The notes under the pieces: model-generated
Seen by the model: only the letters and a program-made list of their open reading frames with translations
The model's database searches: none
What the model was told of the DNA's origin: nothing
Virus record (IMG/VR): IMGVR_UViG_2721755647_000003
Location: 1-41,420 of that record
Source of the DNA: a virus
Lineage: Duplodnaviria > Heunggongvirae > Uroviricota > Caudoviricetes
DNA length: 41,420 nucleotides
Strand: one strand, 5' to 3'
In this document: in pieces, positions 1 through 41,420 of the stretch
Layout of the letters: each line of letters opens with the position of its first letter
How positions within the stretch are numbered: the stretch's first letter is position 1
Position numbers and translations under genes: made by a program

Positions 1-1257
1 GTGCTTACCGATACAAAATTAAAAAACCTCAAGCCGCAGGACAAACTGTACAAAGTCTCCGATCGTGACGGGCTGTATGTAGCTGTGCTTACGTCAGGTA
101 CGGTCTCGTTTCGCTATGACTACCGTATCAACGGTCGCCGCGAAACACTGGTAATTGGGCAGTATGGGCGTGACGGTATCAGCCTGGCAGAAGCGCGAGA
201 AGAACTGATTGCTGCAAAGAAGCTGCTTAAAGCAGGCCAGTCACCGGCTGCGGCTAAACGTGACGGTATCAAAAAGATTCGTGGTGCCGAGACGTTTGCG
301 GTACATACCGACAGTTATATGAAACACGTCATCCTGGCTGACAGTACCCGCGCAATGAAGCAGGCGGTGATCGACCGTGACATACTTCCTGTTCTTGGTA
401 ACAAAATGATGGCTGAAATTACCACATCGATGGTTCGTGATTTGTGTGACCGGATTGTCGAACGCGGCGGCCGGGCAACAGCAGTGCAGGCCAGGGAGAT
501 CATCAGCAGCGTATACCGTCATGCCAATGACCGTGGTCATGGTTTGTTTAATCCTGCTGCTGACATTAAACCTTCGTCTATCGCCATATTTAAACCACGA
601 GAGCGAACACTGACACCAGAAGAAATTGGTCTGTTCTTCCGCACGCTGGATGCCATTGGTGCTATGGGCACTATGAAAATGGCTTTAAAGCTGGTGCTTA
701 TCACTATGGTTCGTAAAGGCGAATTCACCAATGCAACGTGGGACGAAATAGATTTTAAAAAATGGACATGGACAATTCCTTCAGACCGCATGAAGGGAAG
801 CCGGGCGCACGTTATTTACCTGCCTAAACAGGCACAGGATATATTGGTCGGGCTGCAGATGTGCGCTGGTGGAAGTGAATATCTGGTTCCTGGTCGTTAC
901 AACTTCCGGAAGCCATTATCTAATGCCGCGCTGAACTCTCTGATCGACAGAACGGTGAAAATAATAAATGAAAATGGTGAGCATATTCAGGACTTCACCG
1001 TACACGATATGCGCCGTACAGCCAGTACGTTATTGCATGAGGCTGGTTATCCTTCAGACTGGATTGAAAAGGCTCTGGCACATGAGCAGAAAGGTGTGCG
1101 CGCCGTATATAACAAAGCGGAATACGCCAGACAGCGCGCCTACATGTTGCAGCAGTGGGCAGATATGATTGATTCCTGGATTGACGGGGAGCATACGGAT
1201 CTGATTCCGTTCTCCCCGTCGAAGTTTGAGAAGTGGATGGAAGACAGTAATAAATAA
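1..1257 (+). CDS. int: Tyrosine site-specific integrase (P4-like), 418 aa; first codon at window edge, true start may lie 1-2 codons upstream
   Basis: Uninterrupted ORF from GTG at position 1; N-terminal LTDTKLKNLKP...DGLYVAV segment typical of P4-type integrases; C-terminal HDMRRTAST (HxxR) and VYNKAEY (catalytic Tyr) motifs. Confidence 0.9.
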   Translation: MLTDTKLKNLKPQDKLYKVSDRDGLYVAVLTSGTVSFRYDYRINGRRETLVIGQYGRDGISLAEAREELIAAKKLLKAGQSPAAAKRDGIKKIRGAETFAVHTDSYMKHVILADSTRAMKQAVIDRDILPVLGNKMMAEITTSMVRDLCDRIVERGGRATAVQAREIISSVYRHANDRGHGLFNPAADIKPSSIAIFKPRERTLTPEEIGLFFRTLDAIGAMGTMKMALKLVLITMVRKGEFTNATWDEIDFKKWTWTIPSDRMKGSRAHVIYLPKQAQDILVGLQMCAGGSEYLVPGRYNFRKPLSNAALNSLIDRTVKIINENGEHIQDFTVHDMRRTASTLLHEAGYPSDWIEKALAHEQKGVRAVYNKAEYARQRAYMLQQWADMIDSWIDGEHTDLIPFSPSKFEKWMEDSNK

Positions 1258-1259
1258 TT

Positions 1260-1919
1260 CTATCCTTCCTGGACTTTGGTAAGCGTCAGATTTCCGCAGA
1301 ACACTGCGCCGGTGTCGATGTACATTTGGTTTGCATACACCAGTGGGTGATGTGCTGGCGTATGACCGAAGATGAACAAATCGGCACCGGTTATCTCCGA
1401 GACAATACCGTCCTGCGCGTCGCTAACCCGCTCACGATTCCATATCACCATTTCTTCCGGTACTGGCTTATCGAATGCGTATTCGTTGTGCGGGTAGTCT
1501 GCGTGGCAGATGACGACCTTCTTATTGCCGGTAACCAGTTCGATAATCATCGGGAGGTTGGTAACCTTTGGCAGAAGGTATTTGAGTTGCACATCCTGCT
1601 CAGAATCAAGTTGGTGCCACCATCCACCGCCGTTTGACATCCAATGTCCGAAACTTCCGCCGTTGACCAGTGCATCCAGCATCATCTGCTCATGGTTGCC
1701 ACGAACAGCTCGGAACCACGGCATAGTAATCAAATCCAGGCATTCGACGTTTTCAGCGCCGCGGTCAACAAGGTCACCAACGGAAATAAGCAAATCGCGC
1801 GCCGGGTCGAATGAAACTTTGTCGAGTTCGTTCATCAGCAGCGTGTAGCACCCATGCAGATCGCCGACGACGAAGATATTGCACCAGTCAGCGCCATTGA
1901 TGCGTTGATATAGGTTCAT
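1260..1919 (-). CDS. Ser/Thr protein phosphatase, lambda-PPase-like metallophosphoesterase (219 aa)
   Basis: Metallophosphatase motifs GDLHG, GDLVDRG and GNHE all present; ATG at 1919 chosen (MNLYQ...) with GGGAG upstream; start overlaps stop of upstream gene (ATGA). Confidence 0.85.
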
Positions 1920-2566
1920 GCTGCACGCTCCCGCCCCTGGTTGTCTGTTGGTGACAGCGGAGCATTGCTGAATGCATTTGTTAATCCGCCGATATCCAAC
2001 GCGTATCCAGGGTGTAGTTGCACTGCCGGGTCTTCGCACTGATTACCCCAAACATCGAAGCCATGAGACGTCTGGCGGGCGAACAGTTCAATGCGAGAAA
2101 CATCGCCTAATAATTGCACAAGTTTTTCACGAACGATATCTGGCTTTCTTGAATGCTCAAGCCGCGGTGCGGTAAATGACTGAACGATCCCTGCATTAAT
2201 GCGCGTAGGTAGTTTTCCCTTTACCGCAAACAGGCAATCTTCACTATTGGCGCGAGTCATGTGTCCCATACCCATAACCAGTTTATCTGGTTGTCGACTA
2301 CCACATTTTATCCACGTGAATCCCTTCATGGTCATCAGACGGAATCCCCAGGCCTCAACAACTTTTAGTGCTTCGAGTGGTTGTGTTGGCACCCACCACA
2401 TGGCCAACAGACAGTTTTCATCGGCCAAATCCCACACAGGAAGGCGGCAGATATCCAGCACACTCATAACCGGATATTTAAAACCGGCACCGCGATTACC
2501 ATCTGCGGCTTTGTCCCGGTATACCCAGGGTGGATCTGCATAGATTAGTGTGTATTTCTTAGTCAT
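1916..2566 (-). CDS. DNA N6-adenine methyltransferase, MT-A70-like (216 aa)
   Basis: DPPW catalytic motif (IYADPPWVY) near N-terminus; ATG at 2566 preferred over GTG at 2578; translationally coupled to the phosphatase gene. Confidence 0.8.
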
Positions 2567-2810
2567 AAACCACCCCACAACATCCTATGCCGCTATAGTC
2601 GCCACGGCGAAGGCCGTTACCTTTTGTGATACATTGGTCCCTGCGAACCGCGATCCTTGCACGCTCAACATCACCAGAAGCAACATCCATACACTGAAGC
2701 CAAAGGTGAGCGGCAATGCGGAACTGCCCTTTTTTCTCTCTTTCAATCGCGCGTTTTTCGATCTCTATCGCCGCAGGAGTAACGGCGACAATCTTTGACG
2801 GACTGCGCAT
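2559..2810 (-). CDS. Hypothetical small protein (83 aa); start uncertain (alternatives at 2825 or GTG 2858)
   Basis: ORF in track; ATG at 2810 preceded by AAGG; 3' end overlaps the methyltransferase start. Confidence 0.4.
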   Translation of the reverse strand: MRSPSKIVAVTPAAIEIEKRAIEREKKGQFRIAAHLWLQCMDVASGDVERARIAVRRDQCITKGNGLRRGDYSGIGCCGVVYD

Positions 2811-2967
2811 TGAAACCTTGTTCATGTGATATTTTTCAAGTCGGCTTAACTTTCTCACTTAATCCAACCCTCTCTGAAAATTAATGCCAGCAGATAAAGC
2901 CATGCTGAAACAGAGGCCAGGAATAAGTACCATCCTGACCATTTGCTCCAGTGCCTTAGCAGCACAC

Positions 2968-3216
2968 TCATGCCGCGTTGCTCACGGGACGATATACACG
3001 TTGCTGAACATGAGGTTTTTTACCCTGGAACTCTACCGGGCTTGCTGCCTGACGTTCATCAAGCCAACGCTCAACTTCATCACGGTTCCATGCGCAGCGT
3101 TTATCGGTGATATACCATCGTTTAGGAAATTCCCCTGCGCGCTCCATACGGTCGATAGTGCTCCATGACAGTGGAACCACCGCCAGGAGTTCCTTCTTAC
3201 CTAATGCACCTTTCAT
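2968..3216 (-). CDS. AlpA-family HTH regulator / excisionase-like protein (82 aa)
   Basis: Segment LSWSTIDRMERAGEFPKRWYITDKRCAWNRDEVERWL matches the AlpA/Xis-type winged HTH; position next to the integration module. Confidence 0.8.
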   Translation of the reverse strand: MKGALGKKELLAVVPLSWSTIDRMERAGEFPKRWYITDKRCAWNRDEVERWLDERQAASPVEFQGKKPHVQQRVYRPVSNAA

Positions 3217-3265
3217 AAATACCTCTCTTGGTTGCAGTGCGGCGCGCGTGGCGCCGCGGTGGTGG

Positions 3266-4207
3266 TTACATAGATGTTTCGTTTAATTCTTCCCGACGAA
3301 CGCTGTAAACGTCGGTGGCTTTTGCCAGCAGTTCGTCATCATCTGAAAGTTTTTGTGCAATGTATTTGTAAGCCTTATCCAGTTCGGAGACAGTGCTGTA
3401 ATTCATCGCTGCGCTGGTAAAGGCCATCAGCATTTCTTCTGGATCACGGCTGTCCGATTTACGCGTTTGCTCATCAGGCTTTTTCGCTGGTTTAGCGTTG
3501 ATCAGACTGTTCATTCCCGCAGCAGTGGTCGTTTGCGGAGTAATGTCTCGCTCAACGCGCGGTGCCGTTTCCTGTAATTCGTCTGGGGTGTAGACGCCCA
3601 TGATTACGTCAGGACAGTGCAGGCGAGACCAGCGTTTTGTCGCAAGGTATGCGAGTTGTTGTTTCGGATCACTGGCCCAAAGTGTGGAGTTTCTTACCTG
3701 TGCTTGAGACAGCATTAACTCAAGCACTCGAGGTTGATCCTCGCCCTTCATGGTTGCCCATACGCGAACACCGCAGCCTTCTTCGTCTTTTAGAGTCCAG
3801 CCTGGTGCGATATATGGATTGCCGTTTTTGGATGTTTTCTCAACAAACTTACCGATCACGCGTTCCCACGGCCCGAACCACTCGTAGTTGATGCGATCTT
3901 TTGTTGGCGACATCGTTGAGATAACTGCGTTTACTAATTGGGCTTCATAACCTAGCGTGCCGTTCACAACATGGGTTTTCTGAGCCACGGCAAACGGGTT
4001 CATTCCCCACTGCGCAGCCTGCATTGCCACGGCCATGCAATCAGCTGGTTTCCCGGCGAGGTGCGCCGGTACCGTTACGCGGCTTTGCGCCATTACCTCG
4101 GCGAATTTCATCAGTTGGTTCAAGCCGTCTGGGCTGAAAATAGTTGCAGCAGTTCCAGCGATTGCTGTGTCTACTGGTGCGTTGATGTTTGCGATGTCGT
4201 TGCTCAT
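3266..4207 (-). CDS. recT: RecT/Bet-family single-strand annealing protein (313 aa)
   Basis: Resemblance to RecT/Red-beta proteins including an ERDITP segment; ATG at 4207 overlaps stop of upstream exonuclease gene (ATGA); typical partner gene order. Confidence 0.8.
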   Translation of the reverse strand: MSNDIANINAPVDTAIAGTAATIFSPDGLNQLMKFAEVMAQSRVTVPAHLAGKPADCMAVAMQAAQWGMNPFAVAQKTHVVNGTLGYEAQLVNAVISTMSPTKDRINYEWFGPWERVIGKFVEKTSKNGNPYIAPGWTLKDEEGCGVRVWATMKGEDQPRVLELMLSQAQVRNSTLWASDPKQQLAYLATKRWSRLHCPDVIMGVYTPDELQETAPRVERDITPQTTTAAGMNSLINAKPAKKPDEQTRKSDSRDPEEMLMAFTSAAMNYSTVSELDKAYKYIAQKLSDDDELLAKATDVYSVRREELNETSM

Positions 4208-5025
4208 ATGTACATATCCTGTTTGCGTGCCCACTCAGGGCGTTTAATGATTTCCACACCGCCCCATTCATCATTGATGCGGCATTCGTGATAGGTATTC
4301 AGATCCCGGCGGAACAGAGCGTGCCCGGCATCGACATCCTGCGCATCCAGCTCGAACACGCGTACCGGATACCGACCACAATCAATGCTTTCGCTCACGG
4401 CAAGAAAGAAAAAACCATGCGGCTGACCAGTAACCCTCATTGCGCCTTCGCGGTACATTGCGTCCTGCACGTGGTAGCGGAATTCCTCGATGTGGCGTGC
4501 AAAACGGTCCATATCTGCAACCTTTTTCACGTCGACGATCACGTTGTGCTCGTTCAGCCATTTGTCTGGACGAATTCGGCACAACTCCCCCGTCTCTTCA
4601 TCGTTCCAGTACATTGATGCTTCGCAGTAACCAGGTGCTTCCAGCATCCAGCGTGCCGCCGGGTGAGCCATTGCGCTATCACGCATCAGCTCCAGTTTCC
4701 GCCACTGCTCGGCATCAAGTACCGTAATCCCCATATCCGCCACATCACGAAGAAATTCCTCTTCGTCAGCTTTACCTTGTTTCGTCCGACGATCGAATTT
4801 CGGTGAAACAATGAAGCGTTTGTCGAACTCTCCAGGCTCCAGAAGCAGACAGTGCAATGCGGTTCCCATATCCAGTGCAGACTTTTTCTCTTCGTCTTCT
4901 GGTGCTGCCTGAACCCATTTAAGAAGCGCCGGATTCTTGGCAACCATGTCCAGTTGCGACTTACTCACGCCGTCACCGGCGTGGTAGTCTTCGTTGCTGA
5001 TGTCTAAATAAATTCCCGGTTTCAT
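4204..5025 (-). CDS. PD-(D/E)XK-type recombination exonuclease (RecE C-terminal domain / YqaJ-like), 273 aa
   Basis: N-terminus MKPGIYLDISNEDYHAGDGVSKSQL typical of phage exonuclease VIII-like nucleases; immediately upstream of and coupled to the RecT-like gene. Confidence 0.7.
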   Translation of the reverse strand: MKPGIYLDISNEDYHAGDGVSKSQLDMVAKNPALLKWVQAAPEDEEKKSALDMGTALHCLLLEPGEFDKRFIVSPKFDRRTKQGKADEEEFLRDVADMGITVLDAEQWRKLELMRDSAMAHPAARWMLEAPGYCEASMYWNDEETGELCRIRPDKWLNEHNVIVDVKKVADMDRFARHIEEFRYHVQDAMYREGAMRVTGQPHGFFFLAVSESIDCGRYPVRVFELDAQDVDAGHALFRRDLNTYHECRINDEWGGVEIIKRPEWARKQDMYI

Positions 5026-5321
5026 GCCGCGTCCCTCTGCCCATCAAGCTGATCAGCCAGATCCCAGCGGGCGATAATTGCCATTGCCTCGCGCCGGTAG
5101 GCATCCATTAGTTCTTCGAACTCAGGGCTGTCTTTAGCGGCCTCCAGTACTTCCTGGCGAACGCCTTTAACTGTTACAACGTCGAAAGTTGATGCCAGTT
5201 GATGAAGCCGGATACTCTCAATCAGTTCAACTTGTCGGTCATATAGCTGTTCTGACAGACGGTAGTCCTTGTCGAATGCCAGCATGATTTTTTGAAGATT
5301 TTTCTGCTGATTAACGTTCAT
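5022..5321 (-). CDS. Hypothetical early protein (99 aa)
   Basis: ATG at 5321 (MNVNQQ...) preceded by GGGAGGG; stop overlaps exonuclease start. Confidence 0.55.
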   Translation of the reverse strand: MNVNQQKNLQKIMLAFDKDYRLSEQLYDRQVELIESIRLHQLASTFDVVTVKGVRQEVLEAAKDSPEFEELMDAYRREAMAIIARWDLADQLDGQRDAA

Positions 5322-5323
5322 TA

Positions 5324-5476
5324 TCAGCCCTCCCATATCTCGTTATCGTTGGCCACATCGCGAGCTTCTTTGCTGACGAAAGCCCACTTAATGCCTTCCT
5401 GTAAGGTGCGGAACTTCCAGCTCATGAATCCGCATGCAGTTACGCAGTACCAACCGTTGATGATTTTCCACTGCAT
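5324..5476 (-). CDS. Small Cys/Trp-rich ORF (50 aa), not in the ORF track; possible Kil-like early-left protein
   Basis: ATG at 5476 to TGA at 5324, read by hand (MQWKIINGWYCVTACGF...); GAGG upstream; first ORF downstream of the PL-like operator cluster. Confidence 0.3.
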   Translation of the reverse strand: MQWKIINGWYCVTACGFMSWKFRTLQEGIKWAFVSKEARDVANDNEIWEG

Positions 5477-5482
5477 AACTTG

Positions 5483-5572
5483 TTACCTCGGTCTGTTACC
5501 GTTGAGGTAATAATTATGCGTATATGGTTTGATGTCAATAGATATGAGTTAAAAAAATTACCCGTTAGGTAA
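5483..5572. promoter_or_regulatory. Left operator cluster: half-site TTACC at 5483, perfect TTACC-N5-GGTAA at 5496-5510 and 5558-5572
   Basis: Exact inverted repeats read from sequence; lie between the repressor gene terminator and the leftward early genes, the PL/OL position. Confidence 0.55.
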
Positions 5573-5583
5573 TCGAATAGGCA

Positions 5584-5607
5584 ATAAAAAAGCCGCCATA
5601 AGGCGGC
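5584..5607 (-). terminator. Intrinsic terminator downstream of the repressor gene
   Basis: Minus strand reads GCCGCC-TTAT-GGCGGC followed by TTTTTTATT. Confidence 0.6.
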
Positions 5608-5629
5608 TTACTTACTGAAAAATATGGTT

Positions 5630-6214
5630 TTATTGTTTGTTTTTTTCGTTCTGGTTGATGACAAATTCAATGTAACTTTCGATCTTTGCTTTCTCGGTTT
5701 CGGGTAACAATGCGTAGCGCGAGCGATCATAGTTGATGGTCGCAGGGTCGTGCGGGTGAATCAGTAATTCATAGCCGTGACGCCCGAATGCGGATGCAAC
5801 ATTCTCCAGGGTGGAAATGGAAACGCTGACCTCATTGTTTAACAGGCGGCTGATTGTCACCTGGGCTACGCCGGATGCGCGGTGAAGTTTTCCCTGTGTT
5901 GAAAGGTCGCGGCTTTCGCTCATCCAGCGTTCCAGGTTGTGAGCCGCCAGCTGGCCAATGTCGCTTGGGCCGACAGGCTGAAAACCTTCCTGAGAAAGCG
6001 AGCGATCGATATCAAGCCAGTTACGGGGTTTATTGGCGGCAGCTTCAATTTTTCGTGCAACCTGGTCGCCGATAACCTTCTTGCCAAGAGCCCAGCGGTT
6101 TACCAGATTTGCCTGAGTTCCAAGTTTTTCAGCCATCCGCGTCTGAACACCATTGAATTCACGGTCGATCAAGTCGTTGAGATTTTGCCTGCGGACGTCC
6201 TGGATACTTTTCAT
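5630..6214 (-). CDS. Prophage repressor, CI-like, with two HTH (XRE-type) segments and no recognisable S24 peptidase domain (194 aa)
   Basis: HTH-like segments MAEKLGTQANLVNRWALGKK and VAQVTISRLLNNEVSVSISTLENVASAFG; divergent from a Cro-like gene; no GDSM-type Ser/Lys autocleavage motif seen. Confidence 0.75.
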   Translation of the reverse strand: MKSIQDVRRQNLNDLIDREFNGVQTRMAEKLGTQANLVNRWALGKKVIGDQVARKIEAAANKPRNWLDIDRSLSQEGFQPVGPSDIGQLAAHNLERWMSESRDLSTQGKLHRASGVAQVTISRLLNNEVSVSISTLENVASAFGRHGYELLIHPHDPATINYDRSRYALLPETEKAKIESYIEFVINQNEKNKQ

Positions 6215-6269
6215 TTTCTGGAAAATCGCCTCATATATGAATCAGTAGATGATTCAATTTAAAGCAATA

Positions 6270-6332
6270 TTACCCAACAGGTAAATGCACCCCACAGGTA
6301 ACTATCCTTGATTTTTGTTACCTTATGGGTGA
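6270..6332. promoter_or_regulatory. Right operator cluster between repressor and cro-like genes: perfect site 6270-6284, half-site about 6295, imperfect site 6318-6332 (GGTGA)
   Basis: TTACC-CAACA-GGTAA and TTACC-TTATG-GGTGA in the 154-bp divergent intergenic region. Confidence 0.6.
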
Positions 6333-6368
6333 ATATTTATTATCTGAAATAAATATCAGGCAATAGCT

Positions 6369-6599
6369 ATGAGCGATAACGGACATTTCGATTTCAAAAA
6401 GCACTGGCTTGCACTTACTCCGGATGAGCGTGAAGCCTTCGCACAGGAAGCCGGAACGACGAGTCACTATATCCAGACTCACTTAACAGGTAAGCGCAAA
6501 ATGCCAGGTAAGGTATTGATGAATGGGCTTTTTAAAGCCTGTAAAACAAGACAATGGCTGCGCTCAAAAGCAGAATTGGCATACTTCTTCTACTCATGA
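6369..6599 (+). CDS. Cro-like / YdaS-type small HTH regulator (76 aa)
   Basis: Small basic ORF divergent from the repressor; sequence resembles YdaS/Cro-family proteins of Rac-like prophages. Confidence 0.65.
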   Translation: MSDNGHFDFKKHWLALTPDEREAFAQEAGTTSHYIQTHLTGKRKMPGKVLMNGLFKACKTRQWLRSKAELAYFFYS

Positions 6600-6621
6600 T
6601 ATCCAGCCACAACCCTCTGTA

Positions 6622-6645
6622 GACCGCCATCCGGCGGTCTTTTCA
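6622..6645 (+). terminator. Intrinsic terminator after the cro-like gene (tR1 position)
   Basis: GACCGCC-ATCC-GGCGGTC followed by TTTTCAT; a near-operator GTACC-TCAAA-GGTAA follows at 6655-6669. Confidence 0.5.
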
Positions 6646-6749
6646 TATCTATTCGTACCTCAAAGGTAATAAAAAACCAAATCTGGTTGATCTTTTTTTT
6701 GTGTCAGCACAAAATGACCGTAATCCCAATACTAATAACAGGGCTTACC

Positions 6750-6950
6750 ATGGAAATCATTACACGTATTGATGCCGCAAAGCGCGGACTTAAACGCTAC
6801 TACACCGGAAAAACATGTAAGCACGGACATGACAGTGAACGCTGGGTTTACAACGGACACTGTGTTGAGTGCACCATGGAATCAAACCGTCGTATCAGGG
6901 CAGAGATTAAGCAGATCATGATTAATTCCTCCCCACAACATTCAAGCTGA
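6750..6950 (+). CDS. Small zinc-ribbon-like protein (66 aa) in the cII position; function unknown
   Basis: CKHGH...CVEC Cys/His cluster; ATG at 6750 chosen over upstream ATGs that lack an RBS. Confidence 0.45.
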   Translation: MEIITRIDAAKRGLKRYYTGKTCKHGHDSERWVYNGHCVECTMESNRRIRAEIKQIMINSSPQHSS

Positions 6951-6965
6951 TAGCGGAGATTAATC

Positions 6966-7775
6966 ATGAGCAGACATGCAACAGATTGGGCCTGGGAGAC
7001 AGATCCAGGTAGCTCATCATTAAAGCTCATACTGCTCTCGATGGCTGACAGAGCCGATGAATATAACCTCTGCTACCCCAGCATAGAACGCCTCGTTAAA
7101 GACACTTGCCTGAATAAAAAAACCGTGCAGGCCGGGCTTATATCGCTCATGAAAATGGGGCTTATTTCAGATACCGGAGAGAGAAAGGGAGCGACAAAAA
7201 GAGTGCGGGTTTTCTCTCTTAATATAACCAAAAACGGGAACATTAAAGGCAACCGGGAGGGGGGCAATGAACCCGAAAACGGGAATATACCCGAAAACGG
7301 GAATATACCCGAAAACGGGAATATACCCAAAAACGGGATGTTGAATGATCCCAAAAACGGGATCCAGAACCAGTCATATAACCAGTCATTTAACCAAGAG
7401 AGGGAGAGCAGGACAAAAAGCGGGGATTCTGTGCCTCATGACCCCGGAGCAAACAACGCCGTGATGAATAACTTTGTTCCTCCTGGTGGGCCAGGGCAAT
7501 TAGGCAAATTTGTCATGCATGAACAATGGCAGCCATCAGATGACTTTCTTCGGAAAAGCTCATTGCAGGGGATCTACCTGGACAGTCTGCCAACGGCACA
7601 GGAACTTGCAGAGTTCAGAATTTACTGGATGGCTGAGGGTAAGGCATACCATCAGGCACAGTGGGAGCAGAAGCTGGCAAGGCGGCTGCAGATTAGCAGA
7701 CAGAAGCAATCAACATTACCTGATAACAACGTTCCGCACTGGAACAGCCCTGAAGCATGGGAGGATTTCTTGTGA
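6966..7775 (+). CDS. Replication initiation protein, lambda O-like (N-terminal winged HTH, internal repeat linker, DnaT-like C-terminal domain), 269 aa
   Basis: N-terminal DWAWETDPGSSSLKLILLSMADRADEYNLCYPSIERL replication-protein HTH; C-terminal region DnaT-like; internal ENGNIP repeats encoded by the iterons. Confidence 0.8.
   Translation: MSRHATDWAWETDPGSSSLKLILLSMADRADEYNLCYPSIERLVKDTCLNKKTVQAGLISLMKMGLISDTGERKGATKRVRVFSLNITKNGNIKGNREGGNEPENGNIPENGNIPENGNIPKNGMLNDPKNGIQNQSYNQSFNQERESRTKSGDSVPHDPGANNAVMNNFVPPGGPGQLGKFVMHEQWQPSDDFLRKSSLQGIYLDSLPTAQELAEFRIYWMAEGKAYHQAQWEQKLARRLQISRQKQSTLPDNNVPHWNSPEAWEDFL
7228..7367. repeat. Iteron array inside the O-like gene (putative origin of replication): about six copies of CC(C/A)(G/A)AAAACGGGA, three of them perfect 18-bp tandem units
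   Basis: Tandem CCCGAAAACGGGAATATA at 7272-7289, 7290-7307, 7308-7325; degenerate copies at 7228, 7326, 7350. Confidence 0.7.
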
Positions 7776-8557
7776 ACAACGTTTTTACCGCGATACAAAA
7801 CCGTGACGGAGAAGCCCTTTCTCGCATGTCAGGTTATGAGCATCAGTACGTCAACAATGACAATGTGGTGAACATGTCAGCAGAGAGGCTTGTTGATGCC
7901 CTTTTTAAACAGCTGAAACAACTGTTTCCGGCGGCAGTGGTAACCAACCTGAAGACGCCAGAGCAGGAAGTTGCTGCAAAACAGCAGTGGATTGCTGCGT
8001 TTGCCGAAGGGGGGATCCGAACCCGTGAACAGGTTTCTGCTGGTATGCGCCACGCCCGCGCCAGTGAATCTCCGTTCTGGCCGTCTCCAGGGCAATTTAT
8101 CAAGTGGTGCAAAGACAGCAAGATGGTTCTTGGCGTCACCATTGACGATGTGATGGCGGAGTTTCACCGGTACAGCAAGGAAAAAAGTTTATATCCTGGT
8201 GGTCCCGAAAGATTCCCGTGGCGACATCCGGTTATGTACTGGGTCGTATGTGATACCCGCCGTGCAATGTATCAGCGCCAGCTTAGCGAGATTGAGGTTG
8301 AGAAACACGCACGCAGGCTGCTCGATGATTGGGCGAAAAAGGTGGCTTCCGGACAGCAGATACCCGATCCGGTGATCAGCATACAGGCAAAGCCAGAGCC
8401 CATGAGTACGCCTCCGGACACAGGGAGAGACGTTTACCATCCACCAGGGCGAAGTTTCGGGTGCATGCCTAACGCCGCCACCCTTGGGGGAATAACACCG
8501 GCGCAGTGGCTGATGGAGGAATACAGGCGGGGAAAGGCGGCAGGATTTATCAAGTAA
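7772..8557 (+). CDS. Replication protein P-like helicase loader (261 aa from GTG 7772; alternative ATG 7757)
   Basis: Segment QQWIAAFAEGGIRTREQVSAGMRHARASESPFWPSPGQFIKWCK parallels the conserved core of lambda P; GTG overlaps the O-like stop (GTGA) with GGGAGGA upstream. Confidence 0.8.
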   Translation: MNNVFTAIQNRDGEALSRMSGYEHQYVNNDNVVNMSAERLVDALFKQLKQLFPAAVVTNLKTPEQEVAAKQQWIAAFAEGGIRTREQVSAGMRHARASESPFWPSPGQFIKWCKDSKMVLGVTIDDVMAEFHRYSKEKSLYPGGPERFPWRHPVMYWVVCDTRRAMYQRQLSEIEVEKHARRLLDDWAKKVASGQQIPDPVISIQAKPEPMSTPPDTGRDVYHPPGRSFGCMPNAATLGGITPAQWLMEEYRRGKAAGFIK

Positions 8558-8594
8558 TACCAGCGCGATAGCGCATTTTTTTACGCCTCGACAA

Positions 8595-8671
8595 TTACCT
8601 GTTAGGTAATAAAATATTCTAAAATCTATTGATTTCGTGTCTTATGTGGTTTTTAATTACCTCAGAGGTAA
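8595..8671. promoter_or_regulatory. Two perfect TTACC-N5-GGTAA palindromes (8595-8609, 8657-8671) upstream of the nin-like operon
   Basis: TTACC-TGTTA-GGTAA and TTACC-TCAGA-GGTAA; the second ends 3 nt before the ATG at 8675. Confidence 0.55.
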
Positions 8672-8674
8672 ATC

Positions 8675-9019
8675 ATGAGAAAACAGATACAGGCTCTTGG
8701 TCGACTCAAAACAGGCCAGATGAACAAAACAGAATCTGCGTATTGCCAGCACCTTGAGCTGCGTAAACGTGCAGGAGAAATCGTCTGGTATCGATTTGAG
8801 GGTATCAAGTTGCGGTTAGCTGACAACACGTTCTATACGCCCGATTTTGCTGTGATGCTCGCCACCGGCGAGATGGAACTGCACGAAGTGAAAGGTTTCT
8901 GGACCGACGACGCCAGGGTGAAAACCAAAGTCGCCGCAGATCAGTATCCGTTCCGAATCATCGGGGTAACGGTTAAACCAAAGAAAGCAGGTGGTGGCTG
9001 GAACATCGAAAAGTTCTGA
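8675..9019 (+). CDS. DUF1064-family phage protein (114 aa)
   Basis: Recognised by resemblance to DUF1064 proteins of lambdoid nin regions. Confidence 0.6.
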   Translation: MRKQIQALGRLKTGQMNKTESAYCQHLELRKRAGEIVWYRFEGIKLRLADNTFYTPDFAVMLATGEMELHEVKGFWTDDARVKTKVAADQYPFRIIGVTVKPKKAGGGWNIEKF

Positions 9020-9080
9020 ATCGACGATCTTTTTAGTTATCAATGTAATCAATAAGTTATGTGGATAAGCGAGGGTAAAG

Positions 9081-9575
9081 ATGGAAAGTAATATCAAAGG
9101 GTTAGTTGCCGCCGGGCATGAGATGGCTTCGGAACTGAAAGCTGAATGTGGTGCCGTTGATATGCGTAGTGTGGCAAAGCTGCTCAGCGATTTGGCAACG
9201 CAACTGGAAGTGCAACTGGTGCGTGCTAATGCGCTGGCAGCGGAGAGTGCGGGGCTGAAGTCTGCGCACCCTCAACCATTCGGACATGAGATGATGAAGG
9301 CTCTTGATGCGTATGAGAAGCATCAGGATGAAGTGCCAGAGACTGGAATGCTCAATGCATTTTTCATCTTGCGCGACAGCATCCGTGTTGACACCCCAGC
9401 CACCGACGCTTTCCTGGCTGAAGTACGGGCGCAGGGCGTGGATATGGCTCGTAACGCGATGATTGATTTTGTTGATGGTGAAGTTGGGCCAAACAAGAAC
9501 GTTCCGGGGCTGATTAGAGGCGCAGAGATATGCGTAAGTATTGCTGCCCAGCTTCGCAAAGGAGGCAACCAGTGA
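9081..9575 (+). CDS. Hypothetical protein (164 aa)
   Basis: ORF with GAGGG RBS; stop overlaps the next start. Confidence 0.6.
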   Translation: MESNIKGLVAAGHEMASELKAECGAVDMRSVAKLLSDLATQLEVQLVRANALAAESAGLKSAHPQPFGHEMMKALDAYEKHQDEVPETGMLNAFFILRDSIRVDTPATDAFLAEVRAQGVDMARNAMIDFVDGEVGPNKNVPGLIRGAEICVSIAAQLRKGGNQ

Positions 9576-10240
9576 GCGAAATTAATTACCAGGCACTGCG
9601 TGAGGCGGCGGAACGTGCAATTCCAGCAATGGAACGCCTGTTAATGTTGCCAGCTGATGATGATTTGTTAAGTGAACAGGAACTTAAAGATTACGGTGTG
9701 GATATTGATGCGCTCAACGCCTTCAAATTTCTGACCGGACCAGAAACCGTGCTGGCGCTGCTGGATGAACGGGAAAGAAACCAGCAATACATCAAATCAC
9801 GCGACCAGGAGAACGAGGATATTGCGCTAACGGTAGGGAAACTGCGTGTTGAGCTGGAAGGCAAAGACAGCAAAATAGCCAATCTTACCGCCGAACGCGA
9901 TGCTCTTCGTGAAGGTGAGATGGGCGACGCTAGGCATAGCAACACACGGGCCGCAGCTGATATCTACTTCCAACTGGTCGAGGAGTGCGAAATTCCTGCT
10001 GGCGGTTCTCTGGTCGAGTACGTTGACGATATGCGCGAGAAGCTGGAAGCCGCAGAGAAGCGCATTGCTGAGCTGGAGTTGCGGGAGGTTGTGCTTCCGC
10101 AATGCTATAGCATGTTGCATCGCGTCGATTTTGACGAGCCTTACCACACTGAAATGGTTTACAGGCAGCATCAGGTTCTTGAGGCACTGCACAACGCTGG
10201 AATAAACGTCACCGAAGCATGTAAAGGAGAGGCATCATGA
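9572..10240 (+). CDS. Ead/Ea22-like family protein (222 aa, GTG start)
   Basis: Coiled-coil acidic protein resembling Ea22-like prophage proteins; GTG at 9572 with AGGAGG upstream, overlapping previous stop. Confidence 0.6.
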   Translation: MSEINYQALREAAERAIPAMERLLMLPADDDLLSEQELKDYGVDIDALNAFKFLTGPETVLALLDERERNQQYIKSRDQENEDIALTVGKLRVELEGKDSKIANLTAERDALREGEMGDARHSNTRAAADIYFQLVEECEIPAGGSLVEYVDDMREKLEAAEKRIAELELREVVLPQCYSMLHRVDFDEPYHTEMVYRQHQVLEALHNAGINVTEACKGEAS

Positions 10241-10650
10241 GCACTATCACAAGAGAATGGCTGCAGCAGGCTATCAACGATTATGAAAGCGTTCGTGATG
10301 AGCTTCCTTTCGGGCTTGATGATCACCAGGGGAATATCCTGGCTGCCCTGCGTATTGCACTGGCATCGCTGGAAGCAGAACCGATAGCGTGGGAATGCGG
10401 TGAAAACATAATCCTGTTTAATCCTGACACAGTTGAAGCATACGCAAAACGTGCGGAGATATCACCTAAACCACTATTCGCCGCCCCACCTGTGCTGGTA
10501 GTGCCTGAAGGGCTTGTTAAAGCGGTACGCTTTTATGAACAGGTAAAGTGTGAGAATCCGCCAGCCGAAACCGGAGCATGGAAAGACGCTGTTGACTGGG
10601 TACTCGAAGAAGCTTGCCAGGCTGTAAACATTGGCATCAAAGGAGGGTGA
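10237..10650 (+). CDS. Hypothetical protein (137 aa)
   Basis: ORF with GGAGAGG RBS, coupled to flanking genes. Confidence 0.6.
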   Translation: MSTITREWLQQAINDYESVRDELPFGLDDHQGNILAALRIALASLEAEPIAWECGENIILFNPDTVEAYAKRAEISPKPLFAAPPVLVVPEGLVKAVRFYEQVKCENPPAETGAWKDAVDWVLEEACQAVNIGIKGG

Positions 10651-10651
10651 T

Positions 10652-10939
10652 ATGGCAACTTTGCAGGAATTAATCGACCTGACGCCAGAACAGGAAAAAG
10701 CGTGGAATCGCCTTGTGAAGGCTGTAAAGGATTTCAGGGCAGCCGGAGGAAAGTTTTATAGCGTCCTGGACACGCTGAGCGCATACAACGGCGAGCACGT
10801 TGCCAGCATTGATAACGATAAGGGCTACCACACTGCAAGCGTCTATATGCCTAGCATTGATGCGCCAGGGCTAACCAGTTGGGCTGATGATTGGCACGGC
10901 ATCACGCTGAAAGATGGCGTTGAAGTGGATGAGGACTAA
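10652..10939 (+). CDS. Hypothetical protein (95 aa)
   Basis: ATG at 10652 after AGGAGGG; upstream part of the track ORF overlaps the previous gene. Confidence 0.6.
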   Translation: MATLQELIDLTPEQEKAWNRLVKAVKDFRAAGGKFYSVLDTLSAYNGEHVASIDNDKGYHTASVYMPSIDAPGLTSWADDWHGITLKDGVEVDED

Positions 10940-10942
10940 CAC

Positions 10943-11584
10943 ATGACTACTTTTACCGACAAAGAACTGATTAAAGAAATCAAAGAGCGCATAGGCAGCC
11001 TGGACGTTCGAGACAATATTGAGCGCCGGTCGTATGAAATTGCACTGGCATCGCTGGAACGCGAACAGATTCGCCACGAGCATGCCAAATGGTCTGACTC
11101 CACATTTGGCTGCGTTGGCCCCATTGGTCCACTGAAACACCTCTCAAAAGAGGCACTGGAAGCCGCAGCCGAACCAGACGATCTCAGCGAGTGGGCTGAT
11201 ATGCAGTTCCTGTTGTGGGATGCACAGCGCCGTGCTGGTATCAGTGATGCTGAAATTACCGCTGCTATGGAAAATAAATTGAAGATCAACATGGAACGCC
11301 AGTGGCCTGAACCAAAAGATGGTGAGCCTCGCTTGCACATTAAAGAACCCGGCAACTCTCCGGTAATTCCGGATGGTTGGATAAGCTGTAGTGATCGAAT
11401 GCCGGAAGACACCAAAATGTTACTGGCATTTAGTCAAGGTGAAATCGTGGCCGCATATTGGAACTGGGTTGTAAATCCAATTGATTACAAAAAATATAGA
11501 GCTTTCACGTATTTATCAGGAAATATCTTGGATGACGTAACTCACTGGATGCCGCTACCAGAACCGCCGCAGGAGGTGAAGTGA
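10943..11584 (+). CDS. MazG-like nucleotide pyrophosphohydrolase domain fused to a C-terminal DUF551 domain (213 aa)
   Basis: Central EHAKWSDSTFG...DAEITAAMENKL region MazG-like; C-terminal WISCSDRMPEDT...HWMPLPEPP DUF551-like. Confidence 0.55.
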   Translation: MTTFTDKELIKEIKERIGSLDVRDNIERRSYEIALASLEREQIRHEHAKWSDSTFGCVGPIGPLKHLSKEALEAAAEPDDLSEWADMQFLLWDAQRRAGISDAEITAAMENKLKINMERQWPEPKDGEPRLHIKEPGNSPVIPDGWISCSDRMPEDTKMLLAFSQGEIVAAYWNWVVNPIDYKKYRAFTYLSGNILDDVTHWMPLPEPPQEVK

Positions 11585-11706
11585 TGAACAAGTGCAACGC
11601 TCTGCTTTATGCCATGGTGATTGGTTTCGGCCTGGCTGCTGGTATCCGGGTTTATATTACCTGGGAGTCATTAATCAATCTGGCGTGGAGTGCGATTCGT
11701 GGCTAA
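11584..11706 (+). CDS. Possible small membrane peptide (40 aa), not in the ORF track
   Basis: ATG overlaps the upstream stop (TGATG); single hydrophobic helix LLYAMVIGFGLAAGIRVYI; hand-translated. Confidence 0.3.
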   Translation: MNKCNALLYAMVIGFGLAAGIRVYITWESLINLAWSAIRG

Positions 11707-12037
11707 ATCCCCCGCAGAACGCAAAGCCGCGCAGCGCGCTCGGCAGTCCGCCGCCGGTGAGCGCAAAATTGAACTGGTGCTGGATAAGCAGGAGCAGGAA
11801 ATGCTGGAGCGTAACTGTGCCACGCGTCGCCCCGGGCGTGCGCCTTACGAATTTGGGGAGTATATAGCGTTACTGATCCGCCAGGATGATGCACGCGTGC
11901 GCGGGCGTATAAAATCGATTAGCAGAAAACGTTGCGGTAAGTGCGGCGAGAAAGTTCCCGTTAATTCATGCCCGTGTAATGGTGACTCGCAATGCTGGGT
12001 GACTAAAGGCTGGCATGAAACTAAATTAATAGTGTGA
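11699..12037 (+). CDS. Cys-rich small protein in the Q (late regulator) position (about 112 aa; start uncertain, GTG 11699 or 11690)
   Basis: C-terminal CGKCGEKVPVNSCPCNGDSQCW zinc-finger-like cluster; last gene before a terminator and the terminase genes. Confidence 0.5.
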   Translation: MAKSPAERKAAQRARQSAAGERKIELVLDKQEQEMLERNCATRRPGRAPYEFGEYIALLIRQDDARVRGRIKSISRKRCGKCGEKVPVNSCPCNGDSQCWVTKGWHETKLIV

Positions 12038-12045
12038 CATGTCAC
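12034..12045. repeat. Perfect 12-bp palindrome GTGACATGTCAC (copy 1), contains the stop codon of the preceding gene
   Basis: Exact sequence read from window; TGA at 12035-12037 lies inside it. Confidence 0.9.
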
Positions 12046-12086
12046 GAGTAGATTATGCATGATGAATTTGATGGGTTTTGAATACT

Positions 12087-12112
12087 GCCGCCAACTATGG
12101 CGGCTTTATTTT
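12087..12112 (+). terminator. Intrinsic terminator between the Q-position gene and the terminase (tR'-like)
   Basis: GCCGCC-AACTAT-GGCGGC followed by TTTATTTT. Confidence 0.6.
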
Positions 12113-12155
12113 GCATGGTACTATTACCACAACGGTAACAATTACCAGGGTGGTT

Positions 12156-12788
12156 ATGATGCCTGCTGAACCTAAAACCTATAAACGCAAATCAACGCAA
12201 TTTAAGCCACTAACCGCAATGCAGGAGGCTTATTGCCAGTCATACATCAAAACGCCTGAAAACCAGACTCAGGCAGCGATTAACGCAGGATTCTCCCCAA
12301 ATACAGCGGCAGTTAAAGCCAGTGTCATGATGCGCGATGAACGCATTCAAAAACGGATTGCCGAGTTGATGGAGGAGCGCAACAAACGAATGCGCGTCAG
12401 TGCCGATTACGTTCTCATGCGCCTGGTGGAGATCGACCAGATGGACGTGCTGGATATACTGAACGATGACGGCGGGATGAAGCCGATCGCTGAATGGCCG
12501 AAGGTCTGGCGTACCTCTCTCAGTGCTATGGATATCGCTACCATCAAGACAACCCAGGCTTCCCTGCAAAAAGAGAATGGCGAGGCGGATCTCTCTGTTG
12601 AGGATGTCGAGCATATCCTGAAGAAGGTGAAATGGCCCGACAAGGTGAAAAACCTCGAGCTCATCGGTAAGCACGTCGACGTTAACGCGTTCAAAGAACG
12701 TCTGGATGTTAATGTGAATGTGACAATTGCTGATCGCATAGCAGCAGCCAGGAAGCGACTCAAAGAACGTCAGGATGGTAATCAGTGA
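12156..12788 (+). CDS. Terminase small subunit, P27-type (210 aa)
   Basis: Resembles P27-family small terminase subunits; ATG at 12156 after AGGGTGG; upstream part of the track ORF overlaps the terminator hairpin; coupled to the large subunit. Confidence 0.75.
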   Translation: MMPAEPKTYKRKSTQFKPLTAMQEAYCQSYIKTPENQTQAAINAGFSPNTAAVKASVMMRDERIQKRIAELMEERNKRMRVSADYVLMRLVEIDQMDVLDILNDDGGMKPIAEWPKVWRTSLSAMDIATIKTTQASLQKENGEADLSVEDVEHILKKVKWPDKVKNLELIGKHVDVNAFKERLDVNVNVTIADRIAAARKRLKERQDGNQ

Positions 12789-14260
12789 CAGATACAGCGT
12801 TATCTCCTGAAGAGCAGTTGATCGAGGATATTGCAGGGTTCACTCACGATCCGCTTGGCTATGCCCTCTATGCGTTCCCGTGGGGGGGAGAGGGGACTGA
12901 ACTGGCACATGCCACCGGCCCACGTCAGTGGCAGGCTGATGCGTTCCGAGAGATACGTGATCACCTGCAGAATCCAGAGACGCGCTATCAGCCGCTTATG
13001 CTGGCACGCGCTTCTGGTCACGGTATTGGTAAATCCGCATTCATCTCAATGCTGATCAACTGGGGCATGTCCACTTGCGAGGATTGTAAGGTCGTGGTGA
13101 CTGCCAACACCGACAACCAGCTACGAACGAAGACCTGGCCGGAAATTATCAAGTGGTCGAACCTTGCTATCACGAAAGACTGGTTTACCTGTACCGCTAC
13201 CGCGATGTACAGCAATGATCCTGGGCACGACAAGCGGTGGCGAGCTGACGCAATCCCCTGGTCTGAGCACAACACTGAGGCATTCGCCGGACTACACAAC
13301 GAGCGCAAACGCATCATCGTGGTATTCGATGAAGCGTCGAACATTGCGGATCTGGTGTGGGAAGTTGCTGAGGGTGCGCTTACGGACGAAGACACTGAGA
13401 TTATCTGGGTGGCGTTCGGAAACCCTACACGTAACACCGGGCGTTTCCGCGAATGTTTCCGCAAATATAAACACCGCTGGAAAACTGCGCAGATTGACAG
13501 CCGGACGGTGGAAGGCACTAACAAACAGCAGTTGCAGAAATGGGTTGATGACTACGGGGAAGACAGCGACTTCGTTAAAATCCGTGTGCGCGGCATATTC
13601 CCTGATGCATCTGAATTGCAGTTTATCCCTACCGGTCTTACTGATGAGGCAATGAAACGGGTGGTAACCGCTGCGCAGGTGGCGCATGCTCCGGTGATAA
13701 TCGGTGTTGACCCGGCATATTCAGGCGTTGATGACGCGGTGATATACCTGCGGCAGGGGCTACACAGTAAGGTGCTGTGGACTGGCAACAAGACTACCGA
13801 CGATCTGATTATGGCGAAGCGTATCGCTGACTTTGAAGACCTGTATCAGGCTGACGCAGTGTTCATCGACTTTGGTTACGGTACCGGTCTGAAGTCAATC
13901 GGTGACGGTTGGGGGCGCACATGGCAACTTGTTCCGTTCGGTGGCGCGTCTACTGACCCGCAGATGCTCAACAAGCGTGGGGAGATGTTCAACTCATGCA
14001 AGACATGGCTGAGGCTGGGCGGGATGCTTGATGACCAGGAAACAGCGGACGACCTGTCGGCGGCAGAGTACAAAGTTCGAGTGGACGGTAAAATCGTTAT
14101 CGAACCGAAGGAAGATATCAAGGAGCGGCTTGGGCGTTCGCCGGGTAAAGGCGATGCGCTATTGCTGACGTTTGCTTTCCCTGTGTCGAAGCGTCTGCGA
14201 ATTCCAGGTCAGCAGAACCAGCAAGGCAAGGCCATTACAGATTACGATCCCTATGCTTAA
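12785..14260 (+). CDS. Terminase large subunit (491 aa, GTG start)
   Basis: Walker A-like ARASGHGIGKS; size and position; GTG overlaps the small-subunit stop (GTGA). Confidence 0.85.
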   Translation: MTDTALSPEEQLIEDIAGFTHDPLGYALYAFPWGGEGTELAHATGPRQWQADAFREIRDHLQNPETRYQPLMLARASGHGIGKSAFISMLINWGMSTCEDCKVVVTANTDNQLRTKTWPEIIKWSNLAITKDWFTCTATAMYSNDPGHDKRWRADAIPWSEHNTEAFAGLHNERKRIIVVFDEASNIADLVWEVAEGALTDEDTEIIWVAFGNPTRNTGRFRECFRKYKHRWKTAQIDSRTVEGTNKQQLQKWVDDYGEDSDFVKIRVRGIFPDASELQFIPTGLTDEAMKRVVTAAQVAHAPVIIGVDPAYSGVDDAVIYLRQGLHSKVLWTGNKTTDDLIMAKRIADFEDLYQADAVFIDFGYGTGLKSIGDGWGRTWQLVPFGGASTDPQMLNKRGEMFNSCKTWLRLGGMLDDQETADDLSAAEYKVRVDGKIVIEPKEDIKERLGRSPGKGDALLLTFAFPVSKRLRIPGQQNQQGKAITDYDPYA

Positions 14261-14310
14261 TCCGCTGGTGGGGATAATGTCGTTGATATCCTCTGGTGAG
14301 GATAAAACAA

Positions 14311-14330
14311 AGCCAGCTCATAGGCTGGCT
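14311..14330. terminator. Hairpin between convergent terminase and Gp49-like genes (acts as terminator at least on the minus strand)
   Basis: AGCCAGC-TCATAG-GCTGGCT; the minus strand continues into TTTGTTTTAT. Confidence 0.5.
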
Positions 14331-14334
14331 GTTT

Positions 14335-14346
14335 GTGACATGTCAC
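14335..14346. repeat. Perfect 12-bp palindrome GTGACATGTCAC (copy 2)
   Basis: Exact sequence; 4 nt after the stop of the minus-strand gene and directly before the hairpin. Confidence 0.9.
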
Positions 14347-14350
14347 GGTG

Positions 14351-14722
14351 TTATTGCTCGCTTAACTTCTGCTTCAGCAAGTAACCTTCAAGCATCCAGA
14401 TTTTGTTTACAGCATTCTGCCTGGCAATCTTCCGACCAATTTCTGCATCAAAGTTTTCCGGGCTTGCACATGCGCTCTCTCCGGTGACGGTGAAGCCGTT
14501 GCGCAGCACCAGGACGCAGAACGTCAGCAGAGAAAGTGATTCGTGCGGCTGGTAGTTTACCTCTCCGCCAGTATGTTTCGCTTTTATGGCTTTGCCAAAG
14601 GCACCATCTTCTGCTGTGAAATATGCCCCCTGAGCAATAATGCCTTCGATATGGTCTGGCGTAACGCGCGGTGCCGTTTTGCCTTTCTCAACGATTTCTT
14701 TTTCGATTTGCTTGTCGTTCAT
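14351..14722 (-). CDS. Gp49-like phage protein (N4 Gp49 / Sf6 gp66 family; 123 aa)
   Basis: Family call by resemblance only (not searched); AAGGTGAG RBS directly follows the T-run of an upstream terminator. Confidence 0.6.
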   Translation of the reverse strand: MNDKQIEKEIVEKGKTAPRVTPDHIEGIIAQGAYFTAEDGAFGKAIKAKHTGGEVNYQPHESLSLLTFCVLVLRNGFTVTGESACASPENFDAEIGRKIARQNAVNKIWMLEGYLLKQKLSEQ

Positions 14723-14732
14723 AATCTCACCT

Positions 14733-14758
14733 TAAAAAAAATGCCCGGCGAACCGGGC
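14733..14758 (-). terminator. Intrinsic terminator between the tRNA and the Gp49-like gene
   Basis: Minus strand reads GCCCGG-TTCG-CCGGGC followed by ATTTTTTTT. Confidence 0.55.
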
Positions 14759-14921
14759 GAACTGGAAGCAATGAGTTATGCCTTCCGTGGCTGTACGGGT
14801 TTACAGCATGAAGTCATCGCAATGGCGTCCTGCTGTAAAAAGGGCGGTGATAGTCCTTCAAGGGAAACCATCACCGCCAAGCCCCTGGAACTTCTGGCAT
14901 CACGGTCCTTAGGCGTGATTC

Positions 14922-14998
14922 TGGCGTGGCATGCAGGATTCGAACCTGCGACCAACCGCTTAGAAGGCGGTTGCTCTGTCCGACTGAGCTAATGCCAC
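14922..14998 (-). tRNA. tRNA-Arg, anticodon UCU (77 nt, CCA encoded)
   Basis: Cloverleaf folded by hand: acceptor GTGGCAT/ATGCCAC, D-stem GCTC/GAGC, anticodon stem ACCGC/GCGGT with loop CTTCTAA, T-stem GCAGG/CCTGC, T-loop TTCGAAT, discriminator G, CCA. Confidence 0.85.
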
Positions 14999-15320
14999 AA
15001 CGCTGAGAGCACTTAGCCTGTTAAGGCGCCACACTTTGTCGCGGCTCCATAAATGCTCTCATCGTTGTACCCTCGTCTCTTCCGAGGCGTCACACCGAAT
15101 CGCCGGGATGGTGAATCCCCGTGCGCGGAATAAAACCGCTCGACTTGCACATTCCGGCTACCTGGTTCGTTTGCCCGAGCAAGGGAGGGTGCCCCTTAAA
15201 CGTATCCAGACCGCTATCGGCGCATGTGCCATACGCCGTACTGCTCAAAATAAAAGCTCACTCCACCTGTTTAATTTAACGACAAGCCAGTCAGGTTAGT
15301 AACCAGAATGAGCTCTTTAG

Positions 15321-15335
15321 TTACCTGAAAGGTAA
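15321..15335. promoter_or_regulatory. Perfect palindrome TTACC-TGAAA-GGTAA upstream of the morphogenesis operon
   Basis: Exact sequence; AT-rich region about 90 bp before the first structural-block ATG. Confidence 0.55.
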
Positions 15336-15425
15336 TAATTAACGCGTTAAATGTCAACCTTCTACGATAAATAAATCATATGTGGTTAAATTGGTAATAA
15401 TTTAATTGCGTACGGAGTCATTGAT

Positions 15426-15632
15426 ATGTGCATGGGTAGCTCACCATCAGTGCCTGCAACACCAGAAGTTCAGGCAGCACCACAGGAGCAGGATGCCGCC
15501 GTTGTTGATGCCCGCGACGAAGAAACACGTCGCCGTCGCGCTGCTGCTGGTCGTAGTTCTACGCTGCTTACCGGTTCTCAGGGCGACACATCAACTGCTA
15601 ATACCAGCGGTAAAACGCTGCTTGGTCAGTAA
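15426..15632 (+). CDS. Small hypothetical protein (68 aa) preceding the portal gene
   Basis: GGAG RBS; Ala/Arg-rich low-complexity sequence. Confidence 0.5.
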   Translation: MCMGSSPSVPATPEVQAAPQEQDAAVVDARDEETRRRRAAAGRSSTLLTGSQGDTSTANTSGKTLLGQ

Positions 15633-15646
15633 CCGGAGTCATTGAA

Positions 15647-17326
15647 ATGGCGGAAACAACTAAAGAGCGATTGAACAAACAGTTCGCACAACTTGAAAGC
15701 GAGCGTCAGTCGTTCGAGCCGCACTGGCGCGAGTTGAGTGATTACATCAACCCGCGTGGTTCCCGCTTTCTGACTTCTGAGGTCAACCGTAACGATCGAC
15801 GCAATACACGCATTATTGATTCGACCGGGACTATGGCGGCGCGCACTCTCGCCAGCGGCATGATGTCAGGCATCACAAGCCCTGCGCGTCCGTGGTTTCG
15901 CCTGGCTACGCCAGATCCTGAAATGATGGATTATGGTCCTGTTAAGTTGTGGCTCGAGGCGGTGCAGAACCGCATGAACGATATGTTCAATAAGTCGAAT
16001 CTCTACCAGTCTCTTCCGCAGTTATACGGAAGCCTCGGCACATACAGCACTGGTGCAATGGCGGTGCTGGAGGATGACGAGGACATCATTCGCACAATGC
16101 CATTCCCGATAGGCAGTTACTACCTGGCTAACTCACCTCGTGGCAGTGTGGACACCTGTTTTCGCAAGTTCTCTATGACTGTTCGTCAGCTTGTTCAGGA
16201 GTTCGGGCTAAATAACGTCAGCGAATCCGTAAAAAGCATGTGGGAAAGCGGCACCTACGAGAAGTGGATTGACGTGATGCATTCGGTTTACCCGAACATT
16301 GACCGCGATACATCGAAGCTGGATAGCAAGAACAAGCCATTCAAATCGGTTTATTACGAGGTTGGTGGCGATAACGACAAGTTGTTGCGTGAGTCCGGAT
16401 TTGATGAGTTTCCAATTATGGCTCCGCGCTGGGAAGTTAATGGCGAAGATGTTTATGGATCATCATGCCCGGGTATGCTGGCGCTTGGACCTGTTAAGGC
16501 ATTGCAGCTTCTCCAGAAGCGCAAGTCGCAGTTGATTGATAAAGCCACCAATCCGCCGATGGTTGCTCCGACTTCCCTCAAGAATCAGCGTGCCTCCCTT
16601 CTTCCTGGCGACATCACGTATATCGATCAGATTACTGGTCAGGATGGTTTCAGGCCTGCTTATCTGGTTAACCCCAGTACAGCAGATTTGGTGGCAGACA
16701 TTCAGGACACTCGTCAAATCATTAACAGCGCCTACTTTGTCGATCTGTTCATGATGTTGCAGAACATCAATACCCGCTCGATGCCTGTTGAAGCGGTGAT
16801 CGAAATGAAAGAAGAAAAACTTCTGATGTTGGGGCCGGTTCTGGAGCGTCTGAACGACGAATGTCTTAATCCTCTCATTGACCGCTCTTTCTCGATGATG
16901 GTGCGTAAAAACATGCTGCCGCCACCGCCAGACGTGATGGAAGGTATGCCCCTGAAGGTCGAATACATTTCCGTCATGGCTCAGGCGCAGAAGTCTATCG
17001 GCCTGTCCAGTCTGGCGTCCACGGTTAACTTCATTGGTCAACTTGCGCAAGCGAAACCAGAAGCTCTCGACAAACTCAACGTTGATCAGGCGATCGATGC
17101 ATTCGCTGATATGTCCGGAGTGTCTCCAACCGTCATTGTTCCGCAGGAACAGGTTGAGCAGGCTCGCCAGCAACGGGCACAGCAACAACAGCAGCAACAA
17201 ATGATGGCGATGGGGATGGCGGCGGCACAGGGTGCCAAGACGCTAAGCGAAGCTAAAACTTCGGATCCGAGTGTTTTGTCAGCTATGGCGAATGCAGTTA
17301 GTGGTCAGGGTGGGCAATCACAATGA
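15647..17326 (+). CDS. Portal protein, T7 gp8-like (559 aa)
   Basis: Gln/Met/Ala-rich C-terminal tail (QQQQQQMMAMGMAAAQG) and N-terminal region resemble podoviral gp8-type portals; follows the terminase genes. Confidence 0.8.
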   Translation: MAETTKERLNKQFAQLESERQSFEPHWRELSDYINPRGSRFLTSEVNRNDRRNTRIIDSTGTMAARTLASGMMSGITSPARPWFRLATPDPEMMDYGPVKLWLEAVQNRMNDMFNKSNLYQSLPQLYGSLGTYSTGAMAVLEDDEDIIRTMPFPIGSYYLANSPRGSVDTCFRKFSMTVRQLVQEFGLNNVSESVKSMWESGTYEKWIDVMHSVYPNIDRDTSKLDSKNKPFKSVYYEVGGDNDKLLRESGFDEFPIMAPRWEVNGEDVYGSSCPGMLALGPVKALQLLQKRKSQLIDKATNPPMVAPTSLKNQRASLLPGDITYIDQITGQDGFRPAYLVNPSTADLVADIQDTRQIINSAYFVDLFMMLQNINTRSMPVEAVIEMKEEKLLMLGPVLERLNDECLNPLIDRSFSMMVRKNMLPPPPDVMEGMPLKVEYISVMAQAQKSIGLSSLASTVNFIGQLAQAKPEALDKLNVDQAIDAFADMSGVSPTVIVPQEQVEQARQQRAQQQQQQQMMAMGMAAAQGAKTLSEAKTSDPSVLSAMANAVSGQGGQSQ

Positions 17327-17619
17327 CAGATTACGAAGACGATCAACTGAAAGAAGAAAACGCCCGTAAGCAACGTGACATGGCACAGCGTGAAATTGAT
17401 GACATTCGCTTTGTCATGAGCAGTGAACAGGGGCGTCGCGTTGTCTGGTCGGTGCTGGAGAAAGGCCGGGTGTTTTCCGCTATCTCTCCGATGGATGCTA
17501 TGGCAATGGCATTTAATGAGGGGCAACGCAATCTGGCGCTGGAACTGTTTCAGCGCGTTATGGCGCATTGCCCTGAACAGTATTTGAAGATGGCCAAAGA
17601 GGCCAGTGAACAGGAGTGA
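17323..17619 (+). CDS. Hypothetical protein (98 aa)
   Basis: ATG overlaps the portal stop (ATGA). Confidence 0.6.
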   Translation: MTDYEDDQLKEENARKQRDMAQREIDDIRFVMSSEQGRRVVWSVLEKGRVFSAISPMDAMAMAFNEGQRNLALELFQRVMAHCPEQYLKMAKEASEQE

Positions 17620-17621
17620 TC

Positions 17622-18317
17622 ATGAGTTTATTTGAGCGTTTGCTGTATCGCCGTCTTTGCAATGAGCAACAAGTCGATGGTGGGGCAGCTCCGGCTGCGT
17701 CAGAACCGTCAGCGCATGCAGGTGATAACCCTGCTCCAGTTGGTGATCCATCACAACAGGAAGGTGATAAGCCACAACCTGTTTCTGATGGCGATAAACC
17801 TGCTGATGACAAAAAGCCTGAAAACGATAAGCAGGATGAAAAAAAGGGCGGCGATAAACCAGAGGGTGCGCCTGAGAAGTACGAGTTTCAGGCTGCCGAA
17901 GGCGTAGAGCTGGATACAGAAGCGTTGAAGGAATTCGAGCCGGTGGCGCGAGAACTAAACCTGACCAACGAGCAAGCGCAAAAGCTGGTTGATGCTTATC
18001 CGAAGATTCTGGCAGGTGTTCAGCAGCGCCAGGCAGAAGCCTGGCAGAAAACAACCGAGCAGTGGGCTGCGGATGTAAAAGCTGACAAAGAAATCGGTGG
18101 CGACAAGTTGATTTCTAACCTTAGCGCCGCACAGCGTGCGCTTGACCAGTTCGGGACACCTGAACTCAAAGAATATCTGAACACCACCGGACTGGGTAAT
18201 CACCCTGACCTGGTCAAAACGTTCGTGAAAATCGGAAAGGCGATGTCTGAAGATGGCATGGTCACCGGTGGTAATGAAGGCCAGCGTAGTGCGGCCGAAG
18301 TGCTCTATGGCAAATAA
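17622..18317 (+). CDS. Scaffolding protein (231 aa)
   Basis: Acidic Pro/Asp/Lys-rich N-terminus then helical region; sits between portal and capsid genes; CAGGAG RBS. Confidence 0.65.
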   Translation: MSLFERLLYRRLCNEQQVDGGAAPAASEPSAHAGDNPAPVGDPSQQEGDKPQPVSDGDKPADDKKPENDKQDEKKGGDKPEGAPEKYEFQAAEGVELDTEALKEFEPVARELNLTNEQAQKLVDAYPKILAGVQQRQAEAWQKTTEQWAADVKADKEIGGDKLISNLSAAQRALDQFGTPELKEYLNTTGLGNHPDLVKTFVKIGKAMSEDGMVTGGNEGQRSAAEVLYGK

Positions 18318-18331
18318 GAGAGGAAATGACA

Positions 18332-19318
18332 ATGGCTGTTAAAGGCTTAACTGCGCTAACGCTGGCTGACTGGGGTAAGCGCGTCGATCCAAACGGGAAA
18401 GTCGATAAGATTATCGAGCTTCTCGGTCAAACTAACCCGATCCTTCAGGATATGCCTTTTGTCGAAGGGAACCTTCCTACCGGACACCGAACCACCATTC
18501 GTTCTGGTTTACCTTCAGCTACCTGGCGTTTGCTGAACTATGGCGTACAGCCAAGCAAATCAACCACAGTGCAGGTAACCGATTACGTTGGCATGCTGGA
18601 AACCTATGCTGAAGTCGATAAGTCACTGGCTGATCTGAACGGCAATACCGCCGAATTCCGCCTGTCTGAAGACCGCGCATTTATTGAAGCGATGAATCAG
18701 CAGATGGCGCAGACGCTGTTTTATGGTGATTCCAGCGTTAACCCTCAGCAGTTTATGGGACTGTCCTCCCGCTATTCCAGCCTGTCTGCAGGTAATGCTC
18801 AGAACATCATTGATGCTGGTGGCACGGGCACAGATAACACCTCAATCTGGTTAGTGGTGTGGGGCGAAAACACCGTGCATGGCATCTTCCCGAAAGGGCA
18901 GAAGGCTGGCATTCAGATGGAAGATAAAGGCCAGGTGACACTGGAAGATGCTAATGGCGGCAAGTACGAAGGCTACCGTACCCATTACAAATGGGACAAC
19001 GGACTTGCTCTGCGTGACTGGCGTTATGTTGTTCGCATTGCAAACATCGATGTCAGCAATCTTTCAGAACCTTCCTCTGCCGCAAATATTGCGAAGTTGA
19101 TGGTTAAAGCACTGCATCGCATTCCAAACCGTGGCATGGGTCGCCCGGTGTTCTACATGAACCGCTCTGTAGGCCAGGCTCTTGATCTGCAGTCTCTGGA
19201 GAAAACATCTCTGGCGATTAGCGTAAAAGAGACTGAAGGCGAGTGGTGGACGTCATTCCGTGGTGTACCAATCCGTGAAACTGATGCGCTTCTGGAAACA
19301 GAAGCCCGCGTGGTGTAA
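18332..19318 (+). CDS. Major capsid protein (328 aa)
   Basis: Size and position after the scaffold gene; strong RBS; stem-loop downstream. Confidence 0.7.
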   Translation: MAVKGLTALTLADWGKRVDPNGKVDKIIELLGQTNPILQDMPFVEGNLPTGHRTTIRSGLPSATWRLLNYGVQPSKSTTVQVTDYVGMLETYAEVDKSLADLNGNTAEFRLSEDRAFIEAMNQQMAQTLFYGDSSVNPQQFMGLSSRYSSLSAGNAQNIIDAGGTGTDNTSIWLVVWGENTVHGIFPKGQKAGIQMEDKGQVTLEDANGGKYEGYRTHYKWDNGLALRDWRYVVRIANIDVSNLSEPSSAANIAKLMVKALHRIPNRGMGRPVFYMNRSVGQALDLQSLEKTSLAISVKETEGEWWTSFRGVPIRETDALLETEARVV

Positions 19319-19334
19319 CGCCTGTTATTAACCT

Positions 19335-19354
19335 GTGGGTCGTAACAGACCCAC
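19335..19354 (+). other. Stem-loop without T-run immediately after the capsid gene
   Basis: GTGGGTC-GTAACA-GACCCAC. Confidence 0.4.
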
Positions 19355-19369
19355 TAATGGAGAAAGAAG

Positions 19370-19807
19370 ATGATCACCGACAAACTGTTGATGTTCTCCG
19401 AAGCTCAGGCGGTTACGAATACCGCGGCTTCTACTGACGTAATCGATCTCGGTCCAATTGATGGAAACCGTCGCGATATCGGTGTGGGTTACCCGCTTGA
19501 GTTTTGGGTGCTGGTTAACGAAGCCGCCACGGCAAGTGGTGAGGCAACTGTAAACATCCAGTTGCAGACGAGTGAGAATAACAGCTCTTGGACCACTATT
19601 TATGATAGTGGTGCGTTGGCAAAGGCCACCCTGACAGCAGGTAAGCGAGTTGTTTCTGCAAAGGTGCCAGCCGGTGTTCAGCGATATCTGCGTGTTAACT
19701 ACTCCGTCGCAACTGGCCCACTAACGGCCGGCAAATTCACTGCGGGTATCAGTCTGGATGTTGATGCCAATACGCCGTACCCGATCCGCTCAAAAGTAAC
19801 TGGTTAA
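19370..19807 (+). CDS. Hypothetical virion protein (145 aa), possible head decoration or fibre protein
   Basis: GGAG RBS; Thr/Ala/Ser/Val-rich beta-type composition; location in the head module. Confidence 0.5.
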   Translation: MITDKLLMFSEAQAVTNTAASTDVIDLGPIDGNRRDIGVGYPLEFWVLVNEAATASGEATVNIQLQTSENNSSWTTIYDSGALAKATLTAGKRVVSAKVPAGVQRYLRVNYSVATGPLTAGKFTAGISLDVDANTPYPIRSKVTG

Positions 19808-19817
19808 GGTGATATCG

Positions 19818-20153
19818 ATGTCAGGTGAGAAACCAAGATACCGCGTTCTGCGCCTCTCTCATATCCATAACACACTGTGGCCGGAGGGGGCAGAAATCGA
19901 ATACGAAGGTGAGCCTGGTAGCGCACTGGAACCTGTTAACGATGCAGCCAGACAGGCAAAAGCAAAGGTAGCAGGAAAGGTGTCTATGGCAGCAACCAGC
20001 ACCAAAATCATCAACGATGTGTCAGATGATGGTGAACTGGATAAGCTCCGTGAAGAGTACGAATTGCTCTTTAACGAGAAGCCACACCATAACGCTAAAG
20101 CCGAAACGCTCCGAGAGAAGATCGCAGATAAGCGTAAAGAACTGGGCGTGTAA
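19818..20153 (+). CDS. Hypothetical protein (111 aa)
   Basis: ATG at 19818 after AAGGTGA. Confidence 0.5.
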   Translation: MSGEKPRYRVLRLSHIHNTLWPEGAEIEYEGEPGSALEPVNDAARQAKAKVAGKVSMAATSTKIINDVSDDGELDKLREEYELLFNEKPHHNAKAETLREKIADKRKELGV

Positions 20154-20171
20154 GCCTCGCGAATCCGACAA

Positions 20172-20191
20172 GGGGCTTCGGCCCCTTTATT
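20172..20191 (+). terminator. Intrinsic terminator after the head gene block
   Basis: GGGGC-TTCG-GCCCC followed by TTTATT. Confidence 0.6.
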
Positions 20192-20203
20192 GCAGGAGTG
20201 TAT

Positions 20204-20527
20204 ATGGAACTCGTAAACCTCAAAACCGGCACTGACAGCTACCAGGATGAGAGCGGAGAAACCAGAACTCGCGATGAATACCCGTGGGGGCTGTGCATCA
20301 CTCTTAATAACGACACATTGAATAAGCTGAAGGCGCAACCTCAGGGCGTCGGAACAGAAGTGATGATAACTGCAAAGGCTGTTATTCGAGGCCTGTCTGC
20401 CAGAGAAACTGACGATGGTGTTAATCGCAGCGCCGATCTGCAGATCACTGATATGGCGATCGCTCCTGTTTCCAGGGATGTAGAAAAATCAGCGGCTGAA
20501 ACTCTGTACGGTAACGGAGGTGAGTGA
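20204..20527 (+). CDS. Hypothetical virion protein (107 aa)
   Basis: ATG at 20204 after AGGAG. Confidence 0.5.
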   Translation: MELVNLKTGTDSYQDESGETRTRDEYPWGLCITLNNDTLNKLKAQPQGVGTEVMITAKAVIRGLSARETDDGVNRSADLQITDMAIAPVSRDVEKSAAETLYGNGGE

Positions 20528-21132
20528 TGGCCTCTGTAGTAGAGATCTGTAATCGTGCGCTGTCCAATATTGGCAACAGCCGCAGTATTAACAGCCTGAC
20601 GGAAGCCAGCAAGGAAGCGGGGGAATGTTCGCTGCACTTTGAGGCCTGCCGTGATGCTGTTCTTTCTGATTTTGACTGGAACTTTGCTACCAAACGCGTG
20701 GCACTTGCAGATACGAGCAATCCACCGCCTGACTGGGAATATGCGTACCAGTACCCGTCCGATTGTCTGCGCATTACTGAAATTATGCTTCCTGGTGTAC
20801 GCAATCCAACAGCAGCAATGCGCGTTCAGTACGAAGTTGGTGCGGACACCAACGGAACAGGAAAGTTGATCTACACAGACCAGCCGCAGGCATGGCTCAA
20901 GTATGTCTCTCGCGTTTCAGATGTGAACATGTTTGATGCCATTTTTATGGAGGCGTTGGCCTGGCGTCTTGCGGCAGCTATTAACATGGCGCTGACTGGG
21001 AATGCAGACCTCGGTACGTTTGCCCTCAATATGTACAATCGCGTGATTCTTAGTGCTGGCTCGCATAGCCAGAATGAATCACAGGAACCACAGCCACCGG
21101 TTGACGAGTTTACCATTGCGAGGTTGTCCTGA
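20527..21132 (+). CDS. Tail tubular protein A-like (T7 gp11-like), 201 aa
   Basis: Size, N-terminal pattern and position directly before a large gp12-like gene; GGAGG RBS. Confidence 0.6.
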   Translation: MASVVEICNRALSNIGNSRSINSLTEASKEAGECSLHFEACRDAVLSDFDWNFATKRVALADTSNPPPDWEYAYQYPSDCLRITEIMLPGVRNPTAAMRVQYEVGADTNGTGKLIYTDQPQAWLKYVSRVSDVNMFDAIFMEALAWRLAAAINMALTGNADLGTFALNMYNRVILSAGSHSQNESQEPQPPVDEFTIARLS

Positions 21133-23603
21133 TGGCTATCAGTTGGATCCAGCCCAGCTTTGCCGGTGGTGAGATTGGACCGTCGTTGTACGGTCGTATC
21201 GACATGGCGAAGTACCAGGTGGCATTGCGCAAGTGCGATAACTTTATCGTGCGGCAGTATGGCGGCGTTGAGAATCGACCTGGTACGCGTTTTGTCGGTG
21301 CCGCCAAATACCCAAATCGGAAATGCCGCCTGATCCCGTTCCAGTTCTCGACGGTTCAGACTTATGCTCTGGAGTTCGGACACCAGTACATGCGCGTTAT
21401 CAAAGATGGTGCGTTGGTGCTGAACAGCAGCAATGTTATTTATGAAATTGCCACGCCATATACTGAAGCCGATCTGTTCCGAATTAAATTCACGCAAAGC
21501 GCAGACGTGCTTACGCTGGTTCATCCGGCATACCCGCCGAAAGAGTTGCGCCGCTATGCGCATGACAACTGGCAACTGGTTGATGTGGTAACGAAGAACG
21601 GGCCATTTGAAGATATCAATATTGACGAGTCAGTGACGGTTTATGCCAGCGCCAGCACCGGGACAATTACGTTAACGGCAAGCGCCTCAATTTTTGGCGC
21701 GGAGCAGGTAGGCAAATTGTTCTATCTGGAACAGCCTGCAGTGGATTCTGTGCCGGTATGGGAAACCAGTAAGAGTACGTCGATTGGCGATATTCGCCGT
21801 GCAGACAGTAACTACTATCGCGCCGTTACAGCAGGCAAAACAGGCACTTTGCGCCCTTCGCATACAGAAGGCACATCATGGGATGGCTGGGGCGGATCCG
21901 GTGATGATGATACTGGCATTGAGTGGGAGTATCTGCACAGTGGTTTTGGCATTGCCCGTATCACTGCTGCAAATGGCACTACTGCAACTGCTGAGGTGAT
22001 TTCCTATATCCCTTCGCAGGTCGTTGGCGAGGATAATGCCAGCTATAAATGGGCTAAATATGCCTGGAACAGTATTAACGGTTATCCTGGCACTGTTGTT
22101 TATTATCAACAACGCCTTTACTTCGCCGCATCGACTGCGTTCCCTCAGACTATCTGGGCCAGCCGTACCGGGGATTATAAGGATTTTGGCAAAAGCAATC
22201 CTACGCAGGATGACGACAGAATTATCTACACCTATGCCGGACGTCAGGTTAATGAGATCCGCCACCTGATTGATGTCGGTTCGCTGGTGGCGCTGACTTC
22301 CGGAGGTGAGTACGTCATCACCGGCGACCAGAACAAAGTGTTAACCCCATCATCATTTGCATTCAGCTCTCAGGGATCAAATGGCTCGAGCAATGTCCCA
22401 CCAATTGCCGTGGCGAATATTGCTCTGTTCGTCCAGGAGAAAGGCAGTGTTGTCCGTGATCTGGCCTACTCATTCGATGTTGACGGCTATCAGGGGAACG
22501 ACCTGACCATCCTTGCCAATCATCTTTTTCAGAAGCACAGCATTGTTGACTGGTGCTTCTCTATTGTCCCTTACTCCAGCGCCTTCTGCATTCGTGATGA
22601 CGGTAAATTACTGGTGATGACCTATTTGCGTGATCAGCAGGTTTTTGCATGGGCACCACAATCCAGTACCGGAAAATATGAAAGCACATGCAGTATCAGC
22701 GAAGGAAATGAAGATGCGGTGTATTTCGTCGTTAACCGAACCGTTAACGGGCAAACAGTGAGATACATCGAGCGACTGTCCAGCCGTTTATTTACCAGCG
22801 ATGAAGATGCTTTCTTTGTTGATTCTGGCCTTAGCTATGATGGAAGAAATACGTCTGACAGAACGATGACCATCACTGGTGGTTCTGGCGAATGGGATTA
22901 TCGCGCGGAATATACAATCAGTGTTTCTGGTGGTGCGTACTTCACCAGTAGTGATGTCGGCGCGCAACTACAGTTCCCTTATGTCGGAACTGATCCTGAT
23001 ACTGGCGATGAAGTGTCAAAAGAATTACGTTGCGACATTATTTCTGTAACCAGCAATACCGCTGTAGTGGTTCGTGCTAACAGGAACGTCCCGCCATCCC
23101 TCAGGAATGTGGCCACCACGAACTGGCAGATGGCGCGCCGGACATTTGGAGGCCTGTCTCATCTTGAAGGCCAGACCGTAAACATTCTCTCTGATGCGAA
23201 CGTGGAACCACAGAAAGTAGTTTCCGGAGGTGCCGTCACGCTGGAATCACCGGGGGCTGTAGTGCACATCGGCCTGCCAATAACTGCTGAATTCGAAACA
23301 CTGGATATCAACATTAACGGACAGGAAACGCTGCTGGACAAAAAACAGGTGATCCCATCCGTTACTCTGGTTGTGAATGCCAGCCGCGGCATCTGGGCGA
23401 CTACGCCCGGCGGTAAATGGTACGAATATCCACAGCGTGAATTCGAGTTCTACGATGATCCTGTTGATGACGCTACCGGAAAAGTAGAAGTGAAACTGGA
23501 CAGTAACTGGGGCAAAAACGGACGTGTAAGAATCCGTCAGCTTGACCCGTTGCCGCTGTCTGTTCTTGCCGTTATTCCTCGCCTTACTGTTGGGGGATTC
23601 TGA
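21132..23603 (+). CDS. Tail tubular protein B-like (T7 gp12-like), 823 aa
   Basis: N-terminal ISWIQPSFAGGEIGPSLYGRID pattern resembles gp12-type nozzle proteins; size and order. Confidence 0.65.
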   Translation: MAISWIQPSFAGGEIGPSLYGRIDMAKYQVALRKCDNFIVRQYGGVENRPGTRFVGAAKYPNRKCRLIPFQFSTVQTYALEFGHQYMRVIKDGALVLNSSNVIYEIATPYTEADLFRIKFTQSADVLTLVHPAYPPKELRRYAHDNWQLVDVVTKNGPFEDINIDESVTVYASASTGTITLTASASIFGAEQVGKLFYLEQPAVDSVPVWETSKSTSIGDIRRADSNYYRAVTAGKTGTLRPSHTEGTSWDGWGGSGDDDTGIEWEYLHSGFGIARITAANGTTATAEVISYIPSQVVGEDNASYKWAKYAWNSINGYPGTVVYYQQRLYFAASTAFPQTIWASRTGDYKDFGKSNPTQDDDRIIYTYAGRQVNEIRHLIDVGSLVALTSGGEYVITGDQNKVLTPSSFAFSSQGSNGSSNVPPIAVANIALFVQEKGSVVRDLAYSFDVDGYQGNDLTILANHLFQKHSIVDWCFSIVPYSSAFCIRDDGKLLVMTYLRDQQVFAWAPQSSTGKYESTCSISEGNEDAVYFVVNRTVNGQTVRYIERLSSRLFTSDEDAFFVDSGLSYDGRNTSDRTMTITGGSGEWDYRAEYTISVSGGAYFTSSDVGAQLQFPYVGTDPDTGDEVSKELRCDIISVTSNTAVVVRANRNVPPSLRNVATTNWQMARRTFGGLSHLEGQTVNILSDANVEPQKVVSGGAVTLESPGAVVHIGLPITAEFETLDININGQETLLDKKQVIPSVTLVVNASRGIWATTPGGKWYEYPQREFEFYDDPVDDATGKVEVKLDSNWGKNGRVRIRQLDPLPLSVLAVIPRLTVGGF

Positions 23604-24067
23604 TGATCGATGTTCGAATTGTTCCCGCTACCGAAGAGCATCTTCAGATGATTTTGCCGGATGTTCGTCAGGCTGATATTGACGAACTGTATGCGGTATC
23701 GCTGATGACTACCGAAGATGCGCTGCGTGTTGGTCTTCGCACTGCGACTATGGCCTGGTCAGGATTTGCGAACGGAGAACTGGTAACCATGTTTGGCGTA
23801 TCTCCGGCGTCAATGATCGGTGGCAATGGTACGCCCTGGCTGGTAGGAACCAGCCGTATTGAAAAATATCAGAAGACATTTCTTCGCCACTGCCGCCCTG
23901 TATTGCAGCAGATGCTGGCAGTTTATCCGCACCTGGAAAACTACGTCGACGAGCGAAACCATGTTGCCAAAGCATGGCTGCACTGGCTTGGATTCAGGCT
24001 TGAAGAAGCCGCGCCTTATGGTGCTCTTGGTCTTAATTTCCACAGATTTCACATGGAGAGAAAATAA
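23603..24067 (+). CDS. Virion-associated protein (154 aa), gp13-position
   Basis: Coupled ATG (TGATG overlap); position between tubular and internal virion genes. Confidence 0.5.
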   Translation: MIDVRIVPATEEHLQMILPDVRQADIDELYAVSLMTTEDALRVGLRTATMAWSGFANGELVTMFGVSPASMIGGNGTPWLVGTSRIEKYQKTFLRHCRPVLQQMLAVYPHLENYVDERNHVAKAWLHWLGFRLEEAAPYGALGLNFHRFHMERK

Positions 24068-24612
24068 TGTGCGATCCGGTTATTGCTGGTGGCGCAATGC
24101 TCGCCATGAGTGGCATTCAGGCATACACCCAGTACCAACAGGGAAAGTATGCCTCGAAGGTTGCAGAAGCGAACGCAGATATAGCCACAGCTCAGGCAAA
24201 TGATGCAATAAACAGAGGTAACGCTGAAGCTGAGCAACGGCGCAGAGAGACCCGACAGCGGCTTGGTACACAGGCGGCGACAATGGGGGCTACCGGCGCT
24301 GATTTATCTACAGGTAACGCGCTGGATATATTTGGCGACACTGCCCAGTTTGGCGCTCTTGATTCGCTGACGACGGTGAATAACGCGCAACGCGAGGCTT
24401 ACGGTTATCAGGTTCAGGCTGCCAACTATAAAGCAGAAGCCAGTTCAGCCCGTAAACAGGGGAATGTGGGAGCAGCAACAACATTGCTCACTGCGCCTCT
24501 GAAGGCATACGGTGCGTACCAGATGTTTGGTGGGACGTGGAGTCCGTTTACTCAAAGCACTCCTGCGCCAATCGGGGCAGCAGCAGGAACCAGATTGCCA
24601 GGAGGATTATAA
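24067..24612 (+). CDS. Internal virion protein (181 aa), gp14-position
   Basis: Ala/Gly/Gln-rich low-complexity protein with hydrophobic N-terminus; gene order. Confidence 0.55.
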   Translation: MCDPVIAGGAMLAMSGIQAYTQYQQGKYASKVAEANADIATAQANDAINRGNAEAEQRRRETRQRLGTQAATMGATGADLSTGNALDIFGDTAQFGALDSLTTVNNAQREAYGYQVQAANYKAEASSARKQGNVGAATTLLTAPLKAYGAYQMFGGTWSPFTQSTPAPIGAAAGTRLPGGL

Positions 24613-27233
24613 TGCCAGTCGTACCAACAGTATCCGGCCGTCAGGTTCAGAGCCGTGGAGTTCAGTCAGCAGGCTTGCAGACGTTTTCTCAGCCAGGTAT
24701 TGGTGATGCTTTTGTTCGGGCAGGGACAGAGGCAATTGATGTTTTTGGTCAGGCAAAACAGCGTGCCAATATCGCTCTGGCTCAGGAGGCATCTCTTAAC
24801 CTCAGTCAGATAAGCAGTGATCTGCTGAATAACCCTGAAACAGGTTTGCTTAACCTGAAAGGGAAAAATGCTATTGGAAAAGGTCAGGAGTATACGCAGC
24901 AGTTTGATGCTCAGATCGAACAACTGGCTATGTCGCTGCCGGATGAACAGGCTCGTAATGCTTTCATGCAGCAGGCGCAGCAGCAGCGTATTCAGTTCAC
25001 TACGCAGGCCGGGCGGCACGAGATAGGGCAGGTTCGCCAGTATGAGGCGGATATGCAGGATGCGACACTAAAAAACCTATCGATGCAGTTCCGTAACCCG
25101 ACAATGGCAAACCAGGCAGGATTGAAGGCATATCATAGCATCATCGCTTACGGCGAAGCCCACGGCCAGAGTCAGGAAGAGATCGAACAGAACTGGGTTT
25201 CGTGGCGCGAGAATGCCGCGAACGGTGCGGCGGAGGCGTGGTATGTGCCGATGTATCAACAGATGATGGGGCCGAACGGCAAGATTGAGGTAACCGATAC
25301 ACCGAGTGAGGCGCAGTTATTCTCTGCAATAATCTGGCAGGAGAGTGGCGGAAATCAGTACGGAAAGGACGGAACACCTCTGGTGTCGCCAAAAGGCGCT
25401 GTTGGCGTAGCGCAGGTGACGGAAGATACTGGCCCCGAAGCTGCCCGCCTTGCTGGTGTGCCGTGGGACCGAGATAAATGGTTGAATGACCCGCGCTATA
25501 ATGCCCGCTTGGGGCAAGCTTATTTCGGCGCGCAGATGAAGAAATACGACAATAACCCGGTTCTGGCAGTAGCTGCCTATAACGCTGGCCCAGGAAAGGT
25601 TGACGGCTGGATTAAACAGATTGGCGATCCGCGCACAGGCGAAGTCAGTAACGCCCAGTTTGCCGCAGCTATCCCATACGACGAGACGCGCAATTATGTG
25701 GCAAAAGTAACTGGCAGTGCTGGAGCTATTCCTGGATCTGCGACGATGGAAAACCTCATCGCACAGCCATTCTGGAACGCCATGAGTCCGGACAAAAAGT
25801 CGCAGATGATGAGCAAGGTTGCTGGCATGTACGACATGCAGGCTTCAGCCGGTCGCGTTGCGCTACAGAGTCGAATGCAGGACGACCTATCCAAAATTGA
25901 GGCCGGTAAGCAGGTGACGCCTATTTCAGCGCACGAATGGGCCGCCGTTATGCCGCTTCAGGCTGCGCCTGCCGAGCGCCTGCAGATGGAAAAAACCTTC
26001 CAGCAATACCAGCAGGCAATGACGCTACAACCTGTTTATCAGACCATCATGCAGGGCAACGTCCAGCAGGGTACCGCCGCCGTGCAGGCAATGGCACCGC
26101 AGGAAAACGACCCTGACTTTAAATACAAAGCCGAGCTTTATGCATCGGCAAAGGTCAAGCTTGGGCAGGTACTGAAGGCGCGGGAAGCGGATCCGGGGGC
26201 ATGGCTGCAACAAAACTCTCCGGTTGTGCAGGCTGCATTCCAGCAGTACCTCAATGACCCTTCATCTGGTGAATACCTAGTTTCCCGCATACAGTCTGAA
26301 AAAGACCGCCTGGGGATAATGAGCAAAAAAGTTTTACCGGAGTCCATGGTCAACGACGTACTGCAGCGTATTGACAACACGCAGGAATCTAGCGTAAAGG
26401 CCATTCAGTCGGTGGCGCAGTCGTTCGGAAAATACTCGGATCAGGTGATGCAGCAGGTTCAGAAGAGCGCTTATCCTGCGTTGCAGGTTGTCATGGCTAC
26501 CGAGAACCCGCGCGCGGCAAATGCGCTCTGGCAAAACCGTAGCGTTAAAACTGCTGACTTACGCGGCAGTCTTGAGAAAACCGACGCGGATAGCGCCGAC
26601 TCGTCATGGAATGACCAATCGAAAGATTTTGCTGGCACGATGGTTGTTCAGCCTGGTGGCACTGCCGTGTGGAATAACTTCAACGAGCAGGGAAAACGAC
26701 TTACTTACATCAACATGCAGCGCGGAATGTCGGCGTCTGATGCAGCAAAACAGGCGTATCAGGACATCCTCGGCGAGCAGTATCAGACCAATGGCACTTG
26801 GCGGCTACCTAAGCGTGCAGGGATAGATATTCGTGACGTTAACGATGGTGCCAATGCGTATCTGAAAAACCTGTCAGCAGATCAGATTATGCCGCTTATT
26901 GGTGACCCAAGGCTACCTGATGAGGTCAACCGTGAGCAGAGTATCTCCCGCATTCGTGATAATGCGCAGTGGGTTACCAACAGCGACGAAACAGGACTTA
27001 CCCTGATGCTCAACGGGCTGATCGTCAACGGTGCCGACGGCAACCCGATTACGGTGCCGTTCAACGATCTGGCGAAACTGGGAACAACCAACCGATCAGT
27101 ATGGAACAGCATTACCAAGTTCATTGATACTCCGGTGAAATATACTCCCGGACAGTCTAAGGAATACAGCGCAGAAAGTCAGCGCGACAACCTGATTAAC
27201 ATTTTCCAGAACGGCCAGCAATCAGGACGATAA
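24612..27233 (+). CDS. Internal virion / ejection protein with lytic transglycosylase (SLT) domain (873 aa)
   Basis: SLT-type motifs WQESGGNQ and AAYNAG; ATG at 24612 after GGAGG. Confidence 0.75.
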   Translation: MPVVPTVSGRQVQSRGVQSAGLQTFSQPGIGDAFVRAGTEAIDVFGQAKQRANIALAQEASLNLSQISSDLLNNPETGLLNLKGKNAIGKGQEYTQQFDAQIEQLAMSLPDEQARNAFMQQAQQQRIQFTTQAGRHEIGQVRQYEADMQDATLKNLSMQFRNPTMANQAGLKAYHSIIAYGEAHGQSQEEIEQNWVSWRENAANGAAEAWYVPMYQQMMGPNGKIEVTDTPSEAQLFSAIIWQESGGNQYGKDGTPLVSPKGAVGVAQVTEDTGPEAARLAGVPWDRDKWLNDPRYNARLGQAYFGAQMKKYDNNPVLAVAAYNAGPGKVDGWIKQIGDPRTGEVSNAQFAAAIPYDETRNYVAKVTGSAGAIPGSATMENLIAQPFWNAMSPDKKSQMMSKVAGMYDMQASAGRVALQSRMQDDLSKIEAGKQVTPISAHEWAAVMPLQAAPAERLQMEKTFQQYQQAMTLQPVYQTIMQGNVQQGTAAVQAMAPQENDPDFKYKAELYASAKVKLGQVLKAREADPGAWLQQNSPVVQAAFQQYLNDPSSGEYLVSRIQSEKDRLGIMSKKVLPESMVNDVLQRIDNTQESSVKAIQSVAQSFGKYSDQVMQQVQKSAYPALQVVMATENPRAANALWQNRSVKTADLRGSLEKTDADSADSSWNDQSKDFAGTMVVQPGGTAVWNNFNEQGKRLTYINMQRGMSASDAAKQAYQDILGEQYQTNGTWRLPKRAGIDIRDVNDGANAYLKNLSADQIMPLIGDPRLPDEVNREQSISRIRDNAQWVTNSDETGLTLMLNGLIVNGADGNPITVPFNDLAKLGTTNRSVWNSITKFIDTPVKYTPGQSKEYSAESQRDNLINIFQNGQQSGR

Positions 27234-27234
27234 C

Positions 27235-28932
27235 ATGCCAATTTACACAGATGATCCGGGACAGGGCATTAACCAGCCAATTGGCAACGCGCCAGCAGGG
27301 CTTGGCGAATCGCTGCTTTCTTCCCTTAAGCAGGGATTTGAAGAGGGGCCGGTCATGTCCGGCTACCGCTTTGCGCAGGCCGACTCGCTGGCGAATGACC
27401 CAAACTCTACAGTTATCAGTAAGCAGGACGCAGATGAGCTCCTGAAGCAGTACGGCGTAAAGAGCATAAACGTGCCAGATTCTGGCGTTACGCAGGCTTT
27501 TCTCGATCATGTTATTGCCGAACGCAAAGATTCTCTGGCACGCCAGCAGATTGCGATGTCGGCACCGAGCGGGTGGGTAGCCACGCCGCTTAATTTCGCA
27601 GCCAGCCTAGCTGGTTCAATGGCAGATCCTGGTAACGTGGCGCTGGCGCTGGTTCCGTTCGCTGGAGAAGCAAAGGCAGCTTCTGTGCTTGGCCGATTTG
27701 GCGAGCGATTTGTTGCTGGTGCACGCATGGGGGCAGCGCAGGCGGTGGTGACCGTGCCGCTTACCGGGCTGGCAGCGGCGGCGGAAGGTGACGACTTCAC
27801 CTATAGCAACGCGTTGGAAAGTACTTTCTTTAACACGATGGCTGGCGGTCTAATGCATGCCGGCGGCGGCCTTATCGCCGATATCGTGCGACCGCGTCGC
27901 GTTCCCGATGCTGCAACGGGAGAGTCCCCGGCGTTTTCTGGCGATGCGCAGCCAACCCCGGTGATAACGCCTGACAACATTCCGGCGGGCGTGAATATCC
28001 CTGAGGTTGGCGCTAACGCAGATCTGGCGGCGGCCATTTCCAGTGAAGCGGAGAGCTACGCATACAGCCGGGCTTATGACGACGTGGTTCCTGACTATAT
28101 GGCGCGCCAGCAGGAGTTACAGAGCGGGCAGATCGGTAACGTTGCCGACCTGCGTGCCGAGCTTGCGGCTAATCAACGTCATGCTGACTCGCTTGATGCG
28201 ACGCTGCAACAGCGCACCAAAAAGTATCAGGGGAAGCGGATGAAGTTTAAGGATGCGCGCTCTAGGGCACTGAAAGAGATTCAGGCCGAGAAAGACGCCA
28301 TCGCTGCACGCAATCAGGAGATCAACACATCGCTGGAGCAGAACGCGACAGCAGAGCAGGCGCGCTGGCGCCAGTCTCAGATTTCCCGCGGCGAGATCCC
28401 CGACGACCTGAAAGTCACCATTTCCGAGCGTGCGCAGCAGATCCTGGACGGCATGCAGATGTCGCCGGTCGCTGGCGCAGTTCGCACTGCCGCAAGCGCC
28501 ATCAGGGATGCTGACTGGAGCGTGAACCAGCAGGCGTATCGCGCTGCGCTGGCACACATGATGGAAGGACGTAGCCCAGATGTTGAGCCCTTCTATGAAC
28601 TGCACAAACCGGCACTGCGTGAACGCGCCATCCATCGCATACAGAATCCGGCACGGCAGGTTGATGAAACGGCTCGCCCAGCAAGCGAAACAGCCGATCG
28701 GGTTTATCAAGAAACGCAAAAGGCAGATCATGAAATTACCGCTGCCGCTGCAGACCTTGATAACGAGCTCAACCTGAGTAACGCCCTGCTTGACGATATC
28801 GCTGTCGATAACCCTGATCTTGCGACCACGTTGCGCCAGAAACTCAATGATATTCGTGCCGACGCCAGCGACAATAGCATGAGCAACGCTTTCCGGGCAT
28901 TTGCCGCCTGTATGATTAACCGGGGGATGTGA
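27235..28932 (+). CDS. Internal virion / ejection protein (565 aa)
   Basis: Large Ala-rich ORF in the ejection-protein block. Confidence 0.6.
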   Translation: MPIYTDDPGQGINQPIGNAPAGLGESLLSSLKQGFEEGPVMSGYRFAQADSLANDPNSTVISKQDADELLKQYGVKSINVPDSGVTQAFLDHVIAERKDSLARQQIAMSAPSGWVATPLNFAASLAGSMADPGNVALALVPFAGEAKAASVLGRFGERFVAGARMGAAQAVVTVPLTGLAAAAEGDDFTYSNALESTFFNTMAGGLMHAGGGLIADIVRPRRVPDAATGESPAFSGDAQPTPVITPDNIPAGVNIPEVGANADLAAAISSEAESYAYSRAYDDVVPDYMARQQELQSGQIGNVADLRAELAANQRHADSLDATLQQRTKKYQGKRMKFKDARSRALKEIQAEKDAIAARNQEINTSLEQNATAEQARWRQSQISRGEIPDDLKVTISERAQQILDGMQMSPVAGAVRTAASAIRDADWSVNQQAYRAALAHMMEGRSPDVEPFYELHKPALRERAIHRIQNPARQVDETARPASETADRVYQETQKADHEITAAAADLDNELNLSNALLDDIAVDNPDLATTLRQKLNDIRADASDNSMSNAFRAFAACMINRGM

Positions 28933-31481
28933 TGGCAGCAAACGAATTTTTGACGCAGTGCGAGCGCAGTGTAAATGCTGCCGCTGGTCGCGAGCTTTCT
29001 TCCGATGAGATGGAGTCGCTGGTGCGTGACATGAACGACACCACTAGGCGAATTCTGGCGACCAATGAGGCGCTGTCTCTGGAAGAGGCCGCGATGCGCG
29101 CAGCGGAAGAACTGAGCAATGCCGATATGCTGGCAAAACAGATTGAGGCTCGCAATAAGGCAATCAACACCCGTATTGCCGCACAACGACTTAGAGAGCT
29201 TCGTACTATCTGGAAAGACCGCCCGGATATCGGGCTTGAAGCAATGCTGGTTGGCCGCAACGATGCGCGTACCGGCGCCCGCCGGTCGGTATCTTCGGAG
29301 GTGGCGCAACTGCGCGGCAAGTATCATTCCGGTATCAACTACGATTTTGACCGTGCCGGGCTGGTGCAATTCATCGCCAGCGGCAGCAATGACAGGGAAA
29401 TTGCCGATGCAATGTGGCGCATAGGGCGCGGGCAGTCAACTGACGGTATGACAAAGCAATCCGTAAGCGCTGCACAAATCATCATGAAATGGCAGGAAAC
29501 TGCGCGCATTGATGAGAACCGCGCCGGGGCATGGATACGCAAAGAGCCGGGCTATATAGTGCGCCAGTCACACGACATCATGAAGATCCGCGCCGCAGGT
29601 TATGAAGCATGGCGAAATGCTATTCTCCCGCGCCTTGATGAGCGCACTTTTGACGGCGTGGCTGACCGCGAGCAGTTCATGCGTAACATTTATAACGGGC
29701 TGGCTTCCGGCGTGCATCTTACATCTGAAAAGCCAGATTGGATGAATGGCTTTAAGGGATCGGCGAACGCAGCTAAACGCGCCAGCCAAGAGCGAATTTT
29801 GCACTTCAAAGATGGTATCTCGTGGCACGAGTACAACCAGCAATTCGGCACCGGCAGCCTGCGAGAGGCGCTGTTTGGTGGCTTAAACAGCGCTGCCCGC
29901 ACAACGGGCATGATGCGCGTACTGGGCACTAACCCACAGAACATGTTTAAGTACCTGACGGACACCATTGCTGAAGATATCAGCAAATCCGGAAGACCGG
30001 CAGCGTTGGCTGACTACATGACGAAGGTGCGTCGCATTAACCGTACCGTAATGCCGCAGGTTGACGGCTCGCTAAATATTCCTGGCAGCGTAGGCTGGGC
30101 CAATGCGTCGGCGGCTGTACGCGGCTGGTTGCGTATGAGCCAGCTTGGTGGCGCGGTAATCTCATCGTTTAACGACGTGCCTATCGCCGCTACCGAGATG
30201 CGCTACCAAGGGCAGAATTTTATGCAGGCGTTGCTTGGTGCTATGAGAGGCCGCTTCACGCGTTACAACAGCGCGGAGCAGAAAGAGATCCTTTCCTCTA
30301 TCGGAGTTTATTCCGACTCCATGACGCAGGAAATCATCCGGCGCATATCTGGTGATGACACGCTGAATGGAAAACTTGGTCGCGCGCAGCAGCTTTTCTT
30401 TAAGTACAACCTCATGAACTTCTGGACCGAGAGCGGTCGTAACAGCAACGCCATGATGATAACCAACTGGCTTGCAAAGAATGCTGACCAGTCTCATGCG
30501 CGGCTACCGGAAGACCTGCGACGCGTGCTGGATCTGCACGGTATTGGCGAACGTGAGTGGGAAATTTTTCGTAACATGGACATGGCCGATAGCGAAGGTC
30601 GTAAGTTCATGACGACCAGCGGCATGCGCGGCGTGCCTGACGAAGTGATTGCCGGTTATGTAGAGAGTAAGGGGATCAAACCAACGCAGCGCGCTATCGC
30701 TGACGCACGCGATCAATTGGAAGGGCAGTTGCGCGGCTACATCCTTGACCGCCTGAATATCGCCATGTCAGAGCCTGGCGATCGCACGCAGGCGTTTATG
30801 AAGATGGGCACGGTGCCAGGAACGGTGGCTGGGGAAGCAATACGATTCGCTGGTCAATACAAATCGTTCACTGCAAGCTTCATGCAGAACGTACTAGGAC
30901 GCGAAGTATTCGGGCGTGGTTATATTCCTGCTGGGCTTGGTGAGTCGAAAACCGGATCGCTGACGAATGCGCTGCTACGTAACGGGAAGGGGGCTTTCCT
31001 TGGTGCTGCAAACCTCTTTGTCTGGGCGACTATGTTTGGTTATATCTCCATGCAGTCAAAACTCATGCTGAAAGGGCAAACACCACGCCCGGCAGATGCC
31101 AAGACGTTTCTCGCAGCCGCATCTCAGGGGGGCGGTCTTGGCATCTTGGGTGACTTCATGTTTGGCGAGGTCAACCGCATGGGGGCCGGGCCGGTTACGT
31201 CGCTAATGGGACCGGCAGCATCGAACGCTGACAGCATTATCACGCTGCTCCAGCAGACCACGAGAGGGGATGCAGATTTGGGTGACTGGTATCGCACGGC
31301 ACTTGACAATACGCCATTCCTCAACGTGTTCTGGCTTCGTACGGCGATGAATGGTTTAATATTGAACAGGATACAAGATGCCCTTGACCCAGGCTCTCTT
31401 GAGCGTTATCAGCGCCGTGTTGAGCGTGAGCAGGGTAACGACTTTCTGATCCCACCATCGCAGTTCATGCTAGGTAAATAA
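28932..31481 (+). CDS. Internal virion / DNA ejection protein (849 aa), gp16-position
   Basis: Large ORF coupled to the previous gene; last gene of the GC-rich structural block. Confidence 0.6.
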   Translation: MAANEFLTQCERSVNAAAGRELSSDEMESLVRDMNDTTRRILATNEALSLEEAAMRAAEELSNADMLAKQIEARNKAINTRIAAQRLRELRTIWKDRPDIGLEAMLVGRNDARTGARRSVSSEVAQLRGKYHSGINYDFDRAGLVQFIASGSNDREIADAMWRIGRGQSTDGMTKQSVSAAQIIMKWQETARIDENRAGAWIRKEPGYIVRQSHDIMKIRAAGYEAWRNAILPRLDERTFDGVADREQFMRNIYNGLASGVHLTSEKPDWMNGFKGSANAAKRASQERILHFKDGISWHEYNQQFGTGSLREALFGGLNSAARTTGMMRVLGTNPQNMFKYLTDTIAEDISKSGRPAALADYMTKVRRINRTVMPQVDGSLNIPGSVGWANASAAVRGWLRMSQLGGAVISSFNDVPIAATEMRYQGQNFMQALLGAMRGRFTRYNSAEQKEILSSIGVYSDSMTQEIIRRISGDDTLNGKLGRAQQLFFKYNLMNFWTESGRNSNAMMITNWLAKNADQSHARLPEDLRRVLDLHGIGEREWEIFRNMDMADSEGRKFMTTSGMRGVPDEVIAGYVESKGIKPTQRAIADARDQLEGQLRGYILDRLNIAMSEPGDRTQAFMKMGTVPGTVAGEAIRFAGQYKSFTASFMQNVLGREVFGRGYIPAGLGESKTGSLTNALLRNGKGAFLGAANLFVWATMFGYISMQSKLMLKGQTPRPADAKTFLAAASQGGGLGILGDFMFGEVNRMGAGPVTSLMGPAASNADSIITLLQQTTRGDADLGDWYRTALDNTPFLNVFWLRTAMNGLILNRIQDALDPGSLERYQRRVEREQGNDFLIPPSQFMLGK

Positions 31482-31483
31482 TA

Positions 31484-32044
31484 ATGAAGGCAATTATATT
31501 TTTTGTTTCAATATTGATGTCTGCATTTTCTTTTGCAGGGCAAAATGTTAAATGCGAACTTCAATACTTTGGAGATAGCGATAAATTTAAGGTAACTCAG
31601 TTTTCTTTTATGGGGATTCCATCTGATTCATACCTTTATACCTGTGCCGACTGTGGAGGCATCCAGATAAACGTGTTCCCATCTATTCAGACTGTTGCTT
31701 CCTACTCATTTGAAAACAACATTGATTTCGAAAGGAAAATCAATGCTGAATACAACAGAAAAGACATAGCTAAACTTGAGATGGAAAACGTTACTCAAGG
31801 CGGGAGAATAAAATATTCAATCACCGATACTGGTTTGGCAGAGTTTTACCCAGAGGGCAAAAAGATAAGCTACCTCTACTTTTTAGCCAAGCAACAAAAT
31901 GGTAAAGAACAAGTAGGTTATTCAGGATTTGTTACCTCTAACGGGGATAAGTCATGCTCAATTATTGCGACATATCCAGGAAAAGAAATTTCTTTTCTGG
32001 GAAGTAAATCTCTAAGCTACTTTATGAATCATATATCAATGTAG
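31484..32044 (+). CDS. AT-rich secreted protein of unknown function (186 aa), signal peptide predicted by eye
   Basis: N-terminal MKAIIFFVSILMSAFSFAGQ hydrophobic signal; Cys-containing mature part; marked AT-richness relative to neighbours. Confidence 0.6.
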   Translation: MKAIIFFVSILMSAFSFAGQNVKCELQYFGDSDKFKVTQFSFMGIPSDSYLYTCADCGGIQINVFPSIQTVASYSFENNIDFERKINAEYNRKDIAKLEMENVTQGGRIKYSITDTGLAEFYPEGKKISYLYFLAKQQNGKEQVGYSGFVTSNGDKSCSIIATYPGKEISFLGSKSLSYFMNHISM

Positions 32045-32045
32045 C

Positions 32046-32057
32046 GTGACATGTCAC
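32046..32057. repeat. Perfect 12-bp palindrome GTGACATGTCAC (copy 3)
   Basis: Exact sequence; 1 nt after the TAG stop, directly followed by a terminator hairpin. Confidence 0.9.
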
Positions 32058-32083
32058 AGGCCGCTTTCGCGGCCTTGTTTTTT
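32058..32083 (+). terminator. Intrinsic terminator after the secreted-protein gene
   Basis: AGGCCGC-TTTC-GCGGCCT followed by TGTTTTTT. Confidence 0.65.
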
Positions 32084-32160
32084 AACGAATGCCGCCTCCG
32101 CCCGGGCGGGAATCCGCAGAACGCCCACCGCAGCGGGAGCCGTCAGCGGCAGTATCGTTG

Positions 32161-32673
32161 TTATACTATTGAATTAAATGATATCTTGTCCTTAATATCA
32201 TTAAGTTTGCCATATATCTTTTTTGCATAAGAATCAGCTTCCTCAATAAACTTCGACTTCTCATTATCAGGCATATTTTTGAAGGTATGTGCACATGTAT
32301 ATTGAGAGTAGTAATTGTGAAACTTGTTATACAAATTATTGAGTTCTTGTAAGTCTTTTTTATACTCAGGAAGGTATATGTTTATTAGCATTTCCATCGT
32401 TTGCAACGGATTGACTTTTGATGTGTCAAATTTACTACCAGAGTGGTAACTGGCATTGTTAACAAAATTGAGAATAGCCACTTCGCTTGAAGCTATGACT
32501 TTTTCAGTAAGTATGCAATTTGTGAATAATTGCTCACGTTTATCTCTTAATATTTTTTCGCGCTCTAATTTTATGCTGTTTTTGTATCCTTGCCTTGCAC
32601 TTATGTAAGTAGAAACTATAGCAATAACTGCACCTATCAATGCGCCTAAGATAGTATTATCCATATAAGCCAC
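32161..32673 (-). CDS. AT-rich membrane-anchored protein of unknown function (170 aa; one N-terminal TM helix, then coiled-coil-like domain)
   Basis: Hydrophobic TILGALIGAVIAIVSTYI segment; Lys/Asn/Tyr-rich remainder; third gene of a minus-strand operon. Confidence 0.6.
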   Translation of the reverse strand: MAYMDNTILGALIGAVIAIVSTYISARQGYKNSIKLEREKILRDKREQLFTNCILTEKVIASSEVAILNFVNNASYHSGSKFDTSKVNPLQTMEMLINIYLPEYKKDLQELNNLYNKFHNYYSQYTCAHTFKNMPDNEKSKFIEEADSYAKKIYGKLNDIKDKISFNSIV

Positions 32674-32689
32674 CTAAACTGCGTAAAAA

Positions 32690-33553
32690 TTATTTCCTGC
32701 CACTTCTGTAGTATATGTTGCGACCATTTTTGGTCACATTAACAACATGCCCCTTTGTTTCTACTTTGTTATTTGTTGCCTTATATACTTCAAAGTCAAA
32801 CCATGATATATGACTTATTTCGTCTATAGATACCATAATTTCTAGACCTTGAACTTTCTTTTTGCTTATCCCTTTTATCGCAGCACTGCGCTTAATTTGG
32901 ATTTCACCTGGGTAAGCGTTTGTAAATGTAACAGATAAATTTTCTTTGTTTCTGTACCCTGACATTAAAGGAACAAAAGATATGTGTTGGTGTGGCCCTT
33001 GATTTTCCGTTAGCTCACCAGAACCATTTATTATTCCAACGTATACTTTATTTGATGATAAAGTAATTAACATTGGTTTCTTAGGATCTGATTCGATTGC
33101 ATCAAGCAATAGCAAATCTAAAGAACCCTGGGAGTACGTTTTTCGCAATACTCTAGCTTTCATTGCCTCTGATATTTTGTCATAAATATCACGTTTATAA
33201 AAACAACCTAAAAGAAGATCTTTTAGCCAAACAAAAGATACATAACACAAAGAGAAGCAAATTGATGTGGCTGAGAGAAGAAGCAGCCACATGTAAATTC
33301 TATCTGTTTCTGGTTTTGATGTTACATTAAAAGTTTCCACCATATCGTGAACTAGGTGAAAATCAGGCCATTTATATTTTATAGCGGCTGCAATTATTAC
33401 TGATGCAACAAGGCAATATGTACCTAGTGCCGCTACCTTCATATAAAGAAGCTGGCCTTCGTGTCGGTATAAACGGAAATAATGATACTGGTTAGCGGTT
33501 ATCATAATATAACCGCTAACCAGGATTGGGATAATTAGAAGAGCTAGCAACAC
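32690..33553 (-). CDS. AT-rich integral membrane protein of unknown function (287 aa; about 3 TM helices plus C-terminal soluble domain)
   Basis: Three hydrophobic segments in the first 110 residues; GTG start overlapping the upstream stop (TAGTG). Confidence 0.6.
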   Translation of the reverse strand: MLLALLIIPILVSGYIMITANQYHYFRLYRHEGQLLYMKVAALGTYCLVASVIIAAAIKYKWPDFHLVHDMVETFNVTSKPETDRIYMWLLLLSATSICFSLCYVSFVWLKDLLLGCFYKRDIYDKISEAMKARVLRKTYSQGSLDLLLLDAIESDPKKPMLITLSSNKVYVGIINGSGELTENQGPHQHISFVPLMSGYRNKENLSVTFTNAYPGEIQIKRSAAIKGISKKKVQGLEIMVSIDEISHISWFDFEVYKATNNKVETKGHVVNVTKNGRNIYYRSGRK

Positions 33554-33762
33554 TACTTCCTTACAGTGGCAAGATCCTGTTTAACAATTGCAGCAGCGAG
33601 ACGACGCATCTCCTTAACCTCAGGAAGCTCAGAAATTTGCTGTGATGAGATATATACTCCACCACGCTTGTTAACCTGCGCTGACGCCGGAACTTCTGCA
33701 TTTTTTGCCTGAGGGCTGGGTGCATTATCCCTCGTTTTTGTACGAGCGAACCAAAATCCCAT
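33553..33762 (-). CDS. Small basic protein (69 aa), first gene of the AT-rich operon; possible DNA-binding or regulatory protein
   Basis: ATG at 33762 with strong GAGGAGG RBS; operator palindrome 27 bp upstream. Confidence 0.6.
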   Translation of the reverse strand: MGFWFARTKTRDNAPSPQAKNAEVPASAQVNKRGGVYISSQQISELPEVKEMRRLAAAIVKQDLATVRK

Positions 33763-33788
33763 ATCTCCTCCTCATGTAAACACATGGT

Positions 33789-33803
33789 TTACCTTTAAGG
33801 TAA
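33789..33803. promoter_or_regulatory. Perfect palindrome TTACC-TTTAA-GGTAA upstream of the AT-rich operon
   Basis: Exact sequence; a TAATAT -10-like hexamer lies immediately upstream on the minus strand. Confidence 0.55.
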
Positions 33804-33868
33804 TATTACGCGAATCTACATCACATCGCCAATGATTATTTTAAAGGCACATCCCTGTGCCGCCGCCG

Positions 33869-34579
33869 TCAGAAGAACCCTGCCTTGTCGTTGATGTACT
33901 CCGCGTGGGTCTGGATATCACGCAGGCATTTACTCACACCGACGATGTAGCAGAACATGGTGGTCAGCTCCGCCGCCGCGCCCGATACATCGTGCCCGTC
34001 TTCCTGTAACTGGTTTAGCAGATTCATCAGCAGTGAGTTCTCCGTCAGGCCGAGAACACCAGACGGCGAATGAATCAGGCTACGGTAGCCGGGCTTCAGT
34101 GGGGCACTGTAGGTTTTGTTCTCTATCTTCATCGCCTGCATTACTGCTGACGCCGTGGCGTTGGCTACCTGGTCGGCAACCATCTTTATGCGTTCTTCCT
34201 GCGGGAGCGAGTTTTTAATGTAGCTTCCGGTGCGGCGGATCTGAGGAAGAACCTCACCTGTAACCCATTTACGAAAGCGGTAGGGGATAGTGCCTGGTGT
34301 CACCGCATCGCGGCAGCGGAGGATCAGTGTGTAGAGGCCTGACTCGGAGATGATGTTGATCTCTTTTACTCGGCTGTCAAAAATTGCACGATGTTCATGC
34401 CCTATGTTGAACATAGACCTTTCATCATCATCCAGTTTTTCAAGTGCTTGGGTGACGTTTTGGATACGCAGCGCACTACAAACGTCTTGGGCTACAAACC
34501 ATGGTTGGCCATCGATAATGATGGAACGGATAGGGTTAACAGATTCAAATTTGAAGATGGCAGTTTGAGCATTAGCCAT
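33869..34579 (-). CDS. Bro-N domain antirepressor-like protein (236 aa)
   Basis: N-terminal FKFESVNPIRSIIIDGQPWFVAQDVCSALRIQN...ESGLYTLILRC Bro-N pattern; ATG at 34579 with GGAGAT RBS. Confidence 0.75.
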   Translation of the reverse strand: MANAQTAIFKFESVNPIRSIIIDGQPWFVAQDVCSALRIQNVTQALEKLDDDERSMFNIGHEHRAIFDSRVKEINIISESGLYTLILRCRDAVTPGTIPYRFRKWVTGEVLPQIRRTGSYIKNSLPQEERIKMVADQVANATASAVMQAMKIENKTYSAPLKPGYRSLIHSPSGVLGLTENSLLMNLLNQLQEDGHDVSGAAAELTTMFCYIVGVSKCLRDIQTHAEYINDKAGFF

Positions 34580-34733
34580 GGTGGTTATCTCCACTTAGTG
34601 ATTTTAATCACCACCGCAACGCCAATTACTGGTGGTGAACTGGACAAGGTTGGCGTACCGGCCTAAGTGGTACCGGCGTCCTTTCGGACCCCTGCCCAGC
34701 CCACCATAATTCGGATATAGCTGTGCTTAACGC

Positions 34734-34758
34734 ATAAAAAAACCACGTCTGGCGTGGT
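34734..34758 (-). terminator. Intrinsic terminator between the two Bro-related genes
   Basis: Minus strand reads ACCACG-CCAGA-CGTGGT followed by TTTTTTTAT. Confidence 0.5.
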
Positions 34759-34848
34759 ATGCGCCACTTAGTAACTCGGGACGCCAATCCCGGCACTGGA
34801 TTTTGCCAGTACCCGATTACTATGGCACAAGAGGAGTGCGATGTAAAT

Positions 34849-34863
34849 TTACCGCAAAGGTAA
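34849..34863. promoter_or_regulatory. Perfect palindrome TTACC-GCAAA-GGTAA
   Basis: Exact sequence, in the intergenic region between the two Bro-related genes. Confidence 0.5.
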
Positions 34864-34894
34864 ATATAAGCACTCCACTTGGTAATTGCAAACC

Positions 34895-35152
34895 TTATCT
34901 GGTTTGTTTTCGTAATTGTTCGGCACAATAGTCGAGATGTGTTTGCAGATCCCGCATAGACATCTGTGAGCTGGTGACGTAGTTAATCAGTGCAGTCAGT
35001 TCGGCAAGTGGGCCATCGACATTAAATCCATCCTTATCGAGATCCCGGAGTAATTTCATCAAGTGCGATCCCTCCACCAGTGACCTGACGCCTCCCGGCG
35101 TGTGAATCCTTTCGGTAAATCCGTCTTCCAGTGGATAGTGATACTGCTGCAT
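34895..35152 (-). CDS. Small protein (85 aa) homologous to the C-terminal domain of the adjacent Bro-N protein
   Basis: Aligns by eye to the Bro-N protein C-terminus (TPGGVRSLVEGSHLMKLLRDL...MRDLQTHLDYC versus SPSGVLGLTENSLLMNLLNQL...LRDIQTHAEYI); ATG at 35152 with GGAG RBS. Confidence 0.6.
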   Translation of the reverse strand: MQQYHYPLEDGFTERIHTPGGVRSLVEGSHLMKLLRDLDKDGFNVDGPLAELTALINYVTSSQMSMRDLQTHLDYCAEQLRKQTR

Positions 35153-35228
35153 CTTATCTTCTCCATGCAATAACTGTATAAATATACAGTATCAAATAAT
35201 TTGTTTGCTATCCAGCACGTTTTGCAAA

Positions 35229-35243
35229 TTACCTGAAAGGTAA
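35229..35243. promoter_or_regulatory. Perfect palindrome TTACC-TGAAA-GGTAA upstream of the tail fibre gene (identical to the 15321 copy)
   Basis: Exact sequence; TATGTGGTTTTT plus a GGTAAT half-site follow at 35275-35294. Confidence 0.55.
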
Positions 35244-35347
35244 TATCTTTTCGTATTTATGGGTTATCTATCCATATGTGGTTTTTCAGGTAATAGAATA
35301 ACCAGATATGCGGCGCAACGGGTGCTGCGACTATCTGGAGATTTAAC

Positions 35348-38104
35348 ATGACGGTCTCAACCGAAGTTGACCACAACGAATACACCGGTAACGGCGCTAC
35401 GACATCATTTCCGTATACCTTCCGTATTTTCAAAAAATCCGACCTGGTTGTTCAGGTGTCTGACCTGAACGGGAACGTAACAGAATTGGTTCTGGATACC
35501 GGTTATACGGTAACTGGGGCGGGCACTTATAGTGGCGGTTCTGTTGTTCTTCCGTCGCCGCTTGCTGCTGGATGGCGAATTACGATAGATCGTGTGCTTG
35601 ATGTAGTGCAGGAGACAGACCTTCGCAATCAGGGAAAATTTTTCCCCGAAGTGCATGAAGATGCTTTTGACTACCTGACGATGCTGATCCAGCAATGTTT
35701 TGGGTGGTTCAGACGTGCATTGATGAAACCATCTTTGCTTGCAAAATATTACGATGCAAAGCAAAACAGAATTTCTAACCTTGCAGATCCATCACTTGAG
35801 CAGGATGCTGTAAATAATCGCTCAATGCGTAATTATGTTGATGCTGCAATCGCCGGAGTTGTTGGTGGTTTTGGTTGGTTTATTCAGTATGGTTCTGGAG
35901 CAGTATACCGAACGTTCCAGGATAAGATGCGGGATAACGTTAACGCTCTTGATTTTGTTCCGTTTGAGCAAAGATATGCTGCATTAAATTTTGAAGTTGA
36001 TGCGTCTGAATGGTTAATTAATGCGATAAATTCTGGTGCAAGTGTCGTTAGAATACCTGCAGGTAAATGGATGATTTCTAAGAACATAGATGTGCCTCCT
36101 GGAGTGTCATTAATTGGTGATGGCATTGATTATTGGGATACATATAGACCAGCGCCTGAAAGATTATTAAAAAGTTGGAGTAAAGGAACCCATCTTGTAT
36201 TTACTGGTGATGGAGAAAAAAACAAATATTTTTTTAACATCTCTAATGAAAGACCAGTTAAAATTGTTGAAGGGATATCTTGTAAGTTCACTGAGTTTAC
36301 AAATGAAGATTCTGTAGGTGTTACTCCTGCTACACCAAAAGCCATGAGCGTAGCTGTTAGTATCAACAGGGCATCACAGTTACGCAACCTGAGAATAATG
36401 GTAAGTAAAAATGGTATTGAAGGATACAATAACCCTGATTCTTATTCATTGGGTGATGACTGGGATATAGGGTTGCATGTATACGATAGCTGTGATTCAG
36501 TTATTGATAACGTACAGATTGTCGGCTATTGGAGGGTAAAAGGACTACTACTGACAGAAAATGACGGGAGCCTTTCAATGAAGGGAAATCCTGAAAAAAC
36601 GCACTTTAATAACGTTTATGTCCAGTCAGGGATCGCGATAAGGAATAGCCCTCAGATTGATCTTGTAAGTAATACTGAAAGCTCAGTGACATTTAAACAT
36701 AAAAAGTCGATGAGAATAACTTCAGTTAAACAGTTTAAAATTGCTGGCAGTGAATCAGTATATACGTATTCAGATGCATCATTTGATGGAGCTAACATCA
36801 CACTATCTGGTATTTCTCCTGAAATACAAGGTACAATAAGTGTAATCAGGTTTCCGTCAATTGGTAATAATTTTAGCGGGACTGTTTTTGAGAATACAGT
36901 AGCCACTACTCTTGATCATACATCAGGTAAGCCATCAGAATACTTTGGCCTTCCTGCATCCTTTGCATTAGAGGTTGATGGTTTCCCTGTTCGTAATTTA
37001 AGGTTTGATAAATTCAAAGCTCAAACAACATTTGATAAAGGAAATTGCATTTTTGGTGATTGCCGTGATGTTAAAATAACATCATCTGAGTTTGAAAATG
37101 GAATTATGATTGCGTATAACCTGACCGAGACTCAGGGTTATACAGGAAATCTTAGATTTTTTGCTTCTGATCTTCAGAGCAGCGTTAACACAAGTGAGTT
37201 TAAACCAAGAGACGCATTTGTAGACAATAGACAAATAAAAACGGAGTTTACTGATGGTTCGTTCATTATAAAGAACTGGAGGCCTACAGATACAAAAATA
37301 CAATGGTCGTCTGGAGTAGATGCTATTGTTCTTAGAGAGTCACCTGACGAACAATCAGACGGAAATATTTACGGGTATCACATTGATGGTAAAAGATGGA
37401 TTAATGTTAGTGGATATAACAAAGATATAAATATTTCATCAAGAAACTTAAGCGTAAAAAACCATGGTGATGACTCTGCAGTTATTAATATATTCGGCGA
37501 CTCTGGAAATATTGCCATTAAAGGTAATTTTTCACCAATTATTGATAACAGCAAATCTCTTGGTGCACCATCATTTAGATGGGCACAGGTTTATTCTGCG
37601 AACGGTTCGATAAACACATCAGATGGTAGAGAAAAAAGTGAACCGATTAGTACAAGTGAGCTCAGCTTGTATATGTCTCGTGGTTATGAAGGTGATGCAA
37701 TTCTGGATGCATGGGGAGATATCAGGATTGTAGCTTTTCGCTGGCTTGATGCCGTCAGGGAAAAGGGAGATGGTGCCCGCTGGCATTTTGGTGTTATAGC
37801 ACAACAAGTGAGAGACACTTTCCTCGCGCATGGGATTGATGGAACCAGATTTGGCCTTCTCTGTTACGATGAATGGGATGATAAATACGCGCCAGTGATG
37901 GCGGTAAGGATGATCACTAAAGTTGTGGATGGCGTCGAAATTGAGATGGAAGAAGAATACGAAACAGAAGAGCGAACTCTGGTTTGCAAGGCTGGAAATA
38001 GGTGGGGTATCCGTACTGACCAGTGTTTATGGCTTGAGTCAGCTTATTTGCGTAGAAGAATCGAAAAAATAGAATCACGTCTTGCAATGCTTAAAAGTAG
38101 CTAA
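35348..38104 (+). CDS. Tail fibre / tailspike protein (918 aa): conserved N-terminal virion-attachment region, AT-rich central receptor-binding region, C-terminal chaperone-like domain
   Basis: N-terminus MTVSTEVDHNEYTGNGATTSFPYTF typical of podoviral tail fibre anchors; central part Asn/Ser/Ile-rich and AT-rich; C-terminal region resembles intramolecular-chaperone domains (inference). Confidence 0.75.
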   Translation: MTVSTEVDHNEYTGNGATTSFPYTFRIFKKSDLVVQVSDLNGNVTELVLDTGYTVTGAGTYSGGSVVLPSPLAAGWRITIDRVLDVVQETDLRNQGKFFPEVHEDAFDYLTMLIQQCFGWFRRALMKPSLLAKYYDAKQNRISNLADPSLEQDAVNNRSMRNYVDAAIAGVVGGFGWFIQYGSGAVYRTFQDKMRDNVNALDFVPFEQRYAALNFEVDASEWLINAINSGASVVRIPAGKWMISKNIDVPPGVSLIGDGIDYWDTYRPAPERLLKSWSKGTHLVFTGDGEKNKYFFNISNERPVKIVEGISCKFTEFTNEDSVGVTPATPKAMSVAVSINRASQLRNLRIMVSKNGIEGYNNPDSYSLGDDWDIGLHVYDSCDSVIDNVQIVGYWRVKGLLLTENDGSLSMKGNPEKTHFNNVYVQSGIAIRNSPQIDLVSNTESSVTFKHKKSMRITSVKQFKIAGSESVYTYSDASFDGANITLSGISPEIQGTISVIRFPSIGNNFSGTVFENTVATTLDHTSGKPSEYFGLPASFALEVDGFPVRNLRFDKFKAQTTFDKGNCIFGDCRDVKITSSEFENGIMIAYNLTETQGYTGNLRFFASDLQSSVNTSEFKPRDAFVDNRQIKTEFTDGSFIIKNWRPTDTKIQWSSGVDAIVLRESPDEQSDGNIYGYHIDGKRWINVSGYNKDINISSRNLSVKNHGDDSAVINIFGDSGNIAIKGNFSPIIDNSKSLGAPSFRWAQVYSANGSINTSDGREKSEPISTSELSLYMSRGYEGDAILDAWGDIRIVAFRWLDAVREKGDGARWHFGVIAQQVRDTFLAHGIDGTRFGLLCYDEWDDKYAPVMAVRMITKVVDGVEIEMEEEYETEERTLVCKAGNRWGIRTDQCLWLESAYLRRRIEKIESRLAMLKSS

Positions 38105-38333
38105 ACATTGAGGATTAATCTTAGTAGCCGGATTGCTTATTACGAAGTAAGTTCGGCTTCTTTCTTCTTTAATTGTGACTGAGAGGTACACTAGACCATT
38201 TTCTGAACGAAATTTTCATTGCCGTAGAAGGCAGAAATACAGCGTTTTGAGGTAACTATTATCCTTAAATGGTTTATTATGTGTGCATCTTCAATAGTAA
38301 GGAGATTGTTATGCGTAATAAACGGTGTTCATT

Positions 38334-38738
38334 ATGTCAGCCCATCTAACTACTGATTCTTTAAATCAATGGCTTAGTATGAGCTCTCTTGCTGCAGTTA
38401 TCGTAGGCGTTCCGCCAGAGGTGGCGCTCGGTGCTCTTGCTGGTGCGGTAATTTTTGTTACCTCTGCGGTAGAGTATCCAATTCATCGTCGCGTACTCTT
38501 ATCGATGCTTAGCTTTCTCTGTGGACTTCTTTTCTACAAACCAGCAGCATCAATTCTTATCGGCATAGCCAGCCTGATCCCTACCATCACGCAGGACTCT
38601 TTTGAAAAAGGGATTGTTTTCTCTGCTGGCGCATTCGTGTCAGCAATTGTCGCTGTGCGTATTGGTATATGGCTCTACCACCGTTCAGACAATCCACGCG
38701 ATTTAATTCCGGGGAGAAAAGACGATGGTAACGCATGA
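38334..38738 (+). CDS. Putative holin / lysis membrane protein (about 134 aa; start uncertain)
   Basis: Several hydrophobic helices; first gene of the lysis cassette; a strong AAGGAG RBS serves an overlapping 12-codon ORF at 38311 in another frame. Confidence 0.55.
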   Translation: MSAHLTTDSLNQWLSMSSLAAVIVGVPPEVALGALAGAVIFVTSAVEYPIHRRVLLSMLSFLCGLLFYKPAASILIGIASLIPTITQDSFEKGIVFSAGAFVSAIVAVRIGIWLYHRSDNPRDLIPGRKDDGNA

Positions 38739-39033
38739 GTTTTTTTTGCTTATCACCAATGCAGTTATTTGTACTGGCATAGCAATTCGCGTTGTCACAT
38801 TCCGGCGTAACGGCTCTCAACATCGAAGATGGGGAGGGTGGCTTGCTTATTTCCTTATTGTTGCTGCGGCCAGTATTCCTGTTCGTGTCGTCTATGCAAT
38901 CTGGTTACGCACGCCAATGGCTGTGGATTTATCTGAGGTCATTATCAACGCTGTCATGCTTGCCGCGGTTATTAAAACACGCGGTAACGTTGTTCAGATT
39001 TTCAAAATATCGAGGTCTAAACATGGAGATTAA
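38725..39033 (+). CDS. Second putative holin-like membrane protein (102 aa)
   Basis: Three hydrophobic segments, basic C-terminus; GGGGAG RBS; overlaps both flanking genes. Confidence 0.55.
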
Positions 39034-39652
39034 ACAATTCCAGCGAGCTGCTGGTATTAGCGAGGCGCTGGCCGCACGCTGGTTCTCGCATATAACTTCT
39101 GCGATGAAAGAGTTTGGTATCAGCAAAGCAGAAGATCAGGCAATGTTTATTGCTCAAGTCGGGCATGAGTCTGGGGGCTTCACCAGGTTGCAGGAGAATT
39201 TCAACTACAGTGTCAGCGGACTGGCTAACTTCGTTCGGGCTGGGCGTCTCACTCAGGGGCAGGCTAATGCGCTGGGTCGCCATGCTGGTGAACCACCATT
39301 GCCACTCGAGCGCCAGCGAGCGATTGCCAATCTGGTGTACAGCAAACGCATGGGGAACAATGCCCCAGGCGATGGCTGGAATTACCGTGGCCGCGGACTT
39401 ATCCAGATTACCGGTTTGAATAACTATCGTGATTGCGGAAACGGCCTGAAAGTGGACCTGCTGGAGAATCCTGAACTGTTGGCGCAGGACGAATACGCGG
39501 CTCGTAGCGCGGCGTGGTTCTTCTCCAGCAAAGGTTGCATGAAGTATACCGGCGATATTGCACGTGTAACTCTGATTATCAATGGTGGCAGGAATGGCAT
39601 CGACGACCGGCGCGCGCGGTACGTCACTGCCAGTAAGGTGCTGGCTGTATGA
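39023..39652 (+). CDS. Endolysin, glycoside hydrolase family 19 (chitinase-like lysozyme), 209 aa
   Basis: [12 protein letters not shown] and [15 protein letters not shown] motifs typical of GH19 endolysins. Confidence 0.85.
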
Positions 39653-40131
39653 TCTGGTCATTCGTAAAAGCATACCGTAAACAGTTGATTATCATGGCGG
39701 TGCTTGCTGTTCTGGTCATATCAGGAGTTGTTGCCTGGAATGTGCACGGCAGTCGTCAGTACGACGCTGGGTATGCACAGGCGAAAGAAGACCGCAAAAC
39801 CGAAGATGAGAGAATTCGTCAGCACTACGAACAGGAGAAATCGATCAATGAACGTGAAGCGCAGCAGAGGATCGACCAGGCGCGCAATGATGCTCTTGAT
39901 GCTGCCGCTCGCGCTGGCCGGTTGCAGCAACAGCTCGTTGCCATCCGTGAGCAGCTCAGGCACTATAACGCCATTGTCGGCGCTGGGTCGTCAGCCGCAG
40001 ACACCGGAGTTTTGCTTGCCGACGTGTTCAGCAAATCTCTCGAGAGAAATAGACAACTGGCAGAGTATGCTGACCGGGCAGCCGAAGCCGGAAGAGTCTG
40101 CGAAAAACAGTACGACACCCTGACCAGATAG
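39649..40131 (+). CDS. Rz-like i-spanin (160 aa)
   Basis: N-terminal TM helix, coiled-coil periplasmic domain; coupled to endolysin; contains an embedded +1-frame lipoprotein gene. Confidence 0.8.
39887..40123 (+). CDS. Rz1-like o-spanin lipoprotein embedded in the Rz gene (78 aa)
   Basis: [13 protein letters not shown] lipobox signal followed by Pro-rich sequence, wholly inside Rz in another frame. Confidence 0.75.
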   Translation: MMLLMLPLALAGCSNSSLPSVSSSGTITPLSALGRQPQTPEFCLPTCSANLSREIDNWQSMLTGQPKPEESAKNSTTP

Positions 40132-40285
40132 CATGGCATTTTTCATGGTACTGATTTCCGGTGACGGTATATAAAACGGTACGAGAAAAATTCATCTTTG
40201 GAAAAATGTTATCACTCAATTGGTTATGGTATCCGTAAATAATTGAGTGGGAATGATTTGAACCCTGCACTATGAATGAACAAAA

Positions 40286-40311
40286 CCCTCTGTTACTACA
40301 GAGGGTTTTTT
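40286..40311. terminator. Bidirectional intrinsic terminator between the lysis cassette and the convergent lipoprotein genes
   Basis: CCCTCTG-TTACTA-CAGAGGG followed by TTTTTT on the plus strand, A-run on the other side. Confidence 0.65.
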
Positions 40312-40349
40312 ATACTCACGAATCATAGGCTTGAAGTTACTGACATCGC

Positions 40350-40889
40350 TTAGTTAAACCAGCTGTCCGATTTGTTCTCTTCTGCTTTACCCACGCTTTT
40401 CATCAGATCGCGACCGCCTTCAGTCATATTTCTGTTTGCGTCAGCTTCAGATTGCACCACATCGGTTTGCGCAGCTTTGTGCTTCAGTTCCTGATCGATA
40501 AATTCGTTTTCGCGCTTGACGCGGGCTTCTTCTTTCGCCAGCGCCAGTTTTTGTTTCTGAATCTCTAAGCTGCGTAGCTCATCTTCATAACTTTGATCGC
40601 GTTTTTTGTCCGCAGTGGCTTCGGCGTCCAGTTTATCCTGACGAGCTTTCTTATTCGCCGCTGCCGTTGCCGCTCTTTTATTAGCCGCGGCCTGGGCGTT
40701 TGCGCGACGTTGCTTCTCTTGCTGGATTTCCCTGTTGCGCTCCGCGACCCATTCGTCATGCTGCCTTTGCTCTTCATTTTTACCTTGCTGTTCCGCTTCT
40801 GCGACAGCCGAGAGTTGATCCTGCAATGATGAGGCGATAGCCGGATAGCTTAAGGAGGCTAAGATGGCGCAAAGAAAAACTTTCTTCAT
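40350..40889 (-). CDS. Secreted coiled-coil protein of unknown function (179 aa); host flank or moron
   Basis: Signal peptide MKKVFLCAILASLSYPAIAS; Lys/Glu/Ala/Gln-rich helical remainder. Confidence 0.6.
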   Translation of the reverse strand: MKKVFLCAILASLSYPAIASSLQDQLSAVAEAEQQGKNEEQRQHDEWVAERNREIQQEKQRRANAQAAANKRAATAAANKKARQDKLDAEATADKKRDQSYEDELRSLEIQKQKLALAKEEARVKRENEFIDQELKHKAAQTDVVQSEADANRNMTEGGRDLMKSVGKAEENKSDSWFN

Positions 40890-40904
40890 GACTCCTCCTG
40901 ATTA

Positions 40905-41420
40905 TTAGCTCTTTTCAGGACATTTGGTATTTGGCTGAATACGCGTTTCGTTATACGTCGTGGTAATAACAACGGCTAAACCTGTCGTAAACTGGCACTC
41001 TTTACCCACCTGGGTGGAGGTATACACTTTGGTGCCTTCCTTATATGTTAAAGAAACACCTTCCACTAAGGTTTTATCATTCACCATCGAACCCGCTGCC
41101 GCGCCTACAGCTCCGCCGCCAACTGCACCTGCCGTCGTTCCGGAATTGCTGCCAGACCCGACGTTGTGGCCGATAACACCGCCAGCGACAGCGCCAATAA
41201 GCGCGCCGAAGGCTTGTGCGTTCCGTTTATTTTGGGCGTTGTCTACGGCAACTTTTGCGGGAAGAATGGAAATAATATTAACGGTTTTAGTTTCTTGTTT
41301 GGTATTCAGTTGATCGGTTTGATAAACATCGGCAGCATGATCATCAGCATTTGACTGGCATCCTGCCAGAGTGAATGACGCTAACATTGCCACAGGCAGA
41401 AGACATTTTTTAAATTTCAT
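40905..41420 (-). CDS. Glycine-zipper outer-membrane lipoprotein (SlyB/Pcp-like), 171 aa; host flank or moron
   Basis: Lipobox LAGC; glycine zipper GALIGAVAGGVIGHNVGSG; ATG exactly at the window end. Confidence 0.65.
   Translation of the reverse strand: MKFKKCLLPVAMLASFTLAGCQSNADDHAADVYQTDQLNTKQETKTVNIISILPAKVAVDNAQNKRNAQAFGALIGAVAGGVIGHNVGSGSNSGTTAGAVGGGAVGAAAGSMVNDKTLVEGVSLTYKEGTKVYTSTQVGKECQFTTGLAVVITTTYNETRIQPNTKCPEKS

Follow-up and report, generated by a model that had tools for sequence, protein, structure and literature searches.

A predicted repressor-controlled operon with a structured RNA, a tRNA-Arg(UCU) and an exchangeable Acb4-family gene in a phiV10/epsilon15-type prophage

Organization of the locus

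The window (the entire 41,420-nucleotide stretch of viral DNA analysed here, IMG/VR record IMGVR_UViG_2721755647_000003) is a prophage of the phiV10/epsilon15 type (Uetakevirus). The stop codon of its large terminase gene (terL) and the start codon of its portal gene are separated by a gap of 1386 bp (14261–15646), which includes a small plus-strand gene of the epsilon15 gp3 type (Table 1). Positions 14311–14998 are predicted to form the downstream two-thirds of a leftward transcription unit of ~1.05 kb that lies in the interval from terL to gp3/portal. In the direction of transcription, the predicted elements are arranged as promoter and operator, leader, a structured RNA of ~250 nt, tRNA-Arg(UCU), trailer, intrinsic terminator, ribosome binding site (RBS) and an exchangeable gene, which we call the cargo gene. 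A hairpin lies between this gene and the convergent terL, and its match in the phiV10 record is annotated as a terminator.

The initial annotation had described ~1.1 kb of antisense DNA inserted between the terminase and portal genes. A minus-strand unit is indeed present, but it reaches to ~15357 and shares the gap with the plus-strand gene. Nor is it a simple local insertion, given that a minus-strand module occupies the same site between terL and portal in relatives from E. coli, Salmonella, Klebsiella and Enterobacter. Two parts of the unit had been missed, namely a promoter ~360 nt further upstream that is predicted to be repressor-controlled, and the putative ~250-nt structured RNA.

Table 1. 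Coordinates of the features at the locus and at the prophage ends
Feature	Position	Strand	Remarks
Integrase	1-1257		Flank of prophage
Large terminase (terL)	12785..14260	+	Left flank
Hairpin between convergent terL and cargo genes	14311..14330	bidirectional	Terminator-like on minus strand
Cargo gene	14351..14722	-	Predicted Acb4 family (PF13876), 123 aa
RBS	14726..14733	-	AAGGUGAG; conserved, directly after U-run
Intrinsic terminator	14734..14758	-	6-bp G+C stem, UUCG loop, U8
Structured trailer	14759..14921	-	Conserved; hairpins 14919-14899 and 14878-14843
tRNA-Arg(UCU)	14922..14998	-	CCA encoded (14924-14922); ARAGORN, Rfam
Structured RNA, whole	14999-15245	-	Core plus P6, ~250 nt
P6 closing stem	14999..15067	-	15067-15052 with 15013-14998, around variable insert
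RNA core	15068..15245	-	P1, P2, P4 with pseudoknot, P5, long invariant single-stranded segments
5' leader	15246..15320	-	Covarying stem AAAGAGCUCA / UGAGCUUUU
Repressor operator (putative)	15321..15335	both	TTACCTGAAAGGTAA; palindrome over -10 and +1
-10 hexamer	15329..15334	-	TACCTT, 17-nt spacer from -35, inside operator; sequence and alignment
-35 hexamer	15352..15357	-	TTGACA, leftward promoter; read from sequence
Small conserved gene, epsilon15 gp3 type	15426..15632	+	phrog_831; right flank
Portal	15647..17326	+	PF12236; right flank
att core	40242-40258		Prophage junction

A leftward promoter overlapped by an operator

The promoter/operator region spans 15321–15357, from the -35 hexamer through the palindrome. 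Among 41 distinct relatives, the -35 hexamer is conserved as TTGAC(A/C), or as TTGGCA in two of them, and its spacing from the operator is constant. The -10 hexamer retains the A at position 2 and the T at position 6. It matches the consensus at only 3 of 6 positions, which is why a consensus promoter scanner did not call the leftward promoter, and this weakness counts against the proposed promoter reading. Fifteen copies of the operator motif TTACCTNNNAGGTAA are present in the window, where 0.9 would be expected, and the homologous site in the epsilon15 record is annotated 'repressor; lysogeny'. The overlap of this operator with a conserved promoter suggests, at the level of sequence, that the leftward unit is under the control of the phage repressor. 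In the leader that follows, the stem is formed by GAGCUCA/UGAGCUU here and by AGCGCAC/GUGCGCU or GGUGCAC/GUGCAC in relatives, a comparison made by eye from the alignment without a formal count.

A large structured RNA common to many phage groups

The RNA core is well supported by comparative analysis. In 39 sequences, 92.4% of cells are paired and 15 pairs have changed on both sides, a level of covariation reached by 0 of 500 shuffles. The adjoining P6 stem is 15–17 bp long in 27 variants, with compensatory changes, and its final base pair includes G1 of the tRNA. By contrast with the stem, the enclosed insert is variable in sequence and length, such that the domain measures 50–211 nt. Two pairings between loop strands are proposed in addition, GCACAU with AUGUGC and CUUG with CAAG, both of which are unvarying in the sequences sampled. 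G-U pairs are tolerated in the helices while the pairing of one strand is kept, and in every context seen the orientation of the RNA is that of the neighbouring genes. A covariance model of the RNA gives one match in the window (139 bits). Searches of 14999–15320 against Rfam 15 on both strands (E<=10) yielded no match, as did Rfam searches at gathering thresholds with related modules at nine other loci.

A coding interpretation of 14999–15245 was rejected on the grounds that substitutions in the helices are compensatory. This interval contains short ORFs, and 'hypothetical proteins' on its plus strand appear in some records. A boxA/nut reading of the string UGCUCUUU within P6 was likewise set aside; this strand is paired, and in some variants it is replaced with compensation.

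The RNA is found in 1839 of 5426 complete E. coli genomes, about a third, and is never annotated there or represented by an Rfam family. Its carriers in the Enterobacteriaceae include lambdoid, Stx, P1-like and Uetakevirus-type phages as well as some virulent phages, and it is also present, unannotated, in the classics P1 and P7. It has the widest distribution of all parts of the unit and is presumably the ancestral component. Phage records contain it at one place each, and none on the rightward operon (blastn, among the matches listed). Hits of a genome-wide pattern scan outside the Enterobacteriaceae and Erwinia lack the second conserved block and are regarded as chance. The e14 element, the only K-12 prophage checked, was rejected as a carrier, since the gap beside its repressor gene (~175 nt) is too short. 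Literature queries with sequence strings returned only unrelated papers, and no description of the RNA was found in papers on structured prophage RNAs, Pas sRNAs, put/HK639 or the tRNA of phiV10, a set that does not include the P1 genome paper.

In lambdoid phages the RNA is promoter-proximal and adjacent to the repressor gene. The first ORF after it in the lambdoid carriers examined is unlike the N antiterminator as judged by eye from sequence, and in the lambdoid carrier mEp460 the stretch from the RNA to the genes that follow it yielded no terminator. In P1, the RNA begins directly after the CCA of tRNA-Ile, in the middle of an operon with three tRNAs. Among 155 copies, a tRNA-Arg is located directly 3' in 30 and the P1 tRNA directly 5' in 19. 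Copies that lack a tRNA carry a tRNA-shaped cloverleaf at the tRNA position, closed by a stem of 8–9 bp.

The tRNA-Arg(UCU) and codon usage

ARAGORN predicts one tRNA in the window, a tRNA-Arg with anticodon tct, and the tRNA family of Rfam (RF00005), the only Rfam family with a match in this region, scores it at 73.3 bits, above the threshold of 29 (E=2.6e-14). The identity elements recognized by ArgRS are A20 and C35. Both accompany the UCU anticodon here: the D-loop AGUCGGACA holds G18 G19 A20, and the anticodon loop CUUCUAA, which we take to be the same as that of host argU, holds C35 and U36. The tRNA occurs at the same place in 77 of 80 phages whose portal is >=99% identical, and it is already annotated in the O157 typing phages 9 and 10, SPC32H and SPN9TCW.

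The initial annotation, which had proposed a well-formed tRNA-Arg(UCU), also named two findings that would speak against it: rejection of the cloverleaf by tRNA prediction software, and identity with a host gene at a prophage junction. Both ARAGORN and Rfam accept the cloverleaf. The tRNA lies ~25 kb from the att junction, which is marked by the att core and the integrase gene (Table 1), and its best match in genomes without a prophage copy, including a derivative of K-12 MG1655, is 84.5% over positions 7–77. A captured host tRNA at the junction was rejected on this basis.

In 25 confident genes, AGA is used at 5.2 per 1000 codons. The low-GC tailspike gene (35348–38104) contributes 21 AGA and 10 AGG among its 50 arginine codons, and without it the frequency is 3.4 per 1000, presumably near the host level. 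The argument from codon usage therefore depends chiefly on this gene. The earlier suggestion of a supply for rare AGA/AGG decoding is plausible for the tailspike but finds little echo in the remaining genes. The tRNA may thus help translation of the AGA-rich tailspike mRNA.

Trailer, terminator and cargo slot

Downstream of the tRNA, the trailer contains the invariant block CUUUUUACAGCAG..GCCAUU.CGAUGAC..CUGUAAA. Its hairpins covary as RNA among relatives, the second of them (14878–14843) being terminator-like, and epsilon15 retains the trailer despite the loss of the tRNA. The terminator proper has the stem-loop GCCCGG-UUCG-CCGGGC (14758–14743) followed by eight U nucleotides (14741–14734). 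Its stem covaries in relatives, with GG/CC versus AC/GU at two pairs (AU:5/GC:4 and CG:5/GC:2), which is consistent with the terminator noted originally.

The start codon (ATG at 14722) lies only 11 nt beyond the U-run, and a consensus scan of the spacer 14723–14921 found no sigma-70-like site. These observations agree with the earlier view that no separate promoter fits and that the gene is co-transcribed by read-through. With neither room nor a site for a promoter before the cargo RBS, read-through co-transcription would be the simplest model. Because the terminator looks efficient, plain read-through may yield little cargo protein.

In relatives, the same terminator and AAGGTGA..ATG junction precedes Acb4-like, Tad2-like (PF11195), HNH and unknown genes. 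Acb4-like genes are present in 30 of the 80 phages with near-identical portals, another family in ~10 and a Tad2-like gene in one. The RBS junction is missing in 19 of the 80; relatives without it have an operator and TATAAT downstream instead. The parts of the unit are separable, since in epsilon15 the tRNA and most of the RNA are gone while the cargo gene is intact. Nor is the Gp49-like gene tied to the tRNA across the 80 phages, in which the cargo changes but the RNA and tRNA are retained. By these comparisons, the cargo appears to be an exchangeable gene in a slot at the end of the unit.

The cargo protein is a predicted Acb4 homologue

The description of the cargo as Gp49-like is borne out by Pfam, in which PF13876 (Phage_gp49_66) matches over the whole profile (positions 1–82 of 82) with E=5.8e-34 and 116.9 bits against a cut-off of 27. 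PF13876 is the family of the Acb4 (anti-CBASS 4) sponges, for which the structure 9E4W of the SPO1 protein is available (PMC11722364). Tetramer formation, 3'3'-cGAMP binding and blockage of CBASS are described for SPO1 Acb4 and eight homologues, and all eight homologues tested bound 3'3'-cGAMP (PMC11722364). In SPO1 infection, Acb4 activity is early.

A phmmer comparison of the cargo protein with 9E4W gives E=0.006. Its AlphaFold2 model (pLDDT 83.4) retrieves chains of 9E4W as the top 13 Foldseek matches in the PDB, all with probability 1.0 and target-normalized TM scores of 0.54–0.71, the next match having E=0.19. The modelled fold is therefore that expected of Acb4, and the ENF-x-x-EIGR motif is also shared. 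The two proteins nevertheless differ in that they are 22% identical, the cargo has 123 aa with an N-terminal extension compared to 96 aa, and several pocket residues are changed. The SPO1 pocket is formed by K36, F48, E49, V56, Y57, F62, N63, I66, T70 and K81. In the phmmer alignment, three of eight aligned pocket residues are identical (F48/F77, F62/F91, I66/I95) and five are replaced (N63->D, V56->C, E49->T, Y57->A, T70->I), with K36 and K81 outside the aligned stretch. PADLOC and NCBIfam gave no match for this protein. By homology and modelling, we predict that the cargo is an anti-CBASS sponge of the Acb4 family. For phiV10-type phages, which are used in O157 typing and detection, a 'hypothetical' gene thereby gains an anti-CBASS sponge hypothesis.

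Proposed function and alternative explanations

We favour, with a probability of roughly 0.6, the reading of the unit as an early accessory operon that would produce a processed RNA, a tRNA possibly aiding the tailspike and, by read-through of the terminator, a counter-defence protein. In the lysogen, the repressor would hold the unit off, and upon infection or induction it would fire early. Cleavage by RNase P at the tRNA 5' end together with the usual 3' processing would release the structured RNA, the tRNA and the trailer. Some polymerases would pass the terminator to permit expression of the cargo, which by homology would sequester the cyclic-dinucleotide alarm signals of CBASS. The tRNA would top up scarce AGA decoding, with the AGA-rich tailspike as its main consumer.

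More tentatively, the ~250-nt RNA and its tRNA or cloverleaf might represent a new class of early phage RNA whose ends are cut by tRNA enzymes. Such an RNA could serve as an RNA-only antiterminator that licenses read-through into promoterless counter-defence cargo, or it could bind a host protein or signal and act in counter-defence or host takeover. Because it heads an early operon and is fused to a tRNA or tRNA-like fold, its function is directly testable.

A rather doubtful alternative is that the structured RNA acts in cis as a processive antiterminator, like put of phage HK022, and carries polymerase past both terminators to express the cargo. The terminator at 14734–14758 would then stop only transcripts begun elsewhere. 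Such a role would suit a structured RNA located right after repressor-controlled early promoters in Uetakevirus-type phages, lambdoid phages and BUCT708, at the nutL/putL position and in phages seemingly without N, to judge from the first ORF of the lambdoid carriers. It would also suit the conserved placement of a strong terminator directly before a promoterless cargo gene with its own RBS. However, put RNA is ~70 nt long, forms two stem-loops and exists in putL and putR copies (PMC9378689). The local RNA, at ~250 nt with a pseudoknot, has neither this architecture nor any sequence similarity to put, and it occurs once per genome rather than at both early promoters, with no copy on the rightward operon. 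No HK022 record appears among the blastn matches listed. Further difficulties are the P1 copy, which is mid-operon and follows a tRNA, the case of mEp460, in which no terminator was found downstream of the RNA, the retention of the cargo without the RNA in epsilon15, and the boxA-like string of P6, which is base-paired and variable among variants.

The RNA, the tRNA or both might instead be counter-defence factors themselves, serving as decoys or replacements for immune nucleases that target RNA or tRNA or, for the RNA, binding an immune protein or signal, in an early anti-defence locus shared with protein sponges. We consider this unlikely, even though the RNA and the tRNA share an early promoter with genes of the Acb4 and Tad2 families, the RNA sits in an operon with three tRNAs in P1, and a tRNA-shaped cloverleaf with an 8–9 bp closing stem stands where the tRNA is missing. 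The many invariant unpaired bases also suggest a bound partner. No such partner is known, no defence nuclease specific for tRNA-Arg(UCU) was identified in this analysis, PADLOC finds no match in the neighbourhood, and the anticodon loop is not known to differ from that of host argU.

Another improbable arrangement is one in which the cargo has its own promoter within the trailer (14759–14921), with the terminator serving as a 5'-UTR attenuator and the gene being independent of the tRNA transcript. Strong conservation of the trailer with its invariant blocks would be expected from this, as would the survival of trailer, terminator and cargo in epsilon15 after loss of the RNA and tRNA. The epsilon15 deletion spares the upstream promoter, however, and the trailer has hairpins that covary as RNA but no sigma-70-like site.

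There is very little to recommend a recent antisense moron that provides only rare-codon supply and a passenger gene of no assigned function. The tRNA, terminator and gene are as that reading describes them, and AGA is enriched in the tailspike. The comparative data already contradict it, in that phages of E. coli, Salmonella, Klebsiella and Enterobacter share a module with its own promoter and RNA, the family of the gene has been characterized, and different passengers accompany a constant RNA and tRNA. Finally, inverted repeats (GTTGTGG / CCACAAC) that could aid cassette exchange flank the modules, but we dismiss a role of the 250-nt element at the DNA level, such as a site of recombination or replication, because its helices tolerate G-U yet preserve the pairing of one strand, its orientation always follows local transcription, and its ends coincide with tRNA processing sites.

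Comparison with known phage RNAs and accessory genes

Stx-converting and T4-like phages also carry a tRNA-Arg with a UCU cloverleaf, which is usually read as a supply of a scarce decoder. The present tRNA differs in that the 3' end of a large structured RNA joins it base-to-base, that it is under predicted repressor control and antisense to structural genes, and that demand is concentrated in one gene.

Noncoding RNAs released from tRNA transcripts include species 1 and 2 of T4, 3'ETS-leuZ of E. coli and the TMER RNAs of murine gammaherpesvirus 68. Like these, the local RNA is a non-tRNA RNA whose ends would be set by processing of an adjoining tRNA or tRNA-like fold. It is unrelated to them in sequence or structure, is larger, and is conserved in phage groups that are unrelated to one another, whether or not a true tRNA is present. 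GOLLD and ROOL are large, ornate phage and prophage RNAs of unassigned function that are often located beside tRNA genes. The local RNA is unlike them in size, sequence and hosts, and matches neither of these Rfam families nor any other.

Morons are promoter-gene-terminator units inserted between phage genes. The cargo resembles them, and the genes of anti-defence hotspots, as a variable accessory gene between conserved structural genes that is followed by a terminator, with neighbouring genomes differing only in the passenger. Unlike a moron, it has no promoter directly upstream and instead has a fixed RBS behind the terminator of a noncoding RNA and tRNA unit. A promoterless gene placed behind a strong terminator of this kind is an unusual layout for accessory-gene expression in phages. 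The slot also provides a precise docking site at which genes neighbouring the Acb4 and Tad2 types can be mined as candidate counter-defence genes.

A structured RNA in the leftward unit between terL and the portal gene

The leftward unit located between the terL and portal genes contains a structured RNA of about 250 nucleotides. It shares approximately 80% identity with unannotated stretches of unrelated phages, and its carriers include cdtI, mEp460, 2H10, Stx2c and Stx2a phages, mEp390, P1, P7, D6, SJ46 and RCS47, along with Klebsiella phage SopranoGao and one phage listed for Stenotrophomonas. Of 5426 complete E. coli genomes, 1839 carry the RNA, which resides on plasmids as well as chromosomes. 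An exact-pattern scan of IMG/VR and of GTDB species genomes yielded more than 150 additional copies, from IMG/VR and from GTDB Enterobacteriaceae and Erwinia. Pattern matches in other phyla lack the second conserved block and were thus rejected as chance occurrences. The element matches no Rfam family at E<=10, is unannotated in the records examined (zero annotated features under any listed match in the complete E. coli genomes), and no paper describing it was found in a literature search.

The structural model is based on a MAFFT alignment of 39 sequences with less than about 94% similarity (sequence-matcher ratio). The core forms stems P1, P2, P4 and P5 and a pseudoknot that joins the P4 loop to a strand downstream. 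These elements are 92.4% paired across the 39 sequences, compared with 29-50% in slid controls. Two-sided changes occur at 15 pairs (101 cells of the alignment), a number equalled in 0 of 500 shuffle controls. At pseudoknot pair 149:169, for example, C-G is found in 35 sequences and A-U in four, and in none is the pair disrupted. A covariance model detects exactly one copy in the window (139 bits). Several long unpaired segments, UGGCACAUG, AGCGGUC, GGUAGCCGGAAUGUGCAAG and GGCG, are invariant, which suggests that they make tertiary contacts or bind a partner. We suggest GCACAU with AUGUGC, and CUUG of the P2 loop with CAAG, as candidate pairings, both of which are invariant.

The 3' domain is closed by the P6 stem, which is 15-17 bp long in all 27 variants and exhibits clear compensation, as when GAGAGCA/UGCUCUC is replaced by GAUGGCU/AGUCAUC, GAGCGCA/UGCGCUC or AAAGGCG/CGCCGUU. 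The sequence inserted in P6 is variable, and the full domain spans 50-211 nucleotides. In the window, the insert carries two small hairpins and also a 9-codon ORF (MEPRQSVAP). This insert type recurs, compensatory changes included, in the lambdoid Stx2c and mEp460 copies, which shows that phage groups exchange insert types.

Features of the window, with coordinates in the direction of the strand where read leftward
Feature	Coordinates	Strand	Remarks
Integrase	1-1257
Bidirectional hairpin	14311-14330
Cargo gene	14351-14722	-	123-aa ORF
Terminator U-run	14741-14734		eight U
Terminator hairpin	14758-14743		GCCCGG-UUCG-CCGGGC
Second terminator-like hairpin	14878-14843
tRNA-Arg(UCU)	14922-14998	-	CCA encoded; A20 and C35/U36 present
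Structured RNA	14999-15245	-	core and P6 domain
P6 stem	15067-15052 with 15013-14998	-	RNA 3' domain
P6 insert	15014-15051	-
Operator palindrome	15335-15321		TTACCTTTCAGGTAA; encloses -10
-10 element	15334-15329	-	TACCTT; 17 nt after -35; within operator palindrome
-35 element	15357-15352	-	TTGACA; read from sequence
Low-GC gene	32690-33553	-	GC 0.35
Bro-N antirepressor-type gene	33869-34594	-
C4 antisense and isrK-like RNAs	34628-34812	-	66 bits; 63.5 bits
Tailspike-like gene	35348-38104	+	GC 0.40, neighbours ~0.51
Attachment core	40242-40258		single occurrence

The RNA adjoins tRNAs and tRNA-shaped modules

The initial annotation described an antisense tRNA-Arg(UCU), a terminator and a Gp49-like gene between the terminase and portal genes, and this observation stands. 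ARAGORN calls the tRNA as the only one in the window, as Arg(tct), and its Rfam score is 73.3 bits. In about 500 E. coli records, the top hit is a copy with at least 95% identity; elsewhere, for instance in a K-12 MG1655 derivative, the top hit reaches 84.5% and leaves out the acceptor stem. This low identity to host sequences, together with a distance of 25 kb from the prophage junction, rules out a host tRNA gene at that junction and identifies the tRNA as a phage gene. It is not new, since it is already present in the records of relatives and in the paper on phage ZX5 (PMC9782041).

Codon usage offers the tRNA one clear potential client and little else. AGA and AGG occur at 5.2 and 4.7 per 1000 codons in 25 confident window genes; in E. 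coli K-12, the figure for AGA is about 2 per 1000. The tailspike gene has 50 Arg codons, of which 21 are AGA and 10 are AGG; without it, AGA usage is 3.4 per 1000.

The final P6 pair in the window includes G1 of tRNA-Arg, so the RNA would receive its 3' end through RNase P cleavage. In the ban operon of P1, the RNA starts immediately behind the tRNA-Ile CCA. Among 155 copies, tRNA-Arg(tct) follows directly in 30, the P1 tRNA directly precedes in 19, and no true tRNA adjoins the RNA in 106. Many of the tRNA-less copies instead carry a module of about 100 nucleotides after P6, a cloverleaf fold with GUUGUGGU/ACCACAAC as its closing strands and an acceptor-like stem of 8-9 bp. These modules have no Rfam match and are not called by ARAGORN. 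Among IMG/VR phages with portal identity of at least 99%, the RNA is accompanied by tRNA-Arg in 77 of 80 and by a cloverleaf in one. These data indicate that the RNA is the common denominator and that the tRNA is one among its various fusion partners.

The cloverleaf modules, found outside the window in loci L009, L004, L119, L177, L174, L179 and others among those compared, are ~100-135 nucleotides long, with one arm bearing a GGCUGA loop and another, beside the 3' strand, bearing a 9-nt loop. Some variants hold true T-arm-like hairpins, GGUUCGAUUCC. In L013, L153, L177 and L179, two or more tandem P6-plus-cloverleaf units lie cassette-like behind one core.

A putative repressor-controlled promoter

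The unit probably begins upstream of the interval in the initial annotation, at TTGACA-17-TACCTT. Forty-one distinct relatives preserve the -35, its spacing and the operator, while the stretch from operator to RNA varies in length, and the homologous site in epsilon15 is annotated as a repressor site. Palindromes of the type TTACCTNNNAGGTAA number 15 in the window, with 0.9 expected (5496-6669, 8595-8671, 12124, 15321, 33789, 34849 and 35229), and look like one repressor regulon with many promoters. Copies cluster in the immunity region and also lie upstream of several operons, including that of the tailspike. From the sequence, we infer a repressor-controlled leftward promoter at this site, which a consensus promoter scanner did not call.

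A cargo slot behind the terminator

All relatives conserve the stretch between the tRNA 3' end and the U-run, which contains covarying hairpins and invariant blocks. Epsilon15 retains this trailer, although the tRNA and the 3' portion of the RNA are gone. The deletion (around 1400-1650 of L007, the epsilon15 locus) appears bounded by two copies of the loop motif GUUYCCCUUGAUGCU, one in the P2 loop and one in a trailer hairpin. In GenBank, the RNA remnant is annotated as an 'RNaseIII' site on the opposite strand.

The terminator proposed initially is confirmed as a hairpin followed by a U-run, and an RBS does abut the run, as AAGGUGAG with the ATG 11 nucleotides on. An identical AAGGTGA..ATG lies directly behind the U-run in other phages, and the genes after it differ. 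Their products include several subtypes of Acb4-like protein, two proteins resembling Tad2 (PF11195, E about 1e-25), members of a ~140-aa family that begins MKTxDMLA, an HNH endonuclease and, in SPC32H, a predicted membrane protein. Across 80 near-identical backbones (portal >=99%), the slot holds Acb4-like genes in 30, the MKT family in ~10 and a Tad2-like gene in one, and the junction is absent in 19. Where the junction is missing, an operator and TATAAT come behind the terminator instead, which fits RBS-docked cargo having no promoter of its own. This docking slot is a new arrangement variant among accessory-gene organisations. In relatives L010, L028, L033, L112, L118 and L125, what comes behind the terminator is an operator with TATAAT and another small gene (MFESFKELF...), a cargo with a repressor-controlled promoter of its own.

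The cargo gene of the window, correctly recognised as Gp49-like, matches PF13876 (E=5.8e-34), the family founded by SPO1 Acb4, a tetrameric 3'3'-cGAMP sponge that blocks CBASS (PMC11722364). In that study, 3'3'-cGAMP was bound by each of eight tested homologues, and 3'3'-cAA also by the ones whose phages have Gram-negative hosts (PMC11722364). The protein matches PDB 9E4W in sequence (E=0.006), and an AlphaFold2 model (36 sequences, pLDDT 83) retrieves 9E4W chains as all of the top 13 Foldseek matches in the PDB. Together, these matches make membership firm and add the gene to a known family as a new member. Relative to SPO1 Acb4, pocket residues are identical at three of eight aligned positions, with E49 and Y57 replaced; judged from this partly kept pocket, membership need not imply binding of the same ligand.

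Possible roles of the RNA

The unit would be silent in the lysogen and fire immediately upon infection or induction. The RNA, tRNA and trailer would be set free by tRNA-processing enzymes, and a fraction of polymerases would pass the terminator, so that the sponge is made early. Acb4 activity is early in SPO1 infection, which fits an early promoter in the window.

Passage of the terminator may reflect simple leakiness or may be promoted by the RNA acting as an antiterminator. The RNA lies on the strand of local transcription in every context seen. In lambdoid phages and BUCT708, it follows the S24/HTH repressor gene with its operator-bearing promoter, and in SopranoGao a good promoter precedes it. 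Its nut/put-like position and the conserved terminator-before-cargo design favour antitermination. However, the RNA has no likeness to put, is single-copy and sits mid-operon in P1; a terminator downstream of it was looked for in mEp460 and not found, and epsilon15 retains its cargo without the RNA. The first ORF past the RNA is unlike the N antiterminator in two lambdoid examples, as judged by eye. That the RNA is itself a counter-defence RNA is a serious possibility.

Besides the RNA, the ban operon of P1 (noted at 4800-4901 of the P1 locus L008) contains three tRNAs and a dicF-like region, and is thus unusually rich in non-coding RNA genes.

The prophage and its other accessory genes

The window is a prophage, and the region matches Escherichia phage phiV10 and the O157 typing phages 9 and 10 at 96% identity. 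It is also related to Salmonella SPN1S/SPC32H, epsilon15, and Klebsiella and Enterobacter phages; all are Uetakevirus or similar podoviruses. The attachment core reported for the relative ZX5 is ATTGAGTGGGAATGATT (PMC9782041), and beyond its occurrence in the window lie non-phage genes.

The C4 and isrK-like RNAs are located just upstream of the Bro-N gene, and the three together make up a module of the P1/P7 immI type, here within a Uetakevirus prophage; the RNA pair is also found in lambdoid loci L009 and L004. The tailspike-like gene, which has a Peptidase_S74 chaperone domain, was probably acquired horizontally. Adjoining the antirepressor module is another low-GC accessory gene, in which AGA accounts for 4 of 11 Arg codons.

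Follow-up and report, generated by a model that had tools for sequence, protein, structure and literature searches.

Very few cases of exclusion at the DNA-entry step are understood among those that concern short-tailed phages (P22 SieA, T4 Imm and T4 Spackle). P1 Sim is a further case of entry-level exclusion and, to our knowledge, the known examples all act through different proteins.

In phage P22, sieA lies after the last ejection gene and before that for the tailspike, and its product blocks DNA delivery; escape mutations map to the ejection proteins gp16 and gp20, and among relatives the gene is optional and occurs as several unrelated sequence types (PMC10883804). The gene described here, which we call x186, is likewise an optional gene after the last ejection gene, with a product predicted to be targeted to the envelope. 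However, SieA is a polytopic inner-membrane protein expressed in the lysogen from its own promoter, whereas the x186 product is predicted to be soluble and Sec-exported, with no detectable promoter before its gene; the two share no sequence similarity and belong to different lineages, P22-like and epsilon15-like respectively.

Spackle (gp61.3) of phage T4 is a small periplasmic inhibitor of the tail lysozyme, made with a signal peptide (PMC7677548). The likeness lies in the operon of x186, which also encodes a putatively injected SLT transglycosylase, although Spackle is the product of an early gene of a virulent myovirus and has no sequence relationship to x186. In bacteria, the periplasmic immunity protein Tsi3 inactivates an injected peptidoglycan muramidase, and a resemblance to Mog1/PsbP was noted by its authors (PMC3792639). 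Tsi3, TplEi and Tli4 (C-terminal domain) are periplasmic, inactivate by binding the enzymes that a phage-tail-like machine injects, and have the fold of our x186 model; their identity to x186 is nevertheless 6–10%, with no profile-level match, and each is encoded beside its effector within a bacterial T6SS locus rather than in a phage. According to the titles of their PDB entries, Eag proteins act on injected effectors by binding their transmembrane segments. These chaperones (DUF1795: SciW, EagT6/PA0094) also have the fold in common with x186, for which no Pfam DUF1795 match was obtained, but they are cytoplasmic and have no signal peptide, in contrast to x186 with its predicted signal peptide and four conserved cysteines. 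Phages C1, C6 and Arnold need the periplasmic host factor DcrB to inject their DNA (bioRxiv 10.1101/2025.12.01.691526). DcrB is an enterobacterial host lipoprotein with the same fold, unlike x186 in that the latter has no lipobox, and the two show no sequence similarity; mimicry of DcrB by x186, or competition with it, is pure speculation.

On the strength of position, predicted localisation and these fold analogies, we tentatively propose that x186 acts in the periplasm as an exclusion or immunity-like protein, with incoming ejection proteins as its target. The precursor would be exported by the Sec pathway with removal of an 18-residue signal peptide, and the mature protein would fold in the periplasm, where disulfides among its four cysteines would probably stabilise it. 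There it would bind ejection proteins freed into the periplasm by a superinfecting related phage, the predicted targets being the gp15-like protein with its SLT transglycosylase domain and/or the gp16/gp17-like conduit proteins. With these bound, either assembly of the conduit or damage to the peptidoglycan would be prevented, and the outcome would be a block to DNA delivery (superinfection exclusion) and/or the averting of lysis from without. Without a promoter of its own, x186 would be expected to exclude for the most part once the prophage has been induced or in the late stage of lytic growth.

The window, that is, the whole stretch of 41,420 nucleotides that was analysed, is assigned to a phiV10/epsilon15-like (Uetakevirus) temperate podophage or prophage of E. 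coli. PHROG matches were obtained for terminase, portal, major head protein, tail proteins, internal virion proteins and tailspike, and megablast of the window returned Escherichia phages HEMP4, TL-2011b, phiv142-3 and phiV10, with epsilon15 more weakly matched. The three large genes 5′ of x186 are, from their matches, counterparts of epsilon15 gp15–gp17, the internal virion or ‘ejection’ proteins (Table 1). We use the name ‘W-type’ for the divergent ejection module of the window, with the gp17-like type that precedes x186. The gp17-like protein has 23% identity to p20 of phiV10 and 87–91% identity to the proteins that precede x186 homologues in Hafnia and in a metagenomic contig; its identity is 51–62% in loci where the x186 homologue is ∼35% identical.

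Table 1. Positions of x186, its signals and the genes around it (numbered from the first letter of the window).
Feature	Position	Strand	Basis or detail
gp15-like ejection gene with SLT lytic-transglycosylase domain	24537-27233	+	PHROG match; SLT Pfam match in homologous loci
gp16-like ejection gene	27235-28932	+	PHROG match
Last ejection gene, W-type gp17-like, ~849 aa	28929-31481	+	phrog_684, ‘virion structural protein’
Shine-Dalgarno-like AGGT	31472-31475	+	8 nt 5′ of the ATG, within the last codons of the upstream gene
x186 gene, 186-aa precursor	31484-32044	+	ATG start; TAG stop at 32042-32044
Predicted Sec signal peptide, residues 1-18	31484-31537	+	Predicted cleavage SFA/GQ; rule-based n/h/c analysis
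Perfect 12-nt palindrome GTGACATGTCAC	32046-32057		Conserved backbone element
Rho-independent terminator	32058-32083	+	Stem AGGCCGC-TTTC-GCGGCCT at 32058-32075, 7-bp GC; T-run to 32083
AT-rich gene, 170 aa	32161-32673	-	Convergent with x186
AT-rich gene, 287 aa	32690-33553	-	Convergent with x186
69-aa gene	33553-33762	-	Convergent with x186
Complete lysis cassette (ORFs)	38325-40131		

x186 is a genuine gene and belongs to a small protein family. It matches phrog_11983, which carries no functional annotation, over the full length (E = 1e-130), its homologues form ∼25 sequence clusters, pairwise dN/dS values of 0.12–0.25 indicate purifying selection, and the AlphaFold model reaches a pLDDT of 86.9; together these mark a real gene. 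The GC content of x186 is 0.357 (GC3 0.342) against 0.53–0.58 in the three upstream genes, and the homologues show a deficit of 10–23 points relative to their neighbours in 8/8 loci compared. Recent acquisition was considered as the cause of the low GC and rejected, since diverged homologues are all low in GC as well.

The N-terminus, MKAIIFFVSILMSAFSFA followed by GQ across the predicted cleavage site, contains one lysine (K2), a 10-residue core with a mean Kyte-Doolittle value of 3.0 and a small −3/−1 site, and rule-based analysis found the same signal-peptide architecture in 20/20 family members. There is no lipobox and no cysteine at +1, the first cysteine being residue 24, six past the predicted cleavage site; besides the signal peptide, no second hydrophobic segment was found in x186. 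The four cysteines (C24, C54-x-x-C57 and C158) are invariant down to 27% identity, whereas the five virion proteins encoded upstream have 0–1 each, a contrast that is expected for a protein of an oxidising compartment. We infer that the x186 product is a Sec-exported, soluble periplasmic protein. An earlier note on this DNA, made from the sequence alone, had described an AT-rich gene directly after the last ejection-protein gene, coding for a 186-residue protein with a signal peptide and several cysteines, and each of these statements was borne out.

Searches by sequence placed x186 in no characterised family. Scans of x186 against Pfam, NCBIfam and PADLOC gave nothing significant (no PADLOC defence-protein match at E ≤ 0.1), and a PDB sequence/profile search likewise gave no significant match. 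Across 20 family members, Pfam returned sub-threshold scatter only (HalOD2, E = 0.031), with no HMM match above noise to the PsbP, DcrB, DUF1795 or Tli4_C families. A match to the NlpE equivalog (E = 0.033; 13.6 bits against a cut-off of 243 bits) covers the signal peptide and CxxC region only and was set aside as noise. Similarly, a PDB profile match to the T5 Llp ‘lytic conversion lipoprotein’ (E = 0.2) was rejected, as it is confined to residues 1–40 and corresponds to the signal peptide.

Structure prediction and a Foldseek search, both suggested in the earlier note, were carried out and gave a Mog1/PsbP fold. With 14 close homologues the AlphaFold (AF2) model had a pLDDT of only 44, and the confident model (pTM 0.81) was obtained only after an exhaustive HMM search had added five distant members. 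The model predicts that the mature protein of ∼167 residues is a Mog1/PsbP alpha/beta sandwich. The matches to the model were, with their scores, PsbP (11.7), the Eag chaperone SciW (9.6), Mog1 (9.5), PA0094 (9.5), LpqN (8.9), Tsi3 (7.8), DcrB (7.7), TplEi (7.6) and a Tli4_C domain protein (6.4), and Foldseek against the PDB returned the same set. A viral fold search of BFVD gave two weak matches, both to phage ‘lipoproteins’ (E = 9e-5 and 3e-4; TM 0.45–0.52). As a generic scaffold for binding, and at a sequence identity of 5–12% between x186 and its fold matches, the Mog1/PsbP fold does not specify a target.

The gene arrangement places x186 as the terminal, optional cistron of the late ejection-protein operon. 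Its ATG lies 2 nt 3′ of the TAA stop of the upstream gene and the AGGT within that gene is its sole Shine-Dalgarno-like element; alignment of the junctions showed the pattern ..TAGGKAAATAAnnATG to be conserved in homologous loci, and the gap between gp17 and x186 is 2–23 nt (8 loci). A consensus scan, which is weak evidence, found no sigma-70-like promoter on the + strand between 31000 and 31484. x186 is probably co-transcribed with the last ejection gene and is possibly translationally coupled to it. With no promoter-like site and a ribosome-binding site within a late gene, one would not expect the repressed prophage to express x186; its expression in the lysogen is thus doubtful, which counts against the exclusion reading. 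A promoter-like match on the minus strand over the palindrome (32057..32028, 10/12) is probably due to chance, as the region held 10 sites against 9.9 expected.

A terminator scan, the annotation of phiV10 and alignment across relatives together define the end of this operon. The palindrome is invariant in 6/6 aligned relatives, some of them phages without x186, and stands 5 nt after the last codon in 20/26 x186 loci. Palindrome and terminator also close the late operon in phiV10 (where the record annotates the module as a terminator), phiv142-3, TL-2011b, a Hafnia prophage and a metagenomic contig, and in epsilon15 a terminator is likewise present after gp18. Since the module occurs in relatives lacking x186, the terminator belongs to the late (virion/ejection-protein) operon and not to x186, which makes x186 the last cistron of that operon. 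Similarity to other phages resumes near the x186 stop codon, so that the palindrome represents the right-hand mosaic boundary of the cassette.

These results modify the picture of a stand-alone moron with its own terminator that the earlier note had drawn. The palindrome-plus-terminator module does follow x186 but is not its own, and an independent transcription unit is contradicted by the 2-nt spacing, by the Shine-Dalgarno element inside the gp17 gene and by the lack of a + strand promoter-like site. In the sense of Hendrix and Juhala, x186 resembles a moron as an extra gene of atypical composition, absent from close relatives and lying between genes that are adjacent in Pseudomonas phage Ab31. 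It departs from one in having no autonomous promoter, which is the defining feature, and in that the terminator is part of the backbone.

In a set of 5.8 billion proteins the x186 family amounts to 17–21 clusters when grouped at 90% identity, and in one of 1.84 billion to 8 representatives at 50% identity; its named members are all from Enterobacterales. By tblastn no x186 was found in 50,697 deposited phage records, and no homologue was found in GTDB species representatives; 15 IMG/VR contigs carry the gene. Literature searches with the protein accession found nothing relevant to the family. A moron for lysogenic conversion or virulence, acting on the host envelope or on the animal host (serum resistance, adhesion, stress tolerance) and not on phage entry, would fit an AT-rich gene with an exported product that is present in only 55/5426 complete E. 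coli genomes (at ≥99% identity in all) and can be replaced by other cargo; moreover, the interval between ejection and tailspike genes holds conversion or accessory genes in relatives. We nevertheless regard this as unlikely, and a role linked to the ejection module as the likelier of the two, given the absence of a promoter-like site, the ribosome-binding site embedded in a late gene, the lack of similarity of x186 to known virulence or conversion families, the constancy with which one type of ejection protein adjoins x186, and the retention of x186 in islands that have kept ejection genes only.

That constancy extends to all loci compared: in 26/26, among them satellite-like islands devoid of further virion genes, an x186 homologue, 27–100% identical, lies directly 3′ of a W-type gp17 homologue. 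The two proteins have not diverged in step. In a Salmonella prophage (L018) identity is 92% for x186 and 90% for gp17, and dS is 0.31 for x186 against values above 2 for the three ejection genes; in a second locus (L015), x186 is 44% and gp17 87% identical. Strict co-evolution of x186 and gp17 was therefore rejected, x186 having reassorted relative to gp17. From these comparisons the linkage of x186 to the ejection genes is positional, not strictly co-evolutionary, with the cassette reassorting always within its slot, and the want of a clean co-evolution signal is a further point against the exclusion reading.

The slot itself was examined in relatives. x186 is absent from phiV10, epsilon15, phiv142-3, TL-2011b and Ab31. 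Among E. coli genomes, 62 have a W-type gp17 gene at ≥99% nucleotide identity, and seven of those listed are without x186. In the three of the seven that were examined, an unrelated 123-aa protein with a signal peptide takes its place, encoded from 1 nt past the gp17 stop, and two of the three also have a 98-aa polytopic membrane protein. The presence of another secreted protein in near-identical prophages implies that x186 is dispensable cargo. Further occupants of the slot are two-TM proteins of 64 aa (gp18 of epsilon15), 46 aa (p21 of phiV10) and 113 aa (in an island), and membrane proteins of 98 aa (phiv142-3) and 95 aa (Stenotrophomonas phage BUCT708), while in one locus (L011) a lipoprotein gene lies 3′ of the x186 homologue. 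The genes of these other slot proteins have GC contents of 0.31–0.46, so that the occupant is small, AT-rich and envelope-targeted in every examined relative having a gene there. In Ab31, with a gp17 homologue 45% identical, the slot is empty. We read x186 as non-virion, optional cargo in a dedicated slot that closes the ejection-protein operon. The earlier note had likewise favoured cargo over a virion gene and had proposed a comparison of presence and absence across related prophages; in that comparison x186 proved to be optional, with other cargo in the slot of near-identical prophages, and is not a conserved virion component of related phages.

The same comparisons bear on the idea that x186 assists the ejection proteins of its own phage, either as a fourth virion/ejection protein with an uncleaved N-terminal helix or as an Eag-like chaperone that shields hydrophobic segments before packaging. 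Membership of the same operon, the tight coupling and the fact that x186 always accompanies the W-type trio, islands included, would all be consistent with such a helper. However, the signal peptide, which is of the canonical cleavable type and has a conserved −3/−1 site, and the four invariant cysteines point to the periplasm and not to cytoplasm or capsid, prophages with ejection genes ≥99% identical manage without x186, as does Ab31, and the codon and GC usage of x186 is persistently unlike that of virion genes, so that we consider a helper role very improbable.

No better placed is a DcrB/LpqN-like envelope modulator that would serve the phage's own late functions by tuning lysis timing or progeny release through lipoprotein or peptidoglycan homeostasis: it draws on the late-operon position, on the fold in common with the envelope-biogenesis proteins DcrB and LpqN and on the small membrane proteins in the slot of relatives (one with a very weak holin-like match, E = 0.027), but the window has a complete lysis cassette at another place (the holin / GH19 endolysin / DUF2514 arrangement is also present in homologous loci) with nothing to tie x186 to it, and mutually unrelated slot genes are more in keeping with arms-race cargo than with a core function in lysis.

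The proposal of exclusion directed at ejection proteins receives further context from satellite-like islands. Here, a set of regulatory and replication genes (integrase, Rha and AntA/B regulators, an Icd-like protein, DUF4222, a DUF927 primase, SSB, ProQ/FinO and PerC) is followed by the three W-type ejection genes and x186 only, and no capsid, terminase or tail genes were found in these islands. Among E. coli genomes, 45 contain the junction of the island into the ejection genes. The same island, as found in strain ExPEC XM, has an ejection trio of epsilon15-like sizes with a different, membrane-protein slot gene, and a differently arranged island at yicC (integrase, AlpA, DUF927) has the trio with a 44%-identical x186 homologue. 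From this arrangement, the ejection trio and its slot gene evidently travel as a unit into P4/PICI-like elements. The islands strengthen the functional tie between x186 and the ejection proteins, although simple hitch-hiking within the operon could be an alternative. In the literature searched, no description of satellites carrying ejection proteins was found, and islands with only an ejection trio and slot gene merit separate study.

A more far-reaching version of the proposal is that x186 represents a new class of ‘ejectosome trap’ (Tsi3/Eag-like, with the Mog1/PsbP fold) that captures incoming epsilon15-like ejection proteins, and that x186 and the trio form a portable entry-and-exclusion module, repeatedly captured by P4/PICI-like satellites and possibly used to re-equip helper capsids with an ejectosome of the satellite's own while excluding competitors. 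We offer it as a long shot.

What is new here is the protein family and the putative use to which a known fold is put; accessory and exclusion genes directed at the envelope are of a kind already known. If the exclusion reading is correct, x186 would be a tractable new example of entry exclusion, in a single small gene tied to one type of ejection protein, and could be used as a probe of the poorly known epsilon15-type ejectosome. The slot is a good search target for further entry-blocking proteins, because wherever an examined relative has a gene there, the product is a small, AT-rich, envelope-targeted protein. Were x186 merely a dispensable hitch-hiker, it would be an ordinary accessory ORF.

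Beyond the terminator, three minus-strand genes converge on x186 (Table 1). Upstream of them is a Bro-N/Ant antirepressor gene, which is preceded by matches to the C4 antisense RNA and isrK, and the membrane genes among them appear to be the distal part of this antirepressor (C4/isrK RNA–Ant) unit; these minus-strand genes had no match in the defence database. The earlier note had supposed that x186 might function with this adjacent membrane operon. That link was rejected, since the minus-strand genes accompany x186 in just 1–3 of 26 loci; other x186 loci carry YafO, DUF4760, DUF2335 or Arc genes there.

The W-type ejection module, comprising the three large ejection-protein genes upstream of x186 (the gene for a 186-aa Sec-exported protein), looks like a mosaic block of roughly 7 kb, extending from about 25031 to 32044. 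This reading follows from the behaviour of the sequence at both ends: close identity to the Phi05 contigs, epsilon15 and similar relatives stops within the gp15-like gene, near 25031, and around the x186 stop codon homology to other phages picks up again. At the protein level, the nearest relatives of the module among deposited phages are from Stenotrophomonas (49%) and the Pseudomonas Ab31-like phages (45%), rather than phiV10 (23%).

A perfect palindrome, GTGACATGTCAC, lies at a mosaic boundary and is unchanged in 6/6 aligned relatives (at the equivalent place in loci L002-L006), irrespective of the gene that precedes it. The palindrome may bind a protein or mark a boundary of recombination, and it is overlapped by a promoter-like match on the minus strand (GTGACA-18-TATGAT).

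Features of the window by position
Feature	Position	Strand	Remarks
tRNA gene inside the prophage	14925-14998	-	Rfam, 73 bits
Palindrome	32046-32057		directly 5' of the late-operon terminator
GC-rich stretch	32086-32161		matches a 53-aa 'transmembrane anchored protein' gene in its 3' part
AT-rich gene pair (170 aa + 287 aa)	32161-33553	-	GC 0.34-0.39
Hairpin	33488-33523	-	perfect 15-bp stem; flagged by terminator scan
Bro-N/Ant antirepressor gene	33869-34594	-	C4/isrK RNA matches just upstream
C4 antisense RNA	34628-34711	-	Rfam
isrK Hfq-binding RNA	34736-34812	-	Rfam

Beyond the terminator, the GC-rich stretch seems to be all that the window keeps of the 53-aa gene, a minus-strand gene of TL-2011b, phiv142-3 and numerous E. 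coli prophages. The arrangement suggests that the AT-rich 170/287-aa cassette replaced the 5' part of that gene.

The 170-aa protein (phrog_36918) has an apparently hydrophobic N-terminus; the translation of the 287-aa protein (phrog_3630), judged by eye, is hydrophobic over its N-terminal half, with a C-terminal part that looks soluble. Neither gave a Pfam or PADLOC match, and the pair accompanies x186 in only a few loci. Together with a 69-aa gene, both are located downstream of the C4/isrK-Ant region, which resembles an immI control region of the P1/P7 type. The pair is a candidate for ant-operon cargo with a role in abortive infection or exclusion. The hairpin, CTGGTTAGCGGTTAT-ATTATG-ATAACCGCTAACCAG, is located inside the 287-aa ORF, at its 5' end.

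Ejection genes were also found in satellite-like integrative islands (L022, NZ_CP148435.1 1160000-1186000; L023, L024, L027 and L014/L015), for which no description was found in the literature searched. These encode an integrase, Rha/AntA-B, an Icd-like protein, a DUF927 primase, SSB, ProQ/FinO and PerC, and their only virion-related genes are the ejection-protein trio and the small envelope-targeted gene that follows it. In some of them the trio is W-type and x186 comes with it; in others the trio is of epsilon15 size and is paired with a 113-aa membrane protein. The islands are inserted at yicC-dinD or near cvrA, and the island junction into ejection genes occurs in 45 of the 5426 E. coli genomes.

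The tRNA gene is placed between the terminase and portal regions.

Follow-up and report, generated by a model that had tools for sequence, protein, structure and literature searches.

The immI region of phage P22 also holds the membrane exclusion gene sieA, and in phage P1 the operators of the C1 repressor are dispersed over the genome, with one of them controlling the immI promoter. Both P22 immI and the immI of P1 and P7 (c4-icd-ant) are accessory regions with an antirepressor beside the tail-spike or tail-fibre gene. The locus described here is of the same kind. It lies in a phiV10/epsilon15-like prophage (Uetakevirus) of E. coli ECONIH2, and the whole 41,420-nucleotide stretch of DNA that was analysed is referred to below as the window. 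As with P1 C1, the repressor operators of the window prophage are dispersed and one is found at the promoter of its immI-like region; P22 sieA is expressed in lysogens, whereas the promoter considered here lies instead under an immunity operator.

Closer relatives are found in another phage type. The gpA-gpQ region of P2-like phages has been defined as an anti-phage hotspot (Rousset 2022, PMC9122126), and systems #43 and #57 of that hotspot (Table S5B of the same study) are of the same protein family as the membrane protein of our locus, though they are distant from it and occupy a different slot. Among characterised systems, lambda RexAB and the transmembrane effectors of CBASS, Pycsar and retrons are likewise borne on prophages or islands and combine a membrane protein with a soluble one, and membrane permeabilisation is the suggested outcome for them and for the gene pair reported below. 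The cassette proteins nevertheless match none of these in sequence or in PADLOC models, and the layout differs in that the membrane protein carries a sensor-like cytoplasmic domain within its own chain, with a partner just about 60-90 aa long.

The explanation we favour, with confidence that stops a little short of even, is that the first two genes of the cassette constitute a mobile module for inter-phage competition (that is, an anti-phage module) which acts at the inner membrane and is repressor-controlled in the prophage.

Layout of the cassette

The cassette consists of three co-directional open reading frames on the minus strand, as the initial annotation had described: g1 (33553-33762, 69 aa), g2 (32690-33553, 287 aa) and g3 (32161-32673, 170 aa). 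All three are real genes, each with conserved homologues and a PHROG family of unknown function whose profile is covered in full (g1, phrog_5739, 7e-52; g2, phrog_3630, 4e-107; g3, phrog_36918, 6e-99). The gaps between the genes are short and promoter and terminator are common to them. A strong Shine-Dalgarno sequence, GAGGAGG (33767-33773, minus strand), stands 4 nt before the g1 ATG, again in line with the initial annotation. The reported AT-richness is likewise seen: the cassette has a GC content of 0.357, where the flanking genes have 0.52-0.55 and the window as a whole 0.496, although g1 is just mildly AT-rich within it (0.476).

Two gene starts differ from those first proposed. The TAGTG junction of g1 and g2 is present, but the 1-nt overlap read from it is not certain, because the g2 start that aligns with homologues is a TTG 3 nt after the GTG, at 33550. 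A protein of 286 aa is thus possible, and coupling to g1 is tight either way. An invariant motif in the first transmembrane helix supports this long N-terminus against the 271-aa PGAP call. For g3, all homologues and PGAP begin at the ATG at 32664, giving a gene at 32161-32664 (minus strand) and a product of 167 aa rather than 170; the single transmembrane helix ascribed to it stands, one hydrophobic segment being found at the N-terminus of an otherwise helical protein.

Upstream, the slot is bounded by the hairpin GGCACAGGGATGTGCC (33843-33858, minus strand), which follows the ant stop codon and is conserved in TL-2011b and other carriers; beyond it the sequences differ. It ends at a GC-rich hairpin (32058-32075), which terminates a 186-aa gene on the plus strand and is probably where the minus-strand unit stops as well. 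Between g3 and this hairpin lies the 3' remnant (32082-32159, minus strand) of a backbone gene, annotated by PGAP as a 'transmembrane anchored protein', which is truncated where g3 was acquired; in prophages without g3 the gene is intact and encodes 53 aa.

An immI-like cargo slot

According to the initial annotation, the ancestral layout has no genes at this locus. This is not what related phages show: phiV10-like phages have an ant/immI-like region with a cargo slot there. The hallmark of a P1/P7-type immI, an antirepressor gene preceded by a C4 antisense RNA and the targets of that RNA, is found in the window. The C4 RNA (RF01695) reaches 66 bits where the gathering score is 45, and isrK (RF01394) 63.5 bits where it is 50; the a1b1 targets, at 43.4, stay just under their gathering score of 46.7, and the Ant protein matches BRO-N at 1e-19. 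In TL-2011b the same operator-promoter drives other cargo, a YafO-type toxin pair, and phiV10 is without the cassette, so that comparison of the locus across related prophages agrees with the earlier proposal of foreign cargo subject to turnover. On sequence comparison, then, the cassette site is an immI-like cargo slot whose contents turn over, rather than a place left empty in the ancestral layout.

A conserved gene pair and an optional third gene

A small g1-like open reading frame lies directly upstream of the g2 homologue at every assessable locus, including 53 of 53 in IMG/VR; wherever annotated, the two overlap or lie a few nucleotides apart. Hosts of paired loci are E. coli, Providencia, Citrobacter, Cronobacter, Klebsiella, Salmonella, Pantoea, Serratia, Alteromonadales and an Acidobacteria MAG. 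The pair is patchily distributed and linked to mobile elements, and its position differs between phage types; besides the Uetakevirus-like slot, it is found in the gpA-gpQ hotspot of phages related to P2, between int and attP in lambdoid prophages and on an IncC plasmid. Carriers of the cassette number 30 among 5,426 complete E. coli genomes, and phiV10 and most of its relatives are without it, yet are viable phages. Read from this distribution, g1-g2 is a horizontally mobile two-gene module. Some copies in Alteromonadales and Symbiopectobacterium are surrounded by ordinary chromosomal genes, and no mobile element is obvious there, an observation that speaks against a role in inter-phage competition.

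Is g3 part of the same system? The initial annotation treated all three genes as one lysogen-expressed operon that acts jointly in superinfection exclusion or abortive infection. The genes are indeed co-directional, close and served by a single promoter and terminator, and g3 is downstream of g1-g2 wherever the upstream sequence can be read (for the most distant homologue the contigs are too short). Yet g3 is missing from 22 of the 30 E. coli carriers of g1-g2, and it is confined to the Uetakevirus-like prophage slot of Escherichia-type hosts, with none in relatives outside that slot; tblastn against phage genomes gave no g3 match. An operator over the promoter, described in the next section, further speaks against expression in the lysogen. 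A joint three-gene system is on these grounds improbable. The conserved core is g1 plus g2, and as the carriers compared here have it, g3 is a separable later add-on.

An immunity operator at the cassette promoter

The motif TTACCYNNNRGGTAA has 17 matches in the window where 2.7 are expected, and none of 100 shuffles reaches 17. It forms OL (5496, 5558) and OR (6270, 6287, 6318) around the repressor gene (5630-6214), and there are at least seven dispersed copies besides. One of the 17 matches, TTACCTTAAAGGTAA (33789-33803), has zero mismatches to the motif and overlaps the -10/start of the putative g1 promoter, so the cassette has its own copy of the prophage operator palindrome, as had been noted initially. 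This promoter comprises a putative -35 hexamer, TTGGCG (33827-33832, minus strand), which is a consensus match, and, after an 18-nt spacer, a putative -10 hexamer, TAATAT (33803-33808, minus strand), which abuts the operator. The arrangement of a -10 followed by an operator is common to this promoter, PL (TTGACA-17-AATTAT-operator) and P_ant (TTTGCA-18-TATATT-operator). The immunity region of the window is 98.3% identical to that of phiV10. The repressor of phage ZX5, the sequence of which is stated to be the same as that of the phiV10 repressor, blocks lytic growth when overexpressed (PMC9782041). In the leader of g1, the RNA fold is not different from that of shuffled sequences (z = -0.16), and a CATGT-N4-ACATG repeat, unique within the window, is at chance level.

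Because an immunity operator lies over the -10/start of its promoter, the prediction is that the cassette stays silent in the stable lysogen and is switched on early after infection or, as on induction, when the repressor is lost. This goes against the claim that the genes are expressed from a lysogen: a consensus operator in this place, as at PL, predicts repression. Should lysogens indeed repress the promoter, an exclusion system of the classical type, expressed by the lysogen, is no longer an option, and a benefit to the host is harder to see; this counts against the explanation we favour.

Regulation of this type also fits a different explanation, namely that g1-g2 provides a phage-intrinsic early function (for instance in the lysis-lysogeny decision, the timing of lysis, the takeover of the host, or the anchoring of replication or injection to the membrane). 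The operator is placed on the promoter as at PL and P_ant, and the surroundings of the cassette are an immI-like regulatory region that includes ant and the C4/isrK RNAs. In P2-like phages of Pantoea, Serratia, Salmonella and Klebsiella, moreover, the pair is fixed right beside gpA while the next gene varies; this fixed position fits a phage-intrinsic function and to that extent counts against the competition module. The distribution described above is harder to reconcile with a function that phages need for themselves: phiV10 and most relatives are viable without the cassette, carriers are few among complete E. coli genomes, the position changes from one phage type to another, and the pair also occurs on a plasmid (IncC) and at chromosomal sites where there are no phage genes. 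We consider a phage-intrinsic function fairly unlikely.

The g2 family and its predicted fold

The product of g2 was initially described as having about three transmembrane helices plus a soluble domain, and three hydrophobic segments were found. The cytoplasmic loops are basic, and the N-terminus of this inner-membrane protein lies outside and its C-terminus inside. Alignment columns are invariant or nearly so at both ends, with LL.P.LVSGY in the N-terminal first helix, then R..GQLLY, and, in the C-terminal part, KxYVG ... P.(M/L/I)SGYR(D/N)K ... FD; these conserved ends are the invariant first helix and the cytoplasmic Sm-like beta-barrel described below.

Scans of Pfam, NCBIfam and PADLOC with g1-g3 and their relatives gave nothing significant, and PADLOC-DB 2.0.0 (5,027 models) had no match at E<=1 for g1, g2, g3 or seven relatives. 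To this extent the proteins have no recognisable family, as first stated, but g2 belongs to a very large uncharacterised one, which at 50% identity counts 2,367 clusters if E<=1e-3 is required and 943 if E<=1e-10 is. Likeness to SieA or SieB of P22, or to Imm or Sp of T4, was not found in matches to Pfam (including SieB, PF14163), annotated PHROGs or PADLOC, and homology to a characterised non-defence function, which had been named beforehand as a refuting result, was not found either. The g2 profile and g3 had chance-level matches only to PDB sequences, a BFVD fold search of g2 gave no significant or named match, and a DNA-level search of the cassette in a phage collection gave no match. PADLOC includes many candidate families, and its having no model for g1 or g2 is an observation that weighs against the anti-phage reading.

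A structure model of g2, of moderate confidence (pLDDT 72), was more informative. Of the top 50 Foldseek matches to it, almost all are Sm/LSm proteins, and the C-terminal domain follows the Sm fold pattern of an N-terminal helix and five strongly bent antiparallel strands. There is an insertion of ~20 residues, modelled with low confidence, at 217-235, and a helical linker runs between the third transmembrane helix and the barrel. The C-terminal domain is shown by this moderate-confidence model to be a cytoplasmic Sm/LSm-like beta-barrel. It differs from Sm/LSm/Hfq and WYL barrels in having no sequence similarity to them, with no Pfam match to LSM, Hfq or WYL, and in being tethered to three transmembrane helices. 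FlgV was considered as a precedent for a membrane-bound 'Hfq-like' protein, but the source paper shows that FlgV is not Sm-like.

A further comparison is with MscS, which resembles g2 in size (about 286 aa), three transmembrane helices, N-out/C-in topology and a cytoplasmic Sm-like beta domain. This loose likeness, together with the Alteromonadales copies among ordinary chromosomal genes, would suit a membrane channel or stress protein that alters the host envelope (for instance through ion or osmotic homeostasis) and has nothing to do with phages. As a homologue of MscS, however, g2 fails on each comparison: the hhalign probability is 0.14%, there is no MS_channel match in Pfam, and the top structural matches do not include MscS. 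A distribution that is patchy and tied to mobile elements is equally at odds with an envelope function, which we regard as very improbable. The MscS beta domain is part of a homo-oligomer. For g2, oligomerisation and the formation of a pore are both extrapolated from its fold, which counts against the competition module.

The small partner g1

The initial description of g1 as a basic 69-aa protein is confirmed (pI 10.4), and it has no hydrophobic segment, as expected of a soluble protein. In its AF2 model, which is poor (pLDDT 63), a disordered N-terminus precedes a beta-hairpin and a helix at the C-terminus; small partner proteins from across the loci align on this common hairpin-helix core. 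The g1 profile gave chance-level matches only against PDB sequences, and no similarity to known antitoxins and no DNA-binding domain or fold was detected.

A stem-loop at the start of g2

Codons 11-22 of g2 contain a stem-loop (33488-33523, minus strand) with a perfect 15-bp stem and a 6-nt loop, followed by a U-rich stretch. In an alignment of 33 sequences, 66% of cells are paired as against 22-52% in slid controls, and 29 cells are changed on both sides of the stem as against 15.6±3.6 in shuffles (0/500). The structure is thus kept with compensatory changes in several lineages, though it is missing from several subfamilies and support is moderate. It probably limits g2 relative to g1, which makes it a candidate attenuator or translational brake.

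Such an arrangement recalls type II toxin-antitoxin systems, in which translation of a larger gene is coupled to that of a small gene ahead of it, and an mRNA feature is expected to favour the small protein. Could g1-g2 be an addiction module that stabilises its carrier element, with g2 the membrane toxin and g1 the antidote, and with no dedicated anti-phage role? The tight coupling of a small upstream gene to a larger membrane protein at all loci, a stem-loop that would favour g1 over g2, the YafO-type toxin pair in the same slot of TL-2011b and the plasmid-borne copy are all consistent with this, as is the state of the locus in Sodalis and Arsenophonus symbionts, where g2 is broken and g1 intact. 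However, neither g1 nor g2 has homology to known toxin or antitoxin families in Pfam, PADLOC, NCBIfam or profile comparisons with the PDB, and g1 in particular is unlike known antitoxins, with no DNA-binding domain. The two explanations also overlap, since many toxin-antitoxin-like pairs in such hotspots are abortive-infection systems. Addiction pure and simple seems to us distinctly unlikely.

Association with defence hotspots

The Table S5B sequences of systems #43 and #57 (PMC9122126) contain LL.P.LVSGY, GQLLY, KxYVG and SGYRDKD, and #57 adds a small partner with a VVGRG hairpin motif. By tblastn, g2 of the window is 26-35% identical to the P2-like and phiES15 versions. Both systems are catalogued only; the table of systems that were tested in PMC9122126 does not contain the g2 motif. 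A scan of selected neighbour genes showed that the pair is found beside bSEFIR (1e-103) with a RecD-like/PDC-S68 helicase, IetS/IetA (1e-272, 1e-96), PDC-S49, an OLD/AriA-like ATPase, GmrSD_N and Schlafen-like proteins. Membership of g2 in the validated AC1 locus of PMC9122126, which combines a TIR protein with transmembrane proteins, was considered and rejected: g2 and its relatives have no PADLOC match to it, and the TIR-type neighbour in a Klebsiella phage is a separate bSEFIR gene. In the literature, no mention of the family accessions or of Sm-like defence proteins was found, and the supplements of DefensePredictor contain no family motifs.

Since g1-g2 recurs in accessory and defence hotspots beside known defence genes, an anti-phage role is supported, by association only. 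What survives of the initial suggestion of an exclusion or abortive-infection system is its identification of foreign cargo, now joined by these recurrent hotspots; the three-gene unit is not supported, and the operator at the promoter speaks against expression in the lysogen.

A possible mode of action

If g1-g2 is indeed a module for competition between phages, its predicted architecture suggests how it might act. The Sm-like domain may cause g2 to oligomerise in the fashion of Sm and Hfq, which would gather 18-21 transmembrane helices in a ring, and the assembly could then either permeabilise the membrane (abortive infection) or block genome entry (exclusion). Translated in coupling with g2 and made in excess owing to the stem-loop at the g2 start, g1, as a small cytoplasmic protein, might serve as an inhibitor or sensor partner. 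With the cassette in a P1-like immI cargo slot, the phage's own lytic or establishment phase would be protected, not the resting lysogen, and g3 would be a later acquisition. A more specific version, which we hold to be distinctly unlikely, would make g1-g2 a new class of immune module: an Sm-domain ring at the inner face would detect nucleic acid or a phage protein where the genome enters and turn its own transmembrane helices into a lethal or blocking pore, with the hairpin setting the g1:g2 ratio and the repressor wiring acting as a 'dead-man switch' that is released when the repressor is lost or inactivated, by induction or by a competitor's antirepressor.

Were the anti-phage role true, a widespread family (the 2,367 clusters noted above, from Gammaproteobacteria and beyond) would have been missed by defence catalogues, and a membrane-tethered Sm-like domain with a mini-partner is an architecture not described for any defence system. 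Different cargos sit behind the same operator-promoter, either g1-g2 or the YafO-type pair, and this suggests that some prophage accessory genes form a class of their own, with infection or induction as their time of action and not the resting lysogen. The pair is small (about 1.1 kb), offers a clear genetic handle and is already present in the well-studied P2 hotspot. In source annotations, relatives of g1 are often misnamed 'multidrug ABC transporter ATPase'.

A variable cargo slot in a phiV10-like prophage

A complete prophage, with the integrase gene at one end and the lysis genes at the other, makes up the window and adjoins yfgH/yfgI; DNA similarity places it among the phiV10/epsilon15-like podoviruses of the Uetakevirus type. 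Within it lie three minus-strand open reading frames, g1 (33553-33762; 69 aa, pI 10.4, no hydrophobic segments), g2 (32690-33553; three TM-like segments) and g3 (32161-32664; a single N-terminal TM segment), and all three are real genes: conserved homologues exist for every one, and each falls in a PHROG family of unassigned function. The cassette they form is 100% identical to DNA of E. coli ECONIH2 (NZ_CP014667.1), and its flanks are 93-99% identical in DNA to phiV10, TL-2011b, HEMP4, ZX5 and others; no phage record matched the cassette DNA itself, sensitive blastn included. The AT-richness reported in the initial annotation is borne out, with a GC content of 0.354 for g2 and 0.315 for g3 (0.476 for g1) against 0.52-0.55 for the neighbouring antirepressor and ejection genes and 0.496 for the window.

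The GAGGAGG Shine-Dalgarno sequence can be read directly, as can the TAGTG junction of g1 and g2. The g2 start that best aligns with homologues is a TTG, 3 nt past the GTG initially chosen; a literal 1-nt overlap is uncertain, but the genes are tightly coupled with either start. PGAP starts g2 at an internal ATG (271 aa). However, alignment reveals that the N-terminal extension is the most conserved part of the family (invariant L5, L6, P9, I10, L11, V12, S13, G14 and Y15), so the long form is right. For g3, all homologues and PGAP agree on the ATG at 32664, giving 167 aa.

It had been supposed that the ancestral layout has no genes at this locus. This is wrong: phiV10-like phages carry a BRO-N antirepressor gene (ant) between the ejection-protein and tail fibre genes. 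The BRO-N antirepressor at the equivalent position in ZX5, ORF4, promotes the lytic cycle (PMC9782041), and ZX5 DNA is 94% identical to the window over the ant region. Directly upstream of ant, at 34628-34825 (minus strand), Rfam models for C4 antisense RNA (RF01695, 66 bits) and isrK (RF01394, 63.5 bits) score above their gathering scores, and the C4 target sites a1/b1 just below theirs; read from sequence, this stretch and ant make up an immI control module of the P1/P7 type, here in a podovirus resembling epsilon15. The expected turnover of cargo in related prophages is seen downstream of ant, where the contents differ by genome: the slot is empty in phiV10, and in E. coli it holds g1-g2 in 22 genomes and g1-g2-g3 in eight. 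In TL-2011b (locus L031, 1796-2495) it is occupied by a 59-aa gene and a YafO-family toxin gene, which stand behind the same operator-promoter as g1-g2. Short G-rich repeats (GGGCGG/GGCGG; 32133-32141 and 33858-33866) flank the entire slot, and in phiV10 the flanks are directly joined, as if by deletion or insertion at such a repeat.

A conserved pair rather than a three-gene unit

The initial annotation treated the three genes as one operon expressed from the lysogen. The distribution of g3 does not bear out a unit of three: among 5,426 complete E. coli genomes the cassette is present in 30, and 22 of these lack g3. Where g1-g2 occurs without g3, an intact backbone gene of 53 aa, annotated 'transmembrane anchored protein', comes next after g2; in the window that gene is truncated where g3 sits. 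At the loci with readable upstream sequence, g3 follows g1-g2 in a prophage of the same kind; the contigs of its most distant homologue are too short to show this.

The pair itself travels widely. A small ORF lies directly upstream of the g2 homologue at every assessable locus: in the same slot in Providencia, adjoining the integrase in Citrobacter and Kosakonia, between int and attP in Cronobacter phage phiES15, in P2-like phages of Salmonella, Klebsiella, Pantoea and Serratia, on a Salmonella IncC plasmid, in Symbiopectobacterium, Arsenophonus and Sodalis, and in three Alteromonadales and an Acidobacteria MAG. In IMG/VR the same holds for 53/53 loci having upstream sequence. We conclude that g1 and g2 very probably constitute a conserved functional pair. 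One rival reading of such a pair is a plain addiction module; the reading as a defence module draws on where the pair is found.

In P2-like prophages, g1-g2 occupies the interval from the replication gene gpA to the portal gene gpQ, which Rousset et al. (2022, PMC9122126) define as an anti-phage hotspot, home to old and tin in P2 itself; in lambdoid prophages it lies at the int-attP end. Genes sharing slots with the pair include bSEFIR (1e-103), a RecD-like/PDC-S68 helicase, IetS/IetA in seven IMG/VR loci (1e-272, 1e-96), PDC-S49, an OLD/AriA-like ATPase, and GmrSD_N, Schlafen-like and FRG-domain proteins. This association with defence genes and accessory slots is repeated and independent, though it is not a phenotype. 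In the survey of Rousset et al. (2022, PMC9122126), Table S5B has two entries with motifs of the g2 family, system #43 (93 loci) and system #57 (75 loci, both proteins listed); the motif is missing from the table of tested systems, which shows that the family was listed there without being assayed. Our literature search found no paper characterising it. The family is thus uncharacterised and absent from defence catalogues, yet visible in a published survey.

The encoded proteins

A word-indexed search yielded only 30 relatives of g2; profile searching across 1.84 billion cluster representatives raised this to 2,367 (E<=1e-3), of which 943 reach E<=1e-10 and 126 reach E<=1e-30. All named members are 'hypothetical', and no Pfam domain was found in those scanned. 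Family members share the N-terminal TM1 with its loop motif as well as the C-terminal domain, and differ in the length of what lies between. In the AlphaFold model (pLDDT 72), helices for the TM region and linker are followed by a helix and five strands (residues approximately 145-251). Independently of this, nearly all of the top 50 Foldseek hits are Sm/LSm proteins, with weak E-values (0.016-0.1) and target TM-scores mostly of 0.5-0.67. The positive-inside distribution suggests that the N-terminus is outside and the Sm-like domain cytoplasmic. A rival reading for such a protein is a channel serving host physiology. The architecture is comparable to that of MscS, but a relationship was rejected, profile comparison giving a probability of 0.14% and no similarity. 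For g3, no search (PHROG, where its family has no assigned function, PDB sequences, phage genomes) gave an informative match.

The g1-family proteins are divergent, with a common core of a beta-hairpin around an invariant Gly and then a helix; the family profile retrieves 82 relatives. The AlphaFold model of g1 is poor (pLDDT 63), with a disordered N-terminus, the hairpin and a long helix. Many family members of around 70 aa (proteins P0218, P0223, P0242 and others) are named 'multidrug ABC transporter ATPase' in public sources, clearly a mistaken annotation and one that obscures the family. In the insect symbionts Sodalis (locus L019, 7779-8878) and Arsenophonus (locus L020, 7742-8818), the g2 homologue is fragmented and the upstream g1 homologue intact.

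Predicted control by the immunity repressor

The palindrome upstream of g1, generalised as TTACCYNNNRGGTAA, matches 17 sites in the window where 2.7 would be expected. Three copies (6270, 6287, 6318) separate the HTH_3 repressor gene (5630-6214, minus strand) from a divergent cro-like gene, and two (5496, 5558) are on the repressor gene's other side, before the early-left operon; judged by position, this is the classical layout of right and left operators (OR/OL). The immunity region shares 98.3% identity with its phiV10 counterpart, and according to the ZX5 paper (PMC9782041) the phiV10 and ZX5 repressors have identical sequences, overexpression of the latter abolishing lytic growth. On this basis the palindrome is the immunity operator, as the initial annotation had suspected.

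Dispersed consensus copies (6655, 8595, 8657, 15321, 33789, 34849, 35229) precede several units, namely DUF1064, the tRNA-Arg/Gp49 side, an 85/91-aa gene, ant and the cargo slot. They resemble the C1 operators of P1, which are likewise scattered over the genome. The early-left promoter (PL) and those of ant and g1 are alike, with a -35/-10 pair and an operator beginning at the last -10 base. The cargo operator-promoter occurs in two sequence variants and serves different cargos, with divergence immediately past the operator. Most simply, the slot would be a repressor-controlled early unit, silent in the lysogen and active upon infection or repressor loss, a prediction that contradicts the premise of lysogen expression. 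The rival reading as a three-gene, lysogen-expressed system is unlikely in view of both g3 and the operator. A further rival, given the predicted timing, is an early function intrinsic to the phage.

Between operator and Shine-Dalgarno, the g1 leader contains an inverted repeat, CATGT-N4-ACATG (33773-33786, minus strand). It occurs nowhere else in the window and does not exceed chance expectation; other carriers keep it because it belongs to the cargo-specific leader.

A hairpin within g2

At 33523-33488 (g2 codons 11-22), a terminator scan picked out a hairpin whose 15-bp stem is perfectly paired and closed by a 6-nt loop, with a U-rich stretch after it; it folds at -24.7 kcal/mol. A stem occurs at the same codons in several lineages of differing sequence. 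In Symbiopectobacterium a C-G pair is replaced by T-A; in a Citrobacter-type clade GGCTACA pairs with TGTAGTC, where the left arm has changed synonymously and amino-acid changes in the right (Ile-Thr to Val-Val) match it; and in the clade of loci L084 and L089 GTGAGTGG pairs with CCACTCAC (Ala-Asn to Thr-His). Across 33 distinct sequences, stemless clades included, 66% of cells pair, against 62.9±0.9 in column shuffles (1/500) and 22-52% in slid controls, and both sides have changed in 29 cells, against 15.6±3.6 in shuffles (0/500). Support for the hairpin is moderate and confined to part of the family, and the frequency of G-U pairs suggests that the structure forms in sense-strand RNA. It probably acts by attenuation, as a brake on translation or by protecting the g1 portion of the mRNA, any of which would yield more g1 than g2.

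Possible mode of action

The pair looks like a mobile two-gene module for anti-phage defence or inter-phage competition at the inner membrane. The initial annotation was largely right in its observation and its interpretation is supported in part: genomic context strengthens the candidacy for defence, while the operon composition, the premise of lysogen expression and the empty locus need correction. We regard g1-g2 as a candidate prophage-borne membrane defence, with roughly even chances that its role is anti-phage. In the mechanism that we favour as a guess, g2 would oligomerise through its Sm-like domain, its conserved TM1 either permeabilising the membrane or blocking genome entry, and g1 would serve as a sensor or as a stoichiometric inhibitor. 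Deployment in this prophage would come early in infection or upon derepression. Taken as a whole, this specific ring, pore and inhibitor model is nevertheless rather unlikely.

Other variable genes of the prophage

A second AT-rich cargo gene (31484-32044, plus strand; GC 0.357), lies directly past the last ejection-protein gene, and its 186-aa product carries a signal peptide (phrog_11983, without assigned function); related prophages have other small secreted proteins there (137, 149, 98 and 294 aa). The tail fibre gene, which PGAP calls a pseudogene without its C-terminus (35348-37822), is an intact ORF (35348-38104, plus strand; 918 aa) with a C-terminal Peptidase_S74 chaperone domain and an AT-rich centre (GC 0.35-0.38).

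Follow-up and report, generated by a model that had tools for sequence, protein, structure and literature searches.

Two paralogous antirepressor genes with separate predicted gates, probably acting on one repressor, in an epsilon15/phiV10-like phage

The paralogous genes ant(S) and ant(F) and the rep gene

The stretch of DNA analysed here, 41,420 nucleotides in all and called the window below, belongs to an epsilon15/phiV10-like Uetakevirus. Two neighbouring genes on its minus strand, a small gene and a Bro-N gene, are referred to as ant(S) and ant(F), and they are considered together with a repressor gene, rep:

35172-35191, minus strand: predicted LexA (SOS) box TACTGTATATTTATACAGTT, with the core CTGT-N8-ACAG, overlapping the ant promoter
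34895-35152, minus strand: ant(S), predicted stand-alone antirepressor of 85 aa, orthologue of SPC32H Ant (5D50_E, phrog_450)
33869-34579, minus strand: ant(F), Bro-N::Ant-like fusion of 236 aa with its ATG at 34579 (Pfam Bro-N, phrog_130, 5D50_E)
34244-34531, minus strand: Bro-N domain of ant(F)
33887-34117, minus strand: Ant-like domain of ant(F)
33846-33861, minus strand: weak hairpin GGCACA-GGGA-TGTGCC followed by UUUAAAAU, 3' of ant(F), a possible terminator read from the sequence
5630-6214, minus strand: rep, repressor of 194 aa (5D50_A, E 4e-42; two HTH domains), presumed target of both antirepressors

The original prediction placed both reading frames correctly and took the small gene for a stand-alone paralogue of the C-terminal domain of the Bro-N protein, and here it holds. 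The pairwise alignment that had been suggested as a check (BLASTP) matches residues 155-228 of the Bro-N protein to residues 2-75 of the small protein with 32 of 74 identities (43%), no gaps and an E value of 2e-20, a similarity that we judge to be far beyond chance. Residues that do not vary between S and F are Y4, P7, G11, I16, H17, P19, G21, V22, E27, G42, A50, E51, Y58 and H72 (numbered as in ant(S)). Both proteins also match the same stand-alone PHROG family, phrog_450 (E 7e-48 for the small protein and 4e-36 for the Bro-N protein), and the same PDB chain, 5D50_E, which is aligned over its full length by ant(S) (residues 2-84 against 3-85, E 1.4e-46) and by residues 155-231 of ant(F) with E 1.2e-13. 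A tblastn search of the window finds these two copies of the Ant-like domain only; a weak match at 1888-1983 on the plus strand (E 0.02), considered as a third copy, was taken as chance.

The chain matched, 5D50_E, is described as 'Anti-repressor protein', and ant(S) is about 87% identical to the Ant protein of Salmonella phage SPC32H (86.7% by tblastn) and occupies the same position as SPC32H ant, divergent from the tailspike gene. Judged by homology and location, then, ant(S) is the already characterised antirepressor of the epsilon15-like phages, the orthologue of SPC32H Ant; searches of Pfam, NCBIfam and PADLOC gave no match for its product. The core of the predicted LexA box, CTGTATAAATATACAG at 35174-35189, lies 22 nt 5' of the ant(S) ATG, and 18 of the 20 positions of the box agree with the LexA consensus TACTGTATATATATACAGTA. 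The box is kept in five aligned phages including SPC32H, where it reportedly controls ant. On inspection, several weak promoter hexamer candidates overlap the box, none of which we single out. SPC32H Ant has been crystallised together with Rep (PDB 5D50) and is reported to be a tetramer. Tetramerisation of the Ant domain is also summarised in PMC9638917. By analogy with SPC32H Ant, the ant(S) product would be expected to bind Rep and to make it release operator DNA.

The window Rep, whose C-terminal domain covers about residues 89-194, is about 42% identical to SPC32H Rep, and in Pfam it matches HTH_3 only, with no S24 peptidase (autocleavage) domain. The two phages are thus alike in their Ant proteins, in the LexA box and its place beside the tailspike gene, in a Rep homologue that has two HTH domains and lacks an autocleavage domain (the SPC32H Rep-Ant switch being represented by PDB 5D50 and 5D4Z), and in the enrichment of the palindrome TTACC-N5-GGTAA in both genomes, whereas SPC32H has the stand-alone Ant only, with no isrK, C4, fused paralogue or downstream cargo genes. 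A non-cleavable repressor and a small LexA-controlled antirepressor outside the immunity region are also what ant(S) has in common with GfoA/GfhA/GftA of the Gifsy phages, Tum of 186 and AntC of N15; direct LexA control of such genes has been described (PMC3121763). No homology of Ant to Gifsy GfoA, 186 Tum or N15 AntC was seen, these phages not being among the Ant-domain matches in the phage collection, and the Gifsy genes differ in lying in dinI operons rather than beside a C4-gated paralogue.

Residues 17-112 of ant(F) match Pfam Bro-N (PF02498; E 1e-19, 71.5 bits against a cut-off of 25.6), and the protein matches phrog_130, 'anti-repressor Ant', with E 8e-57. Its C-terminus has no match in Pfam, NCBIfam or PADLOC; for the Ant-like module as such there is no Pfam or NCBIfam model, and PHROGs describes phrog_450 as 'unknown function'. 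AlphaFold2 gives a pLDDT of 82-90 over most of residues 11-110, and models residues 120-236, as a monomer, as helical with low confidence (pLDDT 37-67), so that the assignment of an Ant-like fold to this part comes from the sequence alone. That ant(F) binds Rep is suggested by its homology to Ant, and its specificity could differ from that of Ant, the identity being 43%. In phage ZX5, whose orthologue of ant(F) has a C-domain 100% identical to the window copy, plasmid overexpression of the orthologue as a GST fusion lowered the prophage titre from 10^9 to 10^6 (1000-fold) and rep mRNA by 75% (PMC9782041). That study overlooked ant(S), LexA and SPC32H. Downstream of ant(F), the hairpin listed above was not called by the terminator scan, and the products of three cargo genes (33762->32161) have no match in Pfam, NCBIfam or PADLOC.

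RNA genes and operator-like palindromes between and around the two genes

A terminator and an operator palindrome had been predicted in the 300-nt gap between the two genes. Both are there, the terminator being that of isrK (34758->34742, then a U-run) and the palindrome being TTACCGCAAAGGTAA at 34849-34863, but the account of the gap was incomplete: it also holds two Rfam-scoring RNA genes, isrK and C4. Likewise missing from the original prediction were the LexA box upstream of the small gene and the presence of 16 copies of the palindrome in the window, this one included. The RNA elements are as follows:

34736-34812, minus strand: isrK sRNA, counterpart of the a1/b1 decoy of C4 (RF01394, 63.5 bits, gathering score 50)
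34781-34787, minus strand: target element b1 in isrK, UUGGCGU
34764-34771, minus strand: target element a1 in isrK, CUAAGUGG
34742-34758, minus strand: intrinsic terminator of isrK, from the terminator scan
34628-34711, minus strand: C4 antisense RNA (RF01695, 66 bits, gathering score 45)
34663-34670, minus strand: C4 element a', CCACUUAG, in the loop of hairpin 2
34650-34656, minus strand: C4 element b', ACGCCAA, single-stranded
34589-34625, minus strand: C4 target in the ant(F) 5'UTR, with b2 UUGGCGU at 34619-34625 and a2 CUAAGUGG at 34591-34598

At isrK the c4-a1b1 model RF03163 scores 43.4 bits, slightly below its gathering score of 46.7. The C4 gene lies upstream of ant(F) on the same strand, and a2 overlaps the ant(F) Shine-Dalgarno (SD) sequence GGAG (34589-34592), which is covered by a2 in all loci compared. 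In all 14 of the related loci compared, a' is fully complementary to a1 and a2 (8-nt pairs) and b' to b1 and b2 (7-nt pairs), even as the recognition elements themselves change; their three-way co-variation over these loci yields 8 combinatorial specificity classes, with a mean duplex energy of -21.0 kcal/mol within a class against -12.8 between classes. The window and the E. coli phages phiV10, ZX5, phiv142-3 and EC.W1-9 have Rep proteins that are 100% identical, yet they fall into four C4 classes. By analogy with known C4 systems, we expect C4 to be processed from a precursor and to repress translation of ant(F).

P1 and P7 have immC in common and differ in immI, an operon consisting of the c4 antisense RNA, icd and ant1/2. 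The arrangement in the window is similar in having C4 and its target on one transcript, two copies of the target (a1/b1 upstream and a2/b2 at the ribosome-binding site), an upstream promoter that carries a repressor operator and lies ahead of a second promoter, and phages that differ in C4 specificity while sharing a primary repressor. It departs from P1/P7 immI in that there is no icd-like leader and it is the antirepressor gene's own SD that a2 overlaps, in that the antirepressor is a Bro-N protein fused to an SPC32H-Ant-like domain and not P1 Ant, in the LexA-controlled paralogue immediately upstream, and in the 8 specificity classes against two. No icd- or orf45-type leader coupled to ant(F) was found, no reading frame stopping in the vicinity of 34579; a single frame opens in C4, which has 14 codons (AUG at 34707 to UAG at 34663-34665) and ends 84 nt 5' of the ant(F) ATG. 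The isrK-orf45-anrP-isrJ region of Gifsy-1 resembles the window in having, in this order, an isrK that has a promoter of its own and a terminator that leaks, a processed C4-like RNA (STnc1160) and an antirepressor-like gene; in Gifsy-1, translation of that gene requires isrK (Hershko-Shalev et al. 2016, PMC4825925). The two differ in that the orf45 counterpart in the window is the 14-codon remnant, which cannot couple to ant(F), in the family of the target repressor, and in isrJ, for which the window gave no match.

Promoter-like sites and palindromes are placed as follows, the palindromes being without strand:

35229-35243: Rep-operator-like palindrome TTACCTGAAAGGTAA, between the tailspike gene and ant(S)
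34849-34863: Rep-operator-like palindrome TTACCGCAAAGGTAA, TTACC and GGTAA being invariant here in 14 of 14 aligned loci
34863-34891, minus strand: promoter-like TTGCAA-17-TATATT, its -10 ending on the first base of the operator
34819-34847, minus strand: predicted isrK promoter PisrK, TTTACA-17-(TG)cCATAGT, 9 of 12 matches plus TG extension, columns invariant in 14 loci
33789-33803: third Rep-operator-like palindrome, abutting the promoter-like TTGGCG-18-TAATAT of the three cargo genes
6270-6284 and 6318-6332: operator-like sites between rep and a cro-like gene
5496-5510 and 5558-5572: operator-like sites on the PL side of rep

TTACC-N5-GGTAA occurs 16 times in the window against 0.6 expected, and 18 times in SPC32H against 0.67 expected. 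Its copies are concentrated near rep, overlapping the cores of the PR- and PL-like promoters, and the motif is probably the operator of Rep. The copy at 35229-35243 is conserved in place in phiV10, Tyrion, a Klebsiella phage and SPC32H, and of 9 prophage loci 8 have a copy some 97 nt 5' of ant, a rough frequency. Upstream of isrK, TTGCAA-17-TATATT was at first taken as the isrK promoter; the 14-locus alignment shows that the invariant TTTACA-17-CATAGT agrees better with the 5' end of isrK, its predicted transcription start at 34812 being the 5' end of the Rfam match. We keep the two as tandem promoter candidates: the former has the geometry of the PL-like promoter 5538->5510 with its operator 5510->5496, and its TTGCAA -35 is not kept in all relatives. 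The operator at 34849-34863 corresponds to -51 to -37 of PisrK, from where Rep might activate this promoter rather than repress it. The TTGGCG-18-TAATAT hexamers of the cargo genes, which also have the PL-like geometry, were read by eye and are absent from the promoter scan list. Each of the two paralogues has its own promoter and its own gate.

Distribution and ancestry of the two paralogues

Among 50,697 phage records the Ant domain was found in 34-35 and Rep in 37, the same set of Uetakevirus-like phages, and a profile search of 1.84 billion representatives returned 60 members of the Ant family only. In the tree, the S and F domains are reciprocally monophyletic, with 34-39% identity between the two within one genome. 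Ant(S) and the fused Ant domain are ancient paralogues; recent detachment, recent tandem duplication and concerted evolution of the two copies, all of which were considered, are rejected by the tree.

These results bear on the function that had been proposed for the small gene. The original prediction suggested that the small protein, as a detached domain, could act as a dominant-negative or partner of the Bro-N antirepressor. In its full form, the Bro-N protein would be the real antirepressor and the small protein a detached copy of its C-domain that modulates it, as a dominant-negative or an obligate partner, by way of mixed oligomers. The two do have a homologous domain in common, mixed ant(S)/ant(F) tetramers are physically conceivable because the Ant domain tetramerises, and more than half of the nine loci in a prophage scan (one genome per species, frequencies being rough) have the two genes side by side. 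In the same scan, however, ant(S) occurs without a Bro-N partner in 4 of the 9 loci, each representing one species, as it does in SPC32H and epsilon15; the small protein shares 87% identity with an antirepressor that functions, and crystallises with Rep, unaided; the small gene has its own predicted LexA-controlled promoter; and the paralogues split long ago. We therefore hold an accessory role of this kind to be very improbable. The functional idea finds no support in its direction and needs inverting: the small gene is the orthologue of a self-sufficient antirepressor with a solved Rep-Ant complex. A partner role by way of mixed tetramers is conceivable, and the present data offer no argument for it.

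The fused protein has a different history at its two ends. Sister phages of E. coli that share a 98.5-100% identical Rep differ little in the fused C-domain (94-100% identity), while their N-domain has been replaced, by one of three Bro-N variants or, in phiv142-3, by AntA; more distant relatives have Phage_pRha as the N-domain, and TL-2011b carries a further Ant-like copy behind P22_AR_N, adjoining an Arc-like gene. Phage regulators of the KilA-N/Bro-N/Rha/AntA kind are said to be shuffled in this way, and their Bro-N, AntA, Rha and P22_AR_N-type domains reportedly bind DNA. The present proteins are similar in joining an N-terminal Bro-N, AntA, Rha, ORF6N or P22_AR_N domain to an interchangeable C-terminal module, and stand apart in that this module is tied to a solved structure with a known partner (Ant of 5D50).

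Might ant(F) then be directed at the repressors of other resident prophages, in the manner of the cross-inducing Gifsy/Fels antirepressors, or might the Ant-like domain be a mere tetramerisation module of an N-terminal DNA-binding regulator? The N-terminal domains in question are the usual ones of phage regulators annotated as antirepressors, and the ant(F) domain is only 43% identical to Ant. Trans-acting antirepressors that hit non-cognate repressors are documented (PMC3121763), and AnrP of Gifsy-1, which stands behind the same isrK gate, turns on antQ (PMC4825925). We nevertheless consider both forms of this explanation unlikely: in sequenced phages the Ant-like domain is present only where there is a Rep homologue, sister phages with the same Rep keep the C-domain and vary the N-domain, the opposite of what would be expected if the N-domain carried the function, and overexpression of the ZX5 orthologue lowered lysogeny of ZX5 itself (PMC9782041).

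It could also be argued that ant(F) has no role here and is carried along neutrally or in decay, as a mobile isrK-C4-antirepressor cassette inserted beside ant, considering that such cassettes are widespread in unrelated lambdoid and Stx phages and that in TL-2011b and EC.W1-9 insertions part ant from the isrK-C4 cassette. The phiV10 copy, moreover, is frameshifted inside the Ant-like domain, and many relatives have no ant(F) or cassette altogether, so that ant(F) must be dispensable for the basic life cycle. We regard this as improbable, since at least 7 genera carry the cassette with an F-type domain in one and the same place, even including a prophage with an Ant of only 44% identity, the F sequences form an old, monophyletic clade, the three-way RNA complementarity is kept in every locus (n = 14) despite the 8 classes, and the F domain is confined to Rep-encoding phages. 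The whole cassette is kept in Escherichia, Enterobacter, Klebsiella, Citrobacter, Erwinia, Superficieibacter and Scandinavium, and the locus was matched in 533 of 5,426 complete E. coli genomes.

A proposed model: two antirepressor inputs to a single repressor

We lean towards a model in which a probably shared Rep receives two antirepressor inputs, one from the SOS response and one through a P1-like immI RNA gate, the latter with a role as latch or in anti-immunity. In a lysogen, LexA would keep the ant(S) promoter shut until it is removed upon DNA damage, and the Ant(S) tetramer would then bind Rep and take it off its operators. ant(F) would be transcribed from its own promoters adjoining the Rep-operator palindrome, with its translation blocked by C4 from the same transcript as a' and b' pair with the SD region, while isrK, as a second copy of the target elements a1 and b1, could titrate C4. 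In the lysogen ant(F) would thus be under two locks, Rep on the promoter and C4 on the ribosome-binding site. Its product would be made after ant(S) has inactivated Rep, or upon infection of a cell without a matching C4, and would reinforce the inactivation of Rep, serving as a commitment latch and as a second immunity specificity in the style of P1/P7. In this model the binding of ant(F) to Rep, the identity of the palindrome as the Rep operator and the latch or anti-immunity role are the parts that we infer. If Rep represses the promoter 5' of isrK, ant(F) could not be expressed by a phage that superinfects a cell in which the resident Rep is identical to its own, which weakens a pure anti-immunity reading.

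A more general picture is possible, and we offer it tentatively. The F-type Ant domain may be a portable 'warhead' against the Rep proteins of Uetakevirus-like phages, combined with 4 or 5 or more N-domains and at least two kinds of gate (C4 with at least 8 classes, and Arc). It would add, over an unchanging primary repressor, a second layer of immunity (immI) that diversifies rapidly, and would form a two-stage switch together with the LexA-gated paralogue. In this switch an SOS trigger would be followed by a self-reinforcing latch, making irreversible an antirepressor-based induction that would otherwise be reversible.

The locus assembles known parts and involves no new principle. It shows, all the same, that an experimentally validated antirepressor goes under 'hypothetical protein' in RefSeq records and under 'unknown function' in PHROGs (phrog_450), the antirepressor label being given to the neighbouring Bro-N gene instead. 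For a subset of the Bro-N/AntA/Rha antirepressors, a C-terminal module homologous to a crystallised Rep-binding tetramer provides a structural and mechanistic anchor. If the model is right, these podoviruses combine SOS-coupled antirepression with a P1/P7-like RNA immunity of many specificities around a constant repressor, and super-immunity, cross-induction and commitment in polylysogens thereby become directly testable.

Two paralogous antirepressor domains and their presumed target

The window covers nearly the whole genome of a temperate podovirus of the epsilon15/phiV10 type (genus Uetakevirus). Over the 1.9 kb around the two genes considered here, identity is 99% with Escherichia phage HEMP4 and 93-95% with phiV10, TL-2011b and vB_EcoP_ZX5. 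The relevant features are as follows.

33869-34579, minus strand: ant(F), 236 aa, with Pfam Bro-N at residues 17-112 (E 1e-19)
34895-35152, minus strand: ant(S), 85 aa
35174-35189: LexA box CTGTATAAATATACAG, near-consensus, 22 nt upstream of the ant(S) ATG
5630-6214, minus strand: rep, 194-aa repressor matching PDB 5D50 chain A, 'Repressor' (E 4e-42)

Both minus-strand ORFs lie where the original prediction had placed them, and the shared C-terminal segment it claimed is borne out by pairwise alignment: residues 155-228 of ant(F) and 2-75 of ant(S) are 43% identical over 74 ungapped residues (BLASTP, E 2e-20), and both proteins match phrog_450, a stand-alone 88-aa family of 'unknown function' (E 7e-48 for ant(S), 4e-36 for ant(F)). 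The window holds these two copies of the domain and no third; a weak tblastn similarity at 1888-1983 on the plus strand (44% over 32 aa, E 0.02-0.15), outside every ORF of at least 70 aa, is probably due to chance.

The proposal that the small protein serves as a dominant-negative form or partner of the Bro-N antirepressor had the relation the wrong way round. The ant(S) product, without a family match in Pfam or NCBIfam, matches 5D50 chain E, 'Anti-repressor protein' (PDB sequence search, E 1.4e-46), and tblastn gives it 86.7% identity with a gene that carries the annotation ant in the Salmonella phages SPC32H and SPC32N; judged by homology, ant(S) is an already known, self-sufficient antirepressor. 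Its LexA box is kept in phiV10, Tyrion, a Klebsiella phage and SPC32H. According to Kim & Ryu (2013) and Kim et al. (2016), SPC32H Rep reportedly stays uncleaved during the SOS response and is instead inactivated by the small Ant, whose promoter overlaps a LexA box; an Ant tetramer is said to take up two Rep dimers, breaking the DNA-binding Rep tetramer. The Rep of the window has HTH domains only, the S24 autocleavage domain being absent. A summary of the SPC32H Rep-Ant mechanism forms one part of PMC9638917. As in SPC32H, ant(S) is divergent from the tailspike gene, but in SPC32H Ant stands alone with no Bro-N-like gene after it, whereas in the window ant(F) is present. The two genomes also have tRNA genes at equivalent places, tRNA-Arg in SPC32H and a gene at 14925-14998 on the minus strand in the virion-gene half of the window (Rfam, 73 bits).

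The locus is matched in 533 of 5,426 complete E. coli genomes, and those RefSeq entries for E. coli that were inspected call ant(S) a 'hypothetical protein'. Although its orthologue has been characterised both by experiment and by structure, the antirepressor has 'unknown function' in PHROGs and no Pfam or NCBIfam model.

Residues 155-231 of ant(F) likewise match the Ant of 5D50 (E 1.2e-13). A profile search of 1.84 billion representative proteins returned only 60 cluster representatives of the Ant-like domain, most of them stand-alone proteins of 80-95 aa and some C-terminal fusions to Bro-N, AntA, Phage_pRha or (weakly) ORF6N. Among 50,697 phage records, the domain occurs in 34-35 and Rep homologues in 37, in the same Uetakevirus-like phages of Escherichia, Salmonella, Enterobacter and Klebsiella. 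E. coli sister phages with Reps 98.5-100% identical keep the fused C-terminal ~90 residues at 94-100% identity while the N-domain is swapped: there are three distinct Bro-N variants (the window; the ZX5/phiV10/TL-2011b group; EC.W1-9), and phiv142-3 has AntA instead. Even in a distant prophage, with an Ant of only 44% identity, the architecture is complete, the N-domain there being Rha. TL-2011b has a third copy, of the F type, behind P22_AR_N and beside an Arc-like gene. Since the C-domain is constant, the N-domain interchangeable and the Ant-like domain restricted to Rep-encoding phages, we argue from these sequence comparisons that the C-domain would be the effector and Rep its target. Stand-alone (S) and fused (F) domains form two clades in a neighbour-joining tree and are only 34-39% identical within one genome, by which measure the paralogues are old and both maintained.

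Rep mRNA fell by 75%, and the prophage titre from 10^9 to 10^6, when ZX5 ORF4, whose C-domain is identical to that of ant(F) in the window, was overexpressed in a study that overlooked ant(S), the LexA box and the SPC32H link (PMC9782041); this is independent experimental backing, of limited rigour, for ant(F) action on Rep. In an AlphaFold2 monomer of ant(F), Bro-N reaches pLDDT 82-90 over most of residues 11-110 and the C-terminal half only 37-67, low values that are compatible with an obligate oligomer.

ant(F) is absent from about half of the relatives. In phiV10 (locus L001, 2512-3191), 'anti-immunity protein' p23 (194 aa) and p22 (29 aa) are one ant(F) frameshifted inside the Ant-like domain, so that the type phage of the group probably lacks a functional fused antirepressor. 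The third copy in TL-2011b is gp42 (31060-32244), a 314-aa protein with P22_AR_N and an F-type C-domain that has 46% identity with ant(S) (E 4e-21); an Arc-like repressor gene precedes it, an arrangement in the gate style of P22 immI on the same effector domain. HEMP4 too gives three tblastn places. The slot after ant(F) carries variable cargo: TL-2011b has a YafO toxin there together with the Arc-like and P22_AR_N::Ant-like pair, phiv142-3 and EC.W1-9 have different small ORFs, and in SPC32H the slot is empty. In the window it holds three genes (69, 287 and 170 aa; 32161-33762, minus strand) without a match in Pfam or PADLOC, which have their own promoter-like site with a Rep-type operator at 33789-33803.

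An RNA gate between the two genes

The 300-nt spacer between ant(S) and ant(F) contains two RNA elements above Rfam gathering scores.

34736-34812, minus strand: isrK (Rfam, 63.5 bits)
34628-34711, minus strand: C4 antisense RNA (Rfam, 66 bits)

The isrK region also scores 43.4 bits, just below threshold, against Rfam 'a1, b1 targets of C4'. The C4 recognition element a', CCACUUAG, in the loop of the second C4 hairpin, is the perfect complement of a1, CUAAGUGG, in the isrK linker, and of the identical a2 at 34591-34598, which overlaps the Shine-Dalgarno GGAG of ant(F). The second element, b' (ACGCCAA), single-stranded in C4, complements both b1 (UUGGCGU), in the loop of the second isrK hairpin, and b2 (UUGGCGU) at 34619-34625. 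Thirteen related loci, drawn from seven genera and including phages as well as prophages, were compared with the window: each of the four pairings is perfect in 14/14 (G-U allowed), and a2 overlaps the ribosome-binding site in every one. The sequences themselves make up 8 combinatorial classes, built from 4 a-types and 3 b-types, with mean summed duplex energies of -21.0 kcal/mol within class versus -12.8 between classes. On comparative grounds, the three-way covariation between C4, isrK and the ribosome-binding site of ant(F) argues strongly that C4 blocks ant(F) translation, with isrK as its decoy.

The immI operon of P1/P7 uses a C4-type antisense block of an antirepressor with decoy targets, the same logic as in the window. 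Gifsy-1 isrK-orf45-anrP has the same RNA architecture (PMC4825925). P1 (icd) and Gifsy-1 (orf45) possess a coupled leader ORF, unlike the window, where the only frame opening in C4 has 14 codons and ends 84 nt before the ant(F) ATG. That frame (34663-34707, minus strand) begins at an AUG at the C4 5' end (AUGGUGGG), the position corresponding to the described orf45 start in Gifsy-1, and its UAG stop lies inside the a' loop. In a distant prophage (GCA_047784855.1; L021, 10001-10960), the called 319-aa Rha gene is over-extended 5' through isrK and C4, the likely true start being the methionine of MNTSLS..., which lies ~80 codons further in. Loci of this kind are probably mis-annotated by gene callers as a matter of routine.

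Candidate Rep operators

The operator palindrome that the original prediction named between the genes is one of 16 copies of TTACC-N5-GGTAA (15 bp, at most one mismatch; 0.6 expected) starting at 5496, 5558, 6270, 6318, 6655, 8595, 8657, 12124, 12142, 15321, 31846, 32435, 33789, 34849, 35229 and 38458. Those near the genes, with the predicted isrK promoter PisrK, are as follows.

35229-35243: palindrome upstream of ant(S), kept in 5/5 aligned phages
34849-34863: palindrome abutting the -10 of TTGCAA-17-TATATT, which ends at 34863 (PL geometry)
33789-33803: palindrome abutting the -10 of TTGGCG-18-TAATAT, which ends at 33803 (PL geometry, promoter read by eye)
34847->34819: PisrK, TTTACA-17-(TG)cCATAGT, directly downstream of the 34849-34863 palindrome and invariant in the 14 loci

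The copies are spread genome-wide, clustering around rep and also preceding several early and late gene blocks; they overlap a PR-like promoter (6315-6343), and one (5510->5496) abuts the -10 of a PL-like promoter (5538->5510). Because of this enrichment, clustering and promoter placement, the palindrome is very probably the Rep operator. It is equally enriched in SPC32H (18 copies, 0.67 expected), although the two Reps are only 42% identical; its genome-wide spread and this shared enrichment suggest a large Rep regulon and, possibly, a family-wide operator specificity.

The predicted PisrK start, 34812, is the 5' end of the Rfam isrK match. Since promoter-like sites adjoin the 34849-34863 palindrome, the isrK-C4-ant(F) unit appears to have its own promoter or promoters beside a candidate Rep site, which, at -51 to -37 of PisrK, would be compatible with repression or activation alike. 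The layout recalls the tandem promoters of P1 immI, one C1-controlled and one constitutive. The unit also stays intact where insertions part it from ant(S): in TL-2011b (L007, 1667-2755) and EC.W1-9 (L010, 1210-2125), ~1 kb of foreign DNA with opposite-strand ORFs occupies precisely the interval from the ant(S) stop codon to the isrK promoter region, with operator, PisrK, isrK and C4 all intact downstream.

A possible induction latch

By homology, then, ant(S) belongs to the SPC32H type of Ant, with a LexA box in front of it, and ant(F) has the paralogous domain; a co-varying triad is made up of C4, isrK and the ribosome-binding site of ant(F), and the promoters are flanked by Rep-type palindromes. 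In a lysogen, two locks would hold ant(F) shut, Rep acting at its promoter and C4 at its ribosome-binding site. Damage to the DNA would remove LexA, and the ant(S) product then made would inactivate Rep; the Rep-controlled promoter would fire, terminated isrK transcripts would outnumber and titrate C4, and ant(F) would be translated and, acting on Rep as we infer, hold it inactive even after LexA recovery. LexA/antirepressor induction is reversible in principle (Lemire et al., PMC3121763); a second antirepressor, being itself under Rep control, would turn it into a latch.

If the infected cell has no matching C4, ant(F) would tip the outcome towards lysis. An identical Rep already resident in the cell should close the Rep-controlled promoter of the incoming phage as well, which limits a pure anti-immunity reading. 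The window shares a 100% identical Rep with four E. coli phages, and between them they carry four C4 classes; this suggests, by analogy with P1 versus P7, that separate immI specificities have been selected for.

Taken singly, the parts are known: the Rep-Ant switch of SPC32H, gating by C4/isrK and the shuffling of Bro-N domains. New with respect to the databases and literature searched is that the crystallised Ant has a paralogue in the C-module of these Bro-N/AntA/Rha/P22_AR_N 'antirepressors', that this module adjoins the LexA-gated original behind an RNA gate, and that at least eight specificities of the gate have arisen while the repressor stayed constant.
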